NCBI RefSeq assembly: GCF_011745625.1
Contig: NW_027191453.1
Coordinates: 1,178,001 to 1,242,000, forward strand
Source of the DNA: Cladosporium halotolerans
Taxonomy: Eukaryota
DNA: 64,000 nt
Direction of reading: 5' to 3'
The notes below the pieces were generated by a model, which was not told the DNA's origin, ran no database searches, and saw only the letters and a program-made list of their open reading frames with translations. Shown in pieces: positions 1 to 64,000 of the stretch (positions are counted from its first letter, which is position 1; every line of letters starts with the position of its first letter). A program made the translations under genes and the position numbers.

Positions 1-25
1 CTCCCTTCTGGACTCCTTCCAGAAC

Positions 26-2512
26 ATGTCCATCCGCAAATGGGACACATTTCATGTTCCCCACAAGCACGATAAGGATCTCTGGGACCCGCTGGCTTCG
101 TCTGCGAAGAAATCTACCACTCCTTCCATGCCGGCCCGCTCCACTACATGCCCCAAATCTCTCGAGGACTTGCTCATTGGTTCCGGCGAGCGTCGCGCTG
201 CAGACCTCCTCCACAGAGTCGACCAAGCTATTGCGACGCAATCAAAACTCGCTTTGGGCCACGTCCTCAGTGAGCCGGAAGTGCTTCCCGTCCCGGAAGC
301 CGACGACAGTACCTGCACGCAGATGCACGTCCGCCAATCAAGCCGCCACAGCCATTCTTCTGACAGTGGCATTGGATCTAGCGTCGCATCCGAATCTGGC
401 AAGTGTCCCACGACCGGTGAGGCCGCCCTGCATACTCGACCCTCTGTCTATAAGTTCCCCGCTGATCTCGATCCAGATTCTCCAGACCTTTCCTCCGCTT
501 CCAAATCGATGTCCGCCATCTCAGCGGCCACCGAGGAACGCGGTCTGAGCGAGTATGCCAAAGAGCAAATCCACCGCCATATCATTCAGCCGATTCTCCG
601 CGAGCCCTCACTGAAGGAATTCCATCAACTCCTCAAAGACGTCCCACACCGCATCGGCAGCAGGGAGATTAAGAACCTGCGCGACCTCGAGAAGACTCTC
701 ATCTTCTGTGCACCGGTAAGTACCTGCAACCGCTTCACGTCGGATTGCGCATTTACTCATGGTGTTTCTGGCGTAAAGGATTATTCGCGCACACCGAGGA
801 AGTACCTGCACTTCTGCGAACGCACGATCCGAGTTCTGCACACGACGGTCACCACCCTCCACGAGAGCGACCAACGCGCACCGACCGATCGACCGTACAC
901 GCAAGGCTACTTCTTCGACTTGGTTGAGCAGGTGTGTTTTGGCTGCATTGATCCGGCAATCAGCCTCGCCGTTATTGACATCATCGAACAGATCCGCAGA
1001 TACGCCACTATTCTGGCGGCCACCAGAGAAAGGCAGGCCAAGGGCGAAAAGGCTGAAGAGATGGATTACTCACCGTATGGATCGACCCTGAGTGTTGCGA
1101 TCGGTCGCATGGATCTTCCAAGCGCCCATCAATGCTCCTCATCATCTTCCGATGGTTCACACGCTAACCCACAATGCAGGGACGAGACTGTCTCGCTACA
1201 TGGTGGTCTGAGTCACAACGGAAAGCCCGCCGAGCTTGTCCGTCACAAGGATGGCAAGACTATTTCTCTTGCTACAGGTCGCGTTCTTTCCTCGGACGAG
1301 ACGGCTCATTCATCTTCGAAGCGCGCCATGTCGGACGCTGGCCTGGATGATGCCGACGACGACGACGTGCTTCGCTCCATGGCCAGGCGCAAGAAGAACG
1401 CCAAGCCAGAGATACACGAGTGCCCGCAGTGCGAGAAAGAGTTCAAGCGCCCATGCGACCTCACCAAGCACATCAAGACGCACGACAGACCATACAAGTG
1501 CCCTAACACAAAGTGCAAGTATCACGAATATGGCTGGCCGACGGAGAAAGAGTGTGAGCGCCACGTCAACGATAAGCACTCCGCAGCGCCCTCGTTGTAC
1601 CACTGCCTGTTCAAGCCTTGCCCGTATACATCGAAGCGTGAGAGCAACTGCAAGCAGCACATGGAGAAGGCACACGGCTGGGCCTATGTGCGTTCGAAGA
1701 ACAATGGCAAGGGCAAAGCGTCGGAGGTCTCTCGCTTGCCAAAGGGTCCTGTGCCGCCATCTCCCTCATCGATGATGTTGACGCCGCTTACCCCGATCGC
1801 GCCCTCTCCTTCCACTTCGGCACAGTCATGGGCAACTGGATCACGCCACAGCTCCATGGCGCCGCCGCCCGTCCCTAGCCACTACGGCACGCCAGCCTTC
1901 GTGCAGCCATCACCTGACTTCGCTGGACACTTCAACATGGATTTTGACTTCAACAACATGGAAGCATTCCCCATGACCCCAGCTCTCAGCGAGGACCGAC
2001 GTGACTCCGCGAGCACATCCGACTCCGGCATGATGTTCGACAGCAACAGCAACACGTTCGCCGCAAACTTCTCTCCCAACGACTTCTCCTTCGATACGAC
2101 CTACCAATTCGGCGACTTCAATATGCAGCAGCAAACCCCCGACTCCGCCGTCGGCCCAAGCTCCAGCAACATCCACAGCCACCCGTCCATCCACGGCGGC
2201 GTCCTGGTTGGCTCCAACGACCAGCAGGTCTCGCCTCACGCCCAGATGGCAGACCCGACTTTCACGCCGGACCTCTACGACGACATGAACGTCGATGACA
2301 CCTTCGCAAGCGACGTCGACGGCCAGGACTTCACTCTCTTCGGCGCCCGCGCGCCCGCCACTTCCGCCGGCGAGATGTTCCCGTCGCTTGCGGAGGGCTC
2401 GGGGAACTGGGGCAATTTCGCCGGCCAGTATGACAACAGCAAGCAGCAGACGCTGCGCATGCGGACCGAGAGCAGCGTGCTGCACGAGCTGTTCCCGGAG
2501 CTGAACAATTGA
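26..2512 (+). CDS. sltA: C2H2 zinc-finger transcription factor of the SltA/Ace1 family; may be 5'-truncated by the window edge
   Basis: Three C2H2 fingers with family-typical sequence (FKRPCDLTKH..TH, GWPTEKECERHVNDKH, CPYTSKRESNCKQHMEKAHGW.YVRSKNNG) and N-terminal blocks SDSGIGSS and LRDLEKTLIF. The frame is open upstream of ATG 26. Inferred introns are 417-476, 716-778, 932-991 and 1075-1179. Confidence 0.92.
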   Translation: MSIRKWDTFHVPHKHDKDLWDPLASSAKKSTTPSMPARSTTCPKSLEDLLIGSGERRAADLLHRVDQAIATQSKLALGHVLSEPEVLPVPEADDSTCTQMHVRQSSRHSHSSDSGIGSSVASESGKCPTTGEAALHTRPSVYKFPADLDPDSPDLSSASKSMSAISAATEERGLSEYAKEQIHRHIIQPILREPSLKEFHQLLKDVPHRIGSREIKNLRDLEKTLIFCAPVSTCNRFTSDCAFTHGVSGVKDYSRTPRKYLHFCERTIRVLHTTVTTLHESDQRAPTDRPYTQGYFFDLVEQVCFGCIDPAISLAVIDIIEQIRRYATILAATRERQAKGEKAEEMDYSPYGSTLSVAIGRMDLPSAHQCSSSSSDGSHANPQCRDETVSLHGGLSHNGKPAELVRHKDGKTISLATGRVLSSDETAHSSSKRAMSDAGLDDADDDDVLRSMARRKKNAKPEIHECPQCEKEFKRPCDLTKHIKTHDRPYKCPNTKCKYHEYGWPTEKECERHVNDKHSAAPSLYHCLFKPCPYTSKRESNCKQHMEKAHGWAYVRSKNNGKGKASEVSRLPKGPVPPSPSSMMLTPLTPIAPSPSTSAQSWATGSRHSSMAPPPVPSHYGTPAFVQPSPDFAGHFNMDFDFNNMEAFPMTPALSEDRRDSASTSDSGMMFDSNSNTFAANFSPNDFSFDTTYQFGDFNMQQQTPDSAVGPSSSNIHSHPSIHGGVLVGSNDQQVSPHAQMADPTFTPDLYDDMNVDDTFASDVDGQDFTLFGARAPATSAGEMFPSLAEGSGNWGNFAGQYDNSKQQTLRMRTESSVLHELFPELNN

Positions 2513-3627
2513 TGGGGTGTTACGGACATCAGGACTTTTCGAGGACGGTTAACGACTTTTTGATTTTAAATGGCGTTCTGAGCGATTTGGGTGGGTTTTG
2601 GGTATAAGCATATTTTACGACAGGGGCCCGATGGGCTGATATTGTGGAGGAGGCATAAGAAGCAAGAAGCGGCACAGGATGGGAGGAAAGGCATAGCGGT
2701 CCAGAAGACCGATTGGAGAGAAGGGGGAGAGAGGAGAGCACAGACTGCCATCATCACTGGGTCCAGATCGCGCTTTGCGAGAAACAACATTCTCTGCGGA
2801 TTCAAGGCGTTGGCGGGGGGGATTAATTTGTTCTCCAAGATTGATCTTGCACACCTCAGAAGACGAAGAAGGTGAAAACGGACACCCCAAAAAGAAAAAA
2901 AAAACCAGAGGTTGTCATTGTAGCATTAGCTTTTTTTTTTTTGCCTTTCTCCTCCCTCGGTCAGCACACAGAACTCCGCTTTCTTGGAAGCCAGCGAGAG
3001 ATAATGGAATCAGCATTACCCGGCATCAATTCTCCACTTCGCCTTTCCTTTCCCCCCTCTCCAGTCTCTGTAGTCAGCATTATCGATGAGCGTGATGGCG
3101 TTTGCGACGATCACGAATGGAGGACAGATGCAGCCATTCCCTCCTCGACCGTGCGGGTGCTGGCCGGGCGTTAAATGCTTGCTTGCTTAAGCTGCGCAGG
3201 TGATGGGCGGTCCTGCGCGCCTTTTTATTCTGTCTGTTTGTCTGTCCTGTCTGGTGTGATACTGTGGGCGTGAGAGCTGAGACTTGCGCCCGCGCATAGA
3301 TATATTTTTTGTGCTGATGCTGGGTTCTGGCGTTCAGAGCAAAAAGACTACCTTGCTTTCCGGTCTGATCGCGAGGATACACCATCGGCATTCAGTTCCT
3401 GGATTCGAGAGTGGCGCTCGAGAGGCATTGGTGGGTGTGAAGTGAGATATACACCGACGGCAACTATCCATCGACTCACGACGCAGAAGAGAAAGCGCAT
3501 ACGCATCCGCGTACCATCGAGTCTAGAACCACCACAACGTGATACGGACGCCTGGCCTTCAGAATACTCAACGACTCCACACCAAGCCATCCTATCAACC
3601 ACCAACACCACCCCCCAGCAGCCCAAA

Positions 3628-4794
3628 ATGCCCCTCTCACCAACCAACCCCTCCCCATCCCCCTCCCAAACCCGCCCCGCCTCCCTCCTCGCCCACCCCC
3701 TCTCCGCCCCCGAACTCGACCCCGACCTCCTCCTCAGCGCCGCCCACCTCGGCGGCATCTTCCACCACCCACGCTGGTCCGGCTCCAACATCGGCGTGCA
3801 CGAGCTGGAACTCGACGGCTCCAGCCTCGGAGAACCCCATCAGGAGCAGACCAGCAAGCGCAAATGGTCGCAGCGCCTCAGCGAGACGCTGTTCGATTTC
3901 GGCAAGCGGGTGAAAAAACGTGCGGGGAGTCTGGTCCCGAGGCGGGATTCGGTCGCGCCGGGTGAGCGCTTGGGCGAGAGCGGAGGGTGGAGTTCGGAGG
4001 CGCTGGTTGGGAGTGGGGAGGGGAGTCGCGATGGCGATGGGGATGGGGATGGGGATGACGAGTGGAGTGAGGGAGACGAGGTTGCCGGCGACCGCGAGCG
4101 GCGGGACGGAGGTATGCACCGCTTGACGGCTGACGAGTGGGTGTTGCAGCTGCAGAGGGAGCGGGAGCGGGCGGAGCTCGAAGTCGAAGTTGAGAGGATC
4201 GAGTACGCTTATCCGAATGCTGGGCCGGTGACGAGGCGGAATGTGAGGGTGCGGAGGACGCTGAGCGGGGCGTCGGAGAGGCTGCGGGAGCTGGATGAGG
4301 AGGCGCGGGAGGCGAGGTTTGCGGAGGTCAGGAGGCGGCAGGAGGAGCGGGCAAGGTTGGCGATGCTGGAGCGTGGGGTGCGGATTGCTGAGAGGGAGGG
4401 CGCGTTTAACGATGCGACTAGGGGAAAGATGTTCGCGGCGTCGATGGCGCACCGGACTACTGATGAGATTCGGGCGAAGGCTTCGGCGATTTGGAGGGAG
4501 CGGGTCGAGGCGAGAGAGAGGAGGATAGACGAGGAGTATCGCCGATGGATGGCCGGGGAGAGGAGGACGTCCTGGTCAAAGGTACGCGGTAGGGTGATGA
4601 GCTGGGTCCGGCCTGAGAGCAAAAGTAAGTCGCCACGTAGCTTCAAGGACACCGCGGGAGAAGTGGCCGGTGCGAGCCGGTCGAACCGGGCGGCAGCCGA
4701 TGAAAACAGGGATCGGGAGAGGCGAGAAGAAAATGTTCAAGCGATTAGGTATGCCGGTTGGGGTATGCAGAGTGTGCCATGGGTCATCTTTTGA
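3628..4794 (+). CDS. Hypothetical protein, Pro/Ser-rich N-terminus and E/R-rich probable coiled coil
   Basis: Long uninterrupted ORF. The first in-frame ATG in good context (aaaATG) is at 3628, whereas the ORF track starts at GTG 3442. No recognised domain. Confidence 0.6.
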   Translation: MPLSPTNPSPSPSQTRPASLLAHPLSAPELDPDLLLSAAHLGGIFHHPRWSGSNIGVHELELDGSSLGEPHQEQTSKRKWSQRLSETLFDFGKRVKKRAGSLVPRRDSVAPGERLGESGGWSSEALVGSGEGSRDGDGDGDGDDEWSEGDEVAGDRERRDGGMHRLTADEWVLQLQRERERAELEVEVERIEYAYPNAGPVTRRNVRVRRTLSGASERLRELDEEAREARFAEVRRRQEERARLAMLERGVRIAEREGAFNDATRGKMFAASMAHRTTDEIRAKASAIWRERVEARERRIDEEYRRWMAGERRTSWSKVRGRVMSWVRPESKSKSPRSFKDTAGEVAGASRSNRAAADENRDRERREENVQAIRYAGWGMQSVPWVIF

Positions 4795-4924
4795 TTCATC
4801 GGACATAACTCACCAGCTCTGCCGCCATCAGTCGTGGTCGCAAAAGGAGGCTTGTAATGATGGCTCCACTACCATATTTGTAGATTCAGCTTTTGACCGA
4901 GAACATAGCCCACAAGACGTAGAC

Positions 4925-6480
4925 TTAGATACTCAAATCGTCCTCCTCAGTGAATCTTTCAAGAAGCGCAACCTTCCAATCTTGGAACAGTCTTGCCTGT
5001 TCTGGCAGAAGCGCAGCAGTATCCTCAAGCGACCGCCGCAACGCGTCAAGCTCGAATCCAGGCATCTCTATCTCACCCTGGGACAAGCTGTGCGCGTCGA
5101 GGCGAGCCTCCTGCGCCTCAGCAGGCGCCTGCTTCCATAAGACCTTGGTCACTCTTAAGGGTCTGTTTTCTGGAGAAGCCGAAGAGGCAATCCCGAGGTC
5201 AGGAGTGAACAGCCATAGAAGAAGGGCTTTGTGCGTGCCGGTTTTGGAAGTGACGATGAATCTTCGAAGACCTTGATCGTCCATTGCGCTCAAGAGATGA
5301 CACGACAGCCACTTCGTTACGCTAAAGGATTGCAGCCGTTCAGCGCCGTGCGATACGGATAAAGCGAGTTTGGAGAGCTTGTAGCTGTTTGTCACGCTAT
5401 CCAAAGTTCCAAGCGGTGTATTGCAGGAAGAGCAGACAAGGGCATTCTGGGCGGTCGTGTCATTGGCCTGGGCAGCATCCACCATCTGATCAAAGAGCTG
5501 GTCAGTGGACGAAGAGTGACAGAAAGAGAATGGGAGGAAGTTCTGGTAGAGGCGTATGCAATTCGTAATACAGAACTAACCAAATTCATGTACCGTATCA
5601 ATGCGATATCTCAACCAAGCCCGTGAGCTTAGAGACTTTGGCGGCGAGACATCAAGATCGGCGGAGCGCTGCCTCGCGGTTTGCCCACGGCTTGCGCCAA
5701 GGCAAATCCAGTACCGCAACGCTCACTTGTTGTTGGGTCAACATTATCACGAGTTTCCATTGTAGCAACCTTGCAGCCAGGAAGTTTCGGTTCTTTATTG
5801 TGACCCGCGAGCATGGAAGGATGAGTACCCACCTGGACGTTGGTGCAATCATCTGTGGCAAGGATGAAGCTGGTCGCGTTGATTAATCCGATGGTAGAAG
5901 CTATTGTAAGCGTACTCCCCGCTGCGTATCCCTTCTTTGCAGTCTGGTGAGTGCCGTCGGCCGGCTCGGCAGGTTTGTGGCAATGCCAGAACTCCATCAT
6001 CTCCGCCCAGCTTTCGGAAGGTAAGTCTTTCCACTGCTGGATCGTGCCGGGGTGCATTATCGTTCCGTTGCACTTGTTGCAGTGGAGCGCTATTTGATTC
6101 GATAGCGTTCGAGAAGTCCACGGAACGATCGTGGTCGTTTCTCCAACTTGCCTTTTCTCCCCTGTCCCTTGGTGACCTTCAACGGCTCGTGTTGTGCCTC
6201 CCAAGGCACGGCCTGCGAGGTTAGCAGTCTCGTCGATCCTTAACCGAAAGCTCAAATCTTTGCTCGGTCGAGCAGGCAGAACCAAATTCCCTCTTGCATG
6301 ATCAGGAACCGCCACTGGAAGCTTGATGGTAGTGGTCACACTTTCGTGAGAAAGCGAGAAGTCGCCGCCGTCACCTGAGAGCCAGATCCTTGTGTCTTCG
6401 TTGACGAACGAAGAAAGGATCGCCTGAATGGTCAACGACCGAATGTTGACCAAGTGCTCAGAGTACAGATGCGCTGCCAT
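4925..6480 (-). CDS. IPA1: HECT_2-family (UBE3D/Ipa1-like) ubiquitin-conjugating-enzyme-binding protein
   Basis: Signature WKDLPSESWAEMMEFWHCHKP plus two CxxC pairs. Exons 6480-5833 and 5485-4925 join in phase 0 across a 347-nt GT-AG intron (5832-5486, branch ACTGAC at 5506-5501). Confidence 0.82.
5586..5810 (-). ncRNA. Candidate intronic box H/ACA guide RNA (snR81-like pocket for U2 snRNA)
   Basis: Hairpin closed by GGGTCA/TGACCC with an internal loop AAAGAA | GATAATGT, then an H-box match ACAACA (5733-5728). A second structured domain is closed by GTGAGC/GCTCAC, with ACA at 5591-5589. Ends are approximate. Confidence 0.5.
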
Positions 6481-6813
6481 GGTGCTCGCGGACGGTTGCC
6501 TTCACGAGGGGTTGTTGAAAGTTGTTGTCGCAGGTGAAGTGAAGCTGCGTGGAAAGTCGAGGTTCAACGCGGAAGTGGCAAGCGCGAAGAGCGGGCGCGC
6601 GCGTGCATATGCCTGAGGCAGCTTAGCCGGCCCTCACAATGATGGCAGGCAAGAACAGAGCACGAGCCTCGTGTCTGAAAATGAAAAAGGGCATGAGCAT
6701 GTGACAATCAAATTGTATATAATATGATAGAACTTTTGCTCTCAAGAGCTCGTCGAAGTGTCTAGCTGGATCCCACTTTACAGACTTGGAATATCCAGTA
6801 AGCCTGCCACCGG

Positions 6814-8004
6814 CTATTGCCTGACCTTCGCGCCAGGGACACCGGTCTTCAAAATTTCAGCGTTACCCTTGTACTCCTGAGGCTGGCCTGCAATGGCACC
6901 GCGGTACAGAGCATCTCTGACGCCTCGTCTAATTCCATCCTCGAGCGAGACAATAGGCCTGTAACCCAGCCTGCGCTTCGCCTTGTCGATGTTGAAGTAA
7001 CGCGCAACACACGCATAAGTGACTCTTTGCTGAGTAAGAGTAGGCTCGCCCTTCCTGAGAATCCAGAAGATCCACTCAAGCATCCAGGCAATGAACAGAC
7101 TGAGGTCCCTTGAAAGAGCCCAGGCAGAGACAGGGTCGGTCTGGTCGCCCATCTCAGCCCAGCATCTACGAGCAAAGTCGAAGAAGTAGACAGGCTGGTC
7201 GTTGGTGATGAGAAACGCCTCACCGTCAACACGCTCGTGTTCCAGAGGCACTGCGAGACCATTGGACGCGCGCTCATGCGTGGCAAGGAGAGCTGCAAGG
7301 GCAAGGTGGTGAGCGTGAGCGATGTTGGTGATCTCGGTGTAGTCGAAGAGGTTCTCGTTGTCACCGAGCTGGAATTTGGCTTGTCCGCGATAGTAGGAGG
7401 CAAGCATGGGCGGCAGAAGCTGTACGTCGCCAGGGCCGAACATAGCACTGGGCCTGATGGCTGCAGTGAGGAAGTTGGGATGCGAGGCGGCGCGGTTGGC
7501 TGCAAGGACATGGAGCTCGGCCTGGGCCTTAGTGGTAGTGTAGTATTGAGGCTGATCCTTGCCCATGATGATAGGGTAGCTCTCGTCGGCGCAGATCAGA
7601 TTGGAGCGCGTGTCGTGGATGATACTGGCCGAGCTGGTGTACACAAACGCCTTGACTCCCGTCTCTTGCGCAACTCTCACCAAAGTCTTGGTGCCTTCCA
7701 CGTTCACTTTGTACATGAGCGCATCAATCTTCACGTGTGCGTTGGGGCTGGCAGTGTGTATGACAGCGTCAGGCTTGATCTTCTGGAAGAGCGCGAGCAT
7801 GGCATCGTAGTCGGTGATGTCGCCAAAGGTGTACTCAACACCCGGAACAGGGTTGGGGGCCGGCTTCAAGTCGAGCACTGTGATCTTGCTGGCTGCCTTG
7901 CGGTCGTTGATCAGGGACACAATTTGGTGTCCCAGAAACCCAGCTCCTCCAGTGACAACGACATGGCCGAGCGACCTAGTGACCTCCTGAGGGGGACCTG
8001 ACAT
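6814..8004 (-). CDS. ERG26: C-3 sterol dehydrogenase/decarboxylase (3-beta-HSD family)
   Basis: VVVTGGAGFLG Rossmann motif, VIHTASP, FVYTSSAS, catalytic YTTTK, IRPSAMFGPGD, FQLGDNENLFDYT and AKRRLGYRP; 396 aa, no intron needed. Confidence 0.9.
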   Translation of the reverse strand: MSGPPQEVTRSLGHVVVTGGAGFLGHQIVSLINDRKAASKITVLDLKPAPNPVPGVEYTFGDITDYDAMLALFQKIKPDAVIHTASPNAHVKIDALMYKVNVEGTKTLVRVAQETGVKAFVYTSSASIIHDTRSNLICADESYPIIMGKDQPQYYTTTKAQAELHVLAANRAASHPNFLTAAIRPSAMFGPGDVQLLPPMLASYYRGQAKFQLGDNENLFDYTEITNIAHAHHLALAALLATHERASNGLAVPLEHERVDGEAFLITNDQPVYFFDFARRCWAEMGDQTDPVSAWALSRDLSLFIAWMLEWIFWILRKGEPTLTQQRVTYACVARYFNIDKAKRRLGYRPIVSLEDGIRRGVRDALYRGAIAGQPQEYKGNAEILKTGVPGAKVRQ

Positions 8005-8476
8005 TGTGAGAGCTGAGATTGATTCCTTGGCTGAATTGTCAGGTGAAGGTTGTCCTGGAGAATCTTTACAGGCGATATATCGTTCGTGAGATTGGCGTGA
8101 AGTGCGACAGTCGTGAAGACAAGGTTGGCAAGGGTATCAACAAGTCGGCGATTGAGCCAAGTGGATTTTCCTCTCTCCGCGTCCGGGCCCCGCATCGAAC
8201 CACGTCCCGATTCCACAACGCGCCACCTGTTCCTGCACTTGACGTTCATAATAATCTGGGCACGCTCTGTGTACACTGTCTGTATGTTTTATTATCGTTT
8301 TGACAATATTCCGAATGGTTGGCCTGCCGCTGACTCATGCGCGCTGCATATGTTTTCCATACGGCAAACTCAGAGCTGCAGTGGACATGCACCCCCTGCC
8401 ACAAGGCAAGAACTTATTACTCCCGACGCGCTCTGTCGAGCCCTGAGTCGTCCGTTCATCACAAATGAACCCCCGT

Positions 8477-9476
8477 TCACTTCCTCCACTGCCAGAGCAC
8501 GACTGATAGTGCCAGCATTACGATGGGCACGGCTTTCTTCGCAATATCCACCAAACCCCTTCGAATGCCCTCTGCGATGTATAGCGATATCTTCTCGGTG
8601 ACTGACTCGGCGTCATTGATGCGAGGAAACGGACAATTTGGAACGGGCTTGCCCAGAAACTTGCAAAGAGGGTTCCACTCCTGCTCTAGCTTGAAAAGCA
8701 ACAATCGCTCCGGCGGCGTGACTCGCTTCACGAGCTCGTTGTGCGCGCGATAAGCGGCCTTCGCGTTTCGACGCAATTGCTCGAAGTGCGCAGGATTATT
8801 CATGCACCAGGATTCTCTTTTTTCCTGGACATGGAAGTAATGCTTCGATGCCAAGTCGAACAAGCGGAACATTGGCCCCAGGAACGTCCGGTCGATCTTC
8901 GTGACAAATGGGATGACTGGGTTTTCGAAGCCAGCAATCACGGTACTGGAGAAACTCTCATACCACTTGTCGACATCTCGCTCAACAAGGATGACTTTCG
9001 CCTCTGGGTATGCGGCCACCAGCTCTTCTGCCATCACTGCAGCTGGCTGGTCCGTACACGCTCCCACGTGGCCCATGAGATGGTCAAAGTCTCCGCGATC
9101 CAGCGCCATGCGGTTTTGCTTCGTCGGATCAAATTTCGACTCCAGTGCCTCAGCCCAGAGGACCGTGTCAGGTGGGTTCTCCACCATTTTCACCCAGTGA
9201 TACGACGGTATACCGAGGGTTTCAAAAGCAGCAGCCATTGCTAGGACAAGTCAATGCAAGTGACGCAGTTATGCTGATATAAGCAGCGTGAGTGCAAACA
9301 GACGCACTGAGCAGTGGCAGCTTTGACCTGAAGGAAAGGGTTCAGAACTTACACATCGTTCCCGTGCGTGAGTAGCCCAGGGAAAGCACTTCCATCGGTA
9401 CTGTGCGTGTCCGTTGGCGAGGATCATCGTTTCGAGTGCGATCAAGCTCAGGGTGTCTTTCTCGTGCGGTCGACAT
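8477..9476 (-). CDS. P-loop sulfotransferase-like (Sulfotransfer_4-type) protein with C-terminal hydrophobic anchor
   Basis: Exon 1 (9476-9353) encodes MEVLSLGYSRTGTM, followed by intron 9352-9241 (GTAAGT...TAG). Exon 2 has YPEAKVILVERDVDKWYESF and WNPLCKFLGKPVP..PFPRIND. Confidence 0.8.
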
Positions 9477-10463
9477 TCTGGTTCATGTAACGTGCTTCTA
9501 TGTTTTGCAAAGAGAAGCGGGCAGTGTGAAGAAGTACCCAAATGACCTTGGATTGCCTTTTGAACTATCTCAGCTCGGGTAATAACCGAGCGAGTAGGTC
9601 ATCCGCTCTGTATGCATCCTTGTACCTGCAAGATAGCGTACATGTGATGCCCCAATAAGCAAGCTATCCGTTGATCCTTCCCAACGCGATTTGGTGCTGT
9701 TTACTAAAATTACGGGTGTGCAGCCGAGAAGAAACCCAGAGCCAGCAGAATGGCAAGCGTTCAAATACGCTCATGTTGCACCTCCGCGTCAATAAAATAC
9801 AGGCAGGCTGAAGTTGAGGGGAACTCCGCTTCCGAAGGTGAACAGCTGCTTCAAAATGCGCCTTTCTGCGCAGGTAACTGTTTCCATGACTCTGCACGTT
9901 AACGCCAGCCAATAGCATACCTTGCAGAGTCATTGCACCCCGCAGAATATTGTTGTCCATGCATGAAATGGAGACGTTGTTCCATTTTGAGGCAGTCTTG
10001 GCGGGCGCTTAAAGACATGAGCGGATTGCACTTCCATTGGCCTACAACACACAAGGCATCACCCAACTTTACGCACATTCCACCGTGCACTGTCTGAAGT
10101 CCTGGAAATCTTGCCAGAGCACAGATCTCTTGTTTCGAGCAAGCGGTTCTGCTGTGTAAATGCAGGCCAATGGGTGGGCATTGTCTGACAGCTAGCCGTT
10201 CGGTGAGGCGCCAAGGTGAGTAAAGAATGACTATACATTCGAGGTCTGGAGCGCATCAGCCAGTATTGCTTCATCACCCATCCTTCTTTTGTTCGTTGCT
10301 TGAGCGCCTGCTTCCTTTCTGTTGTCAGCATCTTTTTTTTGTCACACGGTACACGCAATCCCATCGTCGCTCTTTTCGGCAATTTGACACTGAACACATC
10401 AACGGCGCTGGCGCCTACCTTTCCTTTGCATTCGAATCAAAGTTAATACCATTGATCGCAATA

Positions 10464-13400
10464 ATGTTCAGGCAAAATCAAGGATCACTGGACCGAAAGC
10501 CGTCGAAAGCTGGAAGCAGAAATGGACTGAGAGCTATTGCGTCGAAGCTTAAGCCAGACTTGAAGTTGGCGGTTGATACCGACGTGTCTCGGCATCACGG
10601 ACATATGCCCAAGCAAGTTTTTCCGCGGGACGAGAATTGCTCTCATGGCGTCGAAGACACATGCCCTAGGCCACCTATACCCACTTATTCTGGGAGACAT
10701 CACGCGATAGGACAAAGCCTGAGGAGTCAGCTTGAGAATAGAACCGGGGAGCAAGACGGACGGGCAGGGGCCAATCGAGCCGAATGCAATACAGTTGCCC
10801 ATCGTTTCGGACTACCACCAAGACCAGACATCTATCGCAGCAAGCCAGTGGAGGACAACCTGCATGGTACGAACAGCCTCGCCGCTCCACCACTACACAA
10901 TCGTATTCGGGGTCTGAGACCTTCACCTTTGACGTTGGATATCTCCCCTTCGGATCGAGTTATACCCATCGGTATCTCGATTCCTTCCGCTTCTATCTCA
11001 AATCATACAACAAGCCCACTGGCATCTACACCCGAGCCACATCCTAATGTAGGGAATGGGCACGAGGCAACTACCCCGACCATCGTCATCACTCCGGCAA
11101 GAGAGAGCTTCGATCTGAAACCGCCCACGTATCATTTTCTTGGTGACCACAACCGGCGACCAGCATCAAGTGTATACAGCAGGTACACGAACTGCGCTCC
11201 AAGGACGACACACGATGCCGCTACACCGCCAGTCCCTCCTCTTCCGCTGTTTGCACAGCAACCGCGAAAACAGACAGTCCCGGAATCAAGGGCAACTCTC
11301 TTCGAGGATTTAGGTACTGCACGAAGTCAGCAAGCTACACTCTCGGTTTGCACGGTATTTGAAGAGGATGAGCAAATGCAGCAACCCCAATCTGCCAAGG
11401 ACTTACGCACGCCCAAGATGAGATCCATCAAGCGTCAGTCAACGCTTCCCACGCCTCGACGCAGTCGCGGCTGGTGGAACGTCATCACATCTCCATTCTC
11501 AGCCCGTTCCAACATCCAATTCTGGAGATCCCCGTCAGACGATACCCCGGAACGAAATGCTATCCTTGAAGATGCTGGCACCATGGGTGTCGCCGATGTC
11601 GCGCATGTCTTCCGTGACGCAGCCGATTTGGACGAACCTCTATCAGCTCCAGATACCCAAAAATCTGTCCCTGGTCGATGTGTCTCGAAGTGTTTCCCTA
11701 AACGATCCATTACGGCTCCTGGCGCCTTGGACCCCAGTTGCCATCGAGTCAACATATACCGCATACCCAGCCAGGGTGCGGCGGCCGCATACTATGACGA
11801 GTCGAAACATTTCCCGAGCCTCATCATCGACCCATCCGATGCATCTTCACGTTCGATGTTCGAGGATGACAGTCCGCTCACCGATGTTTGTGCGTGTGAG
11901 AACCATCGGCACATACCTGGCCATGACAAGCAGCATGCGTTGGGCCACGCTGGTGTAACTGAGAACGATAGCAACGGTGCTAGTACCAATGCTGGTGAGG
12001 CTGGGGATGCAGCTCAAGCTCGTACATTGCGAAGTCCTTTCGACGACACACACGCGATCAGAGACCCTGTCGACTCGCCGATCACACCTCCGAGGACTCT
12101 GTTCACGTCACCGACCGCAGATGAGTTGCAATCGCCATCGCCCGCTCAGTCCACTGCGGGGGCCAAAAATCGTGCTGTCACCAATGCGCGTCTTTCCACT
12201 GCATCCTACACCCCAGTTATGGAGGACGCACATGTAGCGACGATGGTAGGTCCGCGTTCCGCTCATGGTGAGCAAAGGGCGGTCTTCATCCCACCAAGTC
12301 GAGCCCCGAGCCCCACTAGCGATAGGGTCGCTCCAGAACCAGCAGTTGCCAACTCTGCCCTGGACCAGGCCGGAGTGATGAGAGAATCGCTCGCATATGA
12401 CAGCACACAGGTTCCCGTCCGGCCTCCGATGCACGAGCGCGAGGGCTCTCGTGGGCTCGGCATCTCCAACAGCGAGCTGGATCTCTTTCCACCACCAAAA
12501 CCGCTCTCTGAGAAACCTCGCTTGGGCACAGACCGCTTTGGTCAGCTTGTCATAGTCAATGGGAAAGACGATCGTCTGGCTCAGCCAGCTCATCGCCACT
12601 TTCTGTGGCCGATCATGGCAGCAGTTGTCTCTCTTCTCCTTCTAATGCTAGTGTTATTGGTGGTCTTTGTGCCTCGAACCCATTCAGACAACCCTGTTCA
12701 GGCTCAATGGCTGAACCTCACTGGCTTTCCGCCTCTACCAACAGGCGTCGCAACCGTCGTCCAACCAGAGAAAAAACGTGACAACAATCAGTGTATTGAC
12801 CCGCCCAAGCTATGGAGCTGCAGTGTCCCTCAGAGTCAACAATCGGACTCTGTACCCGACAGCACAAGCGCTCTACCCGACTTCCGCGTCGAGATTCGCT
12901 TCCGCAACCATACGCTTGAGAACAGCACGGCGCTTGCTCCTGCGACCACTCACTCTCCTTCTGGTCCGGCTTCTGTACAGTCCAGACTCCGTGCTCGCAG
13001 CGCTTGGTCGCAGACTCTCTACTGGCCGTCTCCAGCACCACCCTCTAAATCTGACCAGCTTGCTTTGGGCTCATCCGTTGACGGACTCTCAGAGCCGTAT
13101 AATGGAGAGGAGACGCCTTTTTATCTGTCACTCCTCGATCCCGTCCAGCTAGGGACTATGCGCAAACGTGATGAGACAACGCAAGCCGAGCCATCGAATC
13201 CTTATCCGTATCCCTCGCCGTCGAATGCTTCGTCGACCGCCATTCCAAAGCCGCGTCTCCTCCCCAATGGTCGTCCAGGTCCAGAATTGGCTTACCCTTA
13301 CGCCCGCTCCCAGCCTTTGCGTCTCTACAACCGCGGCCAAGACGACGAGCACTACGGCTTTTCAACGTACTTTGACAAAAGTGTGCTGGTAACAAACTCC

Positions 13401-13802
13401 ACCGCTTCACCTTCCTCCACGACTAATACCACTAACGCTGGGCTCACACTCGCTTCTTCGCCGGAGGATGCAAGCGCGCTCTGCACTTTCACTCAAACGA
13501 GACTCCATGTTCAGATCTGGACTGGACGAGAGGTATCGGCGCTCAACGTTACCGCATCGACTGCGGTCGTAACGGCATCGAACTCATCGGCCAATGTGTT
13601 CGACGCTGCGGGTTCGTTCCCGTATGCTGTAACCATCTCTCTAGATCGCCATAGCGGCCCTGATGTGAAGGGAAAGGGCGTGTTTTGCTGGGCTCTGGAC
13701 GACAGGGGAAAGGTGGTTGGTGATGGAATCAGGCTCTCTCAACCCGTGGGCGATATTGAGAAGGGAGATAATGGGCAGTGTGGGTGTAGATGGGAAAGTT
13801 GA
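10464..13802 (+). CDS. Large conserved hypothetical single-pass membrane protein
   Basis: Uninterrupted ORF of over 1100 codons, with the first ATG at 10464. It has a disordered S/P/T-rich N-half, one hydrophobic helix (IMAAVVSLLLLMLVLLVVFV), then WLNLTGFPPLPTG and a Cys-containing C-terminal domain. Confidence 0.8.
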   Translation: MFRQNQGSLDRKPSKAGSRNGLRAIASKLKPDLKLAVDTDVSRHHGHMPKQVFPRDENCSHGVEDTCPRPPIPTYSGRHHAIGQSLRSQLENRTGEQDGRAGANRAECNTVAHRFGLPPRPDIYRSKPVEDNLHGTNSLAAPPLHNRIRGLRPSPLTLDISPSDRVIPIGISIPSASISNHTTSPLASTPEPHPNVGNGHEATTPTIVITPARESFDLKPPTYHFLGDHNRRPASSVYSRYTNCAPRTTHDAATPPVPPLPLFAQQPRKQTVPESRATLFEDLGTARSQQATLSVCTVFEEDEQMQQPQSAKDLRTPKMRSIKRQSTLPTPRRSRGWWNVITSPFSARSNIQFWRSPSDDTPERNAILEDAGTMGVADVAHVFRDAADLDEPLSAPDTQKSVPGRCVSKCFPKRSITAPGALDPSCHRVNIYRIPSQGAAAAYYDESKHFPSLIIDPSDASSRSMFEDDSPLTDVCACENHRHIPGHDKQHALGHAGVTENDSNGASTNAGEAGDAAQARTLRSPFDDTHAIRDPVDSPITPPRTLFTSPTADELQSPSPAQSTAGAKNRAVTNARLSTASYTPVMEDAHVATMVGPRSAHGEQRAVFIPPSRAPSPTSDRVAPEPAVANSALDQAGVMRESLAYDSTQVPVRPPMHEREGSRGLGISNSELDLFPPPKPLSEKPRLGTDRFGQLVIVNGKDDRLAQPAHRHFLWPIMAAVVSLLLLMLVLLVVFVPRTHSDNPVQAQWLNLTGFPPLPTGVATVVQPEKKRDNNQCIDPPKLWSCSVPQSQQSDSVPDSTSALPDFRVEIRFRNHTLENSTALAPATTHSPSGPASVQSRLRARSAWSQTLYWPSPAPPSKSDQLALGSSVDGLSEPYNGEETPFYLSLLDPVQLGTMRKRDETTQAEPSNPYPYPSPSNASSTAIPKPRLLPNGRPGPELAYPYARSQPLRLYNRGQDDEHYGFSTYFDKSVLVTNSTASPSSTTNTTNAGLTLASSPEDASALCTFTQTRLHVQIWTGREVSALNVTASTAVVTASNSSANVFDAAGSFPYAVTISLDRHSGPDVKGKGVFCWALDDRGKVVGDGIRLSQPVGDIEKGDNGQCGCRWES

Positions 13803-14854
13803 ATTCGTTTGCGATCGGGATCCGAGTGGCAACGATAAGGTTTAAGCATTGTCTCTGTCGGCATATACAATGAAGCATCAAGATAATCGTAATAGAAATA
13901 GCTGGGCAATCCCTCGACAAAGCTTTATCGATTCACGGAATTTGGCCATTACCTGTGCGATAGATCGCATTGCCAGAGTTTATCGGATCTAGAGCATGAG
14001 GTGATGTGTTGATTAGCAGCCAGAATATTTACTCATGACCTCGACCTAATGCTATACAAGGTCGCCGTTCCTGGTATACCGATAAAGTACCGGCGCTCGA
14101 CCCACCATGGTTGTTCTGCGTCAAGCCCATGCGTTGGAGTCTTGGAAGGCCGATTCTAACCGCTGGGCTTCGTACGCGCTAAAGGGTCGACATTTCGCAT
14201 TTGTCTACTTCTTTTTCTTGACCTTGAGTCCGTACGCTACAGCATTCGGTATTGGGACTGGGATCTGAGCCAGCAATATACGTATCGCTGCTTGACGCAT
14301 GGTTGGTGAAGCACGTCCTGGCTGTCCAGTCACAGTCATGGCGTCCCTCTGATGAAACGATCACAACCAAGGTCACAATTCGATCGCGTTGTACCGCATG
14401 ACTGCAGGTGGTCTAGTCGACTCCTCAGTTTGACGTGCTCAACGCGTGGACATGGAGGCTGCTAAGAACGAAGAATGAGGTAGGGTATTCACAGGTAATG
14501 TTCCTGATAATGATCGGGCTGCGGGCGAAAGCCTGCCGAAGCCACACACGGCCGGCTTCGGCTGCACGACACCGCGAGCGCGCTGCTTATTGCCCATCAC
14601 CAAAACCTTCTCCCTCCGCAGGCGGCGCCGGGTATAACGGCCATCTCATCATCGTCATCGCACATCAGCCTCCCTTAGGCCACTGTCGACGCACGCAGGA
14701 GTCATTCGCTTGACTGCTTGCTATACGAAACGCTGTTTACACTTGATCAACGAAAAGACGAGACTCAGCCTCGTCGCGCGGCCAACAGAATCATCAGAAA
14801 GAGGAGGCGCTCACATGCTATCGGCGTGCTACAGACCTTTAGGTTCCAACGAGT

Positions 14855-15852
14855 ATGGGTGCCGTAGCCGGAGAGCAACAGGCTTGTGTCGCAGAGGATA
14901 AGGTGGAAGGGAAAAGAACCTTGTCCACCAACGAAAGCAAAGTACAAATGCCTATCGCGCCAGGCAAGATGGTCGGCGGCGTAGGCCTGAAAGAGCGCGA
15001 GCCAAAAACATGGAACACGAGCAACCTTGGGCAACGCATGGGTATCGATGTCATGTCCGCGGGTGTTGCGGGTGGACTCGTTGCGCCTATCATTTGCGCC
15101 ATTGATAAGTATGGTCACCCACAAAACGGAAACAGCCATTGGGCATATCCAGACTAACCCGTGACAGAGCTATAATCGAGAATGCTTCCGGAAAACGTCC
15201 CATGCTTCCCTCATTGCAAGCGTCTTTCAGCTCGTTGCTGTTCCGACCGCACCGATTCCTCACTTCGAAGCCATTTGCGCTCATTTTCGCACTGTACAGC
15301 GGCACATACATCACAGCCAACTCGCTGGACACCTTCAAGTCCACCGTTCAAGACAAACCTCCCTCCACAACCACTAGCGGTCCGGCCAAGTTCTTCGCGA
15401 CCAGCGCCGCCAACCTGAGCTTGTGCCTGTACAAAGACAGCCAATTCACAAAGATCTTTGGTGCCGTGTCCCCTCGCCCGATCCCTCCAGTTACCTACGC
15501 ATTGTTCGCGGCGCGCGACTGCCTTACAATCTTCGCGTCCTTCAACCTCCCTCCCATTATCGCGCCCTCGCTCCCACTGTCGGCGGAAATGGAGCGCTAC
15601 GTGTCGCGCGCATCAACCGCCCAATTCCTCGCGCCGGCAGCGATCCAACTCGTCTCGACACCGTTTCACTTGCTGGGCCTGGACATCTACAACCGTAATG
15701 GTAACACGACGCTAAAGCAGCGCTTCGCCAAGGTCAGAGCCGACTGGCTCACGAGCAGCTTCGCGCGCATGTGCAGGATTGTCCCTGCGTTCGGTGTCGG
15801 AGGTGTCGTCAACAAGAATGTCAGAGAGGCGATGATGGAGAAGCTGGAGTAA
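14855..15852 (+). CDS. Conserved fungal membrane protein, mitochondrial-carrier-like (function uncertain)
   Basis: GLVAPIICAIDK|AIIENASG is joined across intron 15109-15167 (GTATGG...ACTAAC...CAG). Further motifs are LFAARDCLTIFASFNLP, QLVSTPFHLLGLDIYNR and RIVPAFGVGGVVN. The start could instead be ATG 14948. Confidence 0.72.
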
Positions 15853-17572
15853 TAAGAGAGAGGGATCGTATGCATGCATTCAAGCGTTTGCATGATAATG
15901 ATGTGGTAATTCGCCTCGATACGGCGGGACTCAAGAGCCGTGGAGTTTCGAACATTTTCGCTTTTCAGCGTGGCGTAATGGATTTGCATTCTGATACAGG
16001 GCAAAGATAATATAGAGGCATAGCTACGAAGGAACGCGAACGACGCGTTTTCCTTCACATGGGATGCCGCGGCGCAGACGGTTCCACGGAACGGCATTAT
16101 GTATCATTAGACTATAGATGGAATAGATATGTCACCGCTCTTCACCTACCTTGACTTGCCATCATGGGGCTTAAGCCATCAGACCGAGAGGCCAAGAAAT
16201 TCAATATCACGAGATTACATCTGCAAGGAACGAACTCCGGTCAGCAACATCTCAGCAGGCAGGGCCATTCTCCACCAGCCTAATCAATATTACCATGTAG
16301 AGTCAAAGTAGCAATACCAAGGATTGCGTACCCACACCAGCAATCATACCTCGCATTCGCTCCCGGGCACTCCCCAGCCCATCCACGAGATCAAACCACC
16401 CGCGCCCACACCTCCAACTACCCAACACGAACAGCGCACATAACCAGATCTCACCAATGCACAAGCCCCACCCGCTCGCGCAATCCTTCCCACTCGATCT
16501 CGGCGCTCACCTCGCCCCGTCATCCGGAACCACACATCTCCCATCCTGAAGATCTCAAGACGGCTCGCACATCGTACACCAGCGGCCGGAAGCCAGGCAC
16601 CAAGGATTCTCTGGTGGGCGCCTTGTCTCCCGCCCGGCGCAAATCGTCGAGCAGCCAGACCCGCGCGCTAAACCTCGGCGTGGGGCCCGTCAAGCCGACG
16701 GGCTAAGCCGCCTCGTGCGTGCCTTGCCGATCTGGGACGCCGGACGTTTGCCCCTGAAGAGAAGGAAGCGGGCGCCGTTGGCTTCTGGTTCGCGTCTGCG
16801 GGCTGCGGAGATGGATCCCGAGAGTGCGTAGTGGTGGTTGTGGAATTTTTTCTTTGGGTCTTCCGGATGAGGTGGGGGAATTGAGTTTTGGGCGGTCGGT
16901 GGAGGTGGATGCTGCATTTGCTGGGAGGGGCTTTGGGGGCGTTTGGGTTCTGTCGTCGTGGTTACATGCGTGGAGGCGTGCATTGCCGTGACGGAGTGGG
17001 CGCGCGGGTAGGCTTGGTCTTGTGCAAGGGTGAGGGGGGGTAGGACCATGGTAGTAGAAATGTCGATATCGTGATGGCTGTTATGTGCTATGTATATCAT
17101 GCATTCGAAGTTCGTATAAACGAACGATTAAACGAAGGATGGGGTCTCGGGAGTTTCTCTCGAAGGTTTGAGACATGTTTGACTGCTCCGCGGACCGAAA
17201 GACTAAGATATATTCAGAGGAAAATAGAAATAATGGATTGTAGTAATACATGGGGTGTCGAATATATCGACGAGGCGAAGTGTAAAGTTTGAATCCTGAG
17301 ACATGTCCGTTTCGGCATGCAATGCGCAAGACAAACCGGCGAAAGGCCCGCTCGCCCGTTCGCTTCTTGCGCAGGTCTAGTTTCGATAAGTCGGCGTTGG
17401 TGTTGAGCCAATGCGAATGATGATGAAGTGAGAAGAGTCTCTCGAGATCGAGAGATCAGAACTTTTCTTGGTGTTGCGGCGATCAATAGTCGCAATGCCA
17501 GCACTGTTGAGCTGGCGACCGGAGCGGCCTGCGTCCGAGAAACGAAAGTGCGTTCTGTTACCGCGAATGCTG

Positions 17573-19923
17573 TCACTCGTAGTAGGCATGTGCTTGGTCC
17601 GGGCTGCTCTCGTACATGTCGCCCTCGAACCAGCCGTCGTCTCCCTCTATCATTTCGGTGACATGGTCCGGCATGTCTCGCTCGAGGCTCATGGTCTTAA
17701 AGATGCCCGCCATATCGCGCACGTCGACGTCCTTCGCGTCCGGCTCCTTGGCAGCGGACATGGCGCGGAAGTCGATGAAGTCGCGCAAGGCACGGAGCAT
17801 GGGCGGGAATCCTTCGTCGTTTGGCAGCCACCAGTGCGTCACGTCAACGCCCCAGAGGTCTGACATGCGCTTGCGAAGGCTGGCTGGGTAGATGTATCTA
17901 GTCACTGTTAGCGAAAAATATCTGTGTAAGTTATCCATTGGAGCTTACCCGTGTCGCTCCATGAGAGCGAACTTTCTCCTAGACCACTCGGTGTATTTCT
18001 TTTCCTTTGGCAGCAAAAGGCAAGCGATTCCAAGACTAGCCTGGAATCCCAGCACTGCGCCAGGTGGTCCTTGACCACTGAACTGCACTGCCTCAAACAT
18101 CTTACACTTCTTCAAAGCGATCTGTTCCAGTTCCGGCGGCGTGTACTGTGTCGTTGAAAGTTGCAGTCGGAACATGAGTTGCATAGCCCAGAAGTCGATC
18201 AGGATGTAGTTCATCGAGAACAGGTCGCCTGCATAACAAAAGTTTGGATCCCGGAAATCGGTGATGTCGTCTTCGCTCGGAGGTGGCGCCTTGGGGAAAT
18301 TCTTGACGAAGCACGACGGGTCCGTGAAAGTGTCCTGCAGTCTCCGTTCGTAGTCGTCCATTTCTCCCAGCAATTTCTGCACCTCCTGCCCAAACTCCTC
18401 GTCCGACTTCTCGCCGCTGCCTTTCGAAGCCAAGAGAAGTGTGATGTCGGTTGCGATCAGCCTCGAAGTCGCGAACATGTCTTCAAACATTGCGCCGAGG
18501 TCGTTCGGTTTGTCCCGGGCCTGTCTCTTGTAAAAATCGGCGCATGCGTTGAACCATTCCCGTCCAATGACCGTCTTTCCGCCCGACATCATCCCTGCGA
18601 ACAGATCGAATCGGATGTACCAGCTGATAATCTTGCGATGCGTTTCGCTCTGTGTTATCGTTTGGGGTGTGAATAGGCCGGTGATGATCTGGTGCGCAGC
18701 TCGTTGATGGCTGAGCAAATTGACCCAGTCCCCAAGAAATTCCTGTCGAATGTTGTTAGTCTAGAGCGGTCAGCGAAGACAATATGCAGTTGCGACTCAC
18801 CTCGATCGTTGCCAGCTGTAGAATCGTCAAAAGGGTGGACAACGAGTGACGATCTGTTTTTGCTAATGATTGCCGTAACGACGACACAGATTTATTGTAT
18901 GCGTCTAAGAAGTCCTTTACTCTACCATCGTCTCGTGTGAGAGCGTTGTGGTATGCCGCAAATGCTACAACAGCGTACATGAGAGGTTCGAAGTTGATTG
19001 CAATCTCCAGAAAGGTCTTTTTAAGGAAATCGCCCGCGTCGTATTTCCAGGAATAGTGGTGATGCGAAAGGTTGTTCCGGTGGTACTTCAGGTAGAACTT
19101 GACGTGCTGTGGTAAGGCTGCCCACCTCGGATTCTGCGTGATGTCTTCTTTCACATTCTGTCGTGAATTGGTTCGGCTGGCCGCTGGACGTTGCGGTTTC
19201 GCGAAGAAAGGCCCTCGTTCTGTGGTAGGGGTAGATTTCCCGTCTCGTGAAATTGAGTAGCGGGCACCAGGTTCTGATACTGCTGATCGAGGATCCATAT
19301 CATCGTGTGCGTTCAGTTCGTCCTCGTCCGTAATCGTTGGTAAATGTTCCGAGTCATCGCCTGAGTGCTCGGAGTTGCTGTCGCCTTGCGAACGTTTCGA
19401 TCGTGTGTTGCCCCGCTCTGACTTGGACGATGATGCTTGATCGGGATACTCGCACTCTCGTTTGCCTTTCCGGCAACCTACTATGAGTTAGCATGCACAG
19501 ATATTCGGGATGGAAAGCGATCATAAGACTGACGCTCGCAAGTTGGTCGTCCTTCATCGCACTGCAGTGTCTGTCAGAACATGTTCGTCGCTCCTGAATA
19601 TCGCGGTGATCAATTACCTTGACCCGACGTGATCGGCATGTGAAGCATCCACTGCGTGTACGTCGGTGTTTGATGTGATCTGCACCGTGGGTTTGTCGTC
19701 TTCTTCTCGTTTGCGTGGGAGCTTGAGGTGCTGATGTGTGAGGATGAAGCATGGCATTCGCGACGTCGTCGTATTCGGTTTGGTAGGTACCCAGGTTCTC
19801 ACTGGACATCGTCTGCAAGTGGTGCAATCTCGGTTGCATGGACTCCGGCGGAATCATCGGCGGCTGGCCGTATGGGTTGTAGGCACCATAGGGTGTGATT
19901 GGTTGCCCATAGTGACCTTCCAT
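17573..19923 (-). CDS. Zn(II)2Cys6 transcription factor with fungal-specific TF domain
   Basis: The spliced product gives [36 protein letters not shown]. Exons are 19923-19618, 19561-19534, 19477-18801, 18742-17949 and 17897-17573, all with GT-AG introns and a consistent frame. Confidence 0.88.
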
Positions 19924-21358
19924 GGCTGGGTTGTGTCGTGCGGCTTTGCAAGTGTCCAAGACGGCGCACGCAACCTCTCTAGGAAAGCTCAAGAGACTTC
20001 TAACTTGTCAAAAGCAAGAAGACAGGGCTGTGGTGGCGGGAAGGGTCTAGTTGTCACAAAGTAGCGGCTCAAGCAGCCGTTGGCTCGCAGAGTGTGTGAA
20101 GTCTGTTGGGTGGCCCGCAGACTTAAGCTGTCGGCGACAAAAGACTAGCGCCGAGTAGTGGCAGTTCAGTGGTGGAGGAATGATATCGTGACAGACGAAT
20201 TAGGCCGTGGCTAGATGAGTGGTCGTGCTGAGACCACTGCACCGGTGCCTCTCGAAACCCGGGAGGGCGTTTCGAGGTGCCGGATAGGGCGCGAGCCGCC
20301 TGTCAGGGAGTGAGACGTCAGTGGGGTTGAATGGCGCTGTCCAGGTGCAGTGATAGGAGAGTCAGGCGACTAGGAGAGGTTTCGTACACGCCGGCGATCA
20401 ACTGCAGGTGGTACAATCTGACACGACAGCGTTCTAGGCAGGTGAGATGGCTGATTAGACTTCGATGTCACTTACACTGCAGTGAGGATGGAGCCTAGTC
20501 TGCAAAGTCACAGCTCCTACCAACCCTGTCGTATGTTGCGGCGCGCACGTACAGTGTGGTGAAGGATCCGCAACCCGAATGCCCCTTTCGCTAGTCAACG
20601 CACAGTGGCCGCTGTGACGAAAGCGAATGCTGCGCAGGACAAGGGCGGCCGGTGGTACTCAATCGGAGGTTCTGCCTGTTCTCGCGCCGGGCGACGGATC
20701 GGCGACAGGGGTCATGACAATGCTGTGAACGTTTAATGATCGAGCGTGACCAGAGTCAGAGGCTTCCAAAGCCAACAAGGTTATCTAGTATAGCACGGGC
20801 AGGGCAAATTCTGAAGCAACGCCCGGAAGGCAAACCCGCTGGAGCAGAGGTGGTCCGCCGCCACATTCAGGCTGATACGAAAGCGTTTGGGGACGTGTAC
20901 GACGGCGAGACATGCGCGGCCCACAGGCGCAGAGGAGCAATGGCGCGCAGACAGGCGGCCACCGATCGAGCGGAGGGCCTGCACGCCACCTGCTGGAGTG
21001 AGGTGGAGCGGTCCAAGAGGATCGGAGAGTGGGGGTGAGCAGTAGCGCATTGGATCGTTCGCGCTGGTGGTAGTTCAGATTGCGCCTCGTACAGAGGGTC
21101 CGGTTTCAGTCGGGCAGCAGCACGTTGTCCCGGAACGGTGCCTGCACCGGTGATCTAAGAGTGGCGGCACGCGGCAGCAGCTGCAAGGAAGAAAGCAACG
21201 GTGCAACTAGACCAGGCGCCGGGGAAGAAGCCTGGCAGGCTGGCAGCCTGGCACCCACGGCACCCTGGCTGCAGGCGCGGGAGGAGGCCCTGCCGGCGCA
21301 GACAGATGAGGAGCCGCCGCCCGCCAGGCGCCGCAGCCAGGCAATCTGTGCGGCGATC

Positions 21359-21384
21359 GGGCCATGGGCCATGGGCCATGGGCC
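21359..21384. repeat. Tandem 7-mer (GGGCCAT) x3.7
   Basis: Read directly: gggccatgggccatgggccatgggcc. Confidence 0.8.
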
Positions 21385-24300
21385 TCGCGCGGTCACGTCC
21401 AGGGCGAAGTGACAGGAGACGCATGACTGGAGTCGCAGCGCGCTGCAGAGCGCAGAGGGTTCCGGCAATGCTGGATGCGGCGCGGCGGGCAGACTGGAGG
21501 CCCAGCAGCGCGCCCAAGGCGAGCATTCCTCCGGCCCTGTGCGGATTGTTCCGCCTGGCCATGGCAGCCGGCCGCACCAGCTTGGCTAGCGGAGCTGGAG
21601 GGGCGCGATGGGCAGGTCGTAGTCAGTAGTCAGTCAGGGCTTCGTCGCGCATGGCCGGGCGGCGCCAGCGGAGGCTCGCGGCAGAACGCGTGGGATGTGG
21701 TGCTCGCCTCGCCGCCACACAGGGCTGCCCGCCGGGCCGTGCGCGCGCCAGCAGACGGCGCGCTCTGCGTGCGCACGGAGTGCATGTGATTCTGCACGCC
21801 GGCGCCGCACTCTGTCGTCGAAGCCCTCGAGGGCATGCGGCAGCGCGCTGGCGGCCGTGGCGGGTCTCCAAGACTGTCTGACAGCGGCGGCGGTGGCAGG
21901 GCGGACGGTGGGCCCACGGCGCGAGGGGAGGGCGAGGGCGAGGGCGAGGGCAGCGCGCAGGCACGGAGCGCGAGCAACTACCGAGAGTCCGTGAAAGGCC
22001 ACGGACGGCGAGCTTGCAGAGCGCGAGGGAAGCGTGGGAAGGTCGCGGTGGCAGGTGTATGTGATGCGGCCGCGTTCAGCTAGGGCTTTCTGCGGATGGG
22101 ACGACGGCGGTGCTGCAGCGCCGCGGCGACAAAGTGCGCTTCAAGGGCTCGCGCTCTCGTCTGCACCTGCACCAGCACTCGCAACCACCCTTTGCCCACC
22201 GCCGCCACCGCCCACGAAGTCTCCCTACAAACGCCTCTTCCGCATGCCCTGCAGACACAGTAGGTGCGGCGAAGGATCGCGCGCCGTGTCGGGATCCCAG
22301 CGGCCGGCCGCACCGGCACGCCGTTCGCATACAGTACATAGTTGACAGAAATACCATGGCCTGCATGCGTGGTCTCGGGAACCGCTCCCTCGGTGTCGCC
22401 CCGAGAGGCCCTGCTCGCATCCGCCAGGATCTGCCCGACACCCACGCTGCCACGGGAGTCCAGGGATGAGGGTCAAAGGATGGCTCGCGCGGGACCACCA
22501 CCGCGCAGTGTCTGCCCTCAGGCTCGTTTTCGCCGCCAGCACTCAAGGACCGGTCGTCCCTCTCGGCCGCCGTCCGCGAACGCCGCACCACTTTAGCCGC
22601 AGCCAAGGCGGTGTTCCTTTGCCCCTGACTCGCTCGTCACGATGGGAGCCTTCGCCGTTGAGATGACGCCAGCTTGTGCCGCTACACATGGCCTCGCCAC
22701 GTGAACGACAAGCTCCCTCCTTGTTTCACGTACCTCGCCTGGGGTCCCAGGCATTTCTCCGCCGCCGCGCTAAATTTGCAATGACTCTCTCCAGCCAGTG
22801 CTTCTCCTAACATCTGCAGACCGCCCGCAGCCAGCTCTACCCTGCCATGTCCGATTGCTCGCGGAGATTAGGTAGCGGCTGCTGCACAGTATCGCAGCCG
22901 AGGCACCCTCTCAGCGCGGCCGGCGAGCGGGAAGCGAACTCGTCGTCTTCTCAGCGCTAGGGCCGCGTTGATCTATATCTGCTAGTGCTTTCAGGGCTCG
23001 GGCAATGGCGATGGAGATCGGTAGCCCTGCAGCGGCCAGAACAAAGGTAGCGGCATCGCGGTGTCGCCGAGACCCGCAACGCAACGCGCAACGCGGCGTT
23101 TCGATATCGTACTAAAAATCGTTGCACCTCACTTCCTACCTAGGTAGGTGCCGATGCCAGGCTTGTCAGCAAAGCCGGGCGGGCAGGTGCGGCGTCGCGA
23201 CGCCGGTCACCAATCCAGTGCCAGCCCCGCGAATCATGCTTATTGCACTCAATTTCAACTCCACCCTCGTCTCTTCCCGGTCGCTGCTCACTTCGGCTGC
23301 TATAGCGCCTCGAAAAACGTCAACATGCACGCTGCTGATCTCCCGCGAGGAACATTCGCCTTGCGCAACATATTGATATTGTCATTCTTGAGGTGCAGTC
23401 GCTCGAGCGTTCCGTACCACAAGGCCCAACGCACGCAAGCGCGCACAGACAGTGACGGCAAAAATGCACCTGCCACTGTCACCACTGGCATCCTTCGCTA
23501 CCCACTTGTCTGAAAGCAAAAATAGTGGCTTGGTGCATAAGGTATCTTCCGTGTCCAACTTTCAGCTTTGTGCACAGTAGAACCTGTTTCATCAATCCTT
23601 TTGACGTGCGCACAGCAGTAACCTTATCGCAAATGCTTGAGCTTATACTATAAGCACGATGTGGGAACTCGTTTGAGATGACATTACCTCAGGCGTGCTC
23701 AAGCTCTATAGGCTTATTGCCCTGATGTCACTCCACTGCATTTGCGAGCATTCGTCCGAGGGTTAGATACTGCAGCTCACCGCAGACTCAATATCTCCCA
23801 AACATCTAAGTGACTCAAGAGCCTTGTTGGCCTTCGACTTCGCGCCAGAACGAGTAACACAAACAGACGCTAAAGGAAGATTTTGTCGGCAAGCCTCCTG
23901 GATTCCTGTCGAGTAATAAGCTCAATCCATGTCAAAGATCTCATGGCTTCCTTTTTCCATGTCGTCTTACTATCTCCGCGCAACGCCACAGAGCGGGCCC
24001 TCGCTTATAAAGCGAGCCCCCTCGCATTCGACTCAAGCGTATAGCTCTCGAATCGTTCCTCTCGCACTCCGGTGAATGAAACCAGCAAGTTCCACGCGAA
24101 GCCCTCATGTCAAGGCGTACCCGGTACTGTCTGCCTTACGGCGGCAGACGTCTACTGCGACTCATGCCACAAACCCGAAGACCCCCGTATCCCTGCCCAG
24201 AATGGTGGGGAGGACTCTTCTAGACACGGCCTGCCTTAGCGAATTGCAATATGCGGAACGTCCGGCGAACATGTCGTCGGCGTGATAACTTCTTTGCGGC

Positions 24301-26943
24301 CTGGACTATTGTATGGTTCTAATTTCTCACCCTGCCCTATTGGCAAAGAGCTTTCGGGGCACGCATGGTAGGCGACGTTGCAGGATGCCCGGTTGCTGGA
24401 GGGCTGATTTCTTCAACCCTCAAATTGGACAATGCCCAACCCTTTTCCGACGGCGGTGAATCTGCACGTGCTACCAACAACGGCGACGAGGACCTCTTCG
24501 GTTGAACGCAGCATGTTGAGCAGTGCGTTGCTCGCCTCAGCAAGCACCTCTTCCTCCTCGCCTCCGACCCAATCGCCGGGTCTCTGACCTACGTGGGCAG
24601 CCTCCGGACTGAATCCTTCCCAATACCCTGTGCAGTTGCACCCACACGGCCACGCTCGCGAGTGGCACTGAGAAAGCACGCCTGATTGTACGTCCGCCAT
24701 CGGGGAGCCTTCCGGCGTCTCTGGCTGCACGACAAGTCCGGCTTCAACACCGGCAAACGTTAACAAATGACACCGAGCACCGGCTCCGAACAAAGTGGGT
24801 TCGAGTAACATGCCGGGCTTGACCTCCCAGCGATAACAGCGTCGGCCCCGAACTTTCTTCATCCTTCTGCAACGTCCGCGGCGTTCGAATGGTGGAAGCC
24901 GGGCTGGGCTCCACCGCGTCTTTTGCCGCGATGTGACGGCTCGCACAGATGGCAGCTTGCGTCCTGATGTACTGTAGCCTGTAAGTGGGTGTTGGCAGAC
25001 GTCCATTTTCGTGGAGGAGCGCCTCGGGCCAAGTCTTTCCACGCGTTCACACGACGCTCGAGTGGCTCGTCAGGCGCTCTCTCGCTACCAACCCGCACTG
25101 GAGAGGCCGAATCGACGATCTCGTAAAGAGCCCTCCCTTCCTACAGATCTGCAAAGAGACACATTCGAAAAAAGCATCCTTCGCAGGTCTCATTCAATTC
25201 ATGGAAAATTCCGCGGCAGTATCGTCAGACTTCAGGTCCGCGCCTCATAGCAGAGCAGCACAAGCCCAGCGCTCGAAACTCTCGTGCCCACATGACGTGC
25301 AGCCCACGCCCTCTGCCTGCCTTTTTCCCAAGCGTGGAAGCATCCGACCCTCAAGCCTGACAGTTCCTGATCAGCACGTAGGGCTAGAGTGTCAATCACA
25401 ACGGTCTATCCACGGACATCTCCCGACTCTAGGCGCTCGCTGCACTACCCACAAACACAGAGCCCTGTATGTAAGGCGTCCCACGAGTCCGCAGACATTA
25501 TTGTTTCTCCGCGTCGACTTTCCATCCTCCGACGTCCACCGCGCAAGCGCATGGCACGGACGGACCAAGACGTCAAGGCGCAAAAAATCCTCTGACACCG
25601 TCTGAACTATCCGGCGCTGACAGATGTCGTCGTCGCCGTCGTCGTCGTCGTCGCAGCCCGTCCCGATTTTCCCACATCGTCGAATCTTATCTGATGATGG
25701 TGCGACTTCTTGGCGGGGCTCGGGTCGGAAGCTCCCGGCCGGGGCCGGCGAAACCTCGTGCGACAATGGGATGATACGCGTTGGGTTCGAACGCGTGCGA
25801 ACGTATTTAGAATTTCAGCATCGCGACTATGTCTCACGGCAAAAAGAAGGTATTTGCCGGCCGTTTTGTGACTTGGGCGGCGATGTGTGTGATGGCGTTT
25901 CAGGGAGCGAGAGGCGGGGGAAAGCCGGTGTGATGCGGTGATACCGTTTTTGGGAGGGGGTCGGTCGGGCGATTCAGGACGAGGGGGGTTTGGGTGAGGC
26001 TGTGCAAGACGTTGACGGAAAAACAATGAGAGAAACACAGGCACAATGGTTGGCTAGCGAGTCGTGTGGCGATGGTGGAGTGCGGATGCTGATTCTGGTG
26101 TTTGATAGTATGTCATTTTGGGTCCGTAATGCGAATGCCTGGCTGCCACGAGGATGTCAAGAATCGCACGTGGGTTTGAAGATTGAGCCTAGAACTCCCG
26201 TGTTCGCGAGTCCTACTCCCGCTCCTATTGCTTTGCGCGGAAAGCGATTGCAAGATCGCAGACGGTCTTGCGGAATTCTGGATACCAAGTGAGAGCAAAA
26301 TTACCCTGATCGCACCCTCAAGTATCAAGGCCCGCTTGTGTTCATCCCACTACCGAGTATCGAATATTCACATTGAACTCATGATTTACAGACTGAAGCT
26401 CCAATACGGGATGAGCTTGTTGATTGAGGTCGCGAAGCCCCATCGTCTCGCCTCCCGATTATCTGTTTCCTTCCGACGTTAATGAGTGATGCGAAACGTC
26501 GTCGTTGGTGATATAAGTGCCAGCGGAATACAGCAACAGAAGCGATGGTTTCTGTAGGGGCTCCGTGGAAATCGCCAGAGTTTTCCCTCAGATTCGACCT
26601 TGATGGCTGGAAAGAATGTCACTGCAGTGAAACAAACGGGCGTTTGTTGAGAATGCTCGATGGATTTAGGAGCGATGACGAACTGATCACCTTTTCGAAT
26701 GCGAAGTACGTATGCTCAGTAGTTCGTAGCAAGCAGCAATCGATAATCTGGATTACGCTAAGAAAGCAGGCATCTCTATGTATCAGACCAATGGCCGTGG
26801 GTATCATACCAAAAGGCGTCCTTGTGGTCAAGAAAAAGGCTCAAAAACGAACAAGAAGGAAATTGCCAGAACCCATCTTTCACCTCAATCTTCCAAGCAT
26901 CCCAGCCCCCAGAAAATAAAGATCATTTACTCTCCACTCGCTC

Positions 26944-27576
26944 TCAATACTTATCCCTCGGCCCCAGCGCGCTCTTCAGCAGCCCAAACATCGAATAAAT
27001 CGAATCCACCATCGTCGGCCTCTCATTCGTGCGATTCGGATGCGAGCTCTGCTTCTCCTTGCGCCTTCTCCGAGCCCGCCGTTCCTCCCTGTCGCTGTCG
27101 TCGTACGATGAGTGCTTCGAGTGCCGTGACCGTCTGCTGTCCCTCGAGAGCCGGCTGTCATGCGAGTGCCGGCTCTCGTAGGAGTGGCGCGAGCGCTGGC
27201 TCGCGTAGCTGGGTCGCCGGCCGTAGTCGTCCATGAGCGGCGGTGGAGGAGGGCGCGTGTAGCTGTTGTGTCGGGAGTGGGCGGCGGAGGAGGGTGGTGG
27301 TTGGAAGGATTGTACGGGCTGGGGCATTGGAAGAGGGTTTTGCGGTGGCGCGTAGGGGGGTTGTTGTGGGTATGGTGGTTGCTGTTGCGGATCGTATGGT
27401 TGTTGGTAGGGTCCGAGGAGCGAGGGTTCCGGTTGGGTAGGTGGTGGATTCGAGTAGGCTCGTGGCCGATATCTTTCCGCTGTTGAGCTGTTGGTGCGGG
27501 TGCGGTTGCTCTCGGGGCGTGCGTGGGGCGGTTGTTGAGGTTGGTATATGCCGCCTGGAGGTGGGTAGGACGACAT
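26944..27576 (-). CDS. Small Pro/Gln/Tyr-rich, Ser/Arg/His-rich hypothetical protein
   Basis: 210-codon ORF with ATG start, low-complexity PPY/QQP and SRHS tracts, and a C-terminal amphipathic-looking segment RPTMVDSIYSMFGLLKSAL. Confidence 0.72.
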   Translation of the reverse strand: MSSYPPPGGIYQPQQPPHARPESNRTRTNSSTAERYRPRAYSNPPPTQPEPSLLGPYQQPYDPQQQPPYPQQPPYAPPQNPLPMPQPVQSFQPPPSSAAHSRHNSYTRPPPPPLMDDYGRRPSYASQRSRHSYESRHSHDSRLSRDSRRSRHSKHSSYDDSDREERRARRRRKEKQSSHPNRTNERPTMVDSIYSMFGLLKSALGPRDKY

Positions 27577-29126
27577 AGTGGACTGATCCAGATCTTGAGA
27601 TGTAGCTTGAGTGAAATGGTTCCGATTACAAGAGCGAGTTTGAGTGATCTATCGGGTTTAATCCGCAAAGTTGTCCTCGATATGACGGGCTTGCGAAGAT
27701 GACAAAGCTGTCATGCGAGCATCCGGCAGAGAAAGCTCTGGTCACAAGAGATTCGCCACGTGAAAATTTAAGCTCGTGGCGGCGTGTGTGTGAAAGAGTT
27801 TGGACTACTTGTCACTTGAAGTGTGTATATATCATGATCCGTCATGAGAAGCTGAGCGCAGATCGCAGGGCCCACATGAAAGGCCGGTGTGATGAGGCTG
27901 TGGTGTCGGGGAGGGGCGATGGTGCAGAGAGGAGCTACGCGAGTAATATACGTTGTGCAACCGTATATGATTGGTTACGAAGGCAGCATTCCAGGCAGAA
28001 AGCAGAGACTCTGTCTGAGCAGCCGTGAAGCGGCACTGCCGGTGAGGCAGGGCTCAAAGATACTTCGTGAAGGGCGAAGCACAGCTGCTAGCCAGGTACA
28101 GCGGCCTTGGACTTCGTCTCAGGAGGAACATGCAGACACCCCTAACATCCCAAAGCTGAGCGCGTGCATGTCCCGAGTGGCATGTGGAGGTGGCGCCGCC
28201 CATGCAGCGGAGAGTGACGTATTCATCTTGATCTGCAGGACAGGTCCTTGCTATCACTACGCCACCAGTATCTAGAAGCGAGATGGCAGCTGGCGTAGAC
28301 TTTTTGGATATGTCCTTGTGGAGATTGCGTAGGCAATCATGGCCGAGAAGTGCCTCGTTCGCACCTGTATCGTCTGATGTCCTTATCGTTCTGGAGGTTC
28401 GCGACCTACAACACCACTCCACGCAGGCGATTTAGCTGACTCGCCATGACTGCATCGATCGGGGCTCTTGCGATATTCCAGACAGCCACGTACGACTGAT
28501 GCTTGGTTGATCCAGCGATCCTCAAGCTGATCATACCTGCTCCACAGCTCCATCGGGATGTTTGTTGTGATAATAGCGTGGCAGGGCTCCGGGGCCGGTG
28601 ATCGGACGCGGCCGCTCAGCCTCGCCAGGCTGAGTGGCAGTGCCATGCGCGCAATTTAGCGTGCGCAAGCTCCACATCCGTGCCAGCCTTGCAGTGGTTT
28701 GCCGTGTATGCTTGATGTGTTCGTGACATCTGTAAGTAGGAGTCGCACGACTACACACGATGCATCTTAGGAGGGAATCGTTTGCACCGCAGCAACAGTG
28801 TCGTGTGCTCCCCGACCCGGCCCGCGTGCGAGAATGACAAGACGGCAAGCGAGGCTAGTGCCTTAGCAGAGGAGGGACGACGACATCGCCCCGCCATATC
28901 ATCAGATGCCAGCCCCGCCGCGTGTGAAGACGTGCGAAGGAACAGCAACCTCAGCTTGGCCACCCTCAGCCTCACACAGCCTGCCTTCCGCGTTTGCACC
29001 GCCCGAGTACAAAGTGACTGGTCTCGCCACCACTACCTAAGTACACGCAATACTAGGCAACCTACATATCTCGATCGCGCGCAGCTTCACGGCCTCAGGT
29101 TATCACGCATACAGAAGCAACTTACC

Positions 29127-30675
29127 ATGTCCTACTACGGCGGCGGTCCGCCGCAAGGCTACGGTCAGCCTCCTCGTGAGTCGTCGCCACCTTTACACTC
29201 TCGTGCAGTGTCTCGTGACTAATCATCTCGATAGCTCATCATCAACAAGGCTACGGCCAGCCTCCTCGTGAGTGAACACCACGTGGATGCGCATCCGCAT
29301 GTGCGGCTTGCACAACGTCGACGCTGACCTATCACGTCTGCAGCTCCTCAGCAAGGCTACGGTCAACCGCCACAAGGCGGCGGATACGGTCCTCCGCCGG
29401 GCCAGCAGCAGTTCGGCGGGTACGGTGCACCGCCTGGGCCTCCTCCGCAACACGGCGGCTACGGCGCGCCTCCGCCACCTCATGGACCGCCTGGTGGGCA
29501 ATATGGAGCTCCTCCGCCAGGTCAATACGGCGCCCCTCCTCCAGGCCAGTATGGTGCTCCGCCCCAAGCTCAGTACGGTGCACCGCCTCCAGGTCAGTAT
29601 AGCGCACCACCCGGAGGCCAATACGGTGCTCCACCCTCAGGCCCTCCAACGGCTCCAAGTCCCGGTTACGTCCCTGGTCAAATGTCGCACGTGGACATGG
29701 GACAGGCAGCGGACGGACTGCGTAAAGCCATGAAGGGCTTCGGCACCGATGAGAAGCTCTTGATCCAGATCTTGGCACCTATGGGTCCTCTCGAGGTAGC
29801 TGGTGTGAAAGCCGCATTCGCCAGGAACCACAAGGGCCGCGACCTCATGAAAGACGTCCACTCTGAGACATCTGGCTATTTCCGTGAAGGTCTGGAGGCC
29901 ATTATCAGAGGTCCGCTTGAGCAGGACTGCCACGTTCTGCGCGAGGGTATTGGTGGCATTGGCACTAAAGAGGACCAGATTAACGAGGTGCTCCTGTCCC
30001 GCTCTAACGCGGACATTAATGCCATCAAGCAACATTACCACCGCACCTACAAGCGCTCGCTCCAGGATGACCTGAGAGGTGACCTCAGCGGCAAGACAGA
30101 GCGTCTGTTCGACATGGTGCTCGCCGCACGCCGCAACGAAGATTCAGCTCCGGTCATCCCTCAGCAAATCGACATGGACGTGAACGAGCTATACAAAGCC
30201 ACCGAGGGTATACCCACCAGCATCAAACTTAGCCTTACCCTGCCCTCACTAACCCTCCCTCCCAGGCAAAATGGGCACCGACGAGCTCCAAGTCTGCTCC
30301 ATCATCTCCTCGCGCAACACCAACCAGCTCTGCGCCATCGCCCAAGCTTACCACACCCGCTACCAGCGCAGCCTCGAAGAGTGCATCCGCAAGGAATTCT
30401 CTGGCCACATGGAATCCGCGCTGCTGTACATGGTGCGGCGCGCCGTGGACCCGGCCAAGCACGACGCGGACCTGCTCGAGGCCGCCATGGCCGGCATGGG
30501 CACCAAGGACGTCGCGCTCGTGCGCCGCATCGTCGCCGTGCACTGGAACCGCGACCGCCTGCAGCAGTGCAAGGGCGCCTACCGCCACTTCTACAAGCGC
30601 GAGCTGGCGGACCGCCTGAAGGGCGAGACGAGCGGGGACTACGAGCGGCTTGTGGTGGCATGTGTTAGCCCGTAA
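29127..30675 (+). CDS. Annexin with G/Y/P/Q-rich N-terminal tail
   Basis: Endonexin-type motifs KAMKGFGTDE, GIGGIGTKE, GKMGTDE and AMAGMGTKD, plus SETSGYF and GETSGDYE. Exons are 29127-29175, 29235-29267, 29344-30207 and 30266-30675. Confidence 0.93.
29499..29636 (+). repeat. Coding tandem repeat, 24-nt unit (QYGAPPPG-like), about 6 copies
   Basis: Translation QYGAPPPG QYGAPPPG QYGAPPQA QYGAPPPG QYSAPPGG QYGAPP in the annexin N-terminal tail. Confidence 0.85.
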
Positions 30676-31160
30676 TGTCCTTTTTTTTGTTTTGCGGCCG
30701 CGGGCTGACTTTTGCTTTTTTTGTTAGATTTTCGAGGTCTGAGGAGTGTTAGTCTCCTCCGGTCTTGGGACAAATCGGCCTCACGGCTGGCTTGGTAGCG
30801 AGCGTCTTTTGGCGGACGGCTTTCGGATGTTTCATGATTGATGCCTGCGATGAACGGGTTGGAATGGCGGAATCGGAAGATAATGATCGCAACTATGTAC
30901 ATATGGTAGCTGTGTAATTCCTGGCAAAGTCTTCTCGTTGCATTTCTCGTCAAAACGCTCAGCGCGAATTCATCCCATCTCTCCCGTCGACTTCTATATC
31001 CCAACAATCCCTCCCTAGTCCGTCTCGAATGAGAGCACGCAGCTCGGTTTGCAAGGCCGATTGCGCGTTCTGTGTGGTCACAATCGCTCTGCTAAAATGA
31101 AGTTCGGGAGAAAAGATGGGACGAAAATTCGTAAGATCGTCAAAAAATGTAAAATATACG

Positions 31161-31241
31161 TGAGCAATACCCGATTTGAACGGATGACCTTGTGGATGTC
31201 CCTAACTGGAATCACACGCGCTACCGCTGCGCCAATCGCCC
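31161..31241 (-). tRNA. tRNA-Trp(CCA) with 9-nt intron (31205-31197)
   Basis: Acceptor stem GGGCGAT/ATTGCTC, D-arm GCGC-AGCGGTA-GCGC, anticodon CCA (31209-31207) and T-arm ATCCG-TTCAAAT-CGGGT. It is 72 nt after intron removal, with oligo-T Pol III terminators downstream. Confidence 0.9.
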
Positions 31242-32818
31242 GCGAGTTATTGGTTGGAAAAGATTTTAATCAATTATATTACTTTAAGATTAGATCCAGG
31301 TGATGCTTTTCACACCTCGCTACGTCGTACTCTGACACCTCACCAGGCCCAAATTAAAAATCAAAGCCATTCAAACAGCAACGCTAGGGCCAATAACTTC
31401 ATAAAATTCAATTGTCGAAGTAACTTGGTCTTCATCTCTGTGTCTTTCATGATCGGGATTGCTTACAATCATCAATTTGATGCCGAGAACCCCGTGGAAT
31501 GCCACCACGTCAGAAAAGAACATGAAATGAACTCCCTACGATAGGTTGTTCAAGAGAGGATCAGTCTGTAAGTCCTTTTCAGCAGAGTCGGGATTGACAT
31601 GAGCTTCTTAGGACCGGCTTGATACCACAGGCGAGCACTTATTGTAGATAATTGGCTATTATCGCCCATAGTCGCATATGGAACAACAAGAGAGAGGAAC
31701 TTATCTTGCTGCCGAACCACTATGTAGATGACTCTTGCCGACGTATTCTTGAGACTTGAGATTTGGTGCACTAGCATCTCACGCACAGCTACAGTGTTTA
31801 ACGAGTTCGTCAACGTTTTTTCGACCAGCCACGAAGACGATCTGACCATCGGCGTGATCCAATATACATAGAAATACTCCAAGCATAGCCATACCTACAT
31901 GTAACGCTTGTATGTGGATGATTGCACCTGCTTCTTCCTGCCGAAAGATAATGCGGTACGGTTGCGAGGGTTAGGGTTGGGGCAAGCTTGTCTCCAGCCA
32001 TCCTCCGCTTCCCAGCTGCTGCGATGTCTTCTCATCACGATAACCACGGATATGACATCTGATCGTCACGAAACGTCAGGAACCAGATGGTGGGACTGGT
32101 AAACCGAAAGGAGCCACAGTCGGCAAAGCGATGGATGTACAGGAGTGGTATTTGACAAGAAGCTTCCATCGTGGAAGCCCCCGATGCATGGCTCCCTCGG
32201 CAAGAAACCCCAAACGCGAACACTCATTCCAATTCTCTCGAACGAGATCGCTAGAAGAGAAGCTCAAGGCCTCGTGTGGGTGACTGGCAAGATGAGACAG
32301 TCCGTCTTCTCGAAGTCAACCTCATGCTGCCAGCATGTCAGGGCCAAACGCACCCCTCTGGCCTAATCGCATCCGATGCACAGTGCCATCATTCGAACAG
32401 CGACATGAACATGAACATTAGGTGGAAATAGCACTGATTCGCAGACATCTGGCATACACCTGGATCTGCCTCCCGCCCAGGTTGGAGGCCAGCTTATGTG
32501 AGTTTTTATATCACAATTGGGCTGCAACGGCAGCACGATGATCACTTGAAGAAGAGCGAAAGTAAGCAAAGCAATCTTTTTCATACGCAATTTTGAGGGT
32601 CTACCTAACAGCATGCAATGGCCGATGGCCACGAGAGCGCCGCTGGTAACCTGTAGTCTGCTGTCGTCTTCAGGATGAAGACTTCAGACCGTCCGCCATC
32701 TGGCCATCGTTTCGCATTTCAAGAACAAAGGAAAGAAAGCTCATTTGGGTCGCTTCGCGCCTGCAAAGCGGCCTTGAAAAGGCAGCTGGACCATTAGAGT
32801 GACATGCACAGTGGCCGT

Positions 32819-34423
32819 CTACCAACCGCCATCACCCTCCTCGGTCTCGGCAGCCGGCTTGGTGCACCTCTTGTACGAGTGGCCCTTCTCGTGGCAGTTG
32901 GAGCACTCCACACGAGACCAGTCGGTCGGCTTGGGGCAGTCGCGGCTGGTGTGGCCGAAGTCGTCGCAGTTGCGGCACTTCACCTTGGCCATGTTGCGCG
33001 GCTCAGGGCACTCCTTGGAGACGTGACCCTCCTGGTCGCAGTTATGGCAGGTGACGACACGCTCCTTCTCGCAGTCCTTGGCGCGGTGACCCTCCTCGCC
33101 GCAGTTGCGGCAGGTCTCCGGCTCACGGTCCGGGCAGTCGCGGGCGAAATGGCCCATCTTGGAGCAGTGCTTGCACTCGACGTTGTCCATGTTCTGAGGC
33201 TCGGTGCACTCCTTGGCCATGTGGCCTTCTTGACCACAGTTGCGGCAGCCGCCTCCTCCACGCTGCTTGAGGGGCTGCTTGCAGTCGCGAACACGGTGGC
33301 CGATCTCGTCGCAGTTGACGCATTGCTCGACGATCTTCTCCGGCTCACGCTTTTCCTCCGGGCATTTGCCTCTGGTGTGGCCAACCTCATCGCAGTTGGA
33401 GCAGACGATGACAAAGCTATCCATTGGGAAACCAGCCTCCGTCAGACGAGCCAGGTTCTCCTCCGGATCGCTGGGCCAACCCCCAGCGAACTTGGCGCGC
33501 TTCGGCTCAGAGGACCACTGGATGGAGACGGTGTACTTCTGGTCGATCTTGCCCTGCAAGTTGACTAGAGTCCAGTTGACTGCAATCTCCTGCTCCTTGG
33601 CAATGAGGTGGGTATTGAACTCCTTGCCACGGAAGATCTGCTCCAGCTCCTCGAAAGTTGTAGAGCCGACGGATTTTGCGAACATGAGCAGAGCCTTAAG
33701 TCTGTCAGTAAGGTATCAGAGTTCACAATCGAAAAATTAGCGCATACCTTCTTGATCGCAACCGACTCCTTCGACTCGTCAGCCGCCTTCAGTGCAGCCC
33801 AGGCCTCCTCGGGACTCATGACATCATCCTCGAGGATGCCGTTCAAAACGAAGAGGCGGTTGGCATCGCATTCGGTAGCGATGTGGCCTGTCTTCTTGCA
33901 AGCACGGCAAACCTGCGGGCCCTGCTCGGGACAGTCGGCCTTGCGGTGGCCAGTCTGGCCACAGCCACGGCACTCGCCAGTGAATTCGCGCTCGACGGTC
34001 GGATTCGGGCAGTCAGCCTTGTTGTGGCCTGGCTCGTTGCAGTTGTAGCAGAGGCCAGAGTTGGCGCCTTCCATCCTCGGCTGAGGGCAGTTACGCGAGA
34101 AATGACCTTCGCCACCGCAGCTGATAAATGTTAGTTCTGGCGACTTGAGCAAACCTCTAGTTTGCCGCTGGAGAGGACTCACTTGTGGCAGATGTCTCCG
34201 CCACCACCGCCATGCTTGGAGACGTTGTTGCCAAGGTATCCAGTCTCTTCGTCCCCATCGAAGCCGCCGCCACCAGCATTGTCAGGAGCCCAAGTGGAGG
34301 AAGCGGCGGTGAAGCCGTCGTTGCCGATATCGGCCGCTGCGAGGTATATTAGTTCAACCGCTCATCGAACCGGGAGGAGCTGCAATGCTACTGACCAGCC
34401 GGAGCGGCGTTCCAGTCAGACAT
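32819..34423 (-). CDS. Multi-CCHC zinc-knuckle nucleic-acid-binding protein (12 knuckles, CnjB-like)
   Basis: Twelve CxxCxxxGHxxxxC motifs (4 + spacer domain + 8). Exons are 34423-34396, 34336-34183, 34120-33748 and 33694-32819. Confidence 0.88.
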
Positions 34424-35252
34424 GTTGCTTGTTTGGTGTTGATGATGTGATGTTTTTTGCCGCCGCGAGGAGATGGCGTGTTGGATTGATGGAAGAGAAG
34501 GAGAGGCAAGGAGCGCCGGTGAAAAAGTCGTTCGTCGTACGTGTTTGGTTGCGGTGCGCGGCAAAGGCCAATGCGGAAGGCGCGAAGCTTCACTCCGCGA
34601 GGAAGGAGCGACTGTGGTCTACAGCGGGCCGCTCCCTGCTAAAGTGAGTCTTCACAAGGGGACAGGGAGGTCTGAGAACCTTCCGAGAAGGTTGCTCACC
34701 GAGAATCGAGAACAAGAGAAGAGTTGTGGGTGTCGTTGGAGAAGGTATCTCAGGAGAAGAGAGGCATTGATATAGCCATTGTCACATGCCGCAGATTACC
34801 GTCAGCATTTGCTCCTGTACAATAGGCAGCAGGGAGATGAAGCACGCTCGACCGACCAGCTCTGCATGTGAGATCAGGATACACCAGCGGTCGATCATGA
34901 TTCTTGCAGGGTACTGCTGCCATGTATGTCGCAATCAGGCCTTCTGAGCGAGCTATGTAACTGACTTCTGAGCTCGGCGATGCCACGACCGCCTCAATAC
35001 TTCGTTCGGCTTGAAACGTGCAAACCATGGCGAAGAGAAAGGCGAACAACGAGATGTATGATGTTGAAGGGAAGAGAATCCATTTTGAACACGATACACA
35101 AGCTCATCTCAAGACACGCGGGTATCGAAGTCCTCCGTGCGAATGCTAAAATAACAACTTCAATGAATCGTAGCTCATCACATCGCATAAACCCAAAACA
35201 AACACACCAATGCCAAACGCCGTAACCCAACACCTCAAAGCAACACTCCTTC

Positions 35253-38200
35253 TTACACACCCCTGAAGACCCTCACAACCAAGAACCAACAAGCACCAAT
35301 AAACCTCACGGCGCTCAGCGCCGCAACGCTGTACAGCACGACGGCCATGTAAATCGTCGCGCGCTCCTGCACAGTCTGGTCCTGGTCCTGGTCCGCGCTG
35401 CCACCGATGTTGACGCGGTCGATACCGCCCGCGTTAAGGACGATAGCCGCCAGCGCCAGGTTGCAGAACATCCAGGCCAGGACGACGGCGGAGCGGAAAC
35501 CCTTGTAGTAGTCCTCGTGCTTCTCCTGCTGCGAGACGACGCGCTTGGGCGCCTCCCACTTCGTAGCGAAGGTGCGCAGTTCGGACTCGTACTGCGTGTT
35601 GAGGTCTGCGTCGTCGGTCGGGATGGTGACGTCGACTTTGCCGCCGGGCTTGAGGTTCGCGGTCGGCAGCTTCTCGGGCTTGTCGTCGCCTTTGGTGCCC
35701 CACGTGATGTCGTGGGTGTTGCAGAAGGCATAGACGTTGAGGATGTTGATGTAGGTGGGCGTCAGGAGGAGGTATTGGAAGAAGCAGGTGACCATGTGCC
35801 AGGGGTCGAGGAAGAGGATGGAGGCGAAGAGGTAGAGGAGCCAGGTCGCGCACATCGAGACGATGAGGGTGCGGAAGAGGCTGTTGGTGAAGAGCATGGC
35901 GAAGGTGAAACCGCCGGCGTCGACTTGCTTCATGACGGATTTGACGGTGATGAAGATCGAGGCAAAGAGCAGGTAGCTGAGGACGTGTCAGTGGATGCGC
36001 GCGGAAGCACAAGCAAAGAAGAAGACTTACGCCATGAGGATAGCCCAGAAGTATACCTGGGCCATGTAGAACTTATTACTTCCTTGAGGTCGATTGCCAA
36101 GTGCGAGGACGAAACAAGTCATTAACACAGCAAGATAGACCCACTCGAACAAAACGCCTAGAGCAAGACCTGCTGTGCCGAGAAGATCTTTATCCGATAG
36201 TGAGGTTGTCAAGATCTTGAAGACCAGGAAGAAGTTACCCTGTAAAGATGGTCAGCTAATTGTATCAGGAACGGGGCATCACAGCTGAACTTACGATAGC
36301 GAACCAAGCGAAGAGCATATTGACACCCTGGTAGAAGAACTCGACCAAGAAGAAGAATTTCCGCACAGCAGAATGGTGACTGCGCCAGATCTGGTAGAAG
36401 TGTGCAAGGGAGTAGACCGCTGCGAAGAAAGAGCCGTTCAGCCATCTTCTACGCTGAAGAATGAAGTCGGCCATCTCTTCCGGCACGTCGGTCTCGCCAG
36501 TTGCAGACTTGACGTACTGCAAGATCCAGCTGCAGTTGCGCTTACTCACAAGCTCCCAGCACAGAATACGGTCCTCAGCGAGGTACATGTTGGCCGTGAA
36601 GATACCGGCGTTGGCACCGTGCATCTTCTCACCGGCGAAGTACTTCTCCAGAGGGCCCTGGCCGGTCTTGTCGTTCTGCAGAGCTACGAAGCGGTATGCA
36701 GAGAAGGCACCAGGCAACACGGAAATGAAGCCGAAGGCGCTCTCCAGCGGCTTATCGAGGATGTTGCTCATCTTGTACTCGAAGTTCTGCGCCGCAACGA
36801 CCGGGTTGATGAGCTTCTTGCCGTGCTCCAGCATAGCTTTGATCTCACCGCAAGCGCCGGCGCACATGGGTTCGCGATCGAAAGCCTTCCAGAGCGAGTA
36901 GATGCTGTCCTTGCCAGGCTTGGTACCCGCATCGAGAAGGACGCAAATGTTGGGGTCGAGAATCTCGCCGAAGGCCTGAAAGAACCAACGATGCGAGTTG
37001 ATCTTCTTCTGGTTCTTTTCCTTGAGACAGAAAAGCATCTGCACCGGAGTGTTGCCCTTCTTGACGTGGACAACGCCCTTCTTGATCTCCAGACCCATCT
37101 GCGTCGTGTACTCGTAAATATGCGCCGTCACGTCTTCACCGTTGACTTGCTGCTTGGCAATGCCGTCTTGGAAGACACCCATAGCGGCGAGCACGGCTCT
37201 CGTGCGCGGGTTGATCTTCGCACGTCCATCGGAAACAACGCACACGACGATCTTCTTCCACGCCTCCTTGCCCCATGTCTTGCTGCTCGTGCGTGAATTC
37301 ATGTATTCGATATTCTTGATCACACCCATCATTGTTCGCGCGAAAAGCTCGTCCTCTTCGTTGTACATGGTGATGACGATGAACAGCTCGGTATGCCTAG
37401 GCTTCGCGAACAAGCGCTGTCGCAGAGTGAAGCGCTTGTCGTAGAATTCGCTAGGGTCGCAAGTCGCGGCGGAGTATCGCATGTGGGTGAACTCATCTCT
37501 CTCAGGTGGCTGGGCGTGCTGGATCTGGTTGAGCAACCGCGGCGGAACAGGGCAGTCGAGCACCAAGTTGCCATTGAACAGCTGCACTTCCTTCACGGTC
37601 TTCCATCTCCTGATCGGCGCGTTAGCAGCTGGCGGCGGAGCGTCCGCGTAGCCCGCTTCCACGTCGTCGTGCATTGCATCCACCGGCTCGATGTTGTGAG
37701 GATCCGGTCCGTAAGAACCGCCAGGCTGCAGAATAGGCCTCTCATCCACGTCGTCCTGCCAATATTGGTGTCCTGCTCCTCCAACCGGTGCAGGCGTGCC
37801 GCCATAATGTTGATCTGTGACATCTGAGCCATAAGGCTGGTCGAAGTATTCATTAGGGTGGCCGCCCGGCGGTGGGCTCAGCGAGTACTGGCCGGAGCCC
37901 TGGTGCGCCGCTTGCTGGAAGGGATTGGGGGTGTAGCCCATTGTGTGTACGTCTTCGTAGGATTCGCTGTGCCCCATGCTGTTGGGCATACCGGTCACCT
38001 CATATGTAGGCTGCGCCTGCAGCCTGTCGGTAGATGCGACGGGCCCAGGGCCCATGGGCATCTGCAACGGCTCGTTGTACGGTCTGTCGTCAAGCTGGTA
38101 CGTCTGCATGGGCGTGTGCCCGCGCTCGGGAGATCGTCCGTGAGGATCCATGAAGGGGTTCGCAGCGCTCGAGTACTGGTCTTCTTCGTCGCGCGAATGG

Positions 38201-38387
38201 CCGTAGCCACTGCCTGTGGGGATTTATTAGCTAACGCGATTGCGCGAGTGAGGCGAGCGAGCGGTCTGCTGGCTGTGGGCTGTCACTGGAATGCGGGCGT
38301 ATGCATGGCCGTTTGCCTGTGCAACATCACACCAGGCAGTATACCGCTGCCCAAATGCTGCGACGTACCAATAGGATTGTAGCTCAT
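35253..38387 (-). CDS. chsC: Chitin synthase, class I (ChsC-like)
   Basis: [29 protein letters not shown] and TMYNED motifs; the N-terminus MSYN...YQLDDRPY...DRLQAQPTY resembles class I enzymes. Exons are 38387-38369, 38213-36295, 36239-36031 and 35976-35253. The class assignment is less certain than the family. Confidence 0.9.
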
Positions 38388-39788
38388 CTTGCTTGAGTTC
38401 GTCTCCTCTGCGACGAGGAGTGTTTCAACGCGCGCGGCGTCTCAGGGCGCGAGGGAGCCGCAATGCACTTCCTAAAGCACGAGGTTGCGCTGGACGTGGA
38501 AAGGCTGGTGCTCTGCGGTTGGGAGTGTCTCAGTTTGACGTGCGACGGCTGGGGTGGTGTAGCGATGTCTCTGTCTGGCGCAGGTAATGTTTATGATCGT
38601 CAAGCGCACTAAGGTGGGCAGGCAACCGGCTTGTGCTTTGGTGGAGCACTGGCGGGGCGTTTGAAACGACAGAAAGATGAACGGGGGACAAGCGTGTGAA
38701 GATTGATGTCTCTACCGTGAGGTCAAGAACCGGGGGGTCACGATGTACTTGTGAGGAAAATATGCGTGTAGGTAGCAGTGGTGGATGGCGAATGTTCGGG
38801 TGGTCAGCCATCCACCAGCAAGCACAGCCTTGTTGCGCCTCTCGGCTGGTCGTCATGCGCCGGGGACACGACACGACGACGACGCCTTCGCAGCAACCGG
38901 TGCCTGCATGATGATCATCACATCCTTACTGCTCCTTCGACCACGCATTATTGCCGTTCGAATGATGTCTTCACAATAGCGAGTCTCCAGACGCTTACAT
39001 TGCAGACATGCTCATTCCTGGTCGACATCGTCATGTGCAGCCCCTTCAACTTCTGCGATCTCTTTCTCCGACAACAATGTTTTGCCTTCTGAAACACGTC
39101 CCCCCGCCCCACCAACCTTCGGACTGCCACACGGGACTCGGGTCTCTCGCTGCGATCCGCCGCTAAATCTGCCTTGGCATCGAGCAGCTCCGAGATTAGA
39201 AACAGCTTACTGTACTGCCGAAAGGTACTTCACAATTGATGGGCTGAGCATTGTTACATAGGCATCTCGCCAAACTCTGGGAGAGATCGATTTAGTCGCT
39301 TCAGGCTAAAACTACCATCGATCAGGCCACTGCCTTTAAAGAAAGCTTGAAGCCACAACAGGGCCTATGCTGTCGAAGATTGTGAACGGCCCTTCTCTGA
39401 GGATGGCAGATCGAAGACGCCTTTTTCCTAGCTTTTGGTCTGACTTGTTCACCGTAAAGGATGATGCAGCATCTTCTCATTCAAGAACAATCATACTCGA
39501 AACTAAAGATATAGTGATTCTTTGACGCATTTCAGGCACCTGATGGTAAGGCGTTCATCCGTGGAGCTACCTTATGACGTAGCCGCGCGACCAAAAATCC
39601 AACAGCCCACTCATCACATCAACAGTCTACACAGTCGCAACCATAAGAACCAGCAACAGTTGTACTCACGTGCATACAATAATCCTCACTCGCTTCTCGG
39701 CCTACACATATACAGCGAAAAGCCTTAGACCGAACCTGCACCTAGGCTCGCCCACACCTTGACATCCCAACATCCAACATCCTCCAAA

Positions 39789-40286
39789 ATGCCCTCCTCA
39801 GACCCCAAACCCGTCTCGATCCTCTTCGTCTGCCTCGGCAACATCTGCCGCAGCCCCATGGCCGAAGGCGTGTTCCGCTCGCTCGCCGCCTCGCACCCCT
39901 CGATCGCGCGCATCGACTCCGCCGGCACCGGCGCCTACCACGCCGGCGACAACCCGGACCCGCGCACCATGTCCGTCCTGCGCGCGCACGGCATCAAGGA
40001 CTACAAGCACAAGGCGCGCAAGGTGCGCGTGCCCGCGGACTTCGAGGAGTTCGACTACGTGCTCGGCATGGATGGGATGAACGTGGAGGATCTGAGGGAT
40101 ATGGCGCGCAGGAAGGGCGTGGGGAGTGAGAGGGTGAGGTTGTTTGGGGAGTTTGGGGGGAGGGGGATGGAGGAGGTTGGGGATCCGTATTATGGTGGTG
40201 GGGAGGGGTTTGATATTGCGTATGAGCAGGTGACGAGGTTTTCGAAGGGGTTGTTGAAGGAGATTGAGGAGGCGGGGAAGAGGTGA
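39789..40286 (+). CDS. LTP1: Low-molecular-weight protein tyrosine phosphatase
   Basis: Catalytic loop VCLGNICRS, DSAGTGAYH and DPYYG; ATG at 39789. Confidence 0.95.
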   Translation: MPSSDPKPVSILFVCLGNICRSPMAEGVFRSLAASHPSIARIDSAGTGAYHAGDNPDPRTMSVLRAHGIKDYKHKARKVRVPADFEEFDYVLGMDGMNVEDLRDMARRKGVGSERVRLFGEFGGRGMEEVGDPYYGGGEGFDIAYEQVTRFSKGLLKEIEEAGKR

Positions 40287-41677
40287 TTTGGAGAGGGGGG
40301 ATTGTATACGGGAGCTGGAATTGATGAGATGGTGTAGAGTAGGTTGTGGAGTGCAGGACAACCGGACCGTGGTTGAAGTCGTCCGACAAGATGAATCGGA
40401 CCTCAGAGATTAAGGCTTGAGGTCCTGATATTATTGCTTGACGTCAGGCGAGATGCATCCCGAACGAGAGCACGTAATTATGAGGTCCTGCTAGGCACGG
40501 GGCTTTCGCTGGAAGATCAACAGGGCTGTTTCTTGCACTTGCAGTATTGGAGATGCGAGGGAATAATTTCGCGAAGAGAGGTCACCGCAAGGCCGACCGT
40601 GTTTACAATGAGGCTGAGTCACTGATCGTGAACAAAGATAGACATAGAGCCATCTCATCAGACCATATCAAAAGCAAAACTTGAAACTGCATGAATCACT
40701 GACTCGCCGGCGCAATTCTGAGGTTGACAGCCGCGATCGTTGATATGACTCTGACGTCTTAGCCTAGTACAGCCAGAGCCCCGATCCAGCCCTTCGAGAA
40801 TCATCTCCAGACAGAGGCCATGTGATGACGGAATGGGGCACCGCATGGCCGGTTCTTGGTGGTGCGAGCGCACAGCAGAGATGCGGTATCCACCTAGCCG
40901 CAGCCACCATGGGGCCAAGCTCAAGACAGCATCTTCAGCGGTGCCTGGACCGCCTTGCGCTGGGTGGTGAGGACAGGTCGTGTGCAGTAGAGAGAGAGGC
41001 TGCAGACAGCTTCCTCCGGTGAACGAACGGCCGGCGTACATAGGCGCAACGGCCCAGGAACGCATTTGCGGCACAGCCAGGGGCCGCGTGGTTGCGGGCG
41101 CTCTCGCCTGCCGACTCCAAGGGCTCGCTGCTTGGCGGAGGATGTTCGCCGCCGTCGTCGCCCTCTGATTCCAGGGTCTTCCCGGCGACGTCACCGGCGG
41201 GCTGCCAGCGTGACCACCTTCGCTCCAACCGACGACGCCGGCGCTGCTGGCGCAGACGACGCCCATTGGGACCGCGAGACACGCCTGGCCTGCTGACTGC
41301 CCGCCGACTGCGCCCAACCCCCTGCGCCGCCGCGACACCTTGCCATACTCGCATACAGATCTGCTGCTCGCAAGCCTCTGCCCGCCCGCGACCGCGCCCG
41401 CGCCTCCGGTCCTTACCAACACGAGCCGACTCCACAGCCCACGCACGCACGCCCACGCTCCAGCCCGCCCTCGCCCGTCCAAGCCTGGCACACCTGGTTC
41501 CGAGGCCTGACGCTGCCACTCGACTGCTCTAAGCGCAGCGCATACACGCCTCGAAGCCTGCTCCCAGCAACACCGTGCAGCTCACCACCAGGCCTGCAAG
41601 CACGCCAGCCAGGACAGCCCACGAAGCTTCAATAGCTGCGCCGCACGCAGCAGTGTGCCCCTCGCCCGCCCGCCAGT

Positions 41678-42985
41678 ATGCCTCCACCCCACCAGCAGCC
41701 TCAGCCGGCGCGGCAACAATATCACTCGACTGGCCTCTCACCTCAAAGTTCAGCCGCCCCGCTCATTCCCTCCGACCAACAACGCCAGCAAGACGACCGC
41801 ACTTCAGCAGAGGCCGCCAGCGAAATAGATCCCAAGACTGGCAGACGGCGGCTGTTAGGCTCAAAAAAGGCGCACGGCCAGGTACCTGCCGATCAAGATA
41901 GTCGCGCGATCAACACTTCGGAAGCTCGCCCCGTCATGTCAGATACATCTGCCGCCATGCCCGGCGCACTCCCTACGTCGCCTCTGAAAGAGCCTCCTGT
42001 GAATCTCAGACCTACCGGTGCGCAATCCATGCCTGTCTCGCCTCCTCGACAACATCACAACGTTATGCCTGCGCCTTCACCCGCGAGACTACGATCAAGC
42101 TCGCCGCGCATGCAAAGTCCAGCCTCGAGCGAGATCTTCGAGCGCAACGTGCAAGAGCCTCTTCCTATAGCGACCCTTCAAAGCGAGCTGTCCCCGGCAC
42201 ACATACCCAACCACGTCTTGACTGAGGACCACATCCCCGCCGCACTCGAGGCCTCAGCCGAAGCGATCACCAGCGAAGACCTGAACCCTGACGAAGTGGA
42301 AATCGTCACGGCAACTTCACATCAACCTGCCGCCGCCTCCCTCGACGCCTCCCTCGACGCCTCCAGCACCGCCGACATCGCCTCGCTGCACGCCCACCTT
42401 CCGGCCTCCCTCGCCCACCAATCCTCAGAAGGCTCAGAACCCGCCTCCCTCAACGCCGCCTCCTCCGGCTTCCTCCCCCCGCCCTCCGCAGCCGAAGACG
42501 ACGGCGCAAGCAACTACGGCGCCCTCGACCCCACCGACGTCCGCCGCCTGTCCTTCATCTCCTTCGCCGACGTCGTCCAGTCCGAGCACGCCCACCCGCC
42601 CGCCAGCGACATCGCCGGCAGCCGCGACAGCCTGCACATCGCCTCCCTGCCCTCCGCCGTCCACGACCGCACCGCCTCGCCACTCCGCTCCCCACGCTCC
42701 CCCAGCTCGACGTACTCCGGCGGCGGCGGCGTTGTCACGCCACCCTTAGCTACCGCCCACCCGGCGCTCAACGCAGACCAGAGCCCCGTCCGCAGCCTCC
42801 AGGGCGGCGCCACAACCGCCGGCCCGCACGGCGAGCTCACCATCGAGACGATGCGCCAGGCCGTCCGCAAGACCGCCAGTGGAGATCTGAGCGGTGTTCG
42901 CAGCGCGGGGTTGAGCCCAGTCAATAGCTCGGGGGGTTTGGAGGATGCGTTTGCGAGGCAGAGTCGGAGTCGGACGAATACTTAG
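41678..42985 (+). CDS. Conserved hypothetical Ser/Pro-rich disordered protein
   Basis: 435-codon ORF with coding-like codon bias and conserved-looking islands SEIFERNVQE, EDHIPAALEASAEAIT, RRLSFISFADVV and ELTIETMRQAVRKTASGDL. Confidence 0.78.
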   Translation: MPPPHQQPQPARQQYHSTGLSPQSSAAPLIPSDQQRQQDDRTSAEAASEIDPKTGRRRLLGSKKAHGQVPADQDSRAINTSEARPVMSDTSAAMPGALPTSPLKEPPVNLRPTGAQSMPVSPPRQHHNVMPAPSPARLRSSSPRMQSPASSEIFERNVQEPLPIATLQSELSPAHIPNHVLTEDHIPAALEASAEAITSEDLNPDEVEIVTATSHQPAAASLDASLDASSTADIASLHAHLPASLAHQSSEGSEPASLNAASSGFLPPPSAAEDDGASNYGALDPTDVRRLSFISFADVVQSEHAHPPASDIAGSRDSLHIASLPSAVHDRTASPLRSPRSPSSTYSGGGGVVTPPLATAHPALNADQSPVRSLQGGATTAGPHGELTIETMRQAVRKTASGDLSGVRSAGLSPVNSSGGLEDAFARQSRSRTNT

Positions 42986-44256
42986 AGTTATCAAGACGAA
43001 AATGAATATGAACATGAACATCGGAAACGGTGGAGGATCTAGCGGTGGACGTTGGATGTGGAACGCGGGCACGGGGAGAGAACGAACGATATCCCGCCGC
43101 CGAGGGCAGGCGATGGCTTTCCCTTTTTTGGATTTTTTTCATTTTTGCTGCGCATCTCGGCTCGAGTCGCATGGACGAACGGCGGGCGCAGCACCAAGCT
43201 ATATCTACGGTATCAGACCGAAAAAATCTCAGAACGATTGAATTTGATGTCCCATAAGTGTGCTGGGGGTGTCGAAAAGCTTGTGACGTGCGTTGTCTTT
43301 CGGTGATTCTACTAGCTGATCCAGATTGCATCGAAGTTGCCAGGGCGGAGGATAAAATCATGTTAGCCCGCAGAGATCGAAAGCCGTGGTTTCGGTTCGA
43401 TGCGGGGAGAAGTCTGGCGGTAAGCATGTCGGCTTTGTGAGTCCTTGAGGGTGCTGTGATTGTATAAGGGGACACGGAGAAAGAGGGGTGGTGTGACGTC
43501 GATTTGTTGGGATATCTGATGAGGAGAGGGGGTGTAGAGAGGCGATGACGGGGTGAAGGGTGATGATCTGGGGGTCCAGAAGACATCTGGGCCTTGTCAG
43601 GTGTTCGGAGTAGAATGTGTGCGGATGGCTATGGTTTGTTTCTTTGGCACTTTTGCTGAGGGGTGTTGTTTGTCGCTTTTTTGCAGGGTTGGGTATAGTG
43701 GGCCTTGCGCTTGTGCAGAATGGAGAAGCAAGCCTTGAGGTCTGGACGTATGGCAGCCCCAAAATGGTCTGGAAGACGTATGGTTCGTAAGGTGTGAGCA
43801 CGGAACGCGAAGGACGGAGGCTTGCTGTGCATGGCGGCTCGGAGAGATTTGGGTGTTGTCTAGAGCGAGAATATCTCGGTTGGCTCCGACGGTGGAGTAG
43901 CCGAAGCGAGTACGGCCGTCCATCATCATCCAAAGCGATATGACATGCCGGCGTTCCGTAGCACCCTTTTGTCAGTCAAGTTATCACCAGCCACGTCATA
44001 GCACGCGATCAAGAGACTGACAGTAGATCAACCAGCACAATTGCATGAACAAAAGAAAGCAACACTCTCTCCATTCCTACTCGAAGGCACGGGCATGTTC
44101 TCGAGGGACCGTCGACCTCTTTACATCCGCTTTGCTTGGGGAGTATATGTACATCTTTTCGCATCTGCTCCCGTGTCCTTCCCGCATTGCTTCCTCCCTC
44201 CCATTTCATATACACGGCTCCTTCCTCGACTCCAATTCTATGCCATTGCAACTCCT

Positions 44257-44704
44257 TTACGCCTGGCCAAGGGCCTCGGCGCGCTGGTCCTCCAGCTTGG
44301 CGTAGAACAGATCGCGGCGGCGGACGGCGGGGACGTGGTAGCCTGGCGGTGAATCTGCGTTAGTCTCTCCTGTTCGTGTATTCGCAGCTCTGCCGGCTCG
44401 GGTTTGCTCGAGGTGTGTTCGTCCGCTCTCTTGGGAGAGTATGTCGCGTGCGAAGCCGGCGCCCGGGGAGGGGATATAGTTCTACATACCGTACCACCAG
44501 AAGTATCCAGCAGCGGTACCGAGACCTGTTCAAACAAGGTCAGCCTTTCTGTTCAACTCAAACTTCATGCTCTCTAGCCCTTCCGCGGCTCTCAATGGGT
44601 CACTCCCAGGAGCTCGAAAGCGCGCGCGAAAACGTACCGAAGGCGACCGAGAGGTCAAGGACGAGGCCGCGCCTCAGCATGCCGGTGATGGGCTTGATAG
44701 CCAT
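44257..44704 (-). CDS. COX9: Cytochrome c oxidase subunit 9 (VIIa)
   Basis: Spliced exons 44704-44638, 44525-44490 and 44342-44257 give MAIKPITGMLRRGLVLDLSVAFGLGTAAGYFWWYGYHVPAVRRRDLFYAKLEDQRAEALGQA (62 aa). Confidence 0.93.
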
Positions 44705-44853
44705 TGTAGCGGAGCGGGTCGTTGGAGGTGTGTGGGTTGTGGGTGGGGTGGGTATCGCTCGCGCTGGCGCTTCTTGCTGGCGATGCGAGCTCGAGAGTAC
44801 TGCGATGAGGTCTCCGGGACGGGCTTGGCGGGTTTCGGCTTTCGCCGGGTTGG

Positions 44854-44965
44854 ATTGGCTGGTCCATAACCCCAAGAGGGCTGATAACCCTAACCCTACA
44901 ATTGTCTACTCTTGGGCCAATCAGCGTGGTTCATCAAATCCCTCAGACCACCCAACCCTAACCCT
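44854..44965. promoter_or_regulatory. COX9 upstream region with two CCAAT boxes and two telomere-like (AACCCT)2 boxes
   Basis: ATTGG 44854-44858, TAACCCTAACCCT 44885-44897, CCAAT 44917-44921 and AACCCTAACCCT 44954-44965; function is inferred. Confidence 0.45.
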
Positions 44966-45947
44966 TGCATCACCTCGCGTGAGTATTCGATGCTCGTACC
45001 TCAGGTGTCTATTGTATGAAAGATTGAGCAACACAGTATGTTGATATTGGCCAGTCATAATAATCAAAAGGTGGTGGACTACCTGAATGCTTTTGTTCAC
45101 AACCTTGCACAATGGATCGAACGCAGTGCGGTAAGACGTTTTCGGCCCACAACTGGGTTGCCGGGGCATCTATTTGTCGAAGGTGTTCAATTGCCGTTGA
45201 ATGTAAGGAAGTTCGCCTCGAGAGAGACATCAAAAACAACGCAGAGTGCCTTTACTCTCTGACACCATTTTTGCAACGGTAGGTTCGACAGTATATCTCT
45301 AGCCGAACCAATGGCAAGATCACGAGACCTACTATTTTGAGAATTTACCGTAGTTGGGCCCCGAACCAAGACACCATCGCTCGGCAATCAGAATCGCGGC
45401 TTTGTACAAGGACCGTAGATATGTCCTTCAATCATGTTTGATCGACTGGCTCATTATCTTTTGGCCTGGAGCCTGGATGAAATGTCGCTGGCTGGTGCCG
45501 CTCGCAAGATTCGATGACGGACAAAATGCTATTGCATCCCATCATAGAGTCAATGCCCACCGTACAGGACATTGATGCAGGTATTTACAGCAAGCGTCAA
45601 TTTTTCGCTACCGAGCCTCAGTGCCTCGTGACCTTCTAGGTGGCCAGGTAGTATTAGGGCCCAATGGCTATCCTCATGATGCGAATCTTTCAAGAAGCGT
45701 CTTTGTTGCTGATAGAATACATTTCGAGCGTACATGTAGTGAGTCTTACACCAGAAGTCCTTCACGCCCCTTCAGGCGCCATCGACCTCGAAATTCAGGT
45801 CTCTCGCTCAAAGACCCTTGCCTGCCAACCGCCCGGAAGGCAGCGTCAACGCCATGCTATGCCATGCGATGTGAAGCCCATATAGCCATCCATCTTTTGT
45901 GACCTTATTGTACAAGATAATAAAAGTTTCCACCACCCTTTCAACCC

Positions 45948-46577
45948 TCACACATCCCTCCCCCAAAGCGCCTTCCTTGTCTGTCTGTCCTCCCTCGCCT
46001 CCGTCTTCTTGCGGCCCCACCGGCTCTTGATCTCCGCCAGCTCCCTGTCCCGCTGCTCCTTGATCTCCGGCGCGCAGCAGCACAGGCTGACGAAGTACTG
46101 CGAGCACTGGAACTTCTCCGCCAGCTTCACCCGCGTCCACTGCTTGGGGTTCTCCGCCCGCAGGCGTCGGATCTCCTCCACCTGCGCCTGCGTCACGTGA
46201 TACTTCTTCTCGTACGGCTGTCGCACGGGTGCGGGCAGTTCGCTGGAGTTATTGGGGTGTTGCGTTCCCGAGCTGCTGCCGGGGGTGGATGGGGGTTTTG
46301 CGCTGGTTGTGGGCGCCGCGAAGCGTCGTCTTGGGTCGTTGGCGGGCAGGAATTTCTGCGGCGTGTGGTAGACGTTGGGCGCGCTGGAGGGGGGGTTGAA
46401 GACGATGTGGTCTTGCGTCTCGGTCGCCGAGGGCGCGAACGAGGCGTCCGGTTTCACGCGGAGCGCTTTGCGTGTGCGGCGGAAGGAGGATTGGTATCGC
46501 CGGCAGGAGGTGCAGATCCATTCTGTGGAGGGCAGGAGGGAGGGCCGTATCGAGCCATTGAGGGAGGAGAGCGCCAT
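45948..46577 (-). CDS. MRPL20: Mitochondrial large-subunit ribosomal protein mL58
   Basis: Basic presequence-like N-terminus, FNPPSSAPNVYHTPQKFLP, KKYHVTQAQVEEIRRLR, WTRVKLAEKF and AREDRQTRKALW; ATG at 46577. Confidence 0.85.
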   Translation of the reverse strand: MALSSLNGSIRPSLLPSTEWICTSCRRYQSSFRRTRKALRVKPDASFAPSATETQDHIVFNPPSSAPNVYHTPQKFLPANDPRRRFAAPTTSAKPPSTPGSSSGTQHPNNSSELPAPVRQPYEKKYHVTQAQVEEIRRLRAENPKQWTRVKLAEKFQCSQYFVSLCCCAPEIKEQRDRELAEIKSRWGRKKTEAREDRQTRKALWGRDV

Positions 46578-48069
46578 TGTATTGACGGCGGAGCTGGGTT
46601 GCTGCTGTCTGTTCAATTTCCTGGGCCCGCTGGATGTTGCTCGCTGCTCTGGCTCTGGCGCTTTGCGATGCGAGCGGCGGGCTTCCCCTTTCGCCGCAGA
46701 CTTCGCGAGTCAATATGCATGCCTCAGGCACGAAATTCTACACATTCGACTGTCCGGCGAACACTTTATTTCAGTACAAATGATGACCTGGAAAATACTA
46801 GGTAACACTCCTTTTCATAATGCACTGGAGACAAAGGGCGCTTGCTGGTGGTTCAAGAGCAAGAACTTAATCAGTCGTTCATTCTGTTGCAATCAGAGCA
46901 AGACATCTGAACCATTCCTCACACGTTCTCCAATGGAATCCTTCGACCTAACGATGCCACAGTATGGCTGCCTAGCCACGTTTTAAAGCAGCATTGACAG
47001 TGGTTCAAGCGACGGGTGGGTAATCATGTGACGAATGGAGGATCAACTCTTGTCTAATAATAGTTCTGTCTGTCTTCTCTCGATCAGATCATCGTCATTT
47101 GACGACACATTTGCATGGCTCACACGGTCAGACAGACAGTCTTCAAGACTCGCGCGTTCACGTATTCGTGGGGTCAAAAATGACCCAAAGCTATGTCGCG
47201 CACCCATCGAATGTTTGGCTGCGACAGAATATTTCCGCCGACCAGGAAACCAGTCAAGACCACATGGCGCCATTTTCTTGACAATGACCGCAAATTTTCT
47301 GCATGATAGCGTGGCTGATAAACGTATACCCTAGTTTGTGTCTTCCTTTGAGCGATGGAGGAATACGCGGCCCTTAGTCGGTGCGCTTTAGCCACGGCGC
47401 ACTGAAAGCCGCCGAAGTGGTGGAGATTCGTCGCAGTGCTCGCAACCCATCCTCGCCATCCGTTGAGGGAAGGAGTATACGTGCCGGCCTTGACGCAGAT
47501 CAGCTTGCATATCGCGTGATGACCGACGACGTGAGCTTTTGAAGTTCAGGAGATCGAAGGCTGAAGGAACAGCCTAGATGTGGGAGTCTTTCAAGAAGAG
47601 CAAAGATCAGCCACGGATAGGTCGGCGTGCTTGGTTAGGGCTAGCTGGAGCTTGTCTCCCTAAAATGGTGATTGCGTATGCCAACGCGCGCAGGTGGAAG
47701 AAACAATGATGTGCGTGATTGCCGTCCAGGAAGAAGGCCGGATGGCGACCACTGTTACAGTTGTGGTGTCACGAGCAGTCAGTGTTTTTTTCGAAACAAT
47801 CGAGCCATCTCTCGGAACAAAGTAGACGTGCCGTCATGACCTAAGCAGCTCTCTGCGCAAATCCCAGGCAGCCTTGCACGAGACAGGGTCCACCCTCCTG
47901 AGATCGTTTTATGCGCCCGCTTCGTGCCTCCAGCCCCGGCCGCGTCACCTGGGGCTGTGGGCCAGCCTGTCTCAAACATACAACAACCACTTGGACTCCG
48001 ATCCCACACCTCTTCAACACCTCACATCGACACCGCCCAGTCGATACCACCATACGAGACACCTTCACT

Positions 48070-49377
48070 ATGTTCAGCCGTTCGGTCGGCCTCGTCGCCA
48101 CCTGCAGTGCGCTGGGCGCCAGCGCTTTCCTGCTGCCTCCGGGTGCTCCGCTGGGATCCGGTCCTCACCGTGGGCCTGGTGCCATCAACCCTTTCGCCAG
48201 TGCAGACCCCAAGAATTACGTCCTTGAGTTGCCTTGCTCTTCGTGCGCATTCCCGGCAGCAAAGCCCGAGGAAGCTGTTGCGGAGGAGGGTGATGATGTT
48301 GTGACCATCCAGGGTGGCGCTAAGAACCTGGTCCTCAACTTCACGATCTCCGAGGACGGCGAGGTGCTCAACCTGAACAATGTACCCATCTACCCCGTCC
48401 AAGCCGGCTTTGATGCTCTCGGTGCCGAGAAGGCACACTCCTGGATCGTCAACCAGCTGCCAGCATCAAGTTCCATCGAGGAGCTGGAGGCCGATGAGAC
48501 CAAGGGAACCCCGCTTCGCATCAGTGGTGCAGGCACCAAGATGTCGCGAGAGAAGAAGATCTCCGCCAGTGGAGATGAGGAGATCATTCCCCTGGAGTTC
48601 CAGATCCTCAGCTTGAACGACCAGCCCATGACTATCGACGAGGTCGCGATCCAGCTTCTCAAGATCGAGGGTGGCGAACTCCTCATCCTCTCGATCGAGC
48701 CGGCACACAAGAACATGCTGGACCACCTGCCGATGACCTTCGGCCCACCGCCGCCACCGCCCCACCACCACGGGCACCCTGAAGGCCCTGAAGGCCATCC
48801 GCCCAAGTCATGCAACTCTCTCCCCGCACCGCTCTGCCGCTTCCTCCACGCCGTCGACGAGAAGTTTGAGGCCGCGAAGAACAGCAGGCTCGGAAAATTC
48901 ACTGGCTGCGGCGGCCGCAAGCCTGGCCACATCATGCCGGGTCACATCAGGCCTCACTTTGGGCCTCCGGATGCTGAGGGTAACCGCGAGCTCGAGAGTG
49001 GCATGCCGCATATGCGTCCTCACGGTCCTCACGGCCACAAGGGTCCTCATGGTCCCCACGGTCCCCACGGCCCTCACCACAGACACGCCCTCGCGCACGC
49101 CTTCTTCAAGGGCGTCGTCGCCGTTCTCATCCCAGTGATGGCAGGCATCTTCGTCGGCTTGACTGTCAGCATGGTTGGTCTGCTCGTTGGCAAGCTCATC
49201 AGCTTTGTCTGGGTCAAGTTCGTGCGCGGTGGCAAGCGTGGATATGCCTCCGTCGCTTTGGACGAGGAGGAGGCGGACAAGAACGCCGTTGAGCAGGAGC
49301 AGCATGAATACGCCGAGGCGCCGCCTGTCTATGAGGACGCCCCGCCGTACGAGGCCAATGAGAAGGAGCAGGCGTAG
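48070..49377 (+). CDS. Type I membrane protein: signal peptide, His-rich juxtamembrane tract, PPxY tail
   Basis: Signal-like MFSRSVGLVATCSALGASA|FLLPP, (HGP)n tract, long hydrophobic segment VVAVLIPVMAGIFVGLTVSMVGLLVG, and cytosolic APPVYEDAPPY. Confidence 0.82.
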   Translation: MFSRSVGLVATCSALGASAFLLPPGAPLGSGPHRGPGAINPFASADPKNYVLELPCSSCAFPAAKPEEAVAEEGDDVVTIQGGAKNLVLNFTISEDGEVLNLNNVPIYPVQAGFDALGAEKAHSWIVNQLPASSSIEELEADETKGTPLRISGAGTKMSREKKISASGDEEIIPLEFQILSLNDQPMTIDEVAIQLLKIEGGELLILSIEPAHKNMLDHLPMTFGPPPPPPHHHGHPEGPEGHPPKSCNSLPAPLCRFLHAVDEKFEAAKNSRLGKFTGCGGRKPGHIMPGHIRPHFGPPDAEGNRELESGMPHMRPHGPHGHKGPHGPHGPHGPHHRHALAHAFFKGVVAVLIPVMAGIFVGLTVSMVGLLVGKLISFVWVKFVRGGKRGYASVALDEEEADKNAVEQEQHEYAEAPPVYEDAPPYEANEKEQA

Positions 49378-49828
49378 ATCTGTCGCGCACAGCGACGACA
49401 TTCAATTCGCATTTCGGAGCCCCTCGAGGCATTTTCTAAAGGACAGGGACAGCTAGGCCAAGCTGGGAATGGAACGGCGTTATTCTTTTGATACGATGGT
49501 TTCCTTTGCGTACAGGATAGGCGATGTAGTATAGCTACCCCGAATTCGAATTCCATATGTTACACCAACGGAACACTCATCTGTTCACTGAAAGCATTCC
49601 CAAAGTAATAAACGCTGACCGTGCAGTCGTGAAGAAACCCCTACGCGCCCCTCGAAGCTCCAAAGCTCCAGTCGTGGCTTGGCACGCGCGCGCGACTTCC
49701 AACGTCAATCAATCAACACCAAAGCCCAGCAACGCTCCCCCCGGAACAACCTCACCCTGCCGCCGCGCACCCTGCGCCCTCTCCTCCCTCCCCCTCCTCT
49801 ACGAAACCAAACCCTCCACACAACAATC

Positions 49829-51186
49829 ATGGCCGACCTCCACAACACCCCCATAGTAATCGACAACGGCAGCGGAACGATCCGCGCAGGCTACGCCGGC
49901 GAGGACCTGCCCAAGTGCTTCTTCCCGTCTTTCGTCGGCCGGCCCAAGCACCCGCGCGTGCTGGCCGGCGGCCTTGAGGGCGACACCTTCATCGGCAACA
50001 GGGCGCAGGAGTTGAGGGGACTGTTGAAGATCAAGTATCCGCTGGAGCATGGCGTTGTGACGGACTGGGATGATATGGAGCGGATTTGGCAGCATGTTTA
50101 TACGGATGAATTGAAGACGTTGAGTGAGGAGGTAAGAGATACGATTTCTATTGCGGAGCTTGTTCCTACGAGGAGCGACAGTTGGGGAAGAGCTTGGATT
50201 GCTATGGGCGTTTCTGAACGCTTCAGGGGAAATGTTCACGGTTCTTTGGGCTGACTGGGAATGATTGTTATAGCACCCCGTCCTGCTCACCGAGGCACCA
50301 TTGAACCCGCGGGCAAACCGCGACACCGCCGCACAGATCCTCTTCGAGACATTCAACGTACCCGCGCTCTACACATCGATCCAGGCCGTGCTCTCGCTCT
50401 ACGCCTCTGGCCGAACAACGGGAATTGTCCTCGACGCCGGAGATGGTGTCTCCCACGCTGTACCTGTCTACGAGGGCTTCGCAATTCCCAACAGCATCCG
50501 CCGAATCGACATAGCCGGCCGCGACGTCACGGAGCACCTGCAAACGCTGCTGCGCAAGGAGGGGCGGGTGTTTCACACGAGCGCCGAAAAGGAGGTCGTC
50601 AAGCAGATCAAGGAGAAGACATCGTACATCGCTCTCGACCCGAAGAAAGAGGAGAAGGACTGGATGGTCGCTGTTGGACGCAACGGAAACACCAGGGTGA
50701 CGGAGTACGCGCTGCCTGACGGTCAGAAGCTCAAGGTCGGCCCTGAGCGCTTCAGAGCGCCTGAGATCTTGTTCGACCCGGAAATCATCGGCTCGGAGTG
50801 GCCTGGTCTTCACCAGATTGTCGTCGACGCTATCAACCGGTCAGACATGGACCTCCGCAAGGCTCTCTTCGGCAACATTGTTCTCTCTGGTGGCTCGACA
50901 ATGATCAAGGGCTTTGGTGACAGGCTGCTTCACGAGGTGCAGCGGCTGGCGGTCAAGGACATGCGCATCAAGATCTTCGCGCCGCCCGAGAGGCTGTACA
51001 GCACCTGGATCGGCGGCAGCATTCTGGCAGGGCTGAGCACCTTCCGGAAGATGTACGTGACGGTTGATGACTGGCATGAGAGTGAGTTGAGATCTTTGAA
51101 ATTGAACCCAGTGACGCGGTAGTGACAGGTCTCGCTAACATTGATCGCCCGCAGATCCAGACATCATCCACCAGAAGTTCGCTTGA
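49829..51186 (+). CDS. ARP1: Actin-related protein 1 (centractin, dynactin filament)
   Basis: [61 protein letters not shown] and PDIIHQKF. Exons are 49829-50131, 50274-51081 and 51155-51186. Confidence 0.95.
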
Positions 51187-53046
51187 GCGCGCTTCGACGG
51201 ACAATCGGTGGCTTGATGGAAGAAGTCACACGCCTTTTGATGACGACTGAACGACGTACTCTCCTATGACAATCCTCTCCAGTAATGGTCACCCGCCGCA
51301 ATGGGAGGGAACCTCGGGAGCCCTACGCTGACTATACATCACGACCTTCCAATCGGCCGGCTCCGCACTTGGCACGGCCCTCATCGCCCGCTCCAGACGC
51401 CTGCCACGAGGCACTCGGCAACAATGCCGGAGTGGTACATGTTAACTTTCTGAGACGCCCAGAAGAGGAGGGACAAGTGTCGCGCCGTGTCTGGTTGCGA
51501 GCCCGAATAGGCGAACGAAACCTGGGGCGGCCAGCACTTCTTGGCCGCCGCGGGATGCAGGAGAAGATGGGGAATTGCGGGGAAGGTTTCTGAGGGTTCA
51601 TGTAACGTGACGGAAGGGGCTAGGCGGCGAGTCCGAGGACCTTGCTCTCACGCGAGAGGAGGGTGGCACCCAGGTACCTTGCAGATCAAGACTTGACACG
51701 GCAGCCGCAGCGTTTGGCGGAGAGCTTTCTTGGTCCTGGATTGCGGGACGCCTGTCCTCGGCGTGGCTGGAGAGTACTGTACGTAGCTCAGCTAAGCACG
51801 CCAGCACCGTGTGCAGCAGCCTGAACGTGGATCCAATAGTCACGGTAGACCGTCGCAAGCGCCTTGTTATGATCTGCCATTTAGGTCCTATGCTCCTCGC
51901 CAGGAGCAGCGGCCGACGGTCATGCGGTGACGCCCCGACGTGTCAAGTCGCAAATTAACGCGAGACTGGCGTGCGATGGCACAAACACCAGCAGCAGCAC
52001 CACCCCTCCGCACGCACGTCTGTCCGTCCGTCCCGGCCAGACACCGCCAATGATCCCCGCCAGCGCCAGTCCGTGCCAGCAGCGCGCGCTCTCCTCATCC
52101 GCGCATCGCGGAGCCGCGCCAGCGATCGCAGCGCGGAGCGGAGTCGATTACCCCCAGGAAATTGACGATGCGACGCGCCCGGCCCCATGCGCGCGGAGGC
52201 GGCACGGCTGGCGCGTTACCACGCAGACGACTTTGGCCCAAGTGAGGTTTCCATTACCCCCAGGAAACGGCCGTCCCCGCAGCCGCTGGGCTCGGCAAGC
52301 GGCGGGCGTGCGCCCCGTGACCTGCGGCGGCGACGGCACGTGTTTTGGCTTTGTGCGGTGTGCCGGGCGGGCGTGAGGTCAGCGGTCATGGGGTGTGCGG
52401 GTGATAGTCCTTCCAGCCTGGTGTTATTGCAGAGCGTTTAGAGTGTTGGCACGGCGTGGCGAGAGTTGGTCACGGGGTCGGATGGCCGGTGAGCAGGTGA
52501 GGTGGGCACGGCGAATGGCAGGCGGCTCTGCCTCGCACGCGCGAACGAGGCAGAACAGCGTGCGCGCATGCGAGGATCAGCAGCTCTGGAGGCAGATCGT
52601 GATGGCAGGGCTGGGTGTGGAGGCGGCGCGCAGAAAAATGCGCGGCCAGCGGCGGGCTGCGCGCTTGGGCGGCACACGTCGTCATGACCGAGACCCGCGA
52701 GACTTTGCCCCTCGCCGCTTGGCTGCCCAGTGCCGCCGTCTGGCCTCTCCACACGTAAGAGAGAAAAAGTTTTACGTTACCGTGCACGCGCTGCGACCGT
52801 TGCAGAACTCTCGCTATGCCGCTAACTGCAAAGTCGCTGCCGTTAACTGCAAGTACATCCAAACCCCGTCGCTGGACGTCCGCGGCCAAGCGTGCGCGTG
52901 ATGTCTGCGGCCGCCAGCTGTGGATTGCCAGGCGTTGCCCCGGCCCTTGCGCCATCGTCTGGCTCGTCGTCGGTGTGTCAGCGTGTGTAGGTGTCATTTG
53001 CACCGAAATCTCGTTTTGCATCCCTTTGCCGCTCGTCGTCTGAGCT

Positions 53047-53052
53047 TATAAG
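53047..53052 (+). promoter_or_regulatory. Probable TATA box (TATAAG) for the 53271 gene
   Basis: cTTATAAGa lies about 220 nt upstream of the ATG, followed by a CT-rich then CA-rich leader. Confidence 0.4.
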
Positions 53053-53270
53053 ACTGCCGGCCGCTCGTAGGTTCGTGAGGCTCTTTCCCTTTCGCATCGT
53101 CAAGCTTCACTCTGTCTATCACTCAAAGTCTGTGAACGACACTTAATCCTCGCACCTGCCAATCTCTCCAACTCAGGTCGTCGATCACATCAACACACCT
53201 TTCGACACTACTCGGTCTTCACACACTTTACCACCAACCCACCAACACAATCACACACACATCCACAACA

Positions 53271-53759
53271 ATGTCTCGCAACTACTCCGTCACCGAGCCT
53301 CACCCCACCGTCCCCAAGTCCGGCACCTTCGTGCTCGGCGGCGGCATCGGCGGTGCGGGCAACTACAAGCGCTACAACGCCTCTGAGCTCACCTCCGGCC
53401 CCAGCGCCTCCGGCCCTCCCTCGCGCATCACCCTCAACCGCGCGCCCTCTTCCAACCGCTCCTTCCGCGTCGGCCGTGGCGGCGCTGGCAACTTCCACAC
53501 CAAGACCCCCGAGGCTGAGGAGCCCATGTTCCAATTCGACGAGGAGATGCACGCCCGCTGCGAGAACAAGGCCCCCGTCTACCACATCGGCCGCGGCGGC
53601 GCCGCCAACTTCGTCAACGAGGCCAAGAACGTCCAGCAGCCTCGCGCCGTCGCCTCGGATGCCTCGTCCGTTTCCAGCGGCAGCAGTGCCGGTAGCGCCA
53701 GGCGCAGCATCGAGGGCGCCCTCGGCAAGTTCACTCGCAAGCTCTCCGCGCGCTCGTAG
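53271..53759 (+). CDS. Small Gly-rich protein with GRGGAGN repeats (DUF3602/Par32-like motif)
   Basis: GGIGGAGN, VGRGGAGNF and HIGRGGAANF motifs; strong C-ending codon bias; acaATG context. Confidence 0.82.
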   Translation: MSRNYSVTEPHPTVPKSGTFVLGGGIGGAGNYKRYNASELTSGPSASGPPSRITLNRAPSSNRSFRVGRGGAGNFHTKTPEAEEPMFQFDEEMHARCENKAPVYHIGRGGAANFVNEAKNVQQPRAVASDASSVSSGSSAGSARRSIEGALGKFTRKLSARS

Positions 53760-54982
53760 AGACTGAATCGTTGCTCTTTGCGCTTCAGCGATTGCATCGA
53801 CATCCCCATTACGAACCTGGGACAATTCCACTCTTGACTTCATCATCTTGTTTCAACAAATCAGCGACGGCGCAAATCTCGGAGAGGCTGCTTTCGCACC
53901 CGACAAAAAAGTTCTTGGGTTTTGCTTTTTGATTTAATCATCTCTGGGGCAATCGCCAGGCCATCACGACACCTGGTCTTCCAACCTTTCTTCAACAACA
54001 CACACCCAGCGAGGCGTTCGACGGATCGGATCAAACCAACCAATCAACAAAAGTTTTTGAAAGACCCTTCCGCCTCGCAGCGAGGGCTGCCTGGACGGCA
54101 TTCTACCTGTTCTTGTTTCATTTTATTATCCACGATCACATTCTGATCGTGGACGGATTGATCACGGAGGAGGGATGCGGTGGTAATTACTCTGGCCATG
54201 GTTATGGCTGTAGCTTAGTTTCTTGGCCTTGCTTGGATAATGGCTACGGCTAGCTGTATCGATTTTCTCGATGGCGAGAACAATTTTGATCATCCAAACA
54301 TACGCTCTTGTTCCTTTTCCCTCACTCATCTCATCACACAAGATGTCTCTCCATCAAGGTCGCATCGTCGGTCAGAGTATGCGATGTGCGGCTGATGTGG
54401 CGACGCAGTCAGCTTCTCGGCTGGGGATGCTCGATGCGGCCAAGTCGGCTGACTCACGTGATGAGTTCGATTTCGGCACCTTCTTCTCGACCCTTCCACG
54501 TGTCTTGCTGGTAAGTTTTGGATGAACAAGCATTCACGGTACCCTTGCTTCGAAGGCTAGGACCCACAGCAGATGAAACGGTGTGATGCGCTGATTCCTG
54601 CGAGGCACTTGTAGAGCAGAGTATTCTGCTACTTCGATACCCGCCATCAGATGCACCGAGCTGTGTCGTTGTGACACTCGCCACCATTCATCTCGCCCGA
54701 GGATTCTCTGATAACGACCATCCATCTCATGCGGTCCTCTGGGGATTTCGCCGTGATGGCCTGACGCGAAACTTCAAGCGCGTCCCCAGGTTGCGTACTC
54801 TCCTACGGGATGGACTCTGGCACCTAGTGCGGTGTTTCATGCGGTGCAGGGTATCTCAGCAAAGACATCAGGCACTTCGATCTCGTCTGATCAACAACCG
54901 AGTGTCCTTGGTAGCGCTCATGGTCATGCTGGTTGGCCTGCTTGGCTTGTCGTTCCAGAGCCCCTTTGCAACTTCGGGGTCG

Positions 54983-55968
54983 TTATCCTTTCCCTCTCTG
55001 GCCACCTGAAAAATTCCTCATCGACGAGGCAGTCGACGACACCGATGCGGTATCCTTCTCGAACGACGCCTTGACTTGGTCGGTAAGCCTCCACTCTTTC
55101 ATGAGGTAGAGCACATATCGGAGACGCAAGAGGTCGAGCGAGTCTTCTTCCAGGATACCCAGATCTTCGCACTTGTACTTCGCGAACGGGATGTTGTACG
55201 TGTGGTCCAGCCGCACGTAGCGGTCTTTGGGAACCTTATCGCCCGGTCCGGTCTCTTCCAGAAAGATCTGGTCGGTGCTGCCAGGACGTCTGGCATGATC
55301 AGGCCCGAGGAGAACGATCATGTTGCGTGACGATCCACTCGCCACTGTCGTGCGCGTGTCTATGCGCACACCGTTGCCTTCTTTGTTCTTCGAGTCCAGG
55401 AGAATGAATTCTTTCACGTGAATCTCATGGTCAGTGTCTTTACCCGTCTCCGCCCAGATCTTCAGGTAGCGCCCTGGGGTAAACCAGTCCTGCTCCTGGT
55501 CAACAAACTCTTTTGGAGCTGAGGAAGTTGCACCAGACTGCGATGATATCGTCGACGACTCGTTTTCGTTATCCGCGCCAGAATCACCTGAGCCATTCAT
55601 CAAGCGAGCTTTGGAGCCCGGCCTCCATTCTTGTCCGTTCGCTGGGACACGTCAGCTCGAATACTTATGGTGCATGAGTTACTTCGAGCTCGAGGAGGAG
55701 GCGGCATACAGCTATCGGCGTCCTTCTGATGCTTCTGCTTCCACGCTCGCAAAGGCCTAAAGCAGAACGACTTACACATGCTGTTCCCGAACGAGCCTGG
55801 CGCTTCGTTCAGGTTAATCTGTAGGTTGTCTCGAAATGTAATATTGGTTTGGTAAAAATTCAAGGCTGCGTCTCCAGGGCTGCTCTCTTGTTGCCACGTC
55901 CGCATGAGTTGTCGTGCGTCACCACTATCACCTTTCCCCGAATGCGCTCCAGGAATCACACGCGGCAT
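54983..55968 (-). CDS. DUF6590-like domain protein with N/Q-rich N-terminal segment
   Basis: Two ORF-track fragments join in frame across intron 55775-55642 (GTAAGT...GCTGAC...CCCAG). The C-terminal region WFTPGRYLKIW..KEFILLD..YVRLDHTYNI...LGILEEDSLDLL resembles DUF6590 as I recall it. Confidence 0.6.
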
Positions 55969-56644
55969 GAGTCGACAGCATCCTGCAATGTCTCCTGGGA
56001 TGTTTCGAAGCTTACACGGGTCACTGCTTGACGCAGAGAAGACATTACAAGGCTGGCAACGTGGCGAGCTGGCGAGCTGGTCATCTGACCCAGCTGCGCG
56101 CGGCTGTGAGATAACAATGCATGCTCAAGGCGACACGCCTCGCTTGCGCTTCAGCCCTCCAATCAAATCAGCAATTAGTCCACCACCTACATGCAACAGC
56201 GGCCCAGCTGTAACGCCTTTTTGTGGGCGTGAGTGCTTTATTTCCTGGCCACTGCGGATTGATCGCCCGAAGGCACTGCCGCTGGAGTCAAGGATCAGCG
56301 GGCTCCAGGTCCCGAAGTACAACACACGACACTGCGAGCCTGCGCCTCCCTCTTTGTTATAGACGGTCTACCACTTATTATCGCTTGAGATTGTAGGTCG
56401 GCAAGCTCTATCGATCACAGCATGCGCGTGTGTAACCAAACACGCCGGCATCCACTAGCGCTCGTCGTAAGAGATCGAGCTGAAGACATGAGCTTCCTGC
56501 TCCGGTGCCTCTCTTCACGATCACCGTGACTTGCCCAACTTGGTGTCAGCACACCCATGTAGGCCCGCAGGTTTTCCACCTATTCTTTCCCCGACCCTCT
56601 GGCAGCTCGGTCACACCTCTTCCCGCGTTGCATCACGAGATCAG

Positions 56645-57598
56645 CTGTCTGGAGCTGAAGTCGCCGGCCTGGCGATAGGCGTTGCCGCCCTCGCATCCGC
56701 CTTCACCACTTGCGTCGACTTTCTCGAATACTTCGAGCTGGGCAGGAATTACTTCTACGACTACGACATCGCTTGCACGAAAATCAACCTTCTCCACAAG
56801 CGGCTCAGCATCTGGGGCTGCGACACGCGCATACACCACCTCCACGACGAGCACCCTTCCCTCCGCGATCCGACAAAGCGCGACGTTATCGCCGCCAGTC
56901 TGCTCCGACTCAGCGCCATCCTCTCCAACACTGAGCTACTGCGCCAGAAATACGACCTCCGCCCAGTAACTCACGCGAAGCTCGAATTCCCCCGGCCCTC
57001 CAACCCGCACCGCAAAGGCCACCGCCACTGGCCACTGCACCTCCGCAAGCGCACCACCTGGTCCATCCGCGACAAGGCCAAGTTCGACTCCTTCATCGCC
57101 GACGTCAGCTTCCTCTTGGACAACATGGAGAGGATCACCGGCCACGACTCCGCGCAGGCCAAGGCCATGGAGCTCCTCAAGGAGACCTTCGAAACCCTAG
57201 ACCCCAGCATCAAGGCCCTCCTGCAGAGCGCCGGCGGCAAGGCGCTCCGCGAGCAGGCCCTGGCCGTCCGACCACCGGCCTGGAAGGGCCAGGACGCCGC
57301 GAGGGACGGCGCCGCGACTGACGGGGAGGCCGGCGACTCTTCTAATGAAACGCCAGCCAGCGACGGGCCCGCCAACGAGCTCAGTGGCTTCGTGCAGAAG
57401 AACGACTCGGCCGTCTGGGCCTTCCAGGGCCGCATGGACCCGGCGGGCAAAGTTGTGCTACGCGATCTGACGCAGGTCAACAGTGGGAACACGATTGCGG
57501 GCTTCCAAGGCGCGGGGCCCTCGGATGCTGTGCTGAGGATGCAGCAGGCGGCTTATGAGCATGAGCAGAAGAAGTTTGAGATGATGAATCGGAAGTAG
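56645..57598 (+). CDS. HET-S-like HeLo-domain protein with C-terminal two-repeat, amyloid-like motif; apparent CTG start
   Basis: SGAEVAGLAIGVAALASAFTTCVDFLEYFELGRNY..DY......LLHKRLSIWG and RKRTTWSIRDKAKFDSFIADVSFLLDNMERI align by eye with the HET-S HeLo domain. There is no in-frame ATG before 57125. Confidence 0.8.
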   Translation: MSGAEVAGLAIGVAALASAFTTCVDFLEYFELGRNYFYDYDIACTKINLLHKRLSIWGCDTRIHHLHDEHPSLRDPTKRDVIAASLLRLSAILSNTELLRQKYDLRPVTHAKLEFPRPSNPHRKGHRHWPLHLRKRTTWSIRDKAKFDSFIADVSFLLDNMERITGHDSAQAKAMELLKETFETLDPSIKALLQSAGGKALREQALAVRPPAWKGQDAARDGAATDGEAGDSSNETPASDGPANELSGFVQKNDSAVWAFQGRMDPAGKVVLRDLTQVNSGNTIAGFQGAGPSDAVLRMQQAAYEHEQKKFEMMNRK

Positions 57599-58036
57599 GA
57601 AGGTGGGTGTCTTGGGGGTTGAGGTGGAGAGCGGACAGTACGGCCATTGGAGTTGTGCAGAGCTTGATCTCTCATGCTTGCTTCTGGTGCTGCTTGGTAT
57701 CGGGTCGCGGGTTCTTTCAGACTTTACGAAGGTGACGATTCCACACTACTATTTTGTATTTTTCACGGACTGATTAGCCGTTGCGAAATGGAATGAGTGA
57801 CCCGTTGATGATCGAGAGCTCCGTCGAAACTCTCCAGACCCTCCTGGGACAATTCATGGTCGCGCGAGCGGAGTGCCCGCCGATTCGACGCCAACGACTA
57901 TTGATGAGTATAATCCGGACCGTAATTCAGACAGAGTTGAGGAATCCAACTCAGGCTTTAGATCATCTTTCTGTCGCGTCTTCGTTGGAACCCGAAGCCG
58001 GCGCATAGCTAGATGAGTAGACAAAGGATCAGACGG

Positions 58037-60555
58037 CTATCCCTCTTCGGCACCCCGACCGAGCAGTTCGTCGATCATTTCTGGATCTCCCTTCATCAAG
58101 GCAGTATAGAATGGGGCCAATCCGTTGAAGTCGGCCTTGTTCGGGTCCGCTCCTGCATTCAAGAGCAGCTTCACCACGTCCAGATGGCCGCGGGGATGGC
58201 GCCGTGTACAGCTGTGCCTCCGAACCGGCTGCCCGGGGCGTCGAGGTGCGCGCCTTCAGCTATCAGAAGCTTGACTACGCCTGCTAACCCGAACGAAGAG
58301 GCGTAGTAAAGCGAAGTGGCAAATGGCGGGTACGACTTCCATTGGCCGTCGTCGCCGTTCAGGATCTGAACCCAGGACATGAACGTAGAGCGACTGAGAG
58401 GGCTGAAGAAATCCATCATGCCGGGCTCGATCGCTTCGATCTCTGGACAAGCTCTGGCGTAGTATGGCCATGATCTTGCGGCGTGATCGGCTAACGGATA
58501 GTTCGCAAGGCGGTCTTCATAGTCTTCGGCCGATTGACACGGACCTTTGGCGAACTCCTTGAATCTGAGATAGGCCAGACAAAAACGAGTCAGCTGCAGG
58601 TTGCCGGTATCCTTCGACAAAGCAAAGACACTGGTGCCAGGATTTCCGCGGATCTCATCAGACATAAGGTAATCTTTGACTGATTGGTGTGCAAGACTCA
58701 GGAGGCCTTGGGTAGAAATCGTTACCAAGCTCCCACATAGCGTGAGGACGTCTTGCGGCTCGTTCAGCCGATCTTCCTCGTCCAAGCATTCGCTGGTCAG
58801 ATCTATAGCGATCGCTTCGTGAACTTCCTCTAGCGTCATGGCCGAGATTGAGAACGACAGCCAAAGCAGTGTCCTACGAACAAACTCGATGCACCCGGCC
58901 GGTATTCGGAGGAGGATCCGAGCATATGTTTCGTGAAGGCCGGCCGGTAACGATACCAGAGCCTGCCGGATTTGCTTGCCGGTAGGCATCGAAGATATCG
59001 TATCGAGCTGGCAGTGTGTCCACCTGAACATGCCTGCGGACTGACCACGAAGTGAGTCCAAGATGTCGTCTCTGAGGTTCGGGTTCAGGCGCTGCAGCCT
59101 TTCGGATGCCAATCGGTTCTGAATGTAGAGTTCGATGTCGTGACCCATCTGCTCTCCTAGGTCGTCTAGTCTCAGATGTGAGAACGAATCCAACCGCCTC
59201 TGAATCTCTGGAAGGTCCCTGCTTGTAACAAACAATCGGGATCGAGTCTGGTCCCGAATGGCTGTGAGAACATCGCATAGTCTATTAGTGTCTTCGCACT
59301 CGTCCAAGGCATCGACAATCAGAATCACGTCATATCGCTTTCCAAAGAAAGTGATCGCCTCTTGAAGTACTTTCGGAGTCGGTTTGGTGCTCTGCGGAGT
59401 TGCATGCGCTTCATTGAATGCTTTTTGAAGGCCTTCTGGCACGTCTTCTGATTGTATGCAGCACTGCGCTACAAGGGAGCCCAACGCATCGACAGCATCA
59501 CAAGATCCCTGACGGCGGGAATCGCAGTAGAAATACGCGACAAGGTCGGACTGCGTACAGGCTTTTTGTTGCATAACGTTTATCATTTTGGAGCTGAGTG
59601 ATGGCTGATCAGTAATAGTTACAGAGAAGATAATGATAGGCCTACCTGAGAACCGTTTTTCCAGCGCCGGCTATGCTCATCGATCAGCACGTAATCACTC
59701 CATTAGTACCGTGTATAATACTCACGGCCGCCCGAAAGCCAGAGGCCAGTCAATCTAAAGTCCGTGAATTGCTTGACTTCTTTCGTGGATTGGAGCCAGT
59801 CACCAGTCCCTGGTGTAGAGCAATCGAGCGCACTCTGGTGGCTGTCTTCTGTCTTAGTATGGCAGATCCATTGCAATAGCCTTCGAAAATCGTCATCTGA
59901 TGAACATTAGCAGTCTATTCGTGTGCTTGCTCGCATGAAGTCGCTACCTCTTTGCGCGAGTTGCAAGGTCTCATCTAGAGATTGCACCCTGCATTCTAAT
60001 GATGCGTTCAGAGATTGTATGCTCAGCAGAATCGTCCTGCGCAAGACCTTTAGTTCACAGGCTTTCCGTCTAGTGGGCTCACCATACACACGGCGTGTTC
60101 ACTTACGTTAGATCTGCGGAAAGGGCCAGAGCCAAAGTCGACTTGCACTTCTCGAGCCTCTTTAGGTAGGCTTTCGCGTCGGAGTCCTTCAGCCGCCAGC
60201 CTAGACTTCCGATCAAAGCATATCGTCTCGTCCCAGGCTTCCCAGCGTACTTCGAAGGCAGCAAGAGCTTTCGCAGGGCATGCAGCTCCTGCTCGCAGGC
60301 GATCAGAGGAGAGCTGCCTGATGCACACAGCAGTTTCATGGCATCTCCGCTCTTAGTGGACGTCGCGTCTTGCTCGGCTGCTATCTTTTCCAGCCTTTCC
60401 AGCATAGAGCGGAGATCTATCACCTGGTCCAGGACCCGGCTAAGAGACCACGGACGGCCTTTGCGCGCCGCTCTGAAGTCGTAGCAGATGGTGATGACAT
60501 CGTGCGCTGCTTGCAGGACGGTGATGATGTTCGCGCACAAGCTTAAGGGATCCAT
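58037..60555 (-). pseudogene. NLR-like STAND protein (HeLo-like N-terminus / NACHT / winged helix / ankyrin) with a 1-nt frameshift in the ankyrin region; pseudogene or assembly error
   Basis: MDPLSLCANIITVLQ helical N-domain, PGTGDW, Walker A GGPGAGKT, Walker B LIVDALDEC, GMFRW, LPAGLHETYARIL and LAHQSVKDYL, then ankyrin repeats. Exons are 60555-60107, 60036-59948, 59896-59726, 59670-59646 and 59593-58037. The frame breaks at 58192-58195. Confidence 0.8.
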
Positions 60556-61063
60556 GATTCTTGCTCATGCTGGTAAGGTATAATCAAGTGAGCAATGGGA
60601 AATGCGGTACATTTACAGTTAAATGCCGTGGATATAGTAAGCAACTCTAGATGTGCACCTGTATGCACTGCGCCATGCTCCGTCGATGCCGACGCAGGTC
60701 CCTAGTCCCAGCTTGGGCTGCACCGAAGCATCACAAGCTGCTGCGCCATTTGCGCTGTCGAACCAGTCATCAGACGGTGTTCTAGGACAGGAAGGATTCC
60801 AAAATGTGTTGGAATCTGCAAGTCTGCGGATCGCGCTCGAACCTTAATTCCGATTCCGTAACTTTCGATGTCCTGAGCCCGACACAATAATAAGCACTTT
60901 GCATTCATGAGGTTGCATACGTTGAGTGTACAAGACGAACAAACCCTTCACTAATGAGTTTAAGATCCATGAAACCCATCGTACAGACAGCTACATGCAA
61001 AAGGGGGAATATCCTCCGCCGCCGCAGAACTCGTCAATCAAGCCATCGACAAGATTACCATCA

Positions 61064-61086
61064 AAAGCAAAGCAAAGCAAGCAAAG
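61064..61086. repeat. (AAAGC)n microsatellite, about 4.5 copies
   Basis: Read directly: aaagcaaagcaaagcaagcaaag. Confidence 0.6.
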
Positions 61087-61346
61087 CGGCGAGGCTACCT
61101 AATTACAAACAAACAGGGGACACATGCGTACAATTTCGTAAAGACCGGACAAAAACACAAAATGGAAAACACTCTCCTCTCTCCCTTCTCCCTCCCCCTC
61201 GCTTTCTCACCGACATCCTCCACCCGCCGCGCAAAAGTCGTAGTACATGATCTCGTGCTCCCGTCGTATTGAGCCGTAGCATTACTTCCTCCGCTCTTCT
61301 CGTCAACTCAGCTTTCCATCCCCTTTCTCTATTCAGAGAAAGAGAA

Positions 61347-64000
61347 TCACAACTCATCGTGCTTCACATCCTCCTGCTCACCAGCGACAGCCTCAGTGGC
61401 CTTCGCCGCGAACTCGCCCATTCTGCTCCTCGCGCTCTCAACCGCATCCGAGATCCTGCTCGCGGCGCTCTCCATAGCGCCCTGCTCGGCCTCACCGTAC
61501 AGCGCGCTGCTGATCGCTTCGCGGGCCGCTTCGACCTGCTCCGCGACGGCGGCGGTGGCGGCTTGCACGGGGCCCGTAGAGGTGCCGAAGAGGGCTTCGG
61601 AGATGGCGCGCGAGGCGGACTCGGCGGCCACGCCGATGTTGCTCTGCGCTGCTTCGGCGTAGCCGGTTTCCGTGCCGTAGATTGCGTCGCTGGCGGAGGA
61701 GTAGGCGGAGGAGGCGGCGGAGGAGGCTTGTTCGTAAGAGCCTGGGGGGAGGTTAGTATTGCTTTGCCAGGGTTGGAGTGTTTGGGGTGATGGTGACTTA
61801 CCCTTGCTGGTGCCGTAGACTTGGGCACTGGCGGCGTCCACGGCGCTCTCGATCTGCTCTGCGACGGAGTCGAGGACAGCCTCGATGGTCGGAGGCGGGG
61901 TCCACACGCTGGATACAACGGAGGAAGCACTCTGGTAAGCATCCTCAGCGTAGCTCGAAGCGGCGGAAGCGAAGTCAGGGGCGCCAGTGTGGTATGCGGA
62001 GTGGAGACGGCTCATGACAGACTCGGTGAACTCAGGCTCGCGTTCGCTGATGAGCTCGGAGAACAGCGACTGGACAGCTTCGTACTGGAAGACGGCGCCC
62101 TCGGTTGCTTGAGCGTACACGGAGGAAGCTGAGCTGTAGACCGCGTCGGTGAAAGGCGGAGGTTGACCGTAGATCTGGTCGCTTGCTTGGGCAATGAGAG
62201 ACTCCCAGTTCTCCTCGGCGCGAGAAGCCATTGACTCCATGAAAGGAGTCTGCGAGCCGAAGATGGCAGTGCTGGCAGCTGAAGCAGCCTGGTCGTAGGC
62301 GGCAGGAGTCGTGCCGTAGATAGCATCGTGCGCATAGGTAGACGCGTACATCATTTGAGAGGAGGCAGCAGCGACGGCGGCTTCGTACTGAGCCTGCGCT
62401 TCCGCGACCACAGACTCAATAGGGGACTTGCTGGTTGCACCAGCTGCCGATCGGGCCTTGTTGGTCAGATCGTCGAGGTTCGCACTCGCAGCAGAGACCG
62501 CAGAGCTGTAGGAAGCCTGTGCGGCGTTGATATAAGCTTGGTAAGCCGGGGTCTGGTAGGCGCTGGTGGCCGAGGCGAACTGGCTCGAAGCGGCAGAGGA
62601 GGCGGCATCGTATTGCGAAGCGATGGCATCGAGGGCCTCCTGAGCGGGAGACTTGGATGTCACGCCCGCGGCCGAAGTTGCGGAAGCGTATAGGTCCTGC
62701 ATTTGAGAGCTGGCAGCAGCGACGGCAGCTTCGTAAGTGCTCTGAGCGGCTGCAACATACGCCTGCCAGCCGGTAGTCGGAGTAGCACCGACGGCGCTGC
62801 TCGCTGCACCAACGAAGGAAGAGTACTGATCGTGGGCGTAGCCAATACCTTGGTAGTAAGCTTGCTGGGCGTTAGCCAGGTACGCCTGGTGAGCGGGAGT
62901 CGGCTCTGCCCCAACAGCAATCTTGGCGCTCTGGTATTGAGCAGAAGCTGCGGACAGTCCTTCGGCGAGACGAGACGCGGCAATGGCGCTGATGCTCTCG
63001 TAAGCGTCTTCGACCTTTTCGAAGACAGGGGGCGTGGTGGGGACAGCTTCGGCGGCAACACTGTACCTTTCGCTTGCGGCGGAGACAGCATCCGAATACG
63101 CAGACTTGGCTGATTGGAACATCTCGCGGTGGATGGGTCTAGCGGTGCCACCCATCTGTTCGTAGATACGAGACTTGGCAGCATCGTAGTGAGACTTCGC
63201 CTGAGCGCTCGCCTCCTGGTAGCGAGAGGCAGCATCAATGGCAAGGCTTTCCGTTACTTGAGCAGCCTGCTCAGCAGCGACAGAGGCAGCAGAGCTAGCG
63301 GAAGAGGCAGCTCCGACGGGTGAAGGAGTACCGTAGATGGCGTACGAGGCGGCCGTCACGGCAGATTGATATTGCTCCTTGATAGCTTGAGTACCTTCGG
63401 CTTGAGCACCGAAGAGAACACTGCTTGCGGCGCTCCTGGCACTCTCGTATTGCTCACTTGCGACAGAGGAAGCGCTCTCGACGCTGCCCTGAGTAGAGGT
63501 AGCAGGCCTGATAGCATCCTGGATGGCCTGGGTGAGACGCGCACCTTGGTCCAGGACGTCGTCAGCCAACTCTCGGAGACGCTCATTGTAATCTTCAGTA
63601 TCCTCGTCAAGGTCATCATCTAAGATGGGGCCACTGGAGGATGGGACAGCCTGAGCCATTGCACCACCCCAGACCTTCGAGGAAGCGGTGGCACTGGCCG
63701 AAGACGCCTCCTCAACAATATCAGAAGCGAAATCAGAGGCCTCGGAAGCAACAGAGGAAGCGCTGGAAGCACCCTCAGTGGCGATGGAAGAAGCACCGCT
63801 ACTGATATCATCCTTTGCTGAGCGCCCGGAAGCAATGACACTGGCTGCCTGGGGGTCAAGGCTGCTCGAAGCATCGGAGACGGCGGAAGAAGCAGACGAG
63901 GCAAGGCTCTCATGTGCAGGCGTCTCTGAGCCAACAACCGCCTCAGACGCGGAGGATGCGGCGTCGGTCAAAGAGTCGGAGAGGGAAGACTCGGTACCAA
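61347..64000 (-). CDS. C-terminal part of a large Ala/Ser-rich ER-retained protein (ends KHDEL; She10-like family suspected); 5' end outside the window
   Basis: Open frame to the window edge, with KVWGGAMAQAVP...PILD, repeated S.A...Y..A..AAS.A.YG units and a C-terminal HDEL. Probable 60-nt intron at 61801-61742 (GTAAGT...ACTAAC...CAG). Confidence 0.82.
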   Translation of the reverse strand, partial: GTESSLSDSLTDAASSASEAVVGSETPAHESLASSASSAVSDASSSLDPQAASVIASGRSAKDDISSGASSIATEGASSASSVASEASDFASDIVEEASSASATASSKVWGGAMAQAVPSSSGPILDDDLDEDTEDYNERLRELADDVLDQGARLTQAIQDAIRPATSTQGSVESASSVASEQYESARSAASSVLFGAQAEGTQAIKEQYQSAVTAASYAIYGTPSPVGAASSASSAASVAAEQAAQVTESLAIDAASRYQEASAQAKSHYDAAKSRIYEQMGGTARPIHREMFQSAKSAYSDAVSAASERYSVAAEAVPTTPPVFEKVEDAYESISAIAASRLAEGLSAASAQYQSAKIAVGAEPTPAHQAYLANAQQAYYQGIGYAHDQYSSFVGAASSAVGATPTTGWQAYVAAAQSTYEAAVAAASSQMQDLYASATSAAGVTSKSPAQEALDAIASQYDAASSAASSQFASATSAYQTPAYQAYINAAQASYSSAVSAASANLDDLTNKARSAAGATSKSPIESVVAEAQAQYEAAVAAASSQMMYASTYAHDAIYGTTPAAYDQAASAASTAIFGSQTPFMESMASRAEENWESLIAQASDQIYGQPPPFTDAVYSSASSVYAQATEGAVFQYEAVQSLFSELISEREPEFTESVMSRLHSAYHTGAPDFASAASSYAEDAYQSASSVVSSVWTPPPTIEAVLDSVAEQIESAVDAASAQVYGTSKGKSPSPQTLQPWQSNTNLPPGSYEQASSAASSAYSSASDAIYGTETGYAEAAQSNIGVAAESASRAISEALFGTSTGPVQAATAAVAEQVEAAREAISSALYGEAEQGAMESAASRISDAVESARSRMGEFAAKATEAVAGEQEDVKHDEL

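Follow-up and report, generated by a model that had tools for sequence, protein, structure and literature searches.

The question raised by this locus is whether the C-terminal tail of a HeLo-domain protein, in which two short repeats follow the death domain and a linker, is an amyloid signalling element of the HET-s type and, if so, whether it belongs to a class that is already described. The window, by which we mean the whole stretch of 64,000 nucleotides that was analysed, comes from Cladosporium halotolerans (contig NW_027191453.1). The features that bear on the question are the following, with residue numbers counting the CTG codon at the beginning of the gene as residue 1.

56645 to 57598, forward strand: HeLo-plus-repeat gene, a single unbroken frame of 317 codons followed by a TAG stop codon (57596-57598).
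56666 to 57220, forward strand: HeLo domain (Pfam PF14479), a putative cell-death domain of the pore-forming type whose N-terminal stretch is hydrophobic.
57227 to 57373, forward strand: variable and probably disordered linker, residues 195-243 (pLDDT below 50, low identity).
57374 to 57436, forward strand: pseudo-repeat R1, residues 244-264, with predicted strands at 244-247, 250-254 and 258-264; its key residues are Q251 (motif position 8), N253 (position 10) and Q261-G262 (positions 18 and 19).
57437 to 57451, forward strand: inter-repeat loop DPAGK (family consensus DPxxG).
57452 to 57517, forward strand: pseudo-repeat R2, residues 270-291, with predicted strands at 270-273, 276-280 and 285-291; its key residues are Q277, N279 and Q288-G289.
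57521 to 57592, forward strand: C-terminal helix, residues 293-316, predicted in the fragment model (where it is 54-77) and in the full-length model.
58037 to 60555, reverse strand: intron-containing NLR gene in convergent orientation to the HeLo gene, encoding a NACHT/NPHP3_N domain, a winged helix and ankyrin repeats.

The HeLo domain matched PF14479 with an E-value of 6.1e-28 and 98.5 bits (the cut-off being the gathering score of 23.2), over positions 1-202 of the 205 in the profile. The R1 core LSGFVQKNDSAVWAFQG (57380-57430) and the R2 core LRDLTQVNSGNTIAGFQG (57458-57511) are placed in one frame with a start-to-start distance of 78 nt, that is 26 codons, so the two-repeat element after the HeLo domain and linker has the coordinates, frame and spacing given in the original prediction. 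The pattern said to be common to both repeats needed a correction: the part Q-x-N...FQG is present, whereas the leucine is placed one residue further away, the actual pattern being L-x4-Q-x-N...FQG and not L-x3. In R2 of the window the arc is one residue longer than in most of the relatives.

A further point concerns the first codon of the gene. The stop-to-stop frame (56492-57598, forward strand) has 368 codons, with the repeats at its end, and frame inspection showed that no ATG lies in frame from the upstream stop (56489-56491) down to position 56645. The codon at 56645-56647 is CTG, while the complete homologues all have Met there and start with MSGAE... or MAE.... An upstream start reached by splicing was considered and dropped, given that all complete homologues begin at the aligned Met. 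Contigs of four public sequencing runs were compared over 56300-57800. The window has C at position 56645, as do the contigs of two runs of one organism; in the contigs of two related organisms, each of which presents 32 differences in 1501 nt, the base is A, which gives ATG. The differences listed comprise 17 in the 345 nt upstream, nine in the 954-nt coding frame and four downstream. Four of the nine coding differences are synonymous and five are non-synonymous, including the one in the start codon; the four other amino-acid changes are all located within the HeLo part. The frame is therefore intact and its canonical start has been lost in the lineage of the window. The CTG is attested in one lineage only, because both runs carrying it share a study and one of them is possibly the source of the window itself. 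One of these two runs has no contig over 57247-57341.

The two repeats are individually short, and R1 and R2 of the window have 7 of 17 aligned residues identical, which could suggest a resemblance due to chance or composition and devoid of function. We consider this very improbable. The R2 HMM gave 4.8-14.5 bits on 11 R1 copies, four of which scored above the maximum of 1100 composition-preserving shuffles (10.8), and the R1 HMM gave 4.4-19.4 bits on 11 R2 copies, with eight above the maximum of the same number of such shuffles (8.0). Moreover, when the 1906 six-frame ORFs of the window were compared with a combined repeat HMM, the HeLo gene was the sole matching ORF (22.9 and 25.2 bits), the next score being 5.4. 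In addition, the repeats are kept in 20 proteins despite the divergence of the linker that flanks them. The similarity of R1 and R2 is more than chance.

A word-indexed search with the protein found nine relatives, those with names being from Cladosporium species and a Teratosphaeriaceae species (Dothideomycetes), and a search with a 13-sequence profile found 31. A metagenome scan gave one locus (L001, 3680 bp), which carries the same HeLo-plus-repeat gene and on which no NLR was found. Two clear copies were detected by the repeat HMM in 20 HeLo proteins, counting those of the window and of L001 and excluding three with weak matches (P0025, P0026 and P0030). A lack of conservation in homologues was one of the points that the original prediction named against itself, and both repeats are found in these 20 proteins. 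Among 11 core relatives, pairwise identity averages 0.54 in the HeLo domain, 0.18 in the linker (196-245), 0.39 in the repeat region and 0.43 at residues 293-304. The last value corresponds to the first turns of the C-terminal helix, which are conserved as DA[LV]LR[LM]QQAAY.

The motif was numbered with the conserved Gly at position 19, as in the HRAM paper (PMC4518210). In the 40 repeats of the 20 proteins, position 8 is always Q, position 10 is N in 39 and position 19 is G in 34, including both repeats of the window; the exceptions are a truncated copy and, within one clade, five r1 copies with Ala in place of the Gly. The invariant Gln and Asn and the Gly turn are thus present, as had been proposed, at the same place in the protein as in the prion-forming domain of HET-s. 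A small residue (A, G or S) fills position 16 in 40/40 repeats, G, D or N is seen at position 12 in 33/40, and at position 17 most residues are aromatic (F in 23). At position 3 there is L, V or I in 29 repeats, the remainder being unaligned, while position 5 is occupied by D/N/G and position 15 by F/I/W/T/G. Position 18 is Q in 28 repeats and L or M in 12. The family signature can be written as hydrophobic-3 ... Q8-x-N10 ... small-16, aromatic-17, Q18 (or L/M), G19.

The r1-to-r2 offset is of 26-28 residues in all 20 proteins, which corresponds to a loop of about 5-7. The residues at position 18 are paired between r1 and r2, with Q/Q in 14 proteins, L/M in six and mixed pairs in none; as the six L/M proteins form one clade, that pairing is probably a single event. 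In-register pairs in which both residues are charged are opposite in 12 of 12 cases and like in none, the 12 pairs not being 12 independent events because the sequences are related. Charged residues are restricted to positions 4-7, 9, 11-14 and 20 and do not occur at 3, 8, 10, 15-19 or 21. This distribution places the invariant Q8 and N10 on the face that is shared with positions 16 and 18. The pairing at position 18 and the charge complementarity fit an in-register stacking of r2 on r1.

The 78-residue tail was modelled with AlphaFold2 (fragment run, 11 sequences, no templates). The model has a pLDDT of 90.6 and a pTM of 0.74, with two rungs, three strands per repeat and a helix after them, and between the two repeats the equivalent strands lie 26-27 residues apart; the fold is no more than predicted, and a confident monomer model is not a demonstration of amyloid behaviour. 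In the full-length model (13 sequences) the helical HeLo part has low confidence, the pLDDT is below 50 at 195-243 and the six strands reach about 80-86. Full-length and fragment models contain the same six strands together with the helix 293-316. A four-copy complex prediction of the tail (score 0.12, mark 0.32) counts neither for nor against the stacking of copies.

In an exhaustive search against 48,161 PDB representatives, the first match of the model was the HET-s fibril 2KJ3 (Z 3.6, rmsd 7.3, 64 residues aligned) and the second was the HELLF fibril 6EKA (Z 3.0, rmsd 5.0, 52/53 aligned), both with a low Z; no other match exceeded a Z of 2.5, and most of these covered the helix-containing C-terminal part of the model. 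In the alignment with 6EKA, residues 6-58 of the model lie on 220-272 of the chain, so that both Gly-19 residues fall on HELLF G237 and G264 in the numbering of the preprint (bioRxiv 10.1101/2020.07.06.188508). Foldseek against the PDB gave weak matches only, the best being again 6EKA (E 0.97, TM 0.35 on the target), and none of its four chains reached a Z of 2 or more when structurally compared again. A look-up of residues 240-305 in the ESM Atlas gave no usable match. In a PDB sequence search with the tail profile, the HET-s and HELLF chains were absent at E up to 10 and two chance matches (E 0.72 and 3.5) were obtained. The HET-s and HELLF structures were included in the training of AlphaFold2, which may be recalling them. 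The model supports a compatibility of the tail with the HET-s fold, which the low Z and the exposure of AlphaFold2 to the fibrils keep short of proof.

The HRAMs (the amyloid motifs related to HET-s) are described as 21-residue pseudo-repeats with an invariant G19, hydrophobic residues at 5, 8, 10, 16 and 18, one of N, Q and H at 3 and, by preference, R/K at 15. They are found in the last ~80 residues of HeLo, HeLo-like or SesA proteins and have a loop of 6-18 aa in 154 of 155 cases (PMC4518210). The family has this architecture, with two pseudo-repeats of ~21 aa in the tail of a HeLo protein and a loop of about 5-7, and it also has the in-register charge complementarity (12 opposite pairs, none like). 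Nevertheless it departs from the hydrophobic rule, given that positions 5, 8 and 10 are polar and only 16 and 18 agree with it, in the fashion of HELLF; position 3, where aligned, is L/V/I, and position 15 is never charged. The HRAM screen of 2015 was limited to proteins with less than 310 residues (PMC4518210) and most members of the HeLo-plus-repeat family exceed this length.

The closest known system is HELLF (Pa_3_9900) from Podospora anserina, which exemplifies the class with Q at position 18. Its repeats end in A-M-Q-G and A-F-Q-G and are separated by a 6-residue loop (PMC4518210). This class is called HRAM4 in the 2015 text (PMC4518210) and HRAM5 in the 2017 review and in the 2020 preprint (bioRxiv 10.1101/2020.07.06.188508). 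Like the tail in the window, HELLF has two 21-residue pseudo-repeats with A-[F/M]-Q-G ends after a HeLo-type death domain, and after r2 a short conserved segment starting with D-A. Its 6-aa loop compares with 5-7 here, both giving an offset of ~27 residues, and the Gly-19 residues superpose by range on 6EKA, which was the best match in Foldseek and the second in the exhaustive search. The hallmarks of the HELLF class are QxFG at the start of the repeat and QG(Q/I) near its end (bioRxiv 10.1101/2020.07.06.188508). QG is present in 28 of the 40 repeats of the family, including both in the window, and QxFG in none of the 40. HELLF also differs in having M/L and T where the family has Q8 and N10, in position 3, which is L/V/I in the family, and in its N-terminal domain, which is HeLo-like, while that of the window protein is HeLo (PF14479).

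The prion-forming domain HET-s(218-289) (HRAM1; 2KJ3, 2RNM; PF11558) is found at the same point of a HeLo protein and shares the pair of pseudo-repeats, an invariant G19 and in-register charge complementarity, in addition to heading the structural search. What sets it apart is N at 3, R/K at 15 and, at 5, 8 and 10, a hydrophobic residue or Thr, together with a loop of 15 residues (offset 36). No match to PF11558 (HET-s_218-289) was obtained in any of 11 family members at E up to 10, and in the 2015 data set this model matched 38 of the 155 HRAM proteins (PMC4518210). The PP/RHIM motifs (HELLP and PNT1; RIP1/RIP3) also show a Gln closely followed by Gly in a short amyloid stretch, at the C-terminus of a death-domain protein. 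They consist, however, of a single pseudo-palindromic copy of G-hydrophobic-Q-hydrophobic-G (GxQxG), whereas the family has [AGS]-aromatic-Q-G in a repeated 21-mer. G, N and Q are abundant in the sigma motif and in PUASM too, both of which are fungal amyloid signalling motifs associated with NLRs. The PUASM pattern FxGxGxQxxGxGxF, which is PNP_UDP-associated, is absent from the aligned repeats, and the effector here is HeLo.

No Pfam family, those related to sigma included, matched the window tail at E up to 1. The Pfam prion-domain models matched none of 11 members at E up to 10, the one match obtained otherwise being a chance one to DUF3591. Moreover, the words QVN and QTN of the family have no occurrence in the table of 155 HRAM proteins (PMC4518210, supplement). 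Of six family words, none occurs in the 9 searchable supplements, out of 11, of the 2022 survey (Wojciechowski 2022), if one unrelated TQVN is set aside.

The original prediction had placed the motif outside the HET-s, PP and sigma motifs and proposed it as a candidate new amyloid signalling motif, whose novelty would disappear with a match to a known HRAM class. The PP, PUASM and Pfam HET-s/sigma signatures are indeed unmatched, but the motif is not wholly unfamiliar, since its end is of the HELLF type. As regards a known class, the QG end, G19 and the short loop are as in HELLF, while QxFG and positions 3, 5, 8, 10 and 15 disagree. What is new is thus the sequence signature, unlike that of the described classes, in what is a variant within the HET-s-related family. 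The repeat length, the offset of 26-28, G19, the A-[F/M]-Q-G end and the fibril neighbours all fit the HRAM/beta-solenoid family, and for this reason the tail is best read as a new sequence variant inside it, nearest to the HELLF class, and not as a new kind of motif. Most likely the signature is not among the classes described so far, a statement that leaves room for an earlier description, as the 2022 supplements were searched in part.

In the HET-s paradigm the receptor is an NLR whose N-terminus carries the motif once (r0), and such a neighbour was found for 98 of the 155 HRAM genes (PMC4518210). The Pfam scan of 107 frames (of ~140 residues or more) in the window identified one NLR, the convergent gene listed above, whose N-terminal 150 residues resemble PF17111 below the cut-off (E 3.9e-5). 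No copy of the repeat motif was found in it, the repeat HMM giving at most 2.9 bits across 58.0-60.7 kb, and it is therefore probably not the cognate receptor. The profile of homologue C-termini that had been suggested was built, but neither the window nor the protein collections yielded an NLR bearing the motif. The 1906 ORFs of the window, which extends 56 kb upstream and 6 kb downstream of the gene, contained no further motif copies. The nine matches of a first tail-profile protein search were all HeLo proteins, and the 11 of a second search were five HeLo proteins and six long repeat proteins (Ig-like, PKD, lectin or with no Pfam domains), with no motif-bearing NLR in either. This absence is weak evidence, because a lone 20-residue r0 copy scores below the reporting thresholds.

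We consider it probable that the C-terminal ~75 residues are a prion-forming domain of the HET-s/HELLF type, unfolded in the soluble protein, which would be templated into a two-rung solenoid, polymerise and activate the HeLo pore-former. In the soluble protein the tail, with its two pseudo-repeats of ~21 residues and a loop of 5-7, would probably be unfolded. Upon templating, R1 and R2 would build a beta-solenoid of two rungs, R2 being stacked in register on R1, and this solenoid would then polymerise as amyloid, with Gln and Asn ladders placed where the other classes have hydrophobic core residues. The fold switch could free the N-terminal hydrophobic helix of the HeLo domain, as in HET-S and HELLF, and the freed helix would insert in the membrane and cause cell death. 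The analysis establishes the motif, its conservation, its register statistics and a predicted fold; the amyloid formation, the role of an NLR encoded elsewhere as the template and the toxicity switch are inferred from the HET-S/NWD2 and HELLF/FNT1 pairs. Counting against this amyloid reading are the polar positions 5, 8 and 10, the low Z, the lack of a motif-bearing NLR and of a Pfam or PDB profile match, and the CTG start.

Alternatively, the repeats could make up a small beta/alpha domain at the C-terminus that is folded constitutively, serving for instance in autoinhibition or as an interaction module, and would not be an amyloid. The compact monomer that AlphaFold2 predicts with high confidence, its 24-residue helix after the strands, the searches that found no templating NLR and the polar residues at 8, 10 and 18, unlike a classical hydrophobic solenoid core, would all suit such a domain. 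However, each HET-s or HELLF monomer adds to its fibril an uncapped solenoid of two rungs, and these two fibrils are the best structural neighbours of the model. The charge and position-18 pairing fit the stacking of rungs, although they would equally fit a monomeric two-rung fold. On balance we regard the folded domain as unlikely. The tail could also be an amyloid element that works without an NLR, in an allelic pair of prion and pore-former like het-s/het-S or with another motif-bearing protein as the trigger. The absence of a motif-bearing NLR from the 56 kb upstream and 6 kb downstream agrees with this, as does the fact that the related strains differ at the start codon and in four amino acids, all in the HeLo part. 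Nevertheless, the adjacent NLR in just 98 of the 155 HRAM cases indicates that clustering is common and not systematic (PMC4518210), and partners at non-adjacent sites are suspected for other amyloid motifs, which makes this explanation an improbable one too.

Returning to the reading of the tail as a templated prion-forming domain, this is compatible with a further explanation, which concerns the allele and not the motif. Because its start codon is CTG, the copy in the window may be translated poorly or not at all. The allele would then be null or weak, with little or no protein in this strain and a motif that is real in the family. The C at 56645 in this lineage, where two related organisms have the A of ATG, the Met at the aligned position in all complete homologues and the absence of an upstream in-frame ATG point in this direction. 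On the other hand, the rest of the frame is intact across its 317 codons, the CTG is known from one lineage only, and among near-cognate codons CUG is the one that filamentous fungi can best use as a start. We take a null or weak allele as a real possibility, though less likely than not.

HET-s and HELLF have very different sequences, one amyloid backbone and separate seeding specificities. A natural class in which polar Gln/Asn ladders take core positions would enlarge the range of sequences known for the HET-s fold, and would be a test case for the determinants of amyloid specificity. We are tempted to suggest, rather tentatively, that the family is a sixth HRAM class. In this class Gln-8/Asn-10 ladders (with Gln-18) would replace the hydrophobic core, the seeding specificity would be its own, the NLR would be distant or missing and the ATG/CTG polymorphism would mark a variation of the presence/absence type in the effector. 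The named members belong to the Dothideomycetes (Cladosporiales and Mycosphaerellales), which include many plant-associated fungi. This class escapes the HRAM and Pfam profiles in current use, so that cell death under amyloid control is probably counted too low in the Dothideomycetes. The absence of a clustered NLR bears, in addition, on the inheritance of effector-receptor pairs.

The relatives in which the repeat HMM found one match or none are P0008, P0009, P0027, P0029, P0031 and P0033-P0040. Several of these bear different, visibly related double repeats, for example Q-T-N...G-I-M-G-N.

Among the relatives found in protein searches with the HeLo gene product, a number (P0025-P0027, P0029-P0031, P0033, P0035, P0036 and P0009) resemble the query only in its N-terminal half and carry different double repeats, an example being Y-x-G-x-Q-T-N...G-I-M-G-N. 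One HeLo relative with such other double repeats comes from the lichen fungus Endocarpon pusillum. The occurrence of these other repeats suggests that the Q-bearing tail motifs of HeLo proteins form a broader, unclassified group.

The HeLo gene has a convergent neighbour, the stop codons of the two genes being about 440 bp apart:

58037-60555 (-), NLR gene with introns

Its product comprises a PF17111-like N-terminal domain, which fell short of the cut-off for that family (E 3.9e-5), followed by NPHP3_N/NACHT, a winged helix and ankyrin repeats. The repeat motif of the HeLo protein is absent from this NLR gene.

When the HeLo gene was aligned with its homologues, the position of their start methionine was found to be occupied by CTG (56645-56647), and no in-frame ATG was found upstream of it. 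The same CTG is present in two sequencing runs, both of one organism. Two related organisms, whose contigs each show 32 differences in 1501 nt, have ATG at this position.

In the public sequencing run X2, made from the organism that is also the probable source of the window, one contig diverges from the window at 57246, ending in 30 loose letters, and the following contig rejoins the window sequence at 57342. This gap lies within the variable linker of the HeLo gene; either a break in the assembly or a polymorphism of the linker may account for it.

Other open frames were also identified in the window:

2-2509 (+), long open frame of 836 residues
10224-13799 (+), long open frame of 1192 residues
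32822-34281 (-), two adjoining frames that encode several zinc knuckles of the CCHC type (PF00098, E 3.8e-38 and 5.8e-19)
61350-63998 (-), open frame that continues past the window end, with 883 residues or more

The frames at 2-2509, 10224-13799 and 61350-63998 gave no Pfam match at E 1e-5. The last of these is very rich in alanine and serine and contains segments that are loosely repeated.
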